A program made the position numbers and the translations under genes. A DNA stretch of 64,000 nt from Anaeramoeba ignava BMAN. Its lineage: Eukaryota > Protista > Anaeramoebae. A model generated the notes under the pieces. That model was not told the origin of the DNA. It saw nothing but the letters and a program-made list of their open reading frames with translations, and ran no database searches. The DNA is taken from contig JAPDFW010000134.1 of NCBI GenBank assembly GCA_028826165.1, positions 62,001 to 126,000 of the forward strand. The letters are read 5' to 3'. This document shows, piece by piece, positions 1 through 64,000 of this stretch (positions are counted from its first letter, which is position 1; every line of letters begins with the position of its first letter).

Positions 1-1444
1 AATAAATTAATAAATAAATTTAAATAAATTAATAAATAAATTAATAAATAAATTAATAAACAAATTAATAAATAAATTAATAAATAAATTAATAAACAAA
101 TTAATAAACAAAATAATAAATAAATTAATAAATAAATTAATAAATAAATTAATAAACAAATTAATAAATAAATTAATAAACAAATTAATAAATAAATTAA
201 TAAATAAATTAATAAATAAATTAATAAACAAATTAATAAACAAATTTAATAAATAAATAAATAAATAAAATAATAAAAAATTTAATAAATAAATTAATAA
301 ATAAATTAATAAATAAATTAATAAATAAATTAATAAATAAATTAATAAATAAATTAATAAATAAATTTAATAAATAAATTAATAAACAAATAAATAAATA
401 AATTAATAAATAAATTAATAAATAAATTAATAAATAAATTAATAAATAATTTAATAAATAAATTTAATAAAATAATTTAATAAATAAATTAATAAATAAA
501 TTAATAAATAAATTAATAAATTAAAATTAAATAAATAAATTAATAAATAAATTAATAAATAAATTAATAAATAAATTAATAAACAAATTAATAAATAATT
601 TAATAAATAAATTAATAAATAAATAAATAAACAAATTAATAAACAAATTAATAAATAAATTAATAAATAAATTAATAAATAAAATAATAAACAAATTAAT
701 AAATAATTTAATAAATAAATTAATAAATAAATTAATAAATAAATTAATAAATAAATTAATAAATAAATAAATAAATAAATTAATAAATAATTTAATAAAT
801 AATTTAATAAACAAATTAATAAATGAATAAACAATTTAATAAATAAATTAATAAATAAATTAAATAAACAAATTAATAAACAAATTAATAAATAAATAAA
901 TTAATAAATTAATAAATAAATTAAATTAATAAATAAATTAATAAATAAATTAATAAATAAATAAATTAATAAATAAATTAATAAATAAATTAATAAATAA
1001 ATTAATAAATAAATTAATAAATAAATTAATAAATAAATTAATAAACAAATTAATAAATAATTTAATAAATAAATTAATAAATAAATTAATAAATAAATTA
1101 ATAAATAAATTAATAAATAAATAAATAAATTAATAAATAAATTAATAAATAAATTAATAAACAAATTAATAAATAAATTAATAAATAAATAATAAATAAA
1201 TTAATAAATAAATAAATAAATAAATTAATAAATAAATAAATAAATAAATTAATAAATAAATAAATAAATAAATAAATAAATTTAATAAATTAATAAATAA
1301 ATAAATAAATTAATAAATAAATTAATAAATAAATAAATAAATAATTTAATAAATAAATAAATAAATAATTTAATAAATAATTTAATAAATAAATTAATAA
1401 ACAATTTAATAAACAATTTAATAAACAAATTAATAAATAATTAG
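1..1444 (+). repeat. Microsatellite-filled intron, (TAAATAAATTAA)n, of the ankyrin-RhoGEF gene; 5' end lies outside the window
   Basis: Degenerate 12-mer repeat with almost no G, ending in TTAG at 1441-1444. It is followed directly by in-frame ankyrin sequence NPLHWAAY. Confidence 0.85.
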
Positions 1445-4400
1445 GAATCCTTTGCATTGGGCTGCTTATAAAAATTCACACAAAATAACGAATTTATTTT
1501 TAAACTATGATAAATCTTTAATAGACAAACGAGACAATTTAAAAAACAAACCACTTCACATATCAGCATTTGCAGGAAGTGTTGAATCAGGACAAAAAAT
1601 ATTAACAATTTCACACAAAAAATCTCACAATAAAGACGGATATTCACCAATTCATATTGCAGCACTTTCAGGAAAAACAGAATTCATAGAAATACTAATG
1701 AACAAAGGATATGATATCAATTCACTTAGTTCTAATAAAGAAACACCACTTCATATTGCTTGTTTATTTGAAAAAATTGAAGTTGTTCAGTTTTTATTGA
1801 AAAATTCTTGTAAAATTGATCTGAAGGATTCAAAAGGAGCAACTCCTCTTTGTTATTCTCAAATGAAAAATAATCTTGAAATTTCACGTTTATTAATTAC
1901 TCATGGAGCACGTAGTGAACTTCATTTTTTTGCAAGAGAAGGAGAGTTTTCTCAATTAAGTTCTTTATTATCAAAAATGAATTTAAATTTAAATTGTAGG
2001 ATTTTCTTTAAAAATATTTAATTATAATAATTAATAATATTTAATAATATTTAATAATATTTAATAATAATATTCAATAATATTATTCAAAAATATTCAA
2101 TAATATTTAATAATATTATTCAATAATAATATTCAATAATAATATTCAAAAATATTTAATAATATTTAATAATATTCAATAATATTTAATAATAATATTC
2201 AAATAATATTATTCAATAATAATATTCAATAATATTTAATAATATTTAATAATAATATTCAATAATAATATTTAATAATATTTAATAATATTCAGTATTT
2301 AATAATAATATTCAATAATAATATTTAATAATATTTAATAATAATATTTAATAATATTTAATAATATTTAAATAATAATATTTAATAATATTTAATAATA
2401 ATATTCAATAATATTTAATAACAATATTTAATAATATTCAAATAATATTATTCAATAATAATATTTAATAATAATATTCAATAATATTTAATAACAATAT
2501 TTAATAATATTTAATAATATTTAATAATAATATTCAATAATAATATTCAATAATATTCAATAATATTCAATAATATTCAATAATATTCAATAGTATTTAA
2601 TAATAATATTCAATAATAATATTCAATAATATTTAATAATAATATTTAATAATATTTAATTATAATATTTAATAATATTCAATAATAATATTTAATAATA
2701 TTTAATAATAATATTTAATAATATTTAATAATATTTAATAATAATATTCAATAATATTTAATAATATTTAAAAATATTTAATAATAATATTCAATAATAT
2801 TCTAATAATATTAAATAATATAAAGCTATGGATAGATCAGAAAGAACACCACTACATTGGGCAGCAATGAAAGGATACACTCAAATAATCGAATTTTTAG
2901 TGCAAAAAAAAGCTAATCTTAACTCACAAGACAAAGAAGGACTTACACCACTGGTCTTAGCAGTTCGTAACGCACAATTAGAATCAGCCAAAATGCTAAT
3001 TTCAAAAGGAGCTGACATAAACGTACAGTCATTTGACGGGATGACACCACTAAATTTTAGTATAGTCTTTGGACATATCGACATCACGAGACTGCTACTT
3101 TTATCAGGAGCAAAAATCCCCGAAGAAACAACCAGGGCAAAGGATCTCCTGTTCATTTCACTGAATGAGGAAAAACAAGATTTTGCGGAACTTCTCTTGG
3201 ATTACGGATCAGATCCTAACAAACTTGATGAGAACGGACAGGCATTATTACACATTGCGGTGGAGAAACAACACCAGACAATGTTGGACACACTTCTTTC
3301 ATTTGCAGAAAAGTATGGAATTGATGTCAATGTCCAGGATTTAAAGGGAAAAACAGCAATAATGTATTCAGCCGAAATGAAAAATTCAAAAATTTTTAAA
3401 CAGTTGCTTTCTATGAGAAGAATTGATTGCGATATTGAGGACGAAAATGGGGAAAGAGTTATCCATTATTTAATTAAAAATGAGCAATCAGATTCACTTC
3501 GGGAATTGTTGAAAACCAACGCTTCTCGCGAAGCTGGAAGAGATGGAGAGCCGTTGCTGCATCTAACTGTTCGGACAACAAAGATGCTAGATTGTTTCAA
3601 AGCGCTGCTTGATGGGGGAGTGAATGTGGAAATCAGGGACAAGAACGGAAACACTGCATTTCATGTTTCTGTGCATGTTAAAAAGTTTAAATTTCTCGCG
3701 TTTATCCAAAGAAAAACAGGCATCAACGTGCGCAACAACGACGGCGACACGCCACTACATCTGGTTGTGCGCGACAACACCCCATTATTCACACGCGAGA
3801 GTCTTTCATTACTCATTGAAAGAGGATCCGATATAAATGGACTCAATGGGGAAGGCAAAACTCCTCTTCATTTGGCGGTTCTTCATGGACAGCTAGAAAA
3901 TTGCCAGTTTCTTCTCGACCATGGAGCCGATCTTTCTATTCCCGATCGAGATGGAAACACCGCAATGTCGCTTGCAATCCAGAACCAGCAGATCGAATGC
4001 GAAAAACTTCTGATCAAATACGGTGCAGAGTCCCCGCTTCTTTCAGGTTTACAGAGCGGTGATGTAATGCTAGTCAGAAAGTACATTGACCAAGGTTTCT
4101 CCTTCGACTCTGTCGACATCTTTGGAAACACACCTCTCCATATAGCTGCCACTGTAGACGCTACAAAAAGCCCTGAAATTTTATCCGTTGTCACGGAAAT
4201 TCTCGAAATTTTTCGCAATGAAAAAAACGACATCAACACAACTAACAACAACAACATGACCCCTATACAGCTTGCGGCTCAATGTGGAAACACCCGAGTG
4301 TGCAAGCTTCTTCTCAAATACGGTGCAGAGTTAATAAAATATCCGGACGAATCACAACGTCCCCACATCCTCGCAAAAAATGCTGGGTTTACTCGATGCG

Positions 4401-7213
4401 CAAGGACTCTAGAGCGCGAGTTCAAGCGCACATCCGCAGTCTCCGAGATCTTCGCAACAGAACAGAATTATGTTAATAATCTCGATCTTCTTGTCAAACA
4501 TTATATTGATCCGCTCAAAAAATCCAACTTGATTAAAAAATCTGTTTTGGATGACATCTTCGGAAATATCGAGCAAATAGTCGCTCTCCAGAACCAGTTT
4601 CTCCAGAGCCTTGCCGCACGCATCTCTCTCTGGACTTCCCGCGAATGCATTGGCGATGTTGTCCAGAACTTTGTCCCTAATATGCACTCGTATATTGCTT
4701 ACAATAACAATTTCGAAAAATCTCGGAAAGCAATCCGAAAATCCAAAAAACACAACGCCTTTCTCCATTTCATCAAGGACGCCGAATCCAAACAGGAATT
4801 CCAGCGTCTTGATCTCGAGTCGATTCTTATTCAGCCTGTTCAACGAGTCGCTCAATATCCCCTTCTTCTCGAAGAGGTTCTGAAACGCACTAAAAAGAAT
4901 CACAAAGATTATACACTTGTCAAGTCCGCTTTGAAAGCTGTCAAAAATGTCGCAAATGAAATCAATGAGAGTAAGCGCAAGGAAGACAACCGACAAAAAC
5001 TCATCAAGTTGCAGCGCAAACTCTCACAGAACAATTCTAATTTGACACTCAATCTTCTTTCTGATGAAGCAAGATTCTTGATCAAAAAAGGTCCTCTTCA
5101 AATTTATTTTCTTCATAATCAACCCGTTCGCAGTAAAAAAGGAAAGAAAACAAAAACTTCCTCAAAAGATTTCGACAGACAGAATTCAGACAAACTCCAA
5201 AACTCGAAGCATCCCAGCAAATCCTCCAGTTTATTACATCAAAAATCATCCCATCAACGAGAACAATCCTCTCTTTCAATCCAAAAAGAATCTTCAGTTC
5301 ATCTTTCACAAACAAAGAAATCCCAAACAATGGCAGTTGATACTGTTCGTTCTTATCCTGCCCGTTCACCAAGAAGACTCCGCATTGAAAAAACTCTTTT
5401 TAAAATGTCTACATTTGATGACTCTCCGCCTGTCACAAATGAAGTCACAAATACAAAAGTTATTGAAATTCAAAAGAAAATTACTGGTAGAAATTCCCCA
5501 AATCGCCAAAAACCTCGCGGTATTTCTTTTTCTCCTTCTTTTAACCGTCTTCGTGGTCAACTTCGTAAAAATAACAATGGCGATTCTGATTCTGATACTG
5601 GAGAAAAAAATAATTCCAAAGATGACGAAAATTTAAAAGAAGCTTTAAAAGAAACTTTAAAAGAAAATTTAAAAGAAGATTTAGATGAAGATTTAAAAGA
5701 AGATTTAAATGAAAATTTAGATGAAAATTTAAATGAAGATTTAAATGAAAATTTAGAAGAAAATTTAAATAATAATACAAATGATAATACAAATGATAAT
5801 ACAAACGAAAAAACAGATGAAAATTCAGATGAAAACTTTGATGAAAATTTTGATGAAAATTTTGATTTAAACGAAAATTTAAAGAAAAAATTATCTTTAG
5901 AGGAAAAATTCAAACAAAAATTAAGAGATAATTTAAAGGAAAGCGAAAATCAAAAATCAAAACATTATATAAAAGACGATTTAAAAGATAATTCAAATCA
6001 AAGCGAAAATTCAGTTGGAGATATAATCCAAAAATTAAATCAAAAAATCTCTGAAAATTCAAAAGATACTGCAATAAAAAATCCACCTAGAAATCCTCGA
6101 AAGCCTATTTATAATATAACACCAACAGGATCACCAAATAAAAAAAGACAAAATAAAAATATAAATAATATTAATGAAAATGAAAATGAAAATCAAAGGA
6201 AATTAAAACCAAAATTATCAATTCAAATCCCAAACAATGATTCAAAAGAAGAAGACTTAAATATAGAAAAAATCAACAATAAAATACCTCAAACAGAACA
6301 CAAAAAAATACCCAATTTAAAAAATCAATACAATAGTCAATATTATCAAAAACAACGAATGCCAAAAAATAATTCAAAAAGTAGACGTTCATTTTCATTT
6401 TTATCACCAAATCGAGGAGTTATCCAAGCACAACCCACAATCAATATGAAGCAAGCACAGATCCCAACAACAAACAAGATTGACAAGAAATTAATCAATA
6501 AATATGTTATACTTTTCAATGACTATCTTCTTATTTGCCATATCAAAAAAGAAGAACAATATAACGTTGAATATGCGGTTGAAACAATAAGTTTATTTCT
6601 AGAAACATCAAACTCAGAAAATAAAGAATCTCCGCATAAATTCAAACTGATCTCCCAAATTGGGGAACTTATTTGCGCAGCAGATAGTCAATATCAGACA
6701 AACGACTGGATATCTTCAATTAAAAAATCAATTCAACAAGCAGGAAGTCTTCATCTTCAAAAACAAATAAATCATCTTAAGGAAGAAAAAAGTTTCTATC
6801 CCAACGGAAATATTTCACATCCAGAAGAGAACCAGCCAGTCAAAGAAGCTAATGCTCTTGAAAAATTATCGCCCACAACAGAAAAAAATGAATCAATGCA
6901 AAATCACTCGAGTATTGATATTCAACCTAATTTTATTTTCGAACAAGTTCATCCAAATCAAAATGTTCTTCTCCAAAAATTGCAACTTTTCTCTATAACT
7001 TGTTTTTGGGTTGATTATAATCCTATTCATAAATCTAGTCGTATTGTCCAAAAAGATTTATTTATTGCAAATGATTTTAGTATTTCTGAACTTGAAAAAA
7101 AAATATTAACACGAATTCAAACTTATTCAACTCAAAAAATTACAACTGAAAATTGCAGAGTTTTAATTACTCCTTTAAGTTTTTCAAATGAATTATTTCT
7201 TCTTAAAATTTAA
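1445..7213 (+). CDS. Ankyrin-repeat + DH (RhoGEF) + split PH domain protein, 5' partial
   Basis: Exons 1445-1995 and 2826-7213; intron 1996-2825 (GT..AG, phase 1, T|CT=Ser). Many TPLHxA ankyrin repeats. DH motifs EIFATEQNYVNNL and LESILIQPVQRVAQYPLLLEEVLKRT. PH halves RFLIKKGPL and YVILFNDYLLIC...QTNDWISSI. Confidence 0.9.
1996..2825 (+). repeat. Repeat-filled intron, (AATAATATTY)n
   Basis: GTAGG donor at 1996, AAG acceptor at 2825; degenerate 9-12-mer repeat between them. Confidence 0.8.
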
Positions 7214-7219
7214 CATTCA

Positions 7220-8605
7220 AATGAAAATCAAAATTTAAAAACAAAATTTAAAATTTAAAATTTAAATCAAAATTTAAAATCAAAATCAAAATCAAAATCA
7301 AATTCAAAGTCAATATCAAAATCAAAATCAAAATTAAAATGAAATTCAAATTTAAAATTTAAATCAAAATTAAAATCAAATTCAAAATCAAAATCAAAAT
7401 CAAAATTAAAATCAAATTCAAAATCAAAATCAAAATCAAAATCAAAATCAAAATTAAATTCAAATTCAAAATCAAAATCAAAATCAAAATCAAAATCAAA
7501 ATCAAAATCAAAATTTAAAATCAAAATTAAAATTTAAAATTTAAATTCAAAATCAGATTCAATATCAAAATCAAAATTAAAATCAAAATCAAATTCAAAA
7601 TTAAAATCAATATCAAAATTAAAATCAAAATCTAAATATAAATTCAAAATCAAAATTAAAATCAAAATCAAAATCAAAATCAAAATCAAAATCAATATCA
7701 AAATGAAATTCAAAATCAAAATCAAATTCAAAATCAATTTGAAATTCAAAATCAATATCAATATCAATATCAAAATCAAAATCAGATTCAATATCAAAAT
7801 CAAAATTAAAATCAAAATCAAATTCAAAATTAAAATCAAAATCTAAATATAAATTCAAAATCAAATTCAAATTCAAAATCAATTTGAAATTCAAAATCAA
7901 TATCAAAATCAAATTCAAATTCAAAATCAAAATCAAAATCAAAATCAAAATCAAAATCAAAATCAAAATCAAAATCAAAATCAAATTCAAATTCAAATTC
8001 AAAATCAAAATCAAAATCAAAATCAAAATCAAATTCAAAATCAAATTTAAAATCAAAATCAAAATCAAAATCAAAATCAAAATCAAAATCTAAATATAAA
8101 TTCAAATTCAAATTCAAATTCAAATTCAAATTCAAATTCAAAATCATATTCAAAATCAAAATTAAATTCAAAATTAAATTCAAAATCAATATCAAATTCA
8201 AATTCAAATTCAATATCAAATTCAAAATCAAATTCAAAATAAAAATCAAAATCAAAATTAAATTCAAAATCAAAATCAAAATCAAATTCAAATTCAAAAT
8301 CAAAATCAAAATCAAAATCAAAATCAAAATCAAAATCAAAATCATATTCAAATTCAAAATCAAAATCAAAATTAAAATCAAAATCAAAATTCAAAATTTA
8401 AAATCAAAATCAAAATCAAAATCAAAATCAAAATCAAAATCAAAATCAAAATCAAAATCAAAATCATATTCAAAGTCAAAATGAAAATGAAAATGAAAAT
8501 CAAATTTAAAATCAAAATCAAAATATAAATTCAATATCAAAATCAAATTCAAATCAAATTCAAAATTAAAATCAAAATCTAAATATAAATTCAAATTCAA
8601 AATTA
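7220..8605. repeat. Intergenic (TCAAAA/TTCAAA/TTAAAA)n hexamer tract
   Basis: Visible hexamer tandem repeat with internal block duplications. It produces the spurious DFDFDF/IKIKIK ORFs. Confidence 0.9.
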
Positions 8606-8745
8606 ATTTATTAAATTATTGTTGTTTTTTGTTTGTTGTTTTTTTTTTTATTCTCCTTTCTTTTTTTTTAAATAAATTTTCGTTAAAAAAAATTTTTTTT
8701 TCTTTTCTTTTTTTTTTTTCATTTTTTTTTTATTCTTTTTTTTAA

Positions 8746-10897
8746 ATGGAAATTGAAAATGATTTTTCCAAACTTCCTTTCCAAATTTTATTAAAATCAG
8801 AAAATAATTTTAACGAACAAATTCAACAAATTATTATTCAATCACAAAATGGAAACAATTCTTTATCAGAATTTTTTGAAAAAGTTTATTTACAATTTAA
8901 AAATTCAAATTTTTCAATCAAATCAATTTATAAAGAACAAAATACAAATGAAAATTTAAATAATGAAGATGTTTTCATTTCTTTCATTTTATCTTGTTTT
9001 GATTTATTCACTTTTTATGAAGAAATTCCTTTTTTAAAATCAATTTTCCAATTTTCACAAAATTTTTTTAATCAAGAAAAAAATGATAATAATATTCATT
9101 TAATTCTTCAAATTCTCAAAGAAATTATTCAAAAAATCTTTCATTATTCTTTGGATCCAATCAAAAAAATTCATTTTTTTATTCTTCAATTTGTTGATTT
9201 AATTCAAGAATTTTCTTTTAATGGAAAAACAAATATAAATTTTTTAATAAATTTATTTCAAGTTTATTTAGATGAATTTAAAAAAACAAATACTTATTCA
9301 AAAGTAACAAATCAAATTAAAATCAAAATAAAATTAAAATTTAATTTATAAAATTAAATTAAAATTCATTTATAAAATTAAATTAAAATTCATTTATAAA
9401 ATTAAAATTAAAATTAAAATTAAAATTAAAATTAAAATTAAAATTAAAATTAAAATTAAAATTAAAATTAAAATTAAAATTAAAATTAAAATTAAAATTA
9501 AAATTAAAATTAAAATTAAAATTAAAATTCATTTATAAAATTAAAATAAAATTAAAATTAAAATTAAAATTAAAAATAATTTAATTTCCTTTTATTAAAG
9601 AATTGGATTGTGTTCGCTAATCTTTTAATATCAGTTTTTGCAAAAACAAATCATTTACAAATTACTCAATTAATTGACCAAGAATTTTTCCATTTATTTA
9701 TCAAAGAAAATGAGAATAAAGAGTTAATTGATAAATCAATTTATGAAAATTTAAATTATAGTCCAAATATGCTTATTAATAATAAAAGCGAGTTTTATTA
9801 TTTTGCTGATTTAAAAAGACTCAATCAAGTCACAAGAATTATTATAAAATCATTAGAAAATGAATCTTTTAATTTAAAGTAATTCAGAAAAAATAACAAA
9901 ATATTTCTTTCTTTTTTTTTAACAAAATATTTTCTTTATTCTATCAAAAAAAAGAATTGATTCTAATAATTTGAGTAGGATATTTCCAGTTATGAATAGA
10001 TTTCTTATTTTTCTTCTTAACAATAATCCTTCTGATCAATTTTTTCATTTCAAAAAAATTCGAAGAAAAAAGAAACCATTAATATTTGAAGTTATTGATT
10101 TAGAAAAACCAAAAAATTTAACTGAAAATTCAAATCAAAATTCAAATCAAAATTTAACTGAAAATTTAACTGAAAATTCAAATCAAAATTCAAATCAAAA
10201 TTCAAATCAAAATTCAAATCAAAATTTAACTGAAAATTCAAATCAAAATTCAAATCAAAATTCAAATCAAAATTTAACTGAAAATTTAACTGAAAATTCA
10301 AATCAAAATTCAAATCAAAATTCAAATCAAAATTCAAATCAAAATTTAACTGAAAATTTAAATCAAAATTCAAATCAAAATTTAAATCAAAATTTAAATA
10401 AGAAAAAGAAAAAGAAAAAGAAAAAGAGAAGACAAAATCAAAACAAAAATCAAAACAAAAATCAAAACAAAAATCAAAACAAAAATCAAAACAAAAATCA
10501 AAACAAAAATCAAAACAAAAATCAAAACAAAAATCAAAACAAAAATCAAAACAAAAATGAAACAGAAAAAAGTAAAAAAGTTCTTTTTGCTTTAGATCGA
10601 AATGAATTATTTTGTAATTTTCTTCATTTAAAATATTTTTAATTTTAAATTATTTTAAATTATTTTAAATTATAAAATTTAGATCAAGATTCTCCTCCTA
10701 AATCTTATCCTTTTTCAGAATTTAAAAAACCAATTATTCCAGTTTTAAGGAATAAAAATGCAAAAATTTATATCAAAAAAAGTTTTTTAAAAAGATTAAA
10801 TAACTTGAATAGACAAAAAACACAAAGAAGAAAAAGAAGAAAATTAAAAAAGATAAAAAAACCTTTTTTCAGAATGACTTTAAGAAGTTTTAAATAA
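8746..10897 (+). CDS. Hypothetical protein, 4 exons, with N/Q-rich repeats and a basic C-terminus
   Basis: Exons 8746-9303, 9601-9878, 9955-10613 and 10683-10897 join in frame through GT-AG introns (phases 0, 2, 1). Ends ...RMTLRSFK*. No family recognised. Confidence 0.65.
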
Positions 10898-10996
10898 AAC
10901 TTTTAATAGAAATTTTTAAAAAATGATTTTTCAATTTTTCATTTTTTTCATTTTTTTTTTCTTTAAACAAGAAATTTATAAATTTTATATTTAAAA

Positions 10997-11506
10997 ATGC
11001 AAAAATACGAGACAATGCTTGTTCGTGTCATGTCAGTTGATGAACTTACAAATACAAATTCAAATATAAATACAAATTCAAATACAAATTCAAATATAAA
11101 TACAAATTCAAATATAAATACAAATACAAATTCAAATACAAATATAGATTTAAATATAGATTCAAATTCAAATTCAAATATAAATTCAAATTCAAATTCA
11201 AATTCAAATTTAACAGAAAGTATTTTAACAGTTATAAAAGAAATTGAAGAAGATATTCATAATTTTGAAGAAGGAATTTATCAAGAAAAACTTCTTAATT
11301 ATTTTCTTGAAAAATTATCAGAAATTGTTTGCTCTTTATTAAAAGAATATTTCCAAAGCGAAATTGCTCAAGAAATTAATTCTTTTTTTCAAGTTTGTCT
11401 TCGTTTTTGTTCAACTAAAATTGAAGAAGAAAATTTTTTTGCTTTGAAAATAATTTCATCAATTCTTCATTTAAAAAAAGATTATAAATTTTATGAAAAT
11501 TTTTAA
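10997..11506 (+). CDS. Small hypothetical protein; C-terminal part resembles the N-terminal helical region of USP9X/USP24/USP34-type deubiquitinases
   Basis: 169-aa ORF with an upstream TCATTTT motif. By eye, LLNYFLEKLSEIVCSLL...EINSFFQVCLRFCSTKIEE.NFFALKIISSIL...KFY parallels the USP9X N-terminal segment. No catalytic domain. Confidence 0.5.
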   Translation: MQKYETMLVRVMSVDELTNTNSNINTNSNTNSNINTNSNINTNTNSNTNIDLNIDSNSNSNINSNSNSNSNLTESILTVIKEIEEDIHNFEEGIYQEKLLNYFLEKLSEIVCSLLKEYFQSEIAQEINSFFQVCLRFCSTKIEEENFFALKIISSILHLKKDYKFYENF

Positions 11507-11589
11507 AAAGAAAAAATAATTTTGTTTTTTGTTTTTTAATGAATTATGAAAAGAAAAGGAAAATAAAAGAGGAAATAAATTTTTCTTTT

Positions 11590-14500
11590 TTAAATTTTTG
11601 AAAAATTTCTTGAATTTGGATTAAATTTTTCTGATGCTTTTCGAAGATCATTTAATGCAGAAAACATAAGTCGATCTTTGTGAGAAATTTCTTTTGAAAG
11701 TCTTCCAATTTCTTTTTCTTGAATTTTACTAAAATAATCTGAAATTGTATTATTTCTTATTTTCCCTCTAAATTTACTTAAATCAATAGCATTTCCAACA
11801 TTTGGTTTGTTTTGATTTGTGGAAATAATATTTTCTTGAGGAATATTTTCACTTGTTCTTAATTGATTTAATTGATTCATTCTTTCTTCTGAAATTTCTT
11901 GTAATTTTAGTTGTAATTGTTTGTTAATTCGAATAAATTCATTTAATTTGTTAAGAATAAATTGGTATTTGTTTCCATCATTTTCTTTCATCATTTGCGA
12001 TGCAATTTCCAGTTTTTGTTCTGCTAATTTTAATGCTACATTTCCTTCATCTTCTTTTTGTTTCATTTTTTCTTCATTGAATTGAATTTCCTTTTTTAAG
12101 CCTGAATTTTCTAAATTTAAATCTCGACATTTTTGTTGTTCTTGAAATAATTGGTCTTTATAAGTCGCGCAATTACTTTTAAGCTGTTGGTTTTCTTGCA
12201 TACATTTTTGTATGTCTTTTTTGAATTGTTGATTTTCAAGTTCGGAATTATAAATTTGGTTTTTGAGTCTTTGAATTTCTTGATTTTGATTTTGATTTTC
12301 AAATGGATTTTGATTTTGAATTTGAATTTGAATTTCTTTGACTTGATTTATTAAATATTCATTTTCAATTTCTTTATCTCTTAATTCATTTAATAAATTT
12401 TGTTTTTCTTTTTCTTTTTCTCTTAATTCATTTAATAAATTGTCTTTTTCTTTTTCTTGCTGAATTGGATATGTTCTGTTATATTCATTTGGTTCATCAT
12501 CAATAAAGTTTCGATTAATTAAATATCTGTTTCCAACTTTTTGATGGATTCTTATTCTTTCATTTGGATTTTGAACTTTTTGCGAAGATAATAATTGTTC
12601 GTTTCTAAATTGTTTAATTTCTGAATCAAGTTGATGAGATTTTGTAAGAATTTCTTGTTCTTTTTGAATTGATTCATCCAATTTATCTTGGGTTTGGTTT
12701 CTTAATTCCTGCATAAAGCTTAATTGTTTATCGATTTCTAATTTCAATTCCTTGTTTTGTTGCAATAATTGAATCATTTTTTCAATATCACTTTCAAGAT
12801 CTTTTTTCATTTGTTCAATTGAATCAACCAATTCTTGATCATCTTTGCCATGAATTCCTTTTCTAAGATTATTCATGAGTCGATCCTCTGAAGAGATTGC
12901 AAATGGAGTTTTTCTTTTTGTGTGTGAAAATAAAACATTTCCTTCATTTTCGGTTTCTTTTCTTAAATCATCCATTTTTTGCAATAAATGAGAATTTCCA
13001 GTGTTTTGATTATCAAATTCAGATGGTGAGTTTTGATTTGGAAATTGGAATCGTTTTCTCATCAACTGATTTTTGGCTTGTTTTAATTTGGATGAAATTT
13101 CTTTGAGTTCTTCAGTAATTCCTTTCAGTTCGTCTTCAAGTGATTGTTTTTGATTTAATAAATTGTGGATATTTCTTGCTTCCTTTGAAACAAGTTCCAG
13201 TTCTTCAAGCTCTTTTTCTTTTAGCATTACTTTTTGTTCAAGATCTTTGATTTTATCCAAAAGATCTTGCAATTCCTTTTCACAATTAAATGCTTCTTTT
13301 TGCAAGATATTTAAGTTGCTTGCTGTATCTTCAATTTGTTTTTGTTTTTCTTCCAATTCATTTTGTTTGATTTTTAACGCCTTTTTCAATTTTCGAAGTT
13401 GATTTGATTTTTGGTGGATTATTTGATCCAATTCTTGTAAATGAGCGTTTTTCTTTTGAATGTCTTCATCAAGTTCTGAATATTCGAGTGCTTTTTGCTG
13501 ATTTTCTTGCTGTTGTTTTTGGTTCATAATTTCTTGTTGAAGCTTTCTCAATCTCATCTTTTTCTGTTTGATTTTTTCGCGATTTTGCTGTAATTCTTTT
13601 TGAGCAGACAAAAGACCTTGTCTGAGGTTTTCATACTGCTCTTTTTCCTTTTTAAGATTTTGTCTTTCCATTTCAAGTTCTTTGTAATTCAAAAGTTGTT
13701 GGTTTAATTCATTGATTTGGCTTTCCTTTAATAATAATTGTTGTTCCAAATACTTTTCTGTTTGAGTAATTTGGTTTTTCTTTTCAAAACTTTGCTTTTT
13801 CTGTTCATCTTTGTTTTTTTGAGATTCCAATAATTTAATTTCGTGAAGAAGTTGTTCCATTTCCGATTGTTTTGAAAGTATTCCGTCTTTTAATACTTCA
13901 AGTAGAGATGATGGAGATAAATGTTGCAAATCATCTGAATCTTCTTGATATAAATTCAATTGATTTTCAATTGATCTTGCCTTTTCATCCAATTGCATTT
14001 TTTCTTGATTAAGTTTTTTATTTTCCGTTTCTAATTGCAAATTCTTTGATTTTAAGTTTCCGAGTTTATGTTTTTGGTCTTGCAATTTTTGGGCTTTTTC
14101 TTGTTCTGTTTTTTCTAAATTTGATGTGAAATTATTAAGATCTTGTTTGATTCTCCTATTTTCAGATTCCAAATCTTTGATTTTTTGAGTTAATTCTGAA
14201 GTTGCTTTTTGTTTTTGCTCCGAAACAAGAAGATATTTTGTTTCAGTAGTAGTTGATTTGTCAATAAGAATTTTATGTTCTTTTTGTTTCTGTTTTGAAT
14301 CAATTAATTTTGATTGTTGGATCAATGATTCGTTTTCTTTTTCAAGAAGTTGCTGTTTTTGAACCAAGTTTTGAATTTGATTGTCTTTTACACCGAGTAA
14401 TTTATCTTTTTGTTTGATTGCATTTTCCATTTCCATAATTTGTTGTTGAATTTGAGTTGGTTTTGATTTTCCCGAAACTTCTTTTTGTGATTTATTCATT

Positions 14501-17500
14501 TGATCGGGATTTTCTTTTTCAAGTTCAGATTCATTTGAGTGAATTAAACTTCGTTGTTTTTTTGTTTCTGCTTCAGTTTCTTGTTTTTCTTTTTGTGAAA
14601 ATTGCTTTTCCTTTTGAAGAAGAATCATCTCCTCTTGAATATTTTCTTCTTGTTCTTTGACTTGGTTCAGTTTATTTTGTAAATGTTCCATAATTAATTG
14701 TGGATTTTGATTGGAAAGTTCTTCTAATTGTTTGGATTCAATAAGATTTGAAACGATTGGTTTTAATTTTTCCAAATCCAAATTATTTGGAGCATTTTCT
14801 CTTCCCAGACGCTGTTTTTTCTCTTGAATTTGCTCTTTTGAATCGATAAAATTTGTTTTTTCTTGTTCCAATTTTTGCAAATTTGATTCCATTGATCTTA
14901 ATTCCTTTTTCAGTTGAATTTTTTCCAATTTGATTTTTGCCATTGCTGTTTTTGAATCATCTTTTTGAAGATCAGGATTAGGTTGTTCCAAATAATTTAA
15001 ACGGTTTTTTTTCTCTTGAATTTGGTCTTTTAATTTTGTTAAATCTTGTTCCAATTTTGTTCTTTGTGGATCAAGTTGTTCGAATTCGGATGTTTTATTT
15101 TGCAATTCTTGTTGTTTTTCTGGATTTGAATCATATTCTTTTTCCATCATTAAATTTTGGAATTCTTGGATTCCTTGTTCTAATTCTCTTCTTTTAAAAT
15201 TAAGGGCTTGTTGTTGAGATTGAAGTTTTTGGATTTGATTATTTTGATTTTCATCATCTTCTATAATTTGTCTTGGAATTTGTCTTCTTTGTTGTTCATC
15301 AATATTATCCATTGCTTTACGACCTTGAGGTTTTTTATAATTTACACTTTCTGGATGTTCTGGTTGATAACTAAACACTGTTTTCGGACCCTAAATTAAA
15401 AATTCAATTAAAATTCATTTATAAAATTCAATTAAAATTAATTTATAATTAAAATTCATTTATAAAATTTAATTAAAATTCAATTAAAATTCATTTATAA
15501 AATTTAATTAAAATTAATTTATAAAATTTAATTAAAATTAATTTATAAAATTTAATTAAAATTAATTTATAAAATTTAATTAAAATTAATTTATAAAATT
15601 AAATTAAAATTATTTTATAAAATTTAATTAAAATTAATTTATAAAAAAATTAAATTTATTCAATTAAAATTAATTTATAAAATTTAATTAAAATTAATTC
15701 AATTAAAATTAATTTATAAAATTAATTTATAAAATTTAATTAAAATTAATTTATAAAATTTAATTAAATTAAAATTTAATTAAAATTCATTTATAAAATT
15801 TAATATAAAATTCATTTATAAAATTTAATTAAAATTAATTTATAAAATTTAATTAAAATTCATTTATAAAATTTAATTAAAATTCATTTATAAAATTTAA
15901 TTAAAATTCATTTATAAAATTTAATTAAAATTCATTTATAAAATTTAATTAAAATTAATTTATAAAATTAAATTAAAATTAATTTATAAAATTAAATTAA
16001 AATTAAAATTTAATTAAAATTAATTTATAAAATTCAATTAAAATTCATTTATAAAATTTAATTAAAATTAATTTATAAAATTAAATTAAAATTCATTTAT
16101 AAAATTTAATTAAAATTAATTTATAAAATTAAAATTAAAATTAAAATTAAAATTACATCAGATAAATTTTTCCATGTAAATGTTCCACCAGATTCATCCC
16201 AATCACCTTGAAATGATTGTTCAATTTTATAAAATTGTAATTCTTCTTGAACTGCTTGTAATAATTCTGTTGTTTGTCTACTTTTTTGTTGTTCTTTAAT
16301 AAGTTCTCTTGATTTAATTTCTAGTTGATCATGATATTTATTTCTTTGTTTAGAAGCTTTTTCATATTTTTCTTGTATTGAATTTAATTCTTCTTGTGTT
16401 CTTCTTAAAGTTTCATTTAAACTTGCATTTTGTTTTTTTAATCGTAAATTTTCAGATTTTGTATTTTTAAGTTCATCTTCTAAACTAGTTATTTCTTCTT
16501 GTTTAAATCTTTGATTTGCTTTTGTTCTTGCTTCTTCATTAATAATTTCTCCATCTAATTCTTTCAGATTTGGTAAATGAAAAATGATAAAATCTTTATA
16601 ATGATCTAATTGAGATATTGGATTATCATTGAGTGTAAGAGAAGATAAATTTGGGAGATCTTTTAAAAAGGTAATATCTTTTAACTTTTTGAATTTGAAT
16701 TTTAATTTTGAATTTTAATTTTAATTTTTAATTTTGATTTTAATTTTGATTTTGGTTTTTATTTTAATTTTGATTTTGATTTTTATTTTAATTTTAATTT
16801 TGATTTTAATTTTGATTTTGATTTTGATTTCAATTTTGATTTCAATTTTGATTTCAATTTTGATTTTAATTTTGATTTTGATTTTGATTTTGATTTTGAT
16901 TTTAATATTAATTTTGATTTTAATTTTAATTTTAATTTTCATTTTAATTTTGATTTAGATTTTCATTTTGATTTTGATTTTGATTTTAATTTTGATTTTA
17001 ATTTTTTATTTTTATTTTTGATTTTAATTTAAATTTTGATTTTGATTTTGATTTTGATTTTGATTTTAATTTTGATTTTGATTTTGATTTTAATTTTGAT
17101 TTTAATTTTGATTTTTGAATTTAAATTTTGATTTTGATTTGATTTTGATTTTGATTTTGATTTTGATTTTAATTTTGATTTTAATTTTGATTTTGATTTT
17201 GATTTTGATTTTGATTTTGATTTTAATTTTGATTTTTTGATTTTGATTTTTAATTTTTGATTTTTGATTTTGATTTTGATTTTGATTTTGAATTTAAATT
17301 TTGATTTTAATTTTGATTTTAATTTTAATTTTAATTTTAATTTTAATTTTAATTTTGATTTTAATTTTGATTTTGAATTTAAATTTTGAATTTTAATTTT
17401 GATTTCGATTTTGATTTTGATTTTAATTTGAATTTTTAATTTGATTTTGAATTTTACTTTGGAAATGTTATTATGATCTAAATATAATCTTATAAGAGAA

Positions 17501-18242
17501 ATTAAATTTTTTATTAAAGAAGGAATTCTTGCTATTTTATTTTCTGATAAATTTAATTCTTCTAATTGTTTTAAATGTTCAATATTTTCAATCCTTAAAA
17601 TTTGATTTTGATTTAAATCTAGTTTTTTAAGTTTTAATAAAGAATTAAATCCTTGAATTTTTTGAATAGTATTCCCACTAAGAATTAATTCTTGTAAATT
17701 TTTCAAATTATCTAATTTGTCAATTTTCTATTTTAATTTTAATTTTAATTTTTAAATTTTAATTTTTAATTTTAAAATGAATTTTTAATTAATTACTTGA
17801 ATTTGCCCTTCTTTATCTTTATTTAAATGAAGGTTTAATTTTAAAATCTTTAGAAAATTATCTTCTTGAGCTTTTTGTTTGATTAAATCTTCAGTAAGAT
17901 AACAAGTAAAAGAAGAACTTTCAACACTTAAAACGTTAAAAAAAAAAAATTTAAATTAAAATTTTTTAATTGAAATTGTTTTTTAATTTATTTTTACTTT
18001 ATTTTTTTAGGAATTGTTGATTTTGGTTTTTTTATTTGAGTTTTTGATTGATTTGAATTTGGATTTGGGTTTTTTTTAACTAATTTTTTTGATCTTTGAC
18101 CTGTTGTTTTTGTTTGTTTATTTGGACTTATTGATTTTTTTTTAATTGGTGTATTTTTATTGCTATTTGAATTTGGATTTAAATTTTTAATTGATTTTTT
18201 TGGTTCTCTTAAACCTTTTTGAGAGTTTTGATTATTTGACAT
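11590..18242 (-). CDS. CNTRL: Centriolin (CEP110/Nud1/Cdc11 family): SDS22-like LRRs plus long coiled coil
   Basis: Exons 18242-17998, 17926-17797, 17727-17458, 16684-16157 and 15390-11590 join in frame. YLTEDLIKQ..LKLNLHLNKD, LRRs, the LRRcap NPISQLDHYKDFIIFHLPNLKELDG, QRFKQEEI and QEELQFYKIE match the centriolin N-terminal motifs. Confidence 0.8.
15391..16156 (-). repeat. Repeat-filled intron of centriolin, ~24-bp unit
   Basis: Plus-strand unit ATAAAATTTAATTAAAATTAATTT, bounded by minus-strand GT (16156) and AG (15391). Confidence 0.8.
16685..17457 (-). repeat. Repeat-filled intron of centriolin, (AAAATC/AAAATT)n
   Basis: Hexamer tract between two LRR exons that join in phase 0. Confidence 0.8.
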
Positions 18243-18350
18243 TTTTTTTAATTAAAAAAAAAAACAAAAATAAAAATAAAAAAAAGAAAAAAAATGATTT
18301 TTTGATTTTTCATTTTTTTTTTATTTTTTTTAATTTTTAAAAAAAGAGAA

Positions 18351-21328
18351 ATGCTTGGTAAATTTATTTTAAAATTAAAATTAAAATTAAAATCAAAATT
18401 AAAATCAAAATTAAAATTAAAATTCAAATTATAATTTAGATCTTGAATCAGAAAAAAAATGGAAATCAATTCAATTAACAAATATTAAAACTCCAACTCC
18501 TCGTTTTCGTCCAGCTCATGTTTTATATGAAAATAAAGTATGGATTCATGGAGGAAATTCAGTTAAAGATGAATTATGTGATGAATTATATGTTTATGAT
18601 ATTGGTTTGTGAAATAAATATTTTTTATTATTTATTTTAATCCAAAAATTCAATTTTTTTTTTGATTTATTCATTTATTTAAGAACTTGGAACTTGGCAA
18701 GAAGTAGATCAATGTGGTCAAGTTATTGGAAGACGTGCAGCTCATACAGCTGTTGTTTATGATGAATTTATGTGGGTTTTTGGAGGTAAAATAAAAATAA
18801 AAAATAAAAATTTTTATTTAAATTAAATTTCTTTTTTATTTAAATCTCAATTAATTCAATTCTTAAATTTTTAGGAGAAACTGAAAGATATTATTCAAAT
18901 AATGTTTTTAAATTTAGATTCAGTAAATTATTTTGATTAAAATAATTTCAATTTTTTTTTTATAAAATTAAAAATTATCAAAATTTTCCTTTTTTCATAA
19001 TATGATTAAATTTAGAAACTGGTGAATGGGAAGAAATTAAAACAACAGGAGATAGTCCAAGACCACAAACTTATCATACTGCATGTGTTCATAAAGAGTA
19101 TAAAATTAAAATATTTAAAATGAAAATTTAGATGGTTTGTTTTTTTATATTTAAATTTAGTCAAATGTATATATTTGGACCAACTTATTCTGAAGCTTTA
19201 TTATTTGCACTTAATTTTCTTACTTTATCATGGAATAAAATTCAAATTGATTTAAATTTTCGAGGAATAGGAAGTAGTACTGCTGTTGTTTATGGAAATA
19301 GTATGTTTGTTTATGGAGGACTTGATGGAGGAACAGTTAATACATTTAACCGTTTTGATTTTGGTAGAAAAATTTTTAATCAATTTTAATCAATTTTCAT
19401 TTATTTTTATTGAGAAATTAATTTTTGTTCTTGTTATTGAAATTTTAGAAACAAATAAATTTGAAAAAGTTGTTGGAAATGAAAATGGAATTATTCCAGG
19501 AAAAAGAGAATCTCATTCTGCAAATAATAAATATGATCAAATGGTTGTTTTTGGAGGAACTGAAAGAGGTGTTAGAACTTATGGAAATATTTATATTTAT
19601 AATTATATTGATAATTATTGGGAAGAAATTTTTCCTAGAGAAGGAGTTACTCCAAGTCCAAGAGGTTAATTTCGAAATTCATTTAAAAATATTAAAATTC
19701 ATTTTAAAAATTAAAATTCATTTAAAAATATTAAAATTCATTTTAAAATCAAAATTAATTAAAAATATTAAAATTCATTTTAAAATCAAAATTAAAATCG
19801 GATAAAAATTAAAATTAAAATTAAAATTCATTTTAAAATTATTAAAATTCATTTAAAAATATTAAAATTAAAATTAAAATTAAATTCATTTGAAAATTAA
19901 AATTAATATTAAAATTAATATTCATTTGAAAATTCAAATTGAAATTAATTAAAATTAAAATTAAAATTAAAATTAAAATTAAAATTAAAATTAAAATTAA
20001 AAATTAAAATTAAAATTAAAATTAAAATTAAAATTAAAATTAAAATTAAAATTAAAATTAAAATCGGATAAAAAATTAAAATAGAAATTCATTTTGAAAA
20101 TTAAAATTAATATTCATTTTGAAAATTAAAATTAAAATTCATTTTGAAAATTAAAATTAAAATTCATTTTGAAAATTAAAATTAATATTCATTTTAAATT
20201 TTATAATTAAAAAAAGATGATCATTCTGCTGTTATCGCTGACTCAAAATTATTCGTTTTTTTTGGAGTTACTTCAAATACTACAGGAAAATCTGAATTCT
20301 CATTAAATTCACAAGCTTTTGAAGATGCATTTATTTATCAATTTGAATATAATTTATATTCTGATATGGAAAATTTTTTCAAAAGACAAGAATTTTGTGA
20401 TATGCAAATTGACACAATGGATTCAAAATTTATAGAATTTCATCGTGATATTGTTTCTGCAAGATTTCTTCCAAATAAATTTAACGAAAAAAACTTCATT
20501 TTAATTCTCAAACTGGAAGATTATGACACAATTATAAGTTTAATGGAATATCTTTATTTCAATAAATTCGAATGCATTTATCAAGATAAGAATGAAAAAT
20601 TACAAAAATTGGCAGAAAAACTTGAACTTAATGAATTAGTTAATCTTTGTAATGGAAGTTTGAATTTTGGAAAAACAAAATTGGGAACAGTTTTTGAAAA
20701 ATTATATCAACAAAATGAAACAAAAGATTTTACAATTTTATGCCAAGAACATGAAATCAAAGCTCATAAAACAATATTGATAGCTAGAAGTGAATTATTT
20801 AGAGGAATGTTATTTTCATCAAATGATCAAAGCAATCAAGTTCAAGATATGAGCGGATCTGAACCTTTTGCTCTTGAACAATTCATTCATTTTTTATATA
20901 CTGATGAAATCAAAGATGATTTACAACTTGATGTTTATTTTTCACTTTTTGGAATTTCGGATTATTTTGGATTGTCAAATAACTTATTGGAATCAAAAAT
21001 TGAAAAAATATTACTTAAGAAAATTGATAAACAAAATATTCAAGCTCTTTTAAATCATTCAGTGAAAGAAAACTTACTTGAACTTAAGGAATCTTGCTTT
21101 TTTTTCATTTTCAATAATAACTTAAAAAATAATTCAGTTATTAAAAATTTTTTCTCAAATGAACCTTTGATTCAAAAAGAATTTACAAATTATGTAAAAG
21201 AATATAAATTATGGTTTAATCAAAAAAAGAAGAAGAAAGAAGAAAGAGAAACAACACCTCCTTTAAATTTATTAAATCCAACAGATCCACCAAAAAAAAA
21301 GAAACCAAAAAATTGTCAAATTATGTGA
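18351..21328 (+). CDS. Kelch-repeat + tandem BTB protein (LZTR1-like putative Cul3 adaptor) with C-terminal polybasic CaaX
   Basis: Eight exons: 18351-18357, 18440-18604, 18684-18785, 18875-18922, 19016-19097, 19161-19363, 19449-19664, 20217-21328. Kelch motifs WIHGG, MWVFGG, MFVYGG, MVVFGG. BTB motif IKAHKTILIARSELFRGML. Ends KKKKPKNCQIM*. Confidence 0.88.
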
Positions 21329-21616
21329 AAAAAAAAACAAAAGAAAAAAAAGAGGAATGAAAAAAAATTTTATTTTTCTTTTTTTAGGGAATTTTTTTAC
21401 AATTAAATAAAAAAATAATAAAATAAAATTATTTGTAATTTTAATAACAAAATTATTAATTATTATTTATTATTATGTAATTTTAAAAACAAAAATTATT
21501 AATTATTATTTATTATTATGTAATTGTAAAAAAAAAATAAAAGCAAAAAAAAAATTAAAAAAATTTTTTTTTTCATTTTTCGTTTTATTAAAAAACAAAA
21601 ACAAAAACAAAAACAA

Positions 21617-24600
21617 ATGTCTTTTGAAATTCCAACAATCCAAAAGTTTTTAGAACAAATTAAAGATTTCAATTCTGCTTCTAAAATTAAAACAATTACA
21701 ACTTTAGCTGTTAAAGTTAAATCAACAGAAAAAACAGAAGAATTAACAAAATTTGATAATTTGCTAATTGAACTTTATAAAAGAAAATCTGAAGAAAAGA
21801 AATTAGCAGTTTTTGGTGCTTTTCATGCTAAAAGAAAAGATTTGCTAGTTCAATTTTTAAAAGATGAAGAAAGTATTTCTTTTAGTTCAAAAATTCTTTT
21901 ATCAAAAATGATTGTTTCTGTTTTAGATCCAAATTCAGAAGAAGATATGAAAAAATTGAAAGAGTTAATTTTTAATTTACCAACAAAATTAAGAAATATT
22001 TTATTGAAAAAGGTTCAAACGAAAGGATTTAAGAAATTTGTTAATGAAAATTTTGAGGAAATTCTTAATAGATTTGGAGTAAGTTTAATTTAAATTTAAA
22101 ATTCATTTAATTAAAATTCATTTATAAAATTAATTTAAAAATTTAATAAAGGAATCTTCATCTCGTCAATTAATTGGCCTTCTTGATAAAGATAAATTCA
22201 ATAAATTCTTCCCTCAATTTTATCCATTTTTCAAAGAAAACGGAAAATTTGCAATAATTCAATCAATCAAAATTAATCCAGATATTATTGTTTCATTTTT
22301 AACAGAAAAATTAGCCATTGCACCAGCATTACAATTACCACAACTATGGCAAGAATATCAACTTATATTCAAACAATTAATGAATACAAACCCAGAAAAA
22401 TTCATTGATTTATTAAGCAAATATTCACCAGTAGAAGAAATTCCAAGTTTCGTAACTCCAAGATTAAAAACACTCTTTAAAGTCAACAATGAAAAAATGA
22501 TTGAAGTGTTTATGCGTCCAGAATATCTTGAAAAACAAAGAAAATCATGGCGATACCAATCAACAATCATCACAAAGAGAAAAATCAACAAAAAACTATC
22601 AAAGGATGATTTATCCAAAATCTGTCAATTTTTCAAAGAAAGTGAACTGAGAAAAATTCTTGCTAATTTACCTCCATCAGAACGTTTTGCAGCTTATGAA
22701 GATGCTTATAAAGAAGAACCAGATGATCAAATTCGGGATGAATACATATTGTTGCTTCTTCCAATTGAACACAGAATTAACGAAGCCAAAAAAATGTTGA
22801 AAATTCCTGCAATTAATCAAGACGAAGAAAAAAAAAGAAATTTCGAAAAGCTTTTGGATATAAAAGAGCAAAGAGCAGTTTATGAGAAGGAAATCAAAGA
22901 AGCCGCATCAGCAGAAGAACGAGGAATTTTCTATAGTTATTATCTCATTTGCAGTTCATTATCAAAAAACGCAGAAGAAATTGAAAAAACACTCAAATTT
23001 ATTGTGCCTCGAACAAAAAATGAACAAGAACCTGTTCGAAATCAAATTGTAAACGCGTTGAAATCACACGCAATCAAATATCTCAATGAGTCCCATATTG
23101 AATTGCTTAAGGAATTCTTGAAAAATGCTATGGATTCACGTGATGCTTCAGATTCACTCAATGTTTTGATTGATTTATTTGTTAATTTAATCGAATTCAA
23201 TTACAAAAAGAGCAAAACTCACAAACTTCTCAAACCAGACGAAAAAGAAAGTTATGATGATGCCTTTGCAAAGATTCCATTTATCAAATTCTGTTTGGAT
23301 TCTCTGAAGAAGCTTTATATTGCGCAATCATACATATCTTATTTAACCAAAAAGTTAACTTCATTCGAAGTCATTTTCCGTGCTGCCTTTAATTTCTTCA
23401 ATTCTGGATCAACAGAAGCACAAAGATCCTTCTTCTCATTCTGTCGTTGGTATCCACATCACAGATGGAGCCCTTGGATGCAAGAACAAATTGATAAATT
23501 CCTTGAAAATCTTTACAAAAAAGAAGATCTTAATAACGACACTTTTGAAACATCAATCCGTTTTTATCTTTTTAACAGAAAATACAAATTTCAAAGAATT
23601 GAAAGCCTTCTTGAAAAAGACACCTCTCTTCTCAACAAAACCGGATTCCTCAAAGAATTACTTCTTCATCGCCAAGATCTTTGTGATAAATATGAAATCT
23701 TTGAAAACATCCCACTTGATCAACGAAAAATCCCCATCAAAGGAAAAATCGATATTTCATCACTTAAACAAGAATCTGTGCTTTTGAATGTTATCGAGAT
23801 AATTTCAGAAAGCAAGAAAATTGCGCGAAGAATATCAATCGAAAACCAACACAAACTATTTGATTTTATAAAGAAAGCATTAGTTGAAATTGGTGAAGAA
23901 AAAGATAACGAAAATGATGACAATGATAATGATAGTGATAGCGATGATAGTGATGATAATGATGATGATGATAAAGAGAAAAAAGATGAAGTCAATTACA
24001 AATACACAAAAGATCAAAAACGCGAATTTATCAAAGCAATTTCCAATTTGGATATTCTCAAACCAAGTGATGCCAAAGAATTAATGGATATTCTCAAAGA
24101 CCAAGAGCTCATTTTCCAAGATCTTCTCGCAAATATGATCAACCTAGATAACTACGAAGGATTGCTTGATCTTTATGTTCCTTATGTTAACACAGATTAC
24201 GCCAAAATTGTGATGTTTTCCTTCTTGAAAATCGGAACACTCTCATCAACAAAAGAGATCCAAAAAGTTGTGAATGATGTTCTTAAAATCAAAGACTTGA
24301 AAGTAACTGTTAGAAAAGAAATATACCGACTTCTTGGGTTTTACAAATTCCCTGAAACAAAAGAATTGCTTTTCAACGAATATTCCAAAGAACTTCATCC
24401 TCATGCCAAAATTGCACTTTTAAATATGCTTCGCTCAAAATTTTTAGATGAACCAAAAACTTGGGAAATTCTCGATAAGGAAATTCAATCAAAAGATAAC
24501 AACATGTATGAAATGATTATTGCACAAAAATACACAAAAATCCCGATCAAATATTTGCTGAAATATGTAACACTTTTTGAACAGATTATCAAGTTCACAA

Positions 24601-25412
24601 CCAAAGCTTCAGTTCTTAAAAGTGTTTTCACACAATTACGCAATTGGGTTCGACCAGAATCAATGGAAACAACACAGAAAGTCATCGAGATTTGCGAAAA
24701 TACAATCCTGAATATGGAAAGCAAAACAGAATGGGTTCTTGCTTTTGATGTTCTTTTATATGCTGCCCAATGCTTTGAATCAAGTGCTCTTTCACTTAAA
24801 AAATTCATCCTCAAATTACTCAATCTTGATTTTTCAAAAGATCTCGAAATTATCACAAAAGACAAAGATATGCCTCTTTATCAACGTGTTGATGATTGTT
24901 TGAATAAAATCTCAAATATTCCTCATCAAAACTTGAATTTCCTAGAATCAGCTAATTTCTTTACAGAAGTTTCATCCTTTATTTTAGATAAAAAATTATA
25001 TCCTTTCTTCGTCTTTTCTGGTCAATTTAAATTTGCCACTTTGGAAATTGATGTTGAAAAATTCACAAAAATATTTTCTCAAGTTGAAAGTGATTTCAAA
25101 CAATATCCATTTTTCCTTGATAAAATCATTAATTGGGTTGCCAAACAATACTTCTATAACAGACTTCTTCCTGGAATGGAATCAATATCAGTTGATATTA
25201 TTAAGAAATTATTTGAAATGGGAAAAGATAACAGAAATTTCAAAATTGCTGCTGCAAATATTTTAAAAGTTATTGGACCAAAAACAAAATGGATTGATTC
25301 TGCAATTGAAATTTTAGCACAAATGAGAAAAGATTCAGATTTAGAAATTTCGAGTATAAGTTCATCAATTTTATTATTTAATGAAACATCACAATCTCGA
25401 AATTTCTGGTAA
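21617..25412 (+). CDS. ~1240-aa alpha-helical (HEAT/ARM-like) protein of an uncharacterised family with an R-x-x-NEQ(E/D)PVR motif
   Basis: Exons 21617-22078 and 22152-25412; phase-0 intron 22079-22151. Motifs RTKNEQEPVRNQIVNAL and LKVTVRKEIYRLL. Confidence 0.8.
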
Positions 25413-25528
25413 AAAATAAACAAACAAATTTTTAATTCAATTCAATTCAATTCAATTCAAAAAAAATTTTTAATTCTTTCTCTTTCAATTTTTAATAAAA
25501 GAGAAAAACAAAAAAAAAAACAAACTTT

Positions 25529-27168
25529 TTATTGATTTCGTTTTGTTTTCTTTGTTTTGAAAATCTTAATAACATAAATCATCCAAAAAAGAATAACAAA
25601 AATTCCTAAACAAGTTTGAATATAAAAAATTTTCATAAAAGAATAATTTAAAGTTCCCATACAAAAACCTCCCCAAAGATAAGAAAGCATTAAAATCAAA
25701 TAAAAAAATCCATAATCAAAACTAAACATTCTTCCAACAAAATGACCAGGAGGAGTAATTTGGATTAAAATTGTGCTCCAAACCCAAAGTAATCCAATTC
25801 CAAAAGTTCGAACAAAATTTGAAACTAAAAAAACTTCAAAATTTTCAAAATAAACTCCAACTCCAATAAAAATTGTACCGAATAAAAAGATTAAAAACCC
25901 AATAAATATTGTTAACCATCTACTTTTGAAGGTATCTTTTGCAAATCTTTGACCAACAACTTGAATTAAAAAAAAATTAATTTAAAAAAAAAAAGTGGAA
26001 CAAATTAAAAAATGTTTTTCTTCTTGATTAAATCGAATTAATTATTACTTGGCCCAATTAATGTTCCTAATCCTTCTGTTGCATACATTATGCCAAGACT
26101 GATTCCTACTTTTCCTTTTATTTGGAAATATTTTTCAACAATTGAAACCATTGTAACATCAACTGCTCCCCAAACTAAAGCACCTGTTGTTTTAACAATT
26201 ACCATAAACAAAACTTGTGGATTTTTCTTTAGAAATACTAATCCACCTTTAAAATTTGTGTTAAGAGGCTCTTCTTGTTTTTCTTCTTTTAAATTAGATT
26301 TTAAAAGAGCATTTTCATCATTAATATCATCATCGCTTGAATTTGATATTGTTTGAATATCCTCTTTGTTTGAATCCTCACTTTTTTGTTCTGTTTGTTT
26401 CTTATCAGTAATTTCTTTTGAATCACTTTTTTGTAAAGAACTTGTCAATTTTGTAAATTTCCAACTTATTATAATACAAGTTGCAGAAATGATATAAGAA
26501 ATTGAATCGATAATATAAGCAGGAGTTAATCCAGTAACACTTGTAACAACACCACCAATACTACCTCCAATAAAAAACATTGTACTCCAAGTTGTTGCAT
26601 CAAGTGCTAAATCAATTAAAAAATTCATTTAAAAAATCCAATTAAAAAATTCCTTTTAAAAAATCCTTTACTATTTGCTTCTACTATTTGTTTTGCATTT
26701 ACAACAAATGATATTAATCCTGTTCTTGCTGGTGTAAAAAAAGAACTTATTGAAAATTGTATAAAAACAATCGAGAATAAAAACCATTCAATTTTAACAT
26801 ATTCAACAACAATAAAAACAAGAACAACACAAGCACGAATTAAATCACTCAAAATCATAACAATATTTTTATTAAATTTATCAGCAACCTAAATAAAAAT
26901 AAAATCAAATTTTTTCTTCAATTATTTTTCAATTATTCTTCAATTATTTTAGACTCACTGGCCCAACTATTGGAATTAAAACAAAAGAAGGTAATGTTTT
27001 TGCTACAAATAAAATGCTTAACATCAATCCAGATTTATTAATATTTTGACACATTGTTATTGTTGCAATTTGATTAAACCAATCTCCAAGTAAAGATAAT
27101 GTTAATCCAAACCAAAGCCAGAAATATTTTTTATTCTCTTTAATTAAATTCAAATATCCACTTCCCAT
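25529..27168 (-). CDS. Major facilitator superfamily transporter, bacterial DHA3/MefA-like
   Basis: Exons 27168-26959, 26888-26672, 26606-26049 and 25959-25529 join in frame. LWFGLTLSLLGDWFNQIA, motif A-like GPVADKFNKNIVMILSDLIRA, FFTPAR, GRMFSFDYG; many hydrophobic helices. Confidence 0.88.
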
Positions 27169-27254
27169 TAATTTAAAATTAAAATGAAAAAATGAAAAAA
27201 AATGATCTAAAGAGAATTTTTTTTTTCAGAGGGATTAATCATAATTAACAAAAA

Positions 27255-29705
27255 AAATCAAAATCAAATTTAACATTTAATTTATAAATTAATTTAAAAT
27301 TATAACTTAATGTTTAATTTTATTATTAAAATAATAATTTATTGTTTTAGATTTAAATATTTTATTATTTCAATATTTAACAAAAATATAAAAATTGAGA
27401 ATAGATTTAATTTAATATTTAATTTATAAATTAATTTAAAAATATAATTTAATATTTAATTTTATGTTTAAAATAATAATTTACTGTTTTAGAGATTTAA
27501 ATATTTTTATTATTTCAATATTTAACAAATAAATATAAAAATGAGAATAGATTTAATTTAATATTTAATTTATAAATTAATTTAGAAATATAATTTAATA
27601 TTTAATTTTATTATTAAAATAATAATTTATTGTTTTAAATTTAAATATTTTATTATTTCAATATTTAACATATAAATATAAAAATTGAGAATAGATTTAA
27701 TTTAATATTTAATTAATAAATTAATTTAAAAATATAATTTAATATTTAATTTTATTATTAAAAATAATAATTTAATGTTTTAGAATTAAATATTTTATTA
27801 TTTAAATATTTAACAAATAAATATAAAAAATGGGAATAGATTTAATTTAATATTTAATTAATAAATTAATTTAAAAATATAATTTAATATTTAATTTTAT
27901 TATTAAAATTATAATTTATTGTTTTTAGATTTAAATATTTTATTATTTCAATATTAAACATATAAATATCAAAATTGAGAATAGATTTAATTTAATATTT
28001 AATTTATAAATTAATTTAGAAATATAATTTAATATTTAGTTTTATGTTTAAAATAATAATTTAATGTTTTTAGATTTAAAATATTTTATTATTTAAATAT
28101 TAAAACATATAAATATAAAAATTGAAAATAGATTTAATTTAATATTTGATTTATAAATTAATTTAGAAATATAATTTAATATTTAATTTTATGTTTAAAA
28201 TAATAATTTAATGTTTTAAATTTAAATATTTTATTATTTAAATATTTAACAAATAAATATAAAAATAAGAATAGATTTAATTTAATATTTAATTTATAAA
28301 TTAATTTAAAAATATAATTTAATATTTAATTTTATGTTTAAAATAATAATTTACTGTTTTATATTTAAATATTTTATTATTTCAATATTTAACATATAAA
28401 TATAAAAATTGAAAATAAGTTTAATTTAATATTTAATTTATAAATTAATTTAAAAATATAATTTAATATTTAATTTTATTATTAAAATAATAATTTAATG
28501 TTTTAGATTTAAATATTTTATTATTTCAATATTTAACATATAAATATAAAAATAAGAATAGATTTAATTTAATATTTAATTTATAAATCAATTTAAAAAT
28601 ATAATTTAATATTTAATTTTATTATTAAAATAATAATTTAATGTTTTTAGAATTAAATATTTTATTATTTAAATATTTAACATATAAATATAAAAATTGA
28701 AAATAAGTTTAATTTAATATTTAATTTATAAATTAATTTAAAAATATAATTTAATATTTAATTTTATTATTAAAATAATAATTTACTGTTTTAGATTTAA
28801 ATATTTTTATTATTTCAATATTTAACATAAAAATAAAAATTGAAAATAGATTTAATTTAATATTTAATTTATAAATTAATTTAAAAATATAATTTAATAT
28901 TTAATTTTATTATTAAAATAATAATTTAATGTTTTAAATTTAAATATTTTTATTATTTAAATATTAAACAAAAAATATAAAAATAAGAATAGATTTAATT
29001 TAATATTTAATTTATAAATTAATTTAAAATTATAATTTAATATTTAATTTTATGTTTAAAATAATAATTTACTGTTTTAAATTTAAATATTTTATTATTT
29101 AAATATTTAACATAAAAATATAAAAATAAGAATAGATTTAATTTAATATTTAATTTATAAATTAATTTAGAAATATGATTTAATATTTAATTTTATTATT
29201 AAAATAATAATTTAATGTTTTTAGATTTAAATATTTTATTATTTCAATATTTAACATATAAATATAAAAATAAAAATAGATTTGATTTAATATTTAATTT
29301 ATAAATTAATTTAAAAATATAATTTAATATTTAATTTTATGTTTAAAATAATAATTTAATGTTTTAGATTTAATTATTTTATTATTTAAATATTTAACAT
29401 AAAATATAAAAATAAGAATAGATTTAATTTAATATTTAATTTATAAATTAATTTAAAAATATAATTTAATATTTAATTTTATGTTTAAAATAATAATTTA
29501 CTGTTTTAGATTTAAATATTTTATTATTTAAATATTTAACAAATAAATATAAAAATAAGAATAGATTTAATTTAATATTTAATTTATAAATTAATTTAAA
29601 AATATAATTTAATATTTAATTTTATGTTTAAAATAATAATTTACTGTTTTAGATTTAAATATTTTATTATTTCAATATTTAACATATAAATATAAAAATT
29701 GAAAA
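27255..29705. repeat. Satellite array A: ~17 tandem copies of a ~144-bp AT-rich unit
   Basis: The marker AATAG/AATAAG recurs at about 27400, 27546, 27690, 27835, 27980, 28127, 28270, 28413, 28557, 28702, 28845, 28988, 29131, 29275, 29417, 29560 and 29703; mean period ~144 bp. Confidence 0.92.
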
Positions 29706-29920
29706 TAGAAATTAATAATAATTAAATTTAAATTCTTTATTTTCACATAAATTAGAAAAGAAATCAATTAAAATTTATTATTAAAAATTATTCATTTCTT
29801 TTTTTATTTTAATTAAAATATTTTATTAATTTTATTTAATTATTGGGAATTATTTTATATTATTTTAAATAAAGAAAAGTTAATAAAATATATTTTTATA
29901 TAATTTTTTATTATTAATGA
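29703..29920 (+). repeat. ~215-bp spacer following array A, duplicated at 34562-34778
   Basis: AATAGAAATTAATAATAATTAAATTTAAATTCTTTATTTTCACATAAATTAGAAAAGAAATCAA...TTATTGGGAAT... is near-identical at both sites. Confidence 0.88.
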
Positions 29921-29970
29921 TTTAATATTATTTATTTCAAAAAAGAAAAAAAGAAATAAAAATTTTTTTT

Positions 29971-30018
29971 TAATTTTTTCATTTTTTCATTTTTTTTATT
30001 TTTAAATTTTTAAATAAA
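29971..30018 (+). promoter_or_regulatory. Example of the recurrent T-rich TCATTTT initiator-like leader upstream of start codons
   Basis: The same motif lies within ~80 bp upstream of ATG at 8746, 10997, 18351, 21617, 35290, 51353, 56286 and 58194. On the minus strand it precedes 27168, 40233, 45678, 47763, 50997, 61831 and 63792. Confidence 0.55.
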
Positions 30019-31491
30019 ATGGAAACTTATTTAAATTTAGAAAAACTTTCAAATGATTTAAAAAATTTATTTCAAAATCAAAATCAAAAAGAAAATCAAA
30101 ATGAAAGTTATTTTGATTTTGAAATAATTTGTGAACAAAATCAAACTTCATTTAAAACTCATAAATCAATTCTTTCTTCAAGAAGTCAATATTTTAAATC
30201 TCTTTTTAAATCTAAAATGAAAGAATATCAAGAAAATAAAATGATTCTAAAAGATGTTTCAAGTTCAGTTTTATTTTCAATTTTGAATTATTTTTATTCA
30301 GGAAAAATTGAAATTAATTTAGAAAATGCAATTCAAATTTTAATTTTTTCATCAAAATATTTAATTGATGAATTAATTGAAATTTGTTTAAATTTTATCA
30401 AAAACAATTTACAATTTGAAACTATTGTTGATATTCTTAAACTATCTGAATCAATGAACTTAAATCAATTATTGGATTTTTCTTATCAATTTATTTTTGA
30501 AAATTTTAAAGAATTTATCAAAACTTCATTTTTTCTTGAACTTGAAGAAAATCATTTAAATTCAATATTATCAAATGATGAAATTCTAATAAATGAATTT
30601 GAGCTTTTCCAATCAATAATAAAATGGGGAAAACATAAATTAAATATTAATCAAGAAAAAGAAAATCAAAAACTTGAAAAAGAAGAAAAAGAAAAAATTC
30701 AAGATCAAATTTCCAATATTATTGATAAAATCAGATTTATTGATTTTTCAAAACAAGAACTTAAAGATACTTTGAAAGAAGATTTAATTCCAAATCAAAT
30801 TTCACAAAAATTAATTCATTTCCAAAAACTTCAAAATGAAAATGATAATAAAGAACTAAATGAATTTATTGAAAAAGAAAATTCATTAATTTTCAATTCA
30901 AATTTTCAATTCAAATCAAACATTATTTCAGAAAAAAAACATGTTAAGAAATTAAAAAAATGGATAAATGATGATGAATTCTTTTCTAAAATGAAATTAG
31001 GATTTTCAGCAACAAGAGATGGATTTAAAGCTAAAAAATGGCATTCAATTTGTGATAATAAAGGAAAAACATTAGTTATTATCAAAACAAAAGATAATTT
31101 TATTTTTGGAGGATTTACTCAAGTTGGATTTACAACTAATAAATCAAAATGGAGTAGAAAAGATCGAAAACATAAAGATGGATATATTCGAGATATAAAT
31201 GCATTTATTTTTTCATTAAGAAATGATAAACATAATAGAAAACCAGAGAAATTTACAATTAAAAAAGTACAAGCAGAAAATGCAATTTGGTATGATTTAA
31301 ACTGTGGACCAATTTTTGGAAGTGGAAATGATTTTTTTCTACAAAATAATTTACATTTTGGTTATTCAAATTTTGGTCATAGTTACAAACTACCTAATGG
31401 AATTAAAGAAGGAACAAATGAAGCTAAAAGTTATTTAGCTGGTTCTTATGATAAATGGAAAGTTGATGAACTTGAAACTTTTTTCATTTAA
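30019..31491 (+). CDS. BTB-BACK-TLDc domain protein, intronless
   Basis: BTB FKTHKSILSSRSQYFKSLF; BACK NEFELFQSIIKWG; TLDc FSATRDGF..WHSICDNKGKTLVIIKT..IFGGFT..GPIFG..YLAGS..WKVDELETF. Confidence 0.92.
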   Translation: METYLNLEKLSNDLKNLFQNQNQKENQNESYFDFEIICEQNQTSFKTHKSILSSRSQYFKSLFKSKMKEYQENKMILKDVSSSVLFSILNYFYSGKIEINLENAIQILIFSSKYLIDELIEICLNFIKNNLQFETIVDILKLSESMNLNQLLDFSYQFIFENFKEFIKTSFFLELEENHLNSILSNDEILINEFELFQSIIKWGKHKLNINQEKENQKLEKEEKEKIQDQISNIIDKIRFIDFSKQELKDTLKEDLIPNQISQKLIHFQKLQNENDNKELNEFIEKENSLIFNSNFQFKSNIISEKKHVKKLKKWINDDEFFSKMKLGFSATRDGFKAKKWHSICDNKGKTLVIIKTKDNFIFGGFTQVGFTTNKSKWSRKDRKHKDGYIRDINAFIFSLRNDKHNRKPEKFTIKKVQAENAIWYDLNCGPIFGSGNDFFLQNNLHFGYSNFGHSYKLPNGIKEGTNEAKSYLAGSYDKWKVDELETFFI

Positions 31492-31589
31492 ACTTTCTCA
31501 ATAAAATTTAAAATTCGATTTTGTTTTTGATTTTGATTTTGATTAATTTTTTTTTGATTTTTTGGATTTGGAAAAAAAAGAAGAAAATT

Positions 31590-33771
31590 TTAAAAATGAA
31601 GGTGTTTGTTAACAATGCAAAATGCTCCAACCAAAAAGATAAATCCTAAAACAAGAAACAATACCGAAATCGTAACTATACTTTTTGAAGTAGAATTATC
31701 AGTTGTTAATGATCCAGATTGTGAAGACGATAAACTACTTTCTCCACAACTAAGATAACTATTACAAGCAGAAACTTGAACGAAATAATCTTCATCATCA
31801 TATTGTGTATTAAAAGAAGTAGATGTTCCATTCACAAAAAATGTGCCTGAATCCATTCCTGAACTTGATTGAAAACTAATTGAGTAAAAAAATGGATTAT
31901 TAACACAATTAATTGGAATGAGCCAACTACATGAAATTGATAAAGGATGACTTGAACATTGTAGTAAATAAACTGGTCCAAATATTGTATCTATTGTTGT
32001 TGAAAATAATGCTCCCATATCATCTCCTAAGCATGCTAATGTTCTACAAGCATAAATTGCAAAATAATAAGTTGTTCCACAATCTAATGAAGACATTTCA
32101 AATGAAGTTGTTGTGTTATTAACTGATATATATGTAATACTTAATCCATCTTCTTGATAATAAGTAATCAAATAATGATCAAGTTCTGGAACTTCTCCAT
32201 CCATTGTAACATTTGGTGGATTCCAAGTAACATTGATTGATTCATTTGTTGGAGCAAAAGTTAAATTTTGAACAACAGGAATTTTCGTTATTAAATCAGT
32301 TTGTAAAGATGGAGCTCCACATAATTTTGAATTAGGTTCACAAGCTTGAATTATTATTGAATAATTTGCATTTCCAGTTATATTTGGATAAGATGAATTG
32401 AATATTTGATAAGAAATATTTCCTGGAAACCGAGTTGGTTCTTCCATAATTTGCCATCCAATTCCATAGTCTATTCGATGCTCAAGTGGAAATGGATAAT
32501 CGGTTTCATTCCAATAACATTCAAATGAAGAATAAAGTGAAGTACAATTTATTAAATCAATTGCTGGTGGAATCATTGCATAAACAAATGCTTGATTTGA
32601 GAATGTAACTCCCCAAACTCCAATAATCCCATAAATTGATACACTTACATATTCAGCTGTTTGAGTGATATCATAATAAAATCTTCTATTCCATTGATCT
32701 GAATAATATTGGAAAAAATACAAGTCTGTTAACTTTGATCCAACAGCAATAAAATCACCTGAAACTGAAACGGATAAACCAAAATAAATTTCTGCTCTTA
32801 ATCCGGAATTTTGAATTTTGATTTTGAATTTGATCTTGATTTTGATTTTGATTTTGATTTTGATTTTGATTTTGATTTTGATTTTGATTTTGATTTTGAT
32901 TTTGATTTTGATTTTGATTTTGATTTTGATTTTGATTTTGATTTTGATTTTGATTTTCTAATTCTTCTCTTAAATAACTGTTAAAACTAAGTACTTCCTC
33001 CAAAGTCCAATTTCCTTCAGAATACCGATAAACAAACGCAGCATCAAACTCAACTTCTCCAATAAGAACAACATCTCCTGAAGCTGCAACATCATTCCCC
33101 AAATATCCATAAGGATAATCAGAAAAATTTTGTTCAAGAAACCAATTAGATCCATTATATCTGTAAATAAATGCTTGTGAAGAATCGTTTGCTCCAATAA
33201 CAATAACATCTCCTGAAACTGCAACAGCATTTCCATATCCATTTAAACTTTCTGAAAAATTTTCTTCAAGATTCCAATATGATCCATTATATCTGTAAAT
33301 AAATGCTTGATTTGAACCATAAGCTCCGATAACAATAACCTCTTCATCAACTGAAACCGTAAATCCATATCCATTCAAACCTTCTGAAAAATTCTCTTCA
33401 AGATTCCAATATGATCCATTATATCTGTAAACGAATACTTCTTGTGATTCATTTGAACCAACAACAATAACATTTCCTGAAATTGATGAACTAAATCCAA
33501 ATTTCGCACTTGGTTCACTTAATACTTGTTCTAAAACAAAAGTTGATCCATTGCATCTGTAGATAAAAACTTGCATTGTAAATGAATCTCCAACTATAAT
33601 TACATCTTTGAAAACTGAAGAACTTCTTCCATAATCTTGAGTTGATGGTTCTGTAAGTATATCTAATTGTGTAAAAGTTCCTGGAATAGTTTCTAATAAT
33701 TTTGTTGATACTTTTCCAATTTGTGTTGTTAAAATTATTAAAAGGATTAAAAAGAAACAAGTTTTGTTCAT
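31590..33771 (-). CDS. Type I surface protein: signal peptide, FG-GAP-like beta-propeller repeats, FN3 domains, TM helix; split at a (CAAAAT)n tract by a frameshift or an intron
   Basis: ORFs 33771-32755 and 32723-31590 form one gene: the repeat FG.SV.VSGDVIVIGA...AFIYRYNGS.W.LE continues in the other frame as EIYFGLSVSVSGDFIAVG. FN3 motifs INVTWNPP..YLITY..L.CGTTYYFAIYAC. C-terminal hydrophobic helix. Confidence 0.8.
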
Positions 33772-33949
33772 TTTTTTTTTGCTTTCTTTTAAAACAAAGA
33801 AGAAACAAAAAACAAAATTTTAAATTAGTTTTTGATTTGTTTTGGATTAGTTTTGGATTTGTTTTGGATTTGTTTAAAATTACAAATTAAAGTTGAAGAA
33901 ACAAAAAGAAAAAAAAGGAGAAAAAAAATGAGAAAAAAATGATCTTGTC

Positions 33950-34028
33950 AATTTTTTCATTTTTTCCATTTTTTTTCTTTTTAAATTTTTTAAATAAAAT
34001 GGAAACTTATTTAAATTTAAAAAATTAA
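33950..34028 (+). pseudogene. Truncated 5' remnant (leader plus METYLNLKN*) of a BTB-TLDc paralogue
   Basis: About 70 bp match 29971-30039 (TTTTAAATAAAATGGAAACTTATTTAAATTTA); the sequence then runs into satellite A'. Confidence 0.75.
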
Positions 34029-34029
34029 A

Positions 34030-34565
34030 ATCAAATTAAAATCAAATTTAATATTTAATTTATAAATTAATTTAAAAATATAATTTAATATTTAATTTTA
34101 TTATTAAAATAATAATTTATTGTTTTAGATTTAAATTGAAAATAAGTTAAATTTAATATTTAATTTATAAATTAATTTAAAAATATAATTTAATATTTAA
34201 TTTTATTATTAAAATAATAATTTATTGTTTTAGATTTAAATATTTTATTATTTAAATATTTAACATAAAAATATAAAAATTGAAAATAAGTTAAATTTAA
34301 TATTTAATTTATAAATTAATTTAAAAATATAATTTAATATTTATTTTTATTATTAAAAAATAATAATTTATTGTTTTAGATTTAAATATTTTATTATTTA
34401 AATATATAAAAATTGAAAATAAGTTAAATTTAATATTTAATTTATAAATTAATTTAAAAATATAATTTAATATTTAATTTTATTATTAAAATAATAATTT
34501 AATGTTTTAGAATTAAATATTTTATTATTTTAAATATTAAACATAAAAATATAAAAATTGAAAAT
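34030..34565. repeat. Satellite array A': ~4 copies of the same ~144-bp unit, two internally deleted
   Basis: Same unit as 27255-29705, with markers at 34141, 34285, 34418 and 34562. Same 5' boundary AAAATCAAATTTAA. Confidence 0.88.
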
Positions 34566-34694
34566 AGAAATTAATAATAATTAAATTTAAATTCTTTATT
34601 TTCACATAAATTAGAAAAGAAATCAAATAAAATTTATTATTAAAAATTATTCATTTCTTTTTTATTTTAATTAAAATATTTTATTAATTTTATT

Positions 34695-35242
34695 TAATTA
34701 TTGGGAATAATTTTATATTATTTTAAATAAATAAAAAGTTAATAAAATATATTTTTATATAATTTTTATTATTAATTATTTAATAATATTAATTTAAATT
34801 TTGAAATAAAATAATTAAAAAATTTTATTAAATTTATTTAAATTTTGGGAATAATTTTATATTATTTTAAATAAATAAAAGTTAATAAAATACATTTTTA
34901 TATAATTTTTATTATTAATTATTTAATAATATTAATTTAAATTTTGAAATAAAATAATTAAAAATTTTATTAAATTTATTAAATTATTGGGAATAATTTT
35001 ATATTATTTTAAATAAATAAAAGTTAATAAAATACATTTTTATATAATTTTTTATTATTAATTATTTAATAATATTAATTTAAATTTTGAAATAAAATAA
35101 TTAAAAAATTTTATTAAATTTATTTAAATTATTGGGAATAATTTTATATTATTTTAAATAAATAAAAGTTAATAAAATATATTTTTAAATAATTTTTTAT
35201 TATTAATTATTTAATAATATTAATTTAAATTTTGAAATAAAA
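34695..35242. repeat. Satellite array B: ~4 copies of a different ~143-bp unit derived from the spacer end
   Basis: TTGGGAATAATTTTATATT at 34701, 34845, 34987 and 35132 (periods 144, 142, 145). Confidence 0.88.
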
Positions 35243-35289
35243 ATTTTTTTCATTTTTTAATTTTTTCATTTTTTTCTTTTCAAATAAAA

Positions 35290-37783
35290 ATGAAACAAAC
35301 ATTAAAAACAATTTACAAACCAATAACGAAAATGGAACCAATATATATGGGAGGGAAACTTCTACTTTCCCACGATCAAAACCAACTAATAAGTTCATGT
35401 GGAGAAACAGTAACAATAACAACAATTAAAAGCAGTAAAGTGGAAAAAATAATTTTAGACGATGCCGTGATGAGTATCGCACTGCGACCCGACGACAAGG
35501 AAATTATAACAGCCAATCGACACAACATCCTTGAACGATGGGAGTTGCGTGAGCCAGACTTGGAGAAGAAGGAGGGGAAAAAGAACTGGATAAGCAAGGG
35601 GAAGTGGAAAGGACACGATTCGCCCATCTTGGACATCACATTTGATCCAAGTGGGAGACTATTGGCCTCAGGCTCGGCAGACCAAACAGTGAGGGTGTGG
35701 CATGTAGAGAAACAAATTGCGACCCACAATTTGCGTGGTCATCAGAATTTTGTCAGTAAAGTGATGTTTCATCCCGATCCAAATTCTTTGATACTTTTTT
35801 CGGCTTCGGAAGATTCTAGCTTTAAAATTTGGGATTTGAGAAAGAAAAAATGCATCAAAACCTTCAGCAATCATGTCAACACAGTATCCAATTTTTCCGT
35901 TTCAAATGATTTCAAATTTCTTTATGTTTCCGGTCGAGATAAAATTGTTACAAAAGTTAATCTTCAATCCCTTGAAGTTGTCAAAATTATCCCAATTTTT
36001 GAATCAATTGAAGCCGTTATTTCACTTCCAAATGAAAAATTCATCACTGCTGGCGATAAAGGAAAACTTTCTGTTTGGGATTCAACTAAATCAAAGAAAA
36101 TCAAAGAGCAAAAAATTAGTCAAATTACTCAACAAAATGAAAATGATCCACTTGTTTTGAATGAATATAACAGTTTTGTTTATGCTTTTCTTCGCGACAA
36201 ATTCAATCAAATTGTCGCCGTTACAAATTCGCAGAATATTTTGTTTTTTGATTTGGATTCTTTTGATTTTGAAATGGAAATTGTTGGATTTATTGATGAA
36301 ATTTTGGATGTTAAATATATAAATGAAAATGAATCGGCAGTTGTTTCAAATTCAGAACAAGTGAAGATTTTTGATATCCACAGCAATCATTGTGTTTCAA
36401 CATTATATGGACATACAGATATTGTTTTATCGATGGATATAAGTTATGATAAGAAGAAATTAATTACTGGATCGAAAGATAAAACGATCCGAATTTGGGA
36501 TTTATCAATAAATTCAAATGAAAATATAAATGAAAATATAAATCAAAATCTAAATCAAAATTTAAATCAAAATTCAAATCAAAATCAAAATCAAAATCAA
36601 AATCAAAATCTATCAAAATTCTTTCCAAAAGCCCCGAAATGTTTGGGCACTTGTTCTGGTCATACAGAACCAGTTACTACAGTTGCATTCCCAAATAACT
36701 CAAATTCATTTGCAATAAGTGGAGGAAATGATAAAACAATAAAAATATGGGATTTGGAAAAAATGGAATCCAAAAAAACAATACAAGCACACAAAAAGGA
36801 AATCAACAGCATTGCAATATCACCAAATGATAAACTATTTGCAACATGTTCGCAAGATCGAACAATAAAAATATGGGATTTGGAAAAAATGGAATTAATT
36901 GGAATTTTAGAAGGTCACAGAAGAGGAATTTGGTCCATTGCATTTTCGCCAGTGGACAAAGTAATTGCATCATGTTCTGCAGACGGAACAATCAAGATAT
37001 GGTCGTTGAATAACTTTATGTGTTTGAAAACCTTTGAAGGACATTCTAATTCGGTAACTCGAGTGCGATTTTTAACTCATGGAATGCAAATTCTATCGAC
37101 AAGTTCAGACGGTTTGATCAAAATTTGGTCGATAAAAACCAATGAATGCATTTCCACTTTTGCTGCCATTAATGAAAAGACATGGTGTCTTGATATGAAC
37201 CATGATGAAGAGGAGTTTATTAGTGGCGGTTCAGATTCTTTTTTGATTGTCTGGAAAAATTACACTTTGATTGAAGAAGAAGAAAAACTTAAAAATCAAG
37301 AAATTCAAATCATGAAAGAACAGCAACTTAACAACTTGATGCATCTGCAAAATTATGAGCAAGCCCTTGATATTGCTCTTGATTTGAATTTCCGTTATAA
37401 AGCTCTTGATATTTTTAATCAATTGATTCAATATCAAAATTCTTTATCGAAAGTTGTTTCAAAATTTGATGAAAAAAAACTTGTTCAAGTTCTTAATCTT
37501 GTTGTTGATTGGAATACTAATACAAAAACTGCTTTGATTTCTCAAATAATTTTGAAGGAAATCTTTTAGTTCTTTTTCTCCTGATCATCTTCTTCATTTG
37601 TCTGGAATTAAGGAGATTTTAAAAGCTTTAATTCCTTATTCTGAAAGACATTTTCAAAGAATGGATAAATTACATAGAGAATCTTTTATTATTGATCATA
37701 CTTTATATAGTGTTAAATTAACTAATTTGAAGATTGATGAAGAAAAAACAAATTTATCAATAAATTCAGATCAAGAAATTTAA
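35290..37783 (+). CDS. TBL3: Transducin beta-like 3 / U3 snoRNA-associated protein 13 (WD40 + Utp13 domain), with a +1 frameshift near 37564-37567
   Basis: N-terminal EPIYMGG, WD40 repeats, GHRRGIWS, Utp13 domain DWNTNTK. Removing one T in ATCTTTTAGT gives IFSSFSPDHLL.. in frame with ALIPYSERHFQRMDKL. Confidence 0.9.
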
Positions 37784-37905
37784 TTTAGAAATTTAATTTA
37801 GAAATTTAATTTGAAATTTTTCATTTTTAAATCAAAAATATAAAAATCTCTTTTTTTTATAGAAAAAAAAGAAAAAAAAAATAACACAATTTTTCTCTTT
37901 CATTT

Positions 37906-40233
37906 TCATTTCATTTTCTTTCTTTTTCCAGTTCCTCTTCTTGTTCTTCCTTTTTTAGATTTTTCATCATGTAAAACAAATAAATCATTTTGAGGATCAG
38001 AATTAGAAATTTTTTCAAAAGCAAATTGTTTAGTTAAAATTTTAACTTGAAAAGAATTATCATTTTCCAAAACAGGATCATAAGAACTAAAATCAAAACC
38101 TTGATTTTCTTGAGAAATTTGAACATTTTCATTATTAACGAGTTGTAACAACGAAAGAAAATGTCTGCAAATATCAAATTTAGGCAAACCAGTAAAAATT
38201 GAATGAGAATCAATTGATTCTTTTTTCCAACCGTTTCCGTTTAAATTTGATTCAAATTTATCAAGTATTAAATTTCCATATTCATGAATATCAAAATTGG
38301 ATCGTGAATTTTGCTCCTCTAATAAAGGCGTTATTTTACTTTGCCAGTCAGCTACTCTTCTTGTTAAATCCGTTTCTTGAACATAAATTGCTGCATTTGA
38401 AAGAAAATTTTCAATGTGATCTCGGCATAAGTCCTCGTATGTTTTCACATGCACATCGTCATCGAGTGCTATTGGCTCAATTTCATGCGCAAATTTCGGT
38501 GGTTCGAAATCGTCTGGTTCGCTTCCTAAATCTATGTTCATATCCTCGTCGTCTTGATCTGGATATTCAACATCATTTTCACTGAAGTCTGAATTATCCA
38601 TAATTAAATCACCTACTAAAGCAGTCTCCATTTCGTCATGTTTTTCATCAGTAAGTGTGATTTCTTTCCCAAGCTTCTTCTTCTGCTTTTTAAAGTGAGA
38701 AAGAATATTTTGGCGCTCCTTTTGGAAAAGGGCTTCAAATTCTGGGAAATAAAGATTTTTTAAATCTTTCCGATTTTTTGGAATTTCGATTTCTTGATGA
38801 ATTCCAAAACAAGTAATCCCTTTTGTTTGCTGTGATTTTTTGATTTGATAATATTCAGACAATTTTGGTACGCGAAAGGTTTGGCCTTTTGCAAATGGTT
38901 TTGGATTTAGATCTGAGGAATCATAAGGATCTAAAAGAATCCAAGGATCTAATTGTTTTGAACCTTTCATAAATAATCCTTTTCTTGTTTTTCCGTCCAT
39001 ATCTATATCCTTATCCCTTTTGGTTTCGCTTCGTGGTTTTCTGAGAGTGCTGAGTATGTTTGTGGAAATGTTTTTGGCGACTGTTTCGATGATGTTTTCT
39101 TTGGGTTTTTCTTGATCGGTCTTGACTTCATCTTCATCAGAATCATCATCAAGAAGATCAGCTTCATCACTTTCGCTTTCTTCGTTCTTTTCCTTATTCT
39201 TCTCTTCTTGTGTTTTATTGTCTTCGTTTTGTTTTTGTTCTTCTTTGTTCTGCAAATCTTTAAACGCAGTTTTATTTTTTGGTGTTTGAAGAAATGATCT
39301 ATTTATTTTTTGATTTGTCAATGAATTTAATTCTGAACCGAATGTAAGTAAGTCTCTTTCATCTAGAAGTAATGTTCCTGTTGGATGTATTAAGCAATTT
39401 GTCATGTAATATTCGATATTTGCTTTAGATTGTTGATTTTCTGTTGATCCAAGTAAATAAATAGGAGTTCTTGAAAGTAATTTTATTTTATTTTCTGTTA
39501 TTTTTGTTTTGTTTCTTGTTCTATTTGTTGTTCTATCAGAAATACCGAGAATTTGATTAATATCAAAAGAATCTTCCAAATCAATATTTTTATCAACTAT
39601 TTTAATATTTATTTAATATTTATTTAATATTTATTTAATATTTATTTAATATTTAATATTTAATATTTATTATTTTATATTTAATATTTATTTTATATTT
39701 AATATTTATTATTTAATATTTATTTATTATTTTGGATTTTCGAAATACTTTTAAGATTATCATCTAAAACTAAAAATTGTTCTTCTTCTTCATTTTCTAA
39801 ATTCATATCTTCATCTCCATCTTCTTTATTTGAAAGATTTTTTGATTTTTGATTTTTTCTTTTTTCAGTAAGAAGATCAAGAGTTTGATAAAGTAAATTA
39901 TAAAGATATTCAACTTTTTTAGAATAAACACAAGCAGAACCTTGAATTAATAAAGCAGCTAATTAAAATTTAAATTAAAATTAAAAATAAAATAAAATAA
40001 AAATTAACCGTTAATTAACGATTTTTTTTTTTTAATTTATTATTTTATTAAAAAAAACCTTCTGCAAAATTTAAATGTGTTTTTCCTCCATCAAATGTAA
40101 ATTTAATTGATTCAAGTTCTGTTAAATATTCTTCTAATTCTTTTGCAATATCAATATTCCAATTTTCTGCTAAACCTCTAATTGGTTTTAAAAGATGTGA
40201 ATATTTTTTTTCTCTATTATCAAAATCTTCCAT
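37906..40233 (-). CDS. NCAPH2: Condensin II complex subunit H2 (kleisin-beta)
   Basis: Exons 40233-40059, 39958-39749, 39596-37906. [81 protein letters not shown]. Confidence 0.93.
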
Positions 40234-40760
40234 TTATTTTATTTTAATTTAATTTAATTAAGAATAAAAGAAAAAAAATGAAAAATTAAAAAATTGATTA
40301 AAAAATTTTTTTAATTTAAAAAACTTGAAAGAAAACATTTCAAAATTTGTTCCACTTTTTAATTTTAATTTAAATTTAATTTAAAAAAGCAAAAAAAAAA
40401 GGAAATTAAAATTTGTTCTACTTTTCTTTTGATTAATTTGAATTTTGATTTTCTTTTAATTTTGATTTTAATTTAAATTTTAATTTTGAATTTTAATTTT
40501 AATTTTAATTTTAATTTTAATTTTGATTTTGAATTTTAATTTTGATTTGATTTAAATTTTAATTTTGAATTTAATTTTAATTTTAATTTTAATTTTAATT
40601 TTAATTTTGAATTTTAATTTGATTTAATTTTAAATTTAATTTTAATTTTAATTTTAATTTTAATTTGATTTAAATTTTAAATTTTAATTTTAATTTGAAT
40701 TTTAATTTTGAATTTTAATTTTAATTTTAATTTTAATTTGAATTTTTCAATTTTGTTTGT

Positions 40761-43520
40761 TTAATCAAATTTAAAACTCCAAAGTTCATTCGAAAAAATA
40801 TTTCCAGGTTTAATTCCACCAAAAAAATAAAGAGAATCACGAACTCTTATAAAAGAAGGTGGTTGTTGAAATTGAATTTCTTCTTTTGGTACAATAGGAT
40901 AATATTTACGATCTTTATAATGAAAATAAAAGAAAAGAGTTTCATAACTTAAAGAATCATTAGAATTTTCTTGATTTTCTAAACGAGAATTTGATTTGTT
41001 TGATGATCTTGATTTATTATAAATTGATTTGCTTTTTGTTGTCAAAATTATAAAATCATTCTGGAAATTTTTCTTGTGTTTTTTGGGATAATTTTGAGGA
41101 GTTGAATGCAGATTTTTATTCCAATCAATAACTCCTTGATCTTCATCTAAATTTCCAGATAAAGAAACTCTTGCTAATTGAGCATTTGGTGCTTCTAAAT
41201 TATCAAAAGAATTTTCAAGTTTGATTTTTTCAAATTTAAGTGTTTCTAAATTTAAAATGTCAAGATTTCCTAAATCTTTATTGCGAACTATTGATCGACC
41301 TCCAAAAATGAATCCTATGTTTTCAACAGCAATTAATGATCCAAATGTTCGTCTTTCAATTGATCCTTCTGTTCGGATTTTTGTTATGTATTTATTTGTT
41401 AAATCAACCATGTCAACAATTACTGTTTCTGAATAAAAATTTGGTATTAAGAATAATTTGTTATCGTGTGCTATCATAAAATCTATTTTTTCCTTGATTT
41501 TTTCTCCAACAAGATCCAATTTTTTCCATGCTTTTGAATCTTTTTTTTAATAATTTAATTTTCAAAATAGATTTTAATTTTCAAAATAGATTTTAATTTT
41601 CAAAATGGATTTTAATTTTAATTTTAATTTTCAAAATAGATTTTAAATTTAATTTTAATTTTAATTTTAAATTTTAATTTTAATTTTAATTTTAATTTTA
41701 ATTTTAATTTTAATTTTAATTTTAATTTTAATTTTAATTTTAATTTTAATTTTAATTTTAATTTTAATTTTAATTTTAATTTTAATTTTAATTTTAATTT
41801 TAATTTTAATTTTAAATTTAATTTTAAATTTAATTTTGATTTTAATTTTAATTTTTACTTAAATTTTAATTTTAATTTTAATTTTCAAAATGGAATTTTA
41901 GATTTATTGGTTTTAAATCACCAAAAAGATAAAGTTCATCACCTAATTTTAAATTTATTAATTTATTTTTAATTTTTGAATTTAATTTTAATTTTTACTT
42001 AAATTTAATACAAAAATTTGTTTTAAAAAGTTGATTTAAAAATTGATTTAAAAGTTGGTTAAAAAATTGATTAAAAATTTGATTTAAAAATTGATTAAAA
42101 ATTGATTAAAAATTGATTAAAAAGTTGATTAAAAAATTGTTTTAAAACTTCATTGATTAAATTAAAAATTGTTTTAAAATTTGTTGAATATTATTAAAAA
42201 TTGATTAAAAATTGTTTTAATTTAATTTAAAAATTTGATTTAAAAATTTGATTTAAAAATTTGATTTAAAAAAATTTTAATTTAAAAATTGATTAAAAAA
42301 TTGATTAAAAATTGATTAAAAAGTTGTTTAAAAAATTGTTTTAAAATTGATTTAAAAGTTGATTAAAAAATTGATTTAAAAATTGATTAAAAAATTGATT
42401 AAAAATTGTTTAAAAATTGATTAAAAAGTTGTTTACTTAAATTAAAATTATAAAAATCATTTAATTCTCTGTTTTTATTATCAAAACCACTATAAATATA
42501 AATAGAATTTGAATAGAAGAAAATAAACGCATTTGTTCTTGGAGAAGGACCTTGACCTTTTGTTTCAACTTTTATAAATTCTATTTTGAAATATTGAAAT
42601 AAATTGAAATAAATTAAAATAAAATTAATTAAAATGAAATTAATTGAAATAAAATTAATTAAAATGAAATTAATTGAAATAAATTTAATTAAATTACCTC
42701 CTGGTAATGGTTTTGTCTTTTGTTTTTAAATTGTTGTTTCATTTTGTTTTTAAATTGTTGTTTCATTTTGTTTTAAAAAGATAATTTTTTTGTTCAAAAA
42801 TTTGAATTTAAAAAAAAATCCAATAAAAATAAAGCAAATAAATAAATACATAAGAAAGAAATTGTAAGAAAATTTCGCTTGATGAAATTTCTTTTAAAGA
42901 AGTAATTGATTTAATATAAGTATCAAGTTGTTCTGTTCTTGATTCAATAATTTCTGTTTTCATTTTTCCAAGTAATTTTTTTTTTGGAAGTTGAAGATTT
43001 GGAGCTTCTTTTGGAAAAGCTTTTTCAAGCTAACAAAAGAAGAATTTATTTAAATTAATATTTAAATTTAATGTTTAAATTAATATTTAAATTAATATTT
43101 AAATTTAATATTTAAATCTATGTTTAATTTAATATTAAAATCTATGTTAAATTTAATGTTGAATTTAATGTTTAATTTAATGTTTAATTTAATGTTTAAT
43201 TTAATGTTTAATTTAATATATAAATTAATATTTAATTTTAATGTTTAATTTAATATTTAAATCTATATTTAAATTTAATGTTGAATTTAATGTTGAAATT
43301 AATGTTTAATTTTATATTTAAATTAATATTTAATTTAATATTTAAATTAATATTTAAATTAATATTTAATTTAATATTTAAATCTATGTTGAATTTAATG
43401 TTTAAAAATGATTTTTAAATTAAAATTTTTACTGCTTTTTTACTGAATATTTTTCCATGAAATTTCGAAATTCAGAATATCTTTCCATGAAATCCATCTT
43501 TGTTTTTCCATTCATTTTTA
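40761..43520 (-). CDS. PX domain + Kelch-repeat protein; 5' end uncertain, first exon appears indel-damaged
   Basis: PX exon ~43520-43433 (RYSEFRN). Exon 43029-42850 reads LEKAFPKEAPNLQLPKKKLLGKMKTEIIESRTEQLDTYI..FLQFLSY. A 19-nt exon 42716-42698, exon 42580-42437 (GQGPSPRTN..IYIYSG) and exon 41539-40761 (FIFGG, LYFFGG) follow. Splice phases 0/0/1/1 are compatible. Confidence 0.7.
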
Positions 43521-43720
43521 AAGCAAAAATGAAAAAGAAGAAAAATGAAAAATTTTAATAAAAATTTTATTTTTATTCTTTTTTAACATTTAAATCAAGT
43601 ATTTATTTCTCATTATAAAAACTTTTATCATTCATTTTTAAAAAGCTTAAAAAAAATGAAAAAAAAGAAAAATGAAAAATAAAAATAAAAATTTTATTTA
43701 AAATTTTAAAATTTTTAAAA

Positions 43721-45678
43721 TTAAAAATCAAATTTTTGAAAGCGTTCTTCATTATAAAAACTTTTAAAATTTTCTCCAAACATTCTTAAATTTAAAATTT
43801 CAAAATCAAAAATTAAAATTAAAATTAAAATTAAAATTAAAATTTAAATTAAAATTAAAATTAAAATTAAAATTAAAATTAAAATTTAAAATTAATATTA
43901 AATTTAAAATTTAAAATTAAAATTAAAATTAAAATTAAAATTTAAAATTAAAATTAAAATTAAAATTAAAATTAAAAATTAAAATTTATTAAAAATAAAA
44001 TTAATATTAAAAATTAAAATTAAAATTAAAATTAAAATTAAAATTAAAATTAAAATTAAAATTAAAATTAAAATTAAAATTAAAATTGAAATTAAAATTA
44101 AAATTAAAATTAAAATTAAAATTAAAATTAAAATTAAAAATTTAAATTAAAATTAAAATTAAAATTAAAATTCATTTATAAAATTAAAATTAAAATTAAA
44201 ATTAAATTTAAAATTTATTTTTACCTTTAATTGAAGATTGTAAATCAGAAAATTTAACAAAAACTCTAACAGCTTCATTTCCTGGAACACTTTCATCAAT
44301 AACTTCAAAAACAAAACAACTTTCAACATTTCCAAAACGAGTACATTCTTCTTGAACTTCAGTTGTTAAATCATTATCAACTTCACCTTTTCCAACAAGA
44401 TTCTAAAAATCAAGATTTAATTAAATTCAAATTGAAAATTAAATTCAAACTCAATTAAATTCAAATTCAAATTGAAAATTAAATTCAAATTCAAGATTTA
44501 AATTGAAAATTCAAATTGAAAATTAAAATCAAATTCAAATTCAAATTGAAAATTCAAATTGAAAATTAAATTCAAATTCAAATTGAAAATTCAAATTGAA
44601 AATTAAATTCAATTCAAATTTTAAATTAAATTCAAAATTCAAGATTTAAATTGAAAATCAAATTCAAAAATTAAATTCAAATTCAAATTGAAAATTAAAT
44701 TTAAATCAAAATTCAATTAAATTCAAAATTCAATTAAAATTACAAGTAATAATATAACTAGAGTAGGAACTTCTAGTTTATCAAGATCTTTTTGTTCTTC
44801 TTTTACTTCATTTTCTAAATTTTCTAAATTATCTAAATTATCTAAATTATCTAAATTTTCAACATTTTCTAAATTTTCTAAATTTTCAACATTTTTCATA
44901 TTTTTTAAATTTTCTAAATTTTTGGATTTTTGAGTATCTTTTCGCTCAATTCTAGCAAGCTCTTTTTTCTCATCATGAGCCATATTCTCAATAGTTTGAT
45001 TTTTAGTCCAAGTTGATTTTTTTGTATTCAAACTATAAACAACTCCATCTTCATTACGACCTAAACCTTTACCAGGTTTCCAACCAAATTTTTGAAGAAC
45101 ATTCTTCGCAAAATTTTTATCTGAACCTTTTCTACTTTGATCATCTTGTTCTTCTTTAAAATTCATTTCAGAATTTAATTTTTCTGTTTTAAAATTAAAT
45201 TTTCAATTGAAAAATCAATTTAGTTATTGTTTTTTGTATTTTTATTTCCCATTCAAATTCCACACAAACGTCTTTCAAATGAAACAGATCCTTCACGAAA
45301 TTGTCTGGTTCGTTCCGCACAAGATTTATCATAGTCATTTGGAAGCCATGGATCGTATTCATCAGCGAAATTTTGATCCAAAAAATCATCATCTTCATAA
45401 ATAACTTCAATGGAATTTTTTTCCTGTTCATTTTCTTGATTGAATGGATTCAAAACTTCTCTTTCTGTCCTGGATATTTGAGTTGGTAAGAAATTCTTGA
45501 TTTGTTTAATCTTCGTAGTTTTTGGTTGTGTCTTCTGGTATGTTAACTGTGTTGGTACAATGCTAATATGTTTTTTTTCTTCTTTTTTTTCTAATAATTT
45601 TTTTGCAATTTCTTCATCTGTAAGTTCTGTAATTATTCCTGAATCTGGATCTGGAATATCATCATAAAGACCTGACAT
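43721..45678 (-). CDS. RBM17: Splicing factor 45 (SPF45/RBM17): SF45 motif, G-patch, UHM/RRM; last exon damaged
   Basis: Starts MSGLYDDIP; DEYDPWLPNDY; G-patch LQKFGWKPGKGLGRNEDG; UHM LLNLVGKGEVDNDLTTEVQEECTRFGNV..EAVRVFVKF. Exons 45678-45270, 45183-44744, 44402-44225 and ~43800-43721 (LNLRMFG..FYNEERF), the last lacking a clean acceptor. Confidence 0.85.
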
Positions 45679-45800
45679 TATAAAAAAATAAAACAAAATA
45701 AATGAAAATAAAACAAAAAAAATGAAAAAAATGAAAAAAAATTTTTGATTTTTTTTTATTACAAAATTTTTAATTAAAAAAAAAAGCAAAAAAAAATTTT

Positions 45801-46474
45801 TTAATCGCGAAAAAGTATTCTTTCAATTTTATTTGGAGTTTTAGTAAAATAACTATGACTTAAACTTCTTTGTTCTGTTTTTGGTGTTTTATTCTTTTCT
45901 CTTAAAATAGAACCAAATTGTTGAGAACAAGTTGGTTTTTTTCTAATCAAATAAATAAAAAATAATCAAAAATAATTTAATTAAATAAAAAAAAAAGTGG
46001 AACAAAATTTTTTTTAATTAAATATAAATTTTCAATTTACCTTTCAGCAGGTGTTTTATTAAAGAATTGAGTTTTTTGATTTCGATTTTGAGGTTTTTCT
46101 AAATAAGTTATTACATTCCACATCATTTTTTTTCGATTTTCTTCATTTAATAAATTTTCATTTTTTTCATAATTTTCTTTTGATTTTGAAAAATAAAAAG
46201 AATAAGTTCGATTTTCTTTATCTTTTTCTTTATCTTTTTCTTTATTTTTAAAAGTTGGAGTTTTTGAACGTTGAATTGATTTTTTTCTATCTGATTTTTT
46301 AGATGAAATTATTCTAACTGGAGGTTCATAAATTGAGTTTCTTTTTTTATTTGAATTTTGAATAGATTTAAATGCACTTCTTCTATTACTATTATTACTA
46401 TTATTATTATTATTTTGTTGTTTTTGAGTTTTTTTAAAAGAATGAATTGGAGTTTTTAATAAAGAATAATTCAT
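45801..46474 (-). CDS. Small basic disordered hypothetical protein with several KTP motifs, 2 exons
   Basis: Exons 46474-46041 and 45942-45801 (phase 2). Ends TKTPNKIERILFRD*. Confidence 0.6.
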
Positions 46475-46587
46475 TTTGTTTTAAAAGAAAAATAAAAAAT
46501 GGAAAAGAAAATTGATTTTTATTTTTATTTTCAACGAATAAATTTTTCATTTCATTTTTATTTTTATTTTAACGGTTTTTTTTAGTT

Positions 46588-47763
46588 TTATTTTCTTCTT
46601 CTAATTTCTAATTTAATTTTATTAATTTCTTTTTCTTTTTTTTCTAATTCATTTTCAAATTGTTCTTTTTGTTTTATTTGAGTTATTTTTCTTAAATTAG
46701 AAGAAGGATATTTTCTTAATTTTGAATCAATCATTTCTTTTTGTTCGTTTAATTTATCTAAATTTTGAAGTAATTCTTTCATTGTTTTATTTTTAAAATT
46801 TTCTTCATTTGTTTTTTTTTGAGGATTTTCTTCAATTTTCTTTTTCTTCATTTCTTTTTCTTGTTGATTTTTTGTTAAAATTTTTTTTGTTCCACTTTTT
46901 GGATTTTTTTGAAAATTTTTTGGAATATTTTTTTTGGGATTTTTTTGATTATTTAATTTAACTTGATTTTGAGAATTTTTGTTAGATTTTTGTGAATAAT
47001 TATTTTTTTGATTTGATATTTGGTTTTTTTGAAATTTATTTCCATTTTGAGTTTGAATTTTTTCTTTTTGTTTTTGAATTTGATTTTTATTTATCAATTT
47101 TTTTTTCAAATTTTCAATTAAATTCTTTTGGTTTTGATTTAAATTTTGGAGTTTTTGAATTTTTAACTCTTGATTTTTAAATTGATTTTTTATTGTTTCA
47201 TTTTCTTTTTGTTGTTTTTTGATTAATTGATTTAATTTTTGAATTTCTTGTTGAAAATTTTTGATTTTTTCTTGATAAGATTTTTCTTTTTGTTTGAAAA
47301 CTTCCATTTTATTTTCTTCATATAATTTTATTCTTGAATTATTTTGAATTGATTTAATTGATTTGAATTGAATTAGAAGATTCATTTTTTAATAATTTTT
47401 TTTGAGGAATTTTTTTCTTTTTTTTTTTTTAATTAAAAAAAAAGTGGAATAAAAAAAAATAAATGGAATTTTAATTATTTTAAAAAGTTTTAATTAAAAT
47501 TTTACTTGAAAATTTTGATTTCTTGAATTATTTTGAATTGATTTAATTGATTGAATTTCTTTTTTTGGATTTTGAAAATTATTTAAAAAAACCTTTTTTA
47601 AATTAAAAAACAAAACAAAAAAATTAAATTTTATTTTAAAAAAATTTTTAATTTAAAAATTACAAACCCAATTAAAAGAACTTTTTAATTCAATTTCTTT
47701 TTGATTTCTATTTGAAATTAAAGGAATAAAAGAAAAAGATTGATTCAAAATAAAATTTTCCAT
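46588..47763 (-). CDS. Coiled-coil protein; C-terminus resembles the enkurin/MPHOSPH9-type terminal helical motif; 5' exon structure uncertain
   Basis: ORF 47385-46588 plus probable upstream exons from ATG 47763 (MENFILNQ...). C-terminus LNEQKEMIDSKLRKYP...KQKEQFENELEKKEKEINKIKLEIR. Confidence 0.45.
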
Positions 47764-48117
47764 TTTTTTTTAATAAAAGAAAAATGAAAATTAAAAAAAC
47801 AAAAACATTTTTTTAAATTTGAAATTTAAATTTTGACTTTAAAATTTTATTTTTTTTAAAAGAAAAGAAAATTAAAAATTTTTAAATGGGAAAAATTTTT
47901 ATTGAAACTTTTTGGGAAAAATTTTTTTTGCTTTTTCTGTTTTTATTTTTGTTTTAAAGAAAAAAAAATTTAATTAGAATATCAAAAAAAAAATGAATGG
48001 AAAACTCTAGAATTAAAAGTTATTCTTTTGTTTGTAAATTGAAAAAAAAGAAATTAAAAAGTAATTAAGTTGAATTTGTTAAAAAAAAAAAAGGATTAAG
48101 AAAATCAAAACGAACTT

Positions 48118-50997
48118 TTATTTGATTCCAATTTTTCCTCGAATTTTTCCTATTAAAAATTTAAAAAAAGAAAAAAAGATTATTATTTTAAATTATTATT
48201 TAAATTATTATTTTAAATTATTATTTTAAATTATTATTTTAAATTATTATTTAAATTATTATTTTAAATTATTATTTTAAATTATTATTTAAATTATTAT
48301 TTAAATTATTATTTTAAATTATTATTTTAAATTATTATTTAAATTATTATTTTAAATTATTATTTTAAATTATTATTTTAAATTATTATTTTAAATTATT
48401 ATTTTAAATTATTATTTTAAATTATTATTTTAAATTATTATTTAAATTATTATTTTAAATTATTATTTAAATTATTATTTTAAATTATTTTAAATTTAAA
48501 CCTTTTGATGGTGTAACTTTCTTAGGTTTATTTGTTCCTAAAGAAAGATCAACAAAATCATCAATTCCAGTCCATAAAGTCTTTTTTTCTTGAGATTTTG
48601 TTTCTTTTTGATTTTTAACTGCTTTTTTTGATTTTAATTGATTTGAGTTTGATTGAATATTTGGAAATTCATTCATTTCTGGAAATGCAACATCTTGAAG
48701 ATTAACAGGTTTTTGAGGAGATAGAATTGTTGGTTCTGTTGGATATGAAACAAATTCAGTGAATCCAGTATCATTTTGATTTGGATCATTTGGAAATTGA
48801 ATTTGATTTGGATTTTGATTTGGATTTTGAATTGGAAATTGAATTTGATTTGGATTTTGATTTGGAAATTGAATTTGATTTGGATTTTGATTTGGAAATT
48901 GAATTTGATTTGGATCATTTGGAAATTGGATTTGATTTGGATCTGGAAATTCAATTGGATTTCCATCTGGGAATTGATTTTGATTTTGATTTTGATTTTC
49001 ATTTTCATTTAATTCTTCATTTTCCATTGTTTTTTCATTCGAATTAAATTCAAAATCAATCAAACTTTTTTCCGGTTTTGTTTTTTTTGTTGTTGTTATT
49101 TTTTTCGGTTTTTGGATTGTTTCTTTTTTTTTATTGGTTCGTTCTTTTTTTGGTGGATCTGCTTTTGCTCTGTTAACAATGATTTTAAATTTGTTTTTTA
49201 TTGGAAATTCTTTTTTCTTGATGTGAATATGTTTTGGTTCTTGTTCTGGTTCTGATTGTGATTGTGATTGTGATTGTGATTCTTGTTCTTGTTCTTGTTC
49301 TGATTCTGATTCTGATTCTTGTTCTTGTTCTGATTCTGAATCACTTTTTGGATATTCTTCTCTGATTTTTTTTAATTTAAATTTTAATTTTAATTTTAAA
49401 TTTTAATTTTAATTTTTATTTTATAAATGAATTTTAATTTTTATACCTTTTAATATGAGCTTTTTTTCGAGGTTTTGTTGAATGAGATAAATTTTGAACT
49501 TTTTAAAAAAAAAATTAATAAAAACAAAAATAAATTTTATTTTGATTTCTGAAAAAAAAAATAATCTTGAATTACATTTATGAATATCATCAGAAGAAAA
49601 ACCAATATATTTATTCTTATTTTTTCTTGCTGTTATTCTTTCTTTTTTAAGAACATTAAGATCACTAATAAGAGGTAATAATTTTTTACTTTTTTCTCTG
49701 ACTAAAAAAAATTTAATAAATAAAAAGTCAACAAAATGTTTTTTGAAAATAATTTATCAAAAATTTTACCATTAATTCCTTGATCTTTTCTATTCTCAAA
49801 ATATTTGAATGATGCTAATTGTTTAATAGCAAATTTATTTCTTCTAATTTCATCAACTGCTCTTTTACTTCCATTTTTTAAAAGATGTTCAATTACAAGA
49901 AGAGTCTAATTGATTTATAAATTTAGATTTTGTTTTTTTAAAGTTTTGTTAATTTGAAAAATTTCCCTTTTTTTTTGTTTTTATAAAAAGAGAAATATTG
50001 AACTTGTTTTTTTTACTTTATAAACTATTTTCCAATGTTCTTCTCCTAATCTATCCCAAATTGTTGCTAAAACTTGATCACATTCAGTACTATTTTCAAT
50101 TTAATTTTAATTTATTTCAAATTAATTATTTCAATTTTAATTTATTTTCATTTTAATTTTAAATTAATTTTATTTCAATTTATTTCCAATTTAATTTTAA
50201 TTTTAATTTTTATTTCCAATTTAATTTTATTTTATTTCAATTTTAATTTAATTTCAATCTAAATTCAATTTAATTTTATTTCATTTCAATCTAAATTCAA
50301 TTTAATTTCAATTTAATTTCAATTTAATTTTAAATTTATTTCAAATTAATTATTTCAATTTAATTTATTTTCAATTTATTTTAATTTATTTAATTTCATT
50401 TCAAATTAATTTCAAATTATTTTTATTTCATTTCAAATTATTTTTATTTCCAATTTAATTTATTTTTATTTCCAATCTAAATTCAATTTAATTTCAATTT
50501 AATTTCAATTTCAATTTAATTTCCAATTAATTTTCAATTAATTTATTTTCATTTTATTTCAAATTAATTAAATTTATTTCAAATTAATTATTTCAATTTA
50601 AATTTAATTTCAAATTATTTATTTCCAATTTATTTTTATTTCAATTTAATTTCAATTTAATTTCAATTTATTTAATTTCAATTTATTTAATTTCAATTTA
50701 ATTTCAATTTATTTAATTTCAATTTAATTTCAAATTAATTTCATTTCAATTTGATTTTATTAGTTGAATTTGATTAACACACGAATCATAAGTATATTTT
50801 GAAATTTCTGCAAGAAGTGTTGATGAAGGGCCTGATTGATCTTTGTTTGTTGCATCTCGAACTTTAATTTCACATTCTTCATATTGAAGAACAAAATTTT
50901 TTCTGTTTATTTTTTTTTTATTTTTTTTTAATTGAAATTTTTTAAATTGAATTGAGAATGGAAATCTTTTATAAATTTACATTTTTGCCCAACTCAT
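48118..50997 (-). CDS. ENTH-domain protein (epsin/epsinR-like)
   Basis: Exons 50997-50981, 50902-50783, 50089-50017, 49905-49770, 49701-49576, 49498-49447, 49361-48502 (or stop at 48485), and probably 48149-48118. KVRDATNKDQSGPSSTLLAEI, IWDRL..HWKIVYKTLLVIEHLLKNGS, DQGINVREKS, ERITARKNKNKYIG. Confidence 0.88.
48178..48490. repeat. (TTATTATTTTAAA)n 12-13-mer tract, probably the last ENTH intron
   Basis: Clean tandem repeat within a candidate minus-strand intron, GT(48501)..AG(48150). Confidence 0.75.
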
Positions 50998-51352
50998 TTT
51001 ATTTAAAATGAAAAAAGGAAAAAGAAATAAAATTGAAAAATGAAAAAAAAATGAAAAATGAAAAAAGAAAAAAATGAAAAAAAAATTTTTCTTCTTTTTT
51101 TATTTTTTTAATTTTAAATTTTTTTGTTTATTTGAAAGGAGAAAAAAAATAAAAACAAAATAAAACTAAGAATTAAAAACAACAAATAAATTTTTTAACC
51201 ATCTTATTCATTTTAATTTAAAAAAATTGATCAATAAAAAATAAATAAAAAATTTCAATTAAAAATTTTTTTTTTGTCAATTTTTTTTTTTCATTTTTTT
51301 CTTTTTCATTTTTTTTTCCTTTTTTCAATTTTATCTTTTTATTTTTTTTTTG

Positions 51353-54300
51353 ATGCTTTCTTTTCCATTAAAAAAAGCTGAAAGAGCTGATATTTTTGGT
51401 TCTTTACGCAAATTTATTAACAAAAATTATAATAAATCATTTGCAGATCATGAAAAAGATGCAACAACAATACATCAACTTAGACAACAAATAAAAGATG
51501 CAGTTACAATTGATAGCATTGAAAATTTTTATCAGTAAAATCAAAAACCAAATTATAAATATTAAATTATTTACAATTAAATTATTTATAATTAAATTAT
51601 TTATAATTAAATTATTTACAATTAAATTATTTACAAATAAATTATTTACAAATAAATTATTTACAATTATTAAATTATTTACAATTAAATTATTTACAAT
51701 TAAATTATTTACAATTAAATTATTTACAATTAAATTATTTACAATTATTAAATTATTTACAATTATTAAATTATTTACAAATAAATTATTTACAATTAAA
51801 TTATTTACAATTAAGTTATTTACAATTAAATTATTTACAATTAAATTATTTACAATTATTAAATTATTTACAAATAAATTATTTACAATATTAAGTTATT
51901 TACAATTAAATTATTTATAATTATTAAATTATTTACAATTAAGTTATTTACAATTAAATTATTTACAATTATTAAATTATTTACAAATAAATTATTTATA
52001 ATTAAATTATTTACAAATAAATTATTTATAATTAAATTATTTACAAATAAATTATTTACAATTATTAAATTATTTACAAATAAATTATTTACAAATAAAT
52101 TATTTACAATTAAATTATTTATAATTAAATTATTTACAATTAAATTATTTACAAATAAATTATTTATAATTAAATTATTTACAATTAAATTATTTACAAA
52201 TATTAAATTATTTACAATTAATAAATTATTTACAAATAAATTATTTACAATTAAATTATTTACAATTAAATTATTTACAAATAAATTATTTACAATTAAA
52301 TTATTTACAAATAAATTATTTATAATTAAATTATTTACAATTAAATTATTTATAATTAAATTATTTACAAATAAATTATTTATAATTAAATTATTTACAA
52401 TTAAATTATGCTAGATATTTTGCTTATCTTTTATTAATTGAGAAAAAATTTCCAACAAAAGGAAATGATAAAAAAGCTTTGAGAGTTAATTGGGTTTGGT
52501 ATGATGCTTTTAAAAACAAGAATTGCTGTAATTAGTTTTAAATCAAAAAAATAAATTAAAAATTAAAAATTAAAAATTAAAAATAAATAAAAAAGCATCA
52601 TATTTTCTAGAATTAGAAAAAGCATCAATTCTTTTTAATTTATCAGCAATATGTTGTTCAAACGCAGCAGATTCAAATTTATCATCAGCAGACAGTCTTA
52701 GATTAGCAGTTCAAAATTTTCAAATTGCTGCTGGAGCATTAACTTATATTCAAGAACAATTATTACCAAAACTTCCACAAGGAATGACACCAGATCTTGC
52801 TCCAGATTCAATTAGAACCCTTATTTCATTAAATCTTGCTCAAGCTCAAGAATGTATTGTTGAAAAAGCAATTAATTCAAAAATGAAACCAATTACTTTA
52901 AAAAAATTGGCTATTCAAACTGCAATTGATTATGAAAAAACCCAACAATTACTTAAATCTTCTCCAATTTCAAATATGGTTCCTCGAGTATAAATAAATT
53001 AATAAATAATTTAATAAATAAATTAATAAATAAATTAATAAATAAATTAATAAATAAATTAATAAATAAATTAATAAATAAATTAATAAATAAATTAATA
53101 AATAAATTAATAAATAAATTAATAAATAAATTTATAAATAAATTAATAAATAAATTAATAAATAAATTAATAAATAAATTAATAAATAAATAAATAAATT
53201 AATAAATAAATTAATAAATAAATTAATTAATAAATAAATTAATAAATAAATTAATAAATAAATTAATAAATAAATAAATAAATTAATAAATAAATTAATA
53301 AATAAATTAATAATTAAATTTATAAATAAATTAACAAATAAATTAATAATTAAATTAATAAATAAATAAATAAATTAATAAATAAATTAATAAATAAATT
53401 AATAAATAAATAAATAAATAAATTAATAAATTAATAAATAAATTAATAAATAAATTAATAAATAAATTAATAAATAAATTAATAAATAAATTAACAAATA
53501 AATTAATAAATAAATTAATAAATAAATTAATAATTAAATTAATAATTAAATTAATAATTAAATTAATAAATAAATAAATTAATAAATTAATAAATAAATT
53601 AATAAATAAATTAATAAATAAATTAATAAATTAATAAATTAATAAATTAATAAATTAATAAATTAATAAATTAATAAATTAATAAATTAATAAATTAATA
53701 AATAAATTAATAATTAAATTAATAATTAAATTAATAATTAAATTAATAAATAAATTAATAATTAAATTAATAATTAAATTAATAAATAAATTAATAAATA
53801 AATAAATTAATAAATTAATAAATAAATTAATAAATAAATTAATAAATAAATTAATAAATAAATTAATAAATAAATTAATAATTAAATTAATAAATAAATT
53901 TATAAATAAATTAATAAATAAATTAATAAATAAATTAATAAATAAATTAATAATTAAATATGTTCTTTTTTATAAAAAAAAAAGAATTTTGCTCCTTATT
54001 TAGAAATTAAGAAATTATATTTTCAAGTTCTTGCAAATCGATATGAAGCTCAAGTTTTAGAAAAAGCACAAAAACAAGGAGCAAGAGTTTCAAGATTAAC
54101 ATTAGCAAATTCATTGGCAAAAACAATGTCAAGTCATTTAAAACATTGTTCAAATCTTAAAGAAAAAGTAGAAGGAATTCAAAAAGTATTTATTAAAAAA
54201 TTAATAATTAAAAATTTTATAATTGAAAAATTTAAAATTAAAAAATTTATAATTAAAAATTTTATAATTGAAAAATTAATAATTGAAAAATTTATAATTA

Positions 54301-56114
54301 AAAAATTAATTATTGAAAAATTTATAATTAAAAAATTAGAAAACAAAAAGTGAATTTGAAAAAGCAGTCAAAGAAAATGATACAATTTATCTTCAAACTG
54401 TTCCAGATGTAAGTACTCTTACAGAAATTCCAGGACATTCATTAGCTGCTCCAACACCATTACCAGATTTTAGTAAATATCTTGAAGGAGATTTATTTCA
54501 TGGATTACTTCCTTTACATTCACAAGAAGGACTAAAAAGATATAATGAACTTTTAGATAATAAAATCTCTACTCTTCAAGAATATGTTTCTGCAAAAAAT
54601 GAACAAATTCATACAACATTTGAAGAGTTAGGTTTACCTGGTTCAATTCTTATTCTTCAACTTTCAAAAGGAATTCCAGAAGAAGTTAGAACTAAACTTG
54701 AAAATTGCAAAGAACAAGTAAAAAAGCAAAAAAATTTTTTTGATAGTTTTTTTTTCACCTTTTTTTTAAATTGAATTTTTTAAATTGAATTTTTTTTTTA
54801 TCATTAAATTTAGGGTGGTTTAAATTTATTAACTGAACTTCGTGATACTATTAAAACTTTAAGAGAGCAATCACAAATTATGTTGAATGAACTTGTTCAA
54901 ATTATTCGAAAAGAAGATGATGAAGATTTGCAATACAGATTAAAATATGGAACAAAATGGAATCGGTAAAATTTATTTTAATTTTTAATTTTAATTTTTA
55001 ATTGAATTTTTAAATGAATTTTAATTTTAAAATTAGCCCAACATCAGGTGAAATAAATGCTAAATATATGAAAGATATTAGTAGATATACACAAACATTC
55101 GAGAAAGCATCAAAATCAGATTCAATTATTGATACCAAAATTGAAAAGCATCGAAGTGGATTAGAAATGCTTCTTTTAAGTGAAGAACAAATTGTTCAAA
55201 AATTACAAGTGAAATTAATTCAAAAAGTAGATGATCAAACAACCGAAATTGCAAATGAATTAAAATCATATATTGATAAATTAGAAGCAATGCAAAGTGA
55301 AAGAGAAAAAATGCTAAATGAAATTCATGAAAAAAAAGAAAAAGATGATCCAATGAGCTTTTTACTTAATATTCAACCACATGAATTTTTGGATAAAGCA
55401 ATTGATACTAATATTCAAAAGGTATATGGAGAATTTATGAAAGTTATAGAAGATGGATTGCAAGAACAAGATGGTTTATTAGAAAAAGTAAAAGAATTAA
55501 ATCAACAATTTGTTGATTCAAAAAAAGATCAGGATGATAAAGATGATAAAAATAATCCTTTACAAGAATTATCTTCTGCACTTTCAGCTTATTCTGGAAT
55601 TCATTCAGATCTTGAGGAAGGATTTCGTTTTTATACAACTTTTCAAGTAGAATTTTTAAATTATTTTTAATATTAAAATTAAAATTAAAATTAAAATTTA
55701 AATTTAAATTGAAATTAAAATATTTTTTAGGATTCAGTAAAAACTTTAAGAAATAAAATTGAGGATTTTGTTCTTGCTAGAGATTTGGAAAAAACAGATT
55801 TATTAGACTCACTTGGTCAAAAAGAAGATAAAGAAAATAAAACTCAAAATCAAAGTGAAAATTATCAAATTCCTCAACAATTTAATCAACAATTTAATCA
55901 ACAAAATTATCAACAATTTCCTCAACAATTTAATCAACAATTTCCTCAACAATTTAATCAATTTCCTCAACAATTTAATCAACAACCTGGTCCTCAATTT
56001 TATTATCAACAACCTGGTCCTCAATTTGGTTATCAACAACCTCAATTTATGCAACAATTTGGAACTGCTCCTCCAATGGAAAAAAAAGATAAAAAAAACA
56101 AGAAGAAAAAATAA
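51353..56114 (+). CDS. PDCD6IP: ALIX/Bro1 (BRO1 + V domain + Q/P-rich tail), ESCRT-associated
   Basis: Exons 51353-51534, 52415-52527, 52596-52987, 53984-54185, 54340-54717, 54814-54965, 55037-55646, 55731-56114. WVWYDAF, LEKASILFNL, FQIAAGA, LAQAQECIVEKA, KAVKENDTIY, YGTKWNRPTS, LEEGFRFY. Confidence 0.92.
51535..52414 (+). repeat. ALIX intron 1 filled with a ~15-bp repeat, (ATTAAATTATTTACA)n
   Basis: GT 51535..AG 52414; source of the spurious IKLFT ORF. Confidence 0.85.
52988..53983 (+). repeat. ALIX intron 3 filled with (TAAATAAATTAA)n
   Basis: GT 52988..AG 53983; same 12-mer as the intron at 1-1444. Confidence 0.85.
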
Positions 56115-56285
56115 ATCTTTTCTTTTTCCGTTTTTTTTTTTTTTGATTTGCTTTGATTTACTTTCTTTCCATTTTTTTCTTTTTTGAATTTTCAAATTTT
56201 TCTTTTGCTTTCTAAAAACAATCCAAAATTTTTCATTTTAATTTTTTTCATTTTTTTCATTTTAATTTTTCATTTTAAATTTTTA

Positions 56286-57455
56286 ATGAATATTTTAACT
56301 GCATTTTCAACATTTAAAGATAGTTTAAATGCAGAAAAAGTTGGAGAAGCAATAATTAAAACATTAAAACAAATTCTTCCAAAAGAAACAAAATTTACAA
56401 ATTTACCTTTAAGTGATGGAGGTGAAAATTTCATAGAAGCATTAAAAACATGTTTAGAACTGGAAACAATAGAAGTTCCAGTTATTGGTCCATTAGGAAC
56501 ACCAATGATGAGTTCATATGGTTCAAGCAAAAAAGAAAAAGGACTTGCAATTATCGAAATGGCGAAAGCAAGTGGAATAGAACATGTGCCAGAAAAAGAT
56601 CGAAATCCACTTTTGACAACAACATATGGCACAGGGCAATTGATTAGAAGAGCGATTGTCGATCAACATGACCGTCTATTAGTGGCAATTGGGGGTTCTG
56701 CAACGAACGACGCAGGGCTCGGTGCTTTAAGTGCACTTGGATATAAATTCTCATTTGATCCACATTTTGCCCCCGAAGAAGAGCATTTTTTAAGTGGAGG
56801 AGATCTTGTTAAAATTCGGGACATTTCAAAGCCCAAGCACTTGATTACTGATGAAATCAAAATGGATCTTGCTTGCGATGTTGTCAATCCTTTTACTGGA
56901 CCAAATGGAGCCGTTGAAATTTTCTCTTTTCAAAAGGGGGCAAAAACGGAACAAATGAGAAGGCAACTTGAAGATGGAATGTGTAATGTGAGGGATATTT
57001 TTCGAAGAAAGTTCCATGTTGATTTGGATGCTATTCAGGGATCTGGTGCTGCTGGAGGATTGGGAGGTGGTTTATATGTGGGTTGCTCGGCAAAAATTAA
57101 AAGTGGAATTGAAATTCTTGCCGGAATTGTTCAATTAGAAAAACATGTTGCAAATTCAAGTGTAGTTTTTACTGGTGAAGGATGTTATGATTCACAAACA
57201 AAATATGGGAAAGTTGTTTCTTATGTTCAAACTTTGTGTAAAAAGTATAATGTTCCTTTGGTTGTTTTGTGTGGGAAATCTTTGGTTAAAAATAATATTA
57301 ATGATGAAAGGTTTTTTCAGGTTCATTCTTTGGATTCGATGTTTGTTAAAGACCAATCAATGAAGAAACCTGAATTTTGTTTGAAGAAACTTGTTTTGGA
57401 TCGAGCCTGTTTTTTTCCTGTTATTGGAAAGAAAATAAACAAAGACAAAATCTAA
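56286..57455 (+). CDS. glxK: Glycerate kinase, bacterial GarK/GlxK class, intronless
   Basis: FKDSL, LPLSDGGE, AIIEMAKASG, TTTYGTGQLI, IGGSATNDAGLGAL.ALG, CDVVNPFTGPNGA..FS.QKGA, GAAGGLG, VFTGEGCYDSQT..GKV. ATG at 56286 follows a TCATTTT leader. Confidence 0.92.
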   Translation: MNILTAFSTFKDSLNAEKVGEAIIKTLKQILPKETKFTNLPLSDGGENFIEALKTCLELETIEVPVIGPLGTPMMSSYGSSKKEKGLAIIEMAKASGIEHVPEKDRNPLLTTTYGTGQLIRRAIVDQHDRLLVAIGGSATNDAGLGALSALGYKFSFDPHFAPEEEHFLSGGDLVKIRDISKPKHLITDEIKMDLACDVVNPFTGPNGAVEIFSFQKGAKTEQMRRQLEDGMCNVRDIFRRKFHVDLDAIQGSGAAGGLGGGLYVGCSAKIKSGIEILAGIVQLEKHVANSSVVFTGEGCYDSQTKYGKVVSYVQTLCKKYNVPLVVLCGKSLVKNNINDERFFQVHSLDSMFVKDQSMKKPEFCLKKLVLDRACFFPVIGKKINKDKI

Positions 57456-57464
57456 AAATAAAAT

Positions 57465-58095
57465 ATTGAATTAAATTAAATATTGAATATTGAATTAAAT
57501 ATTGAATTAAATATTGAATTAAATATTGAATTAAATATTAAATTGAATTGAATTAAATATTAAATTGAATTGAATTGAATATTGAATTGAATTGAATATT
57601 GAATTAAATATTAAATTGAATTGAATTGAATTAAATATTGAATTAAAAATTAAATAATGAATATTGAATTGAATTGAATTGAATATTGAATTGAATTAAA
57701 TATTGAATATTAAATTGAGTTAAATTGAATAGAATTGAATATTGAATTGAATTGAATATTGAATTAAATATTGAATTGAATATTGAATTGAATATTGAAT
57801 TGAAATGAATTAAATAATGAATACTGAATTGAATTAAATATTAAATATTGAATTGAATTGAATATTGAATTAAATATTAAATATTAAATATTGAATACTG
57901 AATTAAATTAAATTGAATATTAAATATTGAATTGAAATTGAATTAAATATTGAATTGAATTAAATAAAATTGAATTGAATATTGAATTGAATAGAATTAA
58001 ATATTGAATTGAATTAAATATTAAATTGAATTAAATATTAAATTGAATTAAATATTGAATTAAATATTAAATTGAATATTGAATTAAATATTGAA
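57465..58095. repeat. Intergenic (ATTGA/AATATTG)n simple repeat
   Basis: Degenerate 5-7-mer tandem tract. Confidence 0.85.
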
Positions 58096-58193
58096 ATGGA
58101 AAAAGAGAATAAAAAAATTCTGAATTGATTAAGAAATAAAGAAGAAATTTTTTTTTCATTTTTCTTCTTTCATTTTAAATATTTTGTTCTAAA

Positions 58194-59431
58194 ATGGAAA
58201 CATATGAAGAAACAAAAGGTTGAAAAAAGAAAAAAGAAAAAAGAAACAAAACTTAAAATAACAAAAAATAATATTTTTTTATTTTAAATAGAACCAAAAG
58301 TAGTTCATATTGAATTACTTAAACAAGCAATTGAAAAAATTACAGGAGAAGATGCAGAAAAATGTATGTTATCAATTCCTCAAGTTAAAGAGTTATTTCT
58401 TCTTGATCCAAAAGGTGCTGAACTTTTTCATAGAATTCTTGATATGTTTGTCTATTTATTTCTCTTTTTTTTATTATACTTTTTTTCATCAGAATTATTT
58501 TGATGTAAATTAAAATCAAAATCAAAATCAAAATCAAAATCAAAATCTAATTATAAATCTAATTATAAATATAAATATAAATCTAATTATAAATATAAAT
58601 ATAAATATAAATATAAATATAAATATAAATATAAATATAAATATAAATATAAATATAAATATAAATATAAATATAAATATAAATATAAATATAAATATAA
58701 ATATTTAAAATATAAATATAAATATAAATATAAATATAAATCTAAATATAAAAATAAATATAAATAAAATTAAAATTAAAATCAAAATCAAAATTAAAAT
58801 CAAAATTAAAATCAAAATTAAAATCAAAATTAAAATCAAAATCAAAATCAAAATTAAAATCAAAATTAAAATTAAAATCAAAATCAAATTCAAAATTAAA
58901 ATTAAAATTAAAATTCAAAATTAAAATAGAAACAAGGATGGAAAAGTGGAATTTGAAGAAATCAAACAAACTATTACAACATTAACAAGTGGAACAAATG
59001 AAGAAAAAGCAGAAATAATATTCAAAACATGGGATGAAAATGGGGATGGATATTTAACAGAAATGGAAGTACGACAAATGATGTTTAGTTCAGTAACACT
59101 TGCATCTTCATTTTTAATAACAAAGATGTTAGGACCAATGTCAAACCTGATACAAACATTGGATTCTGAAAATCATCAGAATGAACCCAACTTCAAAGAC
59201 CAAATTGAACAAGGAATTCAAGAACAAATCAATGGAACTGATATTGATAATATTGTCCAAATGCTTTTCCAACAAACTCAAACTGAAATGACTGATGCAA
59301 TTTCTCTTGAAAAATTCAAACAGCATTGTTCAACCCCAGATAGTGCTGCAACCCCAATTATTGAAGGGTTAATCTCAATCGCTCAACCTTTAATTCAAGA
59401 TGAAAATGATCCTAATTGTCAAATGATGTGA
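58194..59431 (+). CDS. EF-hand calcium-binding protein (NCS/calcineurin B-like) with C-terminal CaaX
   Basis: Exons 58194-58218, 58292-58445, 58930-59431. EF loops DINKDGKVEFEE and DENGDGYLTEME; GTNEEKAEIIFKTWD. Ends NCQMM*. Confidence 0.82.
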
Positions 59432-59640
59432 ATCCAATAATCTTGAACTAGCAAAAAAACCCAAAAAAAAAAATATCCCTTTTTTTGATTTTTTGATTTT
59501 TTCTTTTTCAATCAAAATTCAAATTCAAATTCCCTTCATTTCTTTCATTTTTTTGATGTGGAATTTTTCATAAAAGAAAAAAACAATTTAATTTTAATTT
59601 TGATTTTAATTTTGATTTTAATTTTAATTTGAATTTTAAT

Positions 59641-59944
59641 TTTTGATTTTCATTTTTAAATTTGTTAGTTAATAAATCAAATAAATTTGGATTTGTTTGA
59701 TTTAATTGAAAATAATTAATTCCATTTTGATTTTTAATTTTAATTTTAATTTTAATTTTAATTTTAATTTTAATTTTAATTTTAATTTTAATTTTAATTT
59801 TAATTTTAATTTTAATTTTAATTTTAATTTTGATTTTAATTTTGATTATTAAATTTGTTAATTAATAAATCAAATAAATTTGGATTTGTTTGATTTAATT
59901 GAAAATAATCAATTCCAATTTTAATTTCATTAATGATTTCTTGT
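59641..59944 (-). pseudogene. Two orphan copies of the RCC1-BTB C-terminal coding segment
   Basis: 59943-59836 reads QEIINEIKIGIDYFQLNQTNPNLFDLLINKFNNQN*. ~59725-59641 reads GINYFQLNQTNPNLFDLLTNKFKNENQK. Confidence 0.8.
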
Positions 59945-61831
59945 TTAAAAAATTAAACAATTTTCTTTTTTTTTGTTTTTTTTTCTTTTGAGATTTTCAT
60001 TTTTAAATTTGTTAGTTAATAAATCAAATAAATTTGGATTTGTTTGATTTAATTGAAAATAATCAATTCCTCTTTGAATTTCATTAATTATTTCTTTTGT
60101 AATTTGAATTTCATCTTTAATTTGATTTGAATAAATCCAATATTCAAATATTTGAAATGATTTATTACTTAATTCACTATAATCTGTAACTTTATTAGAA
60201 TTATCTTCAGTTACAGATAAAAACATTCCTCGATATAATTCACTTCTCATTATTAATATTAATTTTGGAAATTTATATTGTTTTTCTTTTCTTTCAATTA
60301 TAAAATCTTTTTCATTTTCATTTAAATAAATTCTTTTCATTGTTTCTTCAATTTTTTCATTTGAATTTATAATTTCTTTAATTTCAGAATATAATTTTGG
60401 ATTTATTATTCTGTTTGAATAAATCATTTCAAATATTTGATTTGATTCTTTAATTGATTTATTTGAAATAATTTCTTGAAGTTTTTCAATTTGATTTTGA
60501 TTTTGATTTAATCTATATTTCAATATTAATTTATGAGCTTCAATTATTTCTCCATTTTTGGTTTTAAATGAAATATTACAAAATTCTTTTCTTCTAAATA
60601 ATTTTATCAAATCTTCTTCAAGATTGGAAAAAGAAGGAGAAGAATAATAAAGAAATGATTTGTAATCTCCACAAGAAATATGATAATTAGAAATATCTTC
60701 ATTAAATCTTAATTTAGGAATTTCAATTTGAATTGGAATTGATTTCGTTTCTGTATCTTCAGTTCCTAATTGGCCAAAATAATTATCTCCAAATCCAATC
60801 AATTTTGATTTGGAAGTTAAAATCAAAGTATGAGCACTTCCACAAGAAAAATCAAGAATATTATTATCATTTTCAAATAAAGATGATTTGATTTCAGTAA
60901 ATTCATAAGTATCTTCATTTTTGCCAAGTCCATTTAATAGATAATCTCCAGTTGAATAAAGTTTTCTTTTTGGATTTTCATTTTCATTTTCAATCAACAT
61001 TATTGAATGACAAGATCCAGACTTAATATCAATTATTTTACCTTTTGGAATATTTTGGATTTGAGTTAGTTCTTGGATTTTTTCCTCTTTTTTTCTTGAT
61101 TCTCCTAATCCAAGTTGACCATAATTATTATCACCACATCCAAATAATTCTTGATTTGAATTTAAAAGAAAAACATGTCTTGAATCATTTCCTGAAAATA
61201 TTTTAGAAACATTTTTCATTATTAAAATTGGTTTTTCTGTTTTTCGTGTTTTAGAATCAAAAAATATTTCTCCAAATTTATTTGAACCAATTCCATAAGT
61301 ATTTTGATTTGAAGTTAATAAGTAAATTGACTTGTATCCACAAACAACATCTTGAATTATTCTATCATTTGTATCTTCAATTAATGATGAAATATTGATG
61401 AATTCATTTGGATTTTCTGGATTAATATATCTTCCTTTGGCAAATACATTTCCTTCTATTGTTAAAATAGCTTCATTCGCATAACCAACAGTTACTTTTT
61501 GAATATTTTCTTCAATTTGGATTTTTTTAGGATTTGGATTTGAATCATTTTCATTTAAATATTCTATTGCTTTTCCATTTTTAAAAAGGAAAATTGTTCC
61601 AAAGAAACTTGATGAAATTTGTTTAATTTGTTTTTCATTTTCATTTTCATTTTCATTTTCATTTTCAATTTCATTTTCATTTTCATTTTCATTTTCATTT
61701 TCATTTTCATTTTCATTTTCATTTTCATTTTCATTTTCAAATTTAAATTGAATTGGTTTTTTTATTTTTTTTGATTCATTTTTGATAAGTTTTGGATTTT
61801 TATTTAAACCAAAAAATAAACAATCATTCAT
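59945..61831 (-). CDS. RCC1-repeat + BTB-like protein with polybasic CaaX tail, intronless
   Basis: RCC1 motifs GDNNYGQLGLG, SCGSAHTLILT, GFGDNYFGQLG; BTB-like IEAHKLILKYRL and ILIMRSELYRGMF. Ends KRKKNKKKENCLIF*. Confidence 0.9.
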   Translation of the reverse strand: MNDCLFFGLNKNPKLIKNESKKIKKPIQFKFENENENENENENENENENENENEIENENENENENEKQIKQISSSFFGTIFLFKNGKAIEYLNENDSNPNPKKIQIEENIQKVTVGYANEAILTIEGNVFAKGRYINPENPNEFINISSLIEDTNDRIIQDVVCGYKSIYLLTSNQNTYGIGSNKFGEIFFDSKTRKTEKPILIMKNVSKIFSGNDSRHVFLLNSNQELFGCGDNNYGQLGLGESRKKEEKIQELTQIQNIPKGKIIDIKSGSCHSIMLIENENENPKRKLYSTGDYLLNGLGKNEDTYEFTEIKSSLFENDNNILDFSCGSAHTLILTSKSKLIGFGDNYFGQLGTEDTETKSIPIQIEIPKLRFNEDISNYHISCGDYKSFLYYSSPSFSNLEEDLIKLFRRKEFCNISFKTKNGEIIEAHKLILKYRLNQNQNQIEKLQEIISNKSIKESNQIFEMIYSNRIINPKLYSEIKEIINSNEKIEETMKRIYLNENEKDFIIERKEKQYKFPKLILIMRSELYRGMFLSVTEDNSNKVTDYSELSNKSFQIFEYWIYSNQIKDEIQITKEIINEIQRGIDYFQLNQTNPNLFDLLTNKFKNENLKRKKNKKKENCLIF

Positions 61832-62037
61832 TTTTGAAAAGAAAAAAAATGAAAAAATGATTTTTGGAATTTTAATTTTAATTTTGATTTTTAATTTTGA
61901 TTTTAATTTTAATTTGAATTTTAATTTTGATTTTAAATTTTAATTTTAATTTTAATTTTAATTTTAATTTTAATTTTAATTTTAATTTTAATTTTGGAAT
62001 TTTAATTTTAATTTTAATTTTGATTTTAATTTTAATT

Positions 62038-63792
62038 TTAATTTTGATTATTAAATTTTTTAATTAATAAATCAAATAAATTTGGTTTTGTTTGATTTAA
62101 TTGAAAATAATCAATTCCTCTTTGAATTTCATTAATTATTTCTTTTGTAATTTGAATTTCATCTTTAATTTGATTTGAATAAATCCAATATTCAAATATT
62201 TGAAATGATTTATTACTTAATTCACTATAATCTGTAACTTTATTAGAAGTATCATTTGTTACAGATAAAAACATTCCTCGATATAATTCACTTCTCATTA
62301 TTAATATTAATTTTGGAAATTTATATTGTTTTTCTTTTCTTTCAATAATAAAATCTTTTTCTTTTTCATTTAAATAAATTCTTTTCATTGTTTCTTCAAT
62401 TTTTTCATTTAAATTTATAATTTCTTTAATTTCAGAATATAATTTTGGATTTATTTTGGAATTATTTGAATAAATCATTTCAAATATTTGATTAGATTCT
62501 TTAATTGATTTTTTTGAAATAATTTCTTGAAGTTTTTCAATTTGATTTTCATTTTCATTTTGATTTAATCTATATTTTAATATTAATTTATGAGCTTCAA
62601 TTATTTCTCCATTTTCGGTTTTAAATGAAATATTACAAAATTCTTTTCTTCTAAATAATTTTATCAAATCTTCTTCAAGATTGGAAAAAGAAGGAGAAGA
62701 ATAATAAAGAAATGATCTTTCATATCCACAAGAAAGATGATAATTAGAAATATCTTCATTAAATCTTAATTTAGGAAGTTCAATTTGAATTGGAATTAAT
62801 TGATATTTTGTATTTCCAGTTCCTAATTGACCATCATCATTATCACCAAATCCAATTAATTTATTATTGGAAGTTAAAATCAAAGTATGAGCATTTCCAC
62901 AAGAAAAATCAAGAATATTATCATCATTTTCAAATAAATATGATTTGATTTCAGTAAATTCATAAGTATTTTGATCTTGGCCAAGTCCATTATATGAGGA
63001 GCATCCACATGAATAAAGTTTTCTTTTTGGATTTTCATTTTCAATCAACATTACTGAATAAGAACAACCACATTTAATATCAATTATTTTACCTTTTGGA
63101 ATATTTTGGATTTTGGTTAATTTTTGGATTATTGTTTCTTTTTTTCTTGATTCTCCTAATCCAAGTTGACCATATTGATTATATCCGCATACAAATAATT
63201 CTTGATTTGAATTTAAAAGAAAAACATGATTTGAAGAATTTCCTGAAAATATTTTAGAAACATTTTTCATTATTAAAATTGGTTTTTGTGTTTTTTCAAG
63301 TGTTTTAGAATCAAAACCAAGTTGACCATATTGATTTGAACCAATTCCATAAGCATTTTGATTTGAAGTTAATAAGTAAAATGAATAAGCACCAGAAACA
63401 ATATCTTGAATTATTCTATCATTTGTATCTTCAATTAATGATGAAATATTGATAAATTCTTTTGGATTATTTGGATTAATATCTTTTCCTTTTGCAAATA
63501 CATTTCCTTCTTTTGTTAAAATAGCTTCATTTTGATAACTAACAGTTACTTTTTGAATATTTTCAATTTGGATTTTTTCAGGATTTTGATTTGAATCGTT
63601 TTGTTTTAAATATTCTATTGCTTTTCCATTTTTAAAAAGGAAAATTATTGAAAATAAACTTGATGAAATTTGTTTAATTTGTTTTTCATTTTCATTTTCA
63701 AATTTAAATTGAATTGGTTTTGTTATTTTATCTTTTTCATTTTTGATAAGTTTTGGATAGTCATTTAAACCAGAAAATAAACAATCATTCAT
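62038..63792 (-). CDS. RCC1-repeat + BTB-like protein, tandem paralogue without CaaX
   Basis: Highly similar to 59945-61831 along its length. Ends KKFNNQN*. Confidence 0.9.
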   Translation of the reverse strand: MNDCLFSGLNDYPKLIKNEKDKITKPIQFKFENENEKQIKQISSSLFSIIFLFKNGKAIEYLKQNDSNQNPEKIQIENIQKVTVSYQNEAILTKEGNVFAKGKDINPNNPKEFINISSLIEDTNDRIIQDIVSGAYSFYLLTSNQNAYGIGSNQYGQLGFDSKTLEKTQKPILIMKNVSKIFSGNSSNHVFLLNSNQELFVCGYNQYGQLGLGESRKKETIIQKLTKIQNIPKGKIIDIKCGCSYSVMLIENENPKRKLYSCGCSSYNGLGQDQNTYEFTEIKSYLFENDDNILDFSCGNAHTLILTSNNKLIGFGDNDDGQLGTGNTKYQLIPIQIELPKLRFNEDISNYHLSCGYERSFLYYSSPSFSNLEEDLIKLFRRKEFCNISFKTENGEIIEAHKLILKYRLNQNENENQIEKLQEIISKKSIKESNQIFEMIYSNNSKINPKLYSEIKEIINLNEKIEETMKRIYLNEKEKDFIIERKEKQYKFPKLILIMRSELYRGMFLSVTNDTSNKVTDYSELSNKSFQIFEYWIYSNQIKDEIQITKEIINEIQRGIDYFQLNQTKPNLFDLLIKKFNNQN

Positions 63793-63869
63793 TTTTGAAA
63801 AAGAAAAAAAATGAAAAAAAAAATTCTTAATTCTTAATTTTTAATTATTTTTATTCAAATATTTTGTTT

Positions 63870-64000
63870 TTAATCCAAAAAATAGCATTCAATTTCTTCC
63901 ACTTCCCAATTTTGAAAAGAACCTGCTAAATAATTTCTTGCTTCATTTGTTCCATAAATTATATCTTTTGGAGTATTATAAGTGAATCCAAAATTAGTGT
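63870..64000 (-). CDS. 3' end of a TLDc-domain gene (partial)
   Basis: Minus strand reads TNFGFTYNTPKDIIYGTNEARNYLAGSFQNWEVEEIECYFLD*, homologous to the C-terminus of 30019-31491. Confidence 0.85.
   Translation of the reverse strand, partial: TNFGFTYNTPKDIIYGTNEARNYLAGSFQNWEVEEIECYFLD

Follow-up and report, generated by a model that had tools for sequence, protein, structure and literature searches.

Non-autonomous Helitrons and Foldback elements are dispersed in genomes, are built of internal tandem repeats and may carry host genes. In Schizosaccharomyces, wtf genes have been duplicated into pre-existing dispersed 5S rDNA sites, and pairs of wtf and wag genes are flanked by direct 5S rDNA copies, for which ectopic conversion or the integration of a circle has been proposed (PMC9562144). 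In Trypanosoma brucei, 70-bp repeats are located upstream of the VSG genes and their role has been shown by genetics (PMC4858185). The euchromatic 1.688 and Rsp-like satellites of Drosophila are spread by interlocus conversion or eccDNA (PMC7403614). Finally, template-switch insertions with local duplications, known as FoSTeS/MMBIR, occur in human constitutional rearrangements (PMC5120786).

The locus compared here with these systems comes from Anaeramoeba ignava, whose genome has an A+T content of 80.65% and whose assembly is built on long reads (PMC11550330). Positions are those of the window, the whole 64-kb stretch of DNA that was analysed (C135:62001-126000), and genome searches were made in the 42.8-Mb, 147-contig assembly. 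The original prediction saw in 27250-35245 a satellite-bracketed candidate for a unit that mobilises or amplifies the genes it carries, and both the order of elements that it noted and their coordinates hold on recheck. As it also stated, the block lies between ordinary genes. The left host flank (27166-27259, minus strand) contains the start codon (ATG 27168) and promoter side of an MFS-like gene, with TTTTTCA motifs upstream and a downstream exon that has a weak MFS_1 match. The right host flank (35243-35292, plus strand) contains the promoter motif and start codon of TBL3/UTP13, the product of which is 100% identical to P0001, an A. ignava transducin beta-like protein with the Utp13 domain PF08625. 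No UTP13 orthologue from another Anaeramoeba species was present among the 120 homologues listed.

What do the satellites of this block accompany elsewhere in the genome? They belong to a module that A. ignava has in no fewer than 135 places, dispersed over at least 48 contigs, and that reads A array, conserved tail T (about 350 bp), BTB-TLDc gene, S and B array. This is the usual order at the 20 fetched loci (8-10-kb stretches chosen by similarity to the window units and given L numbers), where S, a conserved 3' flank of BTB-TLDc genes, normally begins 110-250 bp past the stop codon and where in variants the A array is inverted or B comes immediately before a gene. Candidate sites genome-wide number 664 for A, 176 for S and 327 for B, with 40 candidates scored each time for similarity. 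The junction of A with the tail, taken as a 33-nt pattern, occurs 135 times in the genome and its reversed control not at all; the first 100 occurrences are spread over 48 contigs, with gaps between neighbours of less than 10 kb in only 4 of 52. Of 36 S copies, 18 follow an A-tail junction on the same strand, mostly at 2.2-2.6 kb, as do 20 of 25 copies of the B-end motif, mostly at 3.0-3.7 kb, where about 0.3 would be expected; among these 36 S and 25 B ends, neither was ever seen only on the strand opposite to the junction. The order at the fetched loci, the 135 junctions and the stereotyped same-strand spacing together mean that the satellite-armed BTB-TLDc module is real. The search of the assembly with the unit and the spacer that had been proposed at the outset thus returned sequences that are scattered, closely linked to BTB-TLDc genes and provided with preferred ends. 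The B-end motif was rejected as a count of junctions between B and RCC1-BTB genes, since it also occurs inside B arrays. The best 120 homologues listed for the BTB-TLDc protein of the window are all from A. ignava. No description of these arrays, or of a BTB-TLDc expansion in Anaeramoeba, was found in the literature, and the term BTB is absent from the main text of the genome paper (PMC11550330).

Some copies depart from a single linear arrangement. At L031:983-9970 and L035:4054-9228 two BTB-TLDc genes stand back to back on one common A array, one gene reading from the tail side and the other from the reverse strand of A. At L033:648-3319 and L034:3771-6364 two BTB-TLDc-S-B units point towards one another with about 6 kb of unrelated genes between them, an arrangement that looks like an inverted repeat.

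The module resembles the wtf/5S system in that a large gene family is statistically tied to a dispersed repeat and in that genes lie between direct copies, of A-S-B in the window and of an RCC1-BTB 3' piece at L048. It differs in that the repeats are non-genic, AT-rich satellites forming two unrelated arms, that the cargo is a ubiquitin adaptor and that the pre-existing solo site is a putative one rather than one shown by synteny. With the VSG repeats it shares an AT-rich array upstream of members of a variable family that also have a conserved 3' flank, possibly serving as homology for copying; unlike in the trypanosome, the role of the array is one that we infer, and no expression site or switching is known. 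The Rsp-like satellites are similar as small dispersed arrays with recurrent fixed junctions that arise on microhomology, but the Drosophila arrays are gene-free whereas in A. ignava two different satellites move with a whole gene between them.

Within the window, array A (elsewhere the 5' arm of the module) occupies 27267-29709 on the plus strand and was found by TRF to have 17.0 copies at a period of 143 bp, with units of 142-147 bp and 93% matches, in keeping with the roughly 17 units first counted. The second copy, A', has the four units expected of it (34044-34568, plus strand), two of which are shortened, to 105 and 133 bp. Both open at the same boundary, AAAATCAAATTTAA (27260 and 34038), where an AAAATC microsatellite is joined to the start of the array; the 14 nt of this junction at 27260-27273 (plus strand) recur identically at 34038, where the repeated junction and A' together span 34038-34568. 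Both also run into one spacer (29710-29925 and 34569-34783; 210 identities, 4 mismatches and 3 gaps), and the bracketing copies of array plus spacer are direct repeats of 97-98% identity. The two copies nevertheless differ in unit number, in unit deletions and in several substitutions. The 215-bp spacer is indeed present twice, although it is not a single element: it consists of about 100 bp of S (29710-29810, with a second copy, S', at 34569-34668 that is identical in 99 of 101 columns; both plus strand) followed by the first unit of array B. Array B, which closes the block on the right as predicted, comprises 4.0 units of 143 bp (34669-35242, plus strand, by TRF) and is elsewhere the 3' arm of the module; the single B unit on the left (29811-29940, plus strand) is 91-95% identical to the right-hand units. 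With the spacer resolved into S and one B unit, B is seen to lie on both sides of the insert, as one unit on the left versus four on the right. Both A-S-B copies have a common AAAATC-microsatellite junction on the left and a similar junction between B and a promoter on the right. Satellites A (27267-29709) and B (34669-35242) have an equal 143-bp period without detectable homology; homology between them was considered and rejected, there being no detectable relation in either orientation.

The two arrays appear to have different histories. Across 149 A units from 19 arrays the distance is 0.058 within arrays and 0.055 between them, and the corresponding values for 86 B units (24 arrays) are 0.050 and 0.117 (permutation p < 0.001), these loci having been chosen by similarity to the window units, with a possible bias as a result. 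The B units of the window are 91-97% identical to one another and at most 90% identical to those of any other fetched locus. Judged by such distances, A behaves as if it were one genome-wide pool, maintained by exchange between loci or left by the recent spread of a mixed array, and B would seem to evolve locally. This difference between a shared A pool and locus-specific B arrays lends itself to direct testing with reads.

The feature that sets this locus apart is the fusion of A to S (29682-29716, plus strand). The 35-nt pattern that spans it has two exact matches in the genome, both in the window; elsewhere S and B are found 3' of the BTB-TLDc gene, and here both follow directly after A. 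As the fusion exists only twice, both times here, the bracketing direct repeat stems from the duplication, at this locus, of a remnant without a gene. The fusion sits on a short motif that is common to the tail of the A unit and the normal 3' flank of the gene, as expected if the tail and gene had been deleted by recombination, and an internal deletion of this kind would account for it. The idea that the A-spacer-bracketed block is itself the mobile or amplifying unit is not sustained, because the A-S junction is confined to this locus and S and B elsewhere follow the gene. The circularly permuted order that had been pointed out is there to be seen but is not diagnostic of a circle, as it follows from any duplication around an insert; integration of a circle is possible. 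The window is best read as a reshuffle that happened once, with a module remnant that lacks its gene being duplicated around a copied gene pair, and it bears no sign of a transposon. The locus is a single rearrangement, and the general mechanism has precedents.

The first member of the gene pair is, as stated in the original prediction, an intronless BTB-TLDc gene behind a leader. The promoter and leader occupy 29941-30018 (plus strand), the 5' part being similar to the junction between B and UTP13, and the reading frame (30019-31491, plus strand, METY type) encodes 490 aa with the Pfam domains BTB, BACK and TLD. The leader copies are real, but the leader is less specific an element than had been supposed, as much of it is a TTTTTCA-type motif that precedes many unrelated ATGs. 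S is absent after the stop codon of this gene, which has lost its normal S-B 3' flank. The identity to paralogues reaches 88% over the first 290 residues of the protein but no more than 71% over the TLDc half, and the best-matching paralogues are not the same for the two halves. Many paralogues have an interruption of 1.6-2 kb before the last TLDc exon (L031:6928-9083, L035:6258-8245, L044:4951-6568) that is absent from the window gene.

The inverted neighbour (33771-31590, minus strand) encodes a single-pass surface protein with an FG-GAP propeller and FN3 domains by Pfam; its identity and orientation were correctly called, but its frame is broken as assembled. A one-base frame change follows a QN-coding microsatellite (32808-32957, within the region 32790-32957). 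In the paralogue P0241 the QN run is translated in frame, so that the frame change points to a pseudogene or to an assembly indel; an intron at the microsatellite was ruled out, as a paralogue translates it. Beyond this gene the predicted duplication of the leader and the METYLNL codons is borne out: 33950-34024 aligns with the start of the BTB-TLDc gene with 71 identities, 2 mismatches and 2 gaps, and the stump closes in a stop codon (33950-34028, plus strand). The best genomic match of leader and stump is the window gene's own start, by a small margin. Simple inheritance of the stump from C133, another contig, was ruled out, as the C133 match to the second leader ends before the stump ATG.

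C133 was compared by match coordinates. The BTB-TLDc gene, the intergenic stretch and the 3' half of the FG-GAP gene match C133:46697-49456 in one piece at 88%, the match extends across the FG-GAP gene, and C133:52158-54705 holds a partial second copy of the pair that is more distant. The pair is a segmental duplicate shared with C133, and the FG-GAP gene came in this duplicate rather than as the cargo of a bracketed unit. Since the pair is 88% identical to C133 and the repeats around it are 97-98% identical to each other, either C133 is no fresh donor, some other copy having served, or the events differ in age. A 2.7-kb gap in the C133 match upstream of its BTB-TLDc gene may hold arrays.

The ends of the arrays indicate where modules meet host sequence. 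In about 30 arrays the A 5' ends lie between about -29 and +30 relative to the start of the unit, and about eight of these ends follow an RCC1-BTB stop codon, with common ancestry among them. Of 17 B ends, 10 reach the promoter motif TTTTTCATTTTT within 60 nt, against an AT-rich background of 1.3%; six of the ten precede BTB-TLDc paralogues and others unrelated genes such as UTP13, although this abutment could instead reflect selection in short intergenic regions. At L048:3247-8043 and L044:3861-4487 the B array gives way, at an identical point, to a truncated RCC1-BTB 3' end, and the join sits on a motif that this end shares with the B unit. In L048 an RCC1-BTB 3' piece is present at both ends of the module, the downstream piece being a direct repeat of part of the RCC1-BTB gene that precedes A, which is what homology-directed insertion into the RCC1-BTB family would produce. 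The window junctions also lie on microhomologies, namely the AAAATC microsatellite and the core-promoter motif, although microhomology comes cheaply in DNA of more than 90% AT.

A single account, repeat-assisted ectopic copying with template switching, probably embraces the landing of the module, the solo A-S-B and the duplication of A-S-B around the inserted pair. The module would spread at the DNA level, without a transposase, by ectopic recombination through its arrays and through short homologies to host sequence, such as RCC1-BTB 3' ends, promoter motifs and the AAAATC microsatellite. At this locus a module would have landed between the divergent MFS and UTP13 promoters, after which the tail and gene would have been deleted through the motif common to the A tail and the 3' flank to leave a solo A-S-B. 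Repair synthesis may then have copied A-S-B as far as the promoter motif, where it would have changed template to a BTB-TLDc/FG-GAP pair like that of C133; it would next have acquired a second gene start, before coming back to the beginning of A at the AAAATC microsatellite. The outcome would be A-S-B duplicated around the insert, for which an equivalent circle would be an alternative route, and later drift in array length could have produced the 17 versus 4 units of A and the 1 versus 4 units of B. The arrival of the pair and the duplication of A-S-B may have been separate events. This ectopic copying would resemble FoSTeS/MMBIR in the insertion of a fragment from elsewhere with duplication of the site, junction microhomology and short templated pieces, and would differ from it in its kilobase scale and its satellite arms. 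A bolder proposal, which we put forward tentatively and consider doubtful as a whole, is that A and B serve as dedicated arms for recombination. They would belong to a transposase-free system for copying and reshuffling variable BTB-TLDc adaptor genes, with docking at promoter motifs and RCC1-BTB ends and with solo A-S-B remnants such as this one as landing pads that also admit other variable families, FG-GAP receptors among them. The locus as read here points to a concrete way in which a free-living protist could assemble large, variable ubiquitin-adaptor repertoires without a transposase, and the window keeps intermediates that can still be read: an internal deletion, a duplicated remnant and a captured neighbour gene.

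Could the permutation be literal? The block might represent about 1.3 units of a tandem array (A-S-B-gene-FG-GAP-stump) that is shared with C133 and was moved as a circle or segmental copy. The two C133 copies of the pair are about 6.45 kb apart, and the distance of about 2.7 kb there from the start of the upstream FG-GAP gene to the start of the BTB-TLDc gene is close to the 2.76 kb of A-S-B-leader here; the A-S junction pattern is nevertheless absent from C133 even with one mismatch allowed, C133 is not among the scored matches of A, S or B (40 candidates scored each), and its match to the second leader ends before the METYLNL codons, all of which make a shared tandem unit rather unlikely. 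It is also decidedly unlikely that A and B mark the ends of a gene-capturing, non-autonomous transposon (Helitron-, Foldback- or Crypton-like) with its enzyme encoded elsewhere. Such an element would explain why copies of unvarying internal order are scattered in either orientation, as well as the narrow range of A 5' ends described above, but A and B are unrelated in either orientation, the ends are ragged, and arrays are also found inverted or upstream of a gene. The Helitron-like capture that had been suggested receives no backing, as no Helitron or terminal-inverted-repeat hallmarks were found in the block or in the module ends tested, so that the ends that define Helitrons and Foldback elements set these apart from A. 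ignava. CTAG does not occur in 27250-35245, and with regard to the Helitron 3' signature of CTRR and a GC-rich hairpin, CTRR is near only 1 of 17 B ends, and the GC content of the ends is 2-15%. A genome search for a RepHel partner (Helitron_like_N, PF14214) was without a match, as was its positive control. A compared with reverse-complemented B scores no better than shuffles, and the brackets of the window are direct repeats. In the three modules with both ends, a small sample with ragged ends, the longest word shared by the two outer flanks equals the shuffled expectation, giving no sign of a target-site duplication. The block does not fit an LTR-like element either, as the A-S junction is found only at the window locus and the internal reading frames are BTB-TLDc and FG-GAP/FN3.

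The arrays might alternatively act chiefly in cis, on the chromatin or transcription of BTB-TLDc genes, and be carried along by ordinary duplications without promoting any copying themselves. The length of a nucleosome core is close to 143 bp, a period that both arrays have in spite of lacking detectable homology, and A or B is often directly upstream of a promoter motif. A purely regulatory role is very improbable given that the A units form one genome-wide pool, which speaks for exchange between loci or recent spread, and that the arrays sit at module junctions; cis-acting and copying roles are compatible with each other. That the direct repeat is an assembly artefact is, on indirect grounds, very unlikely, even if the repeats are very AT-rich and the nearby one-base frameshift may be an assembly error: the two copies diverge in unit number, unit deletions and several substitutions, the assembly is a long-read one (PMC11550330), and 68% of sampled words from the gene pair are present in an indexed run that may come from the very sample assembled.

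At its far end the window returns to the same gene families. The further TLDc gene that had been placed there is represented by a TLDc C-terminus at 63870-64000. At 59500-60100 and 59945-63792 lie two tandem RCC1-BTB genes and then stacked RCC1-BTB 3'-end fragments, with the TLDc C-terminus directly upstream.
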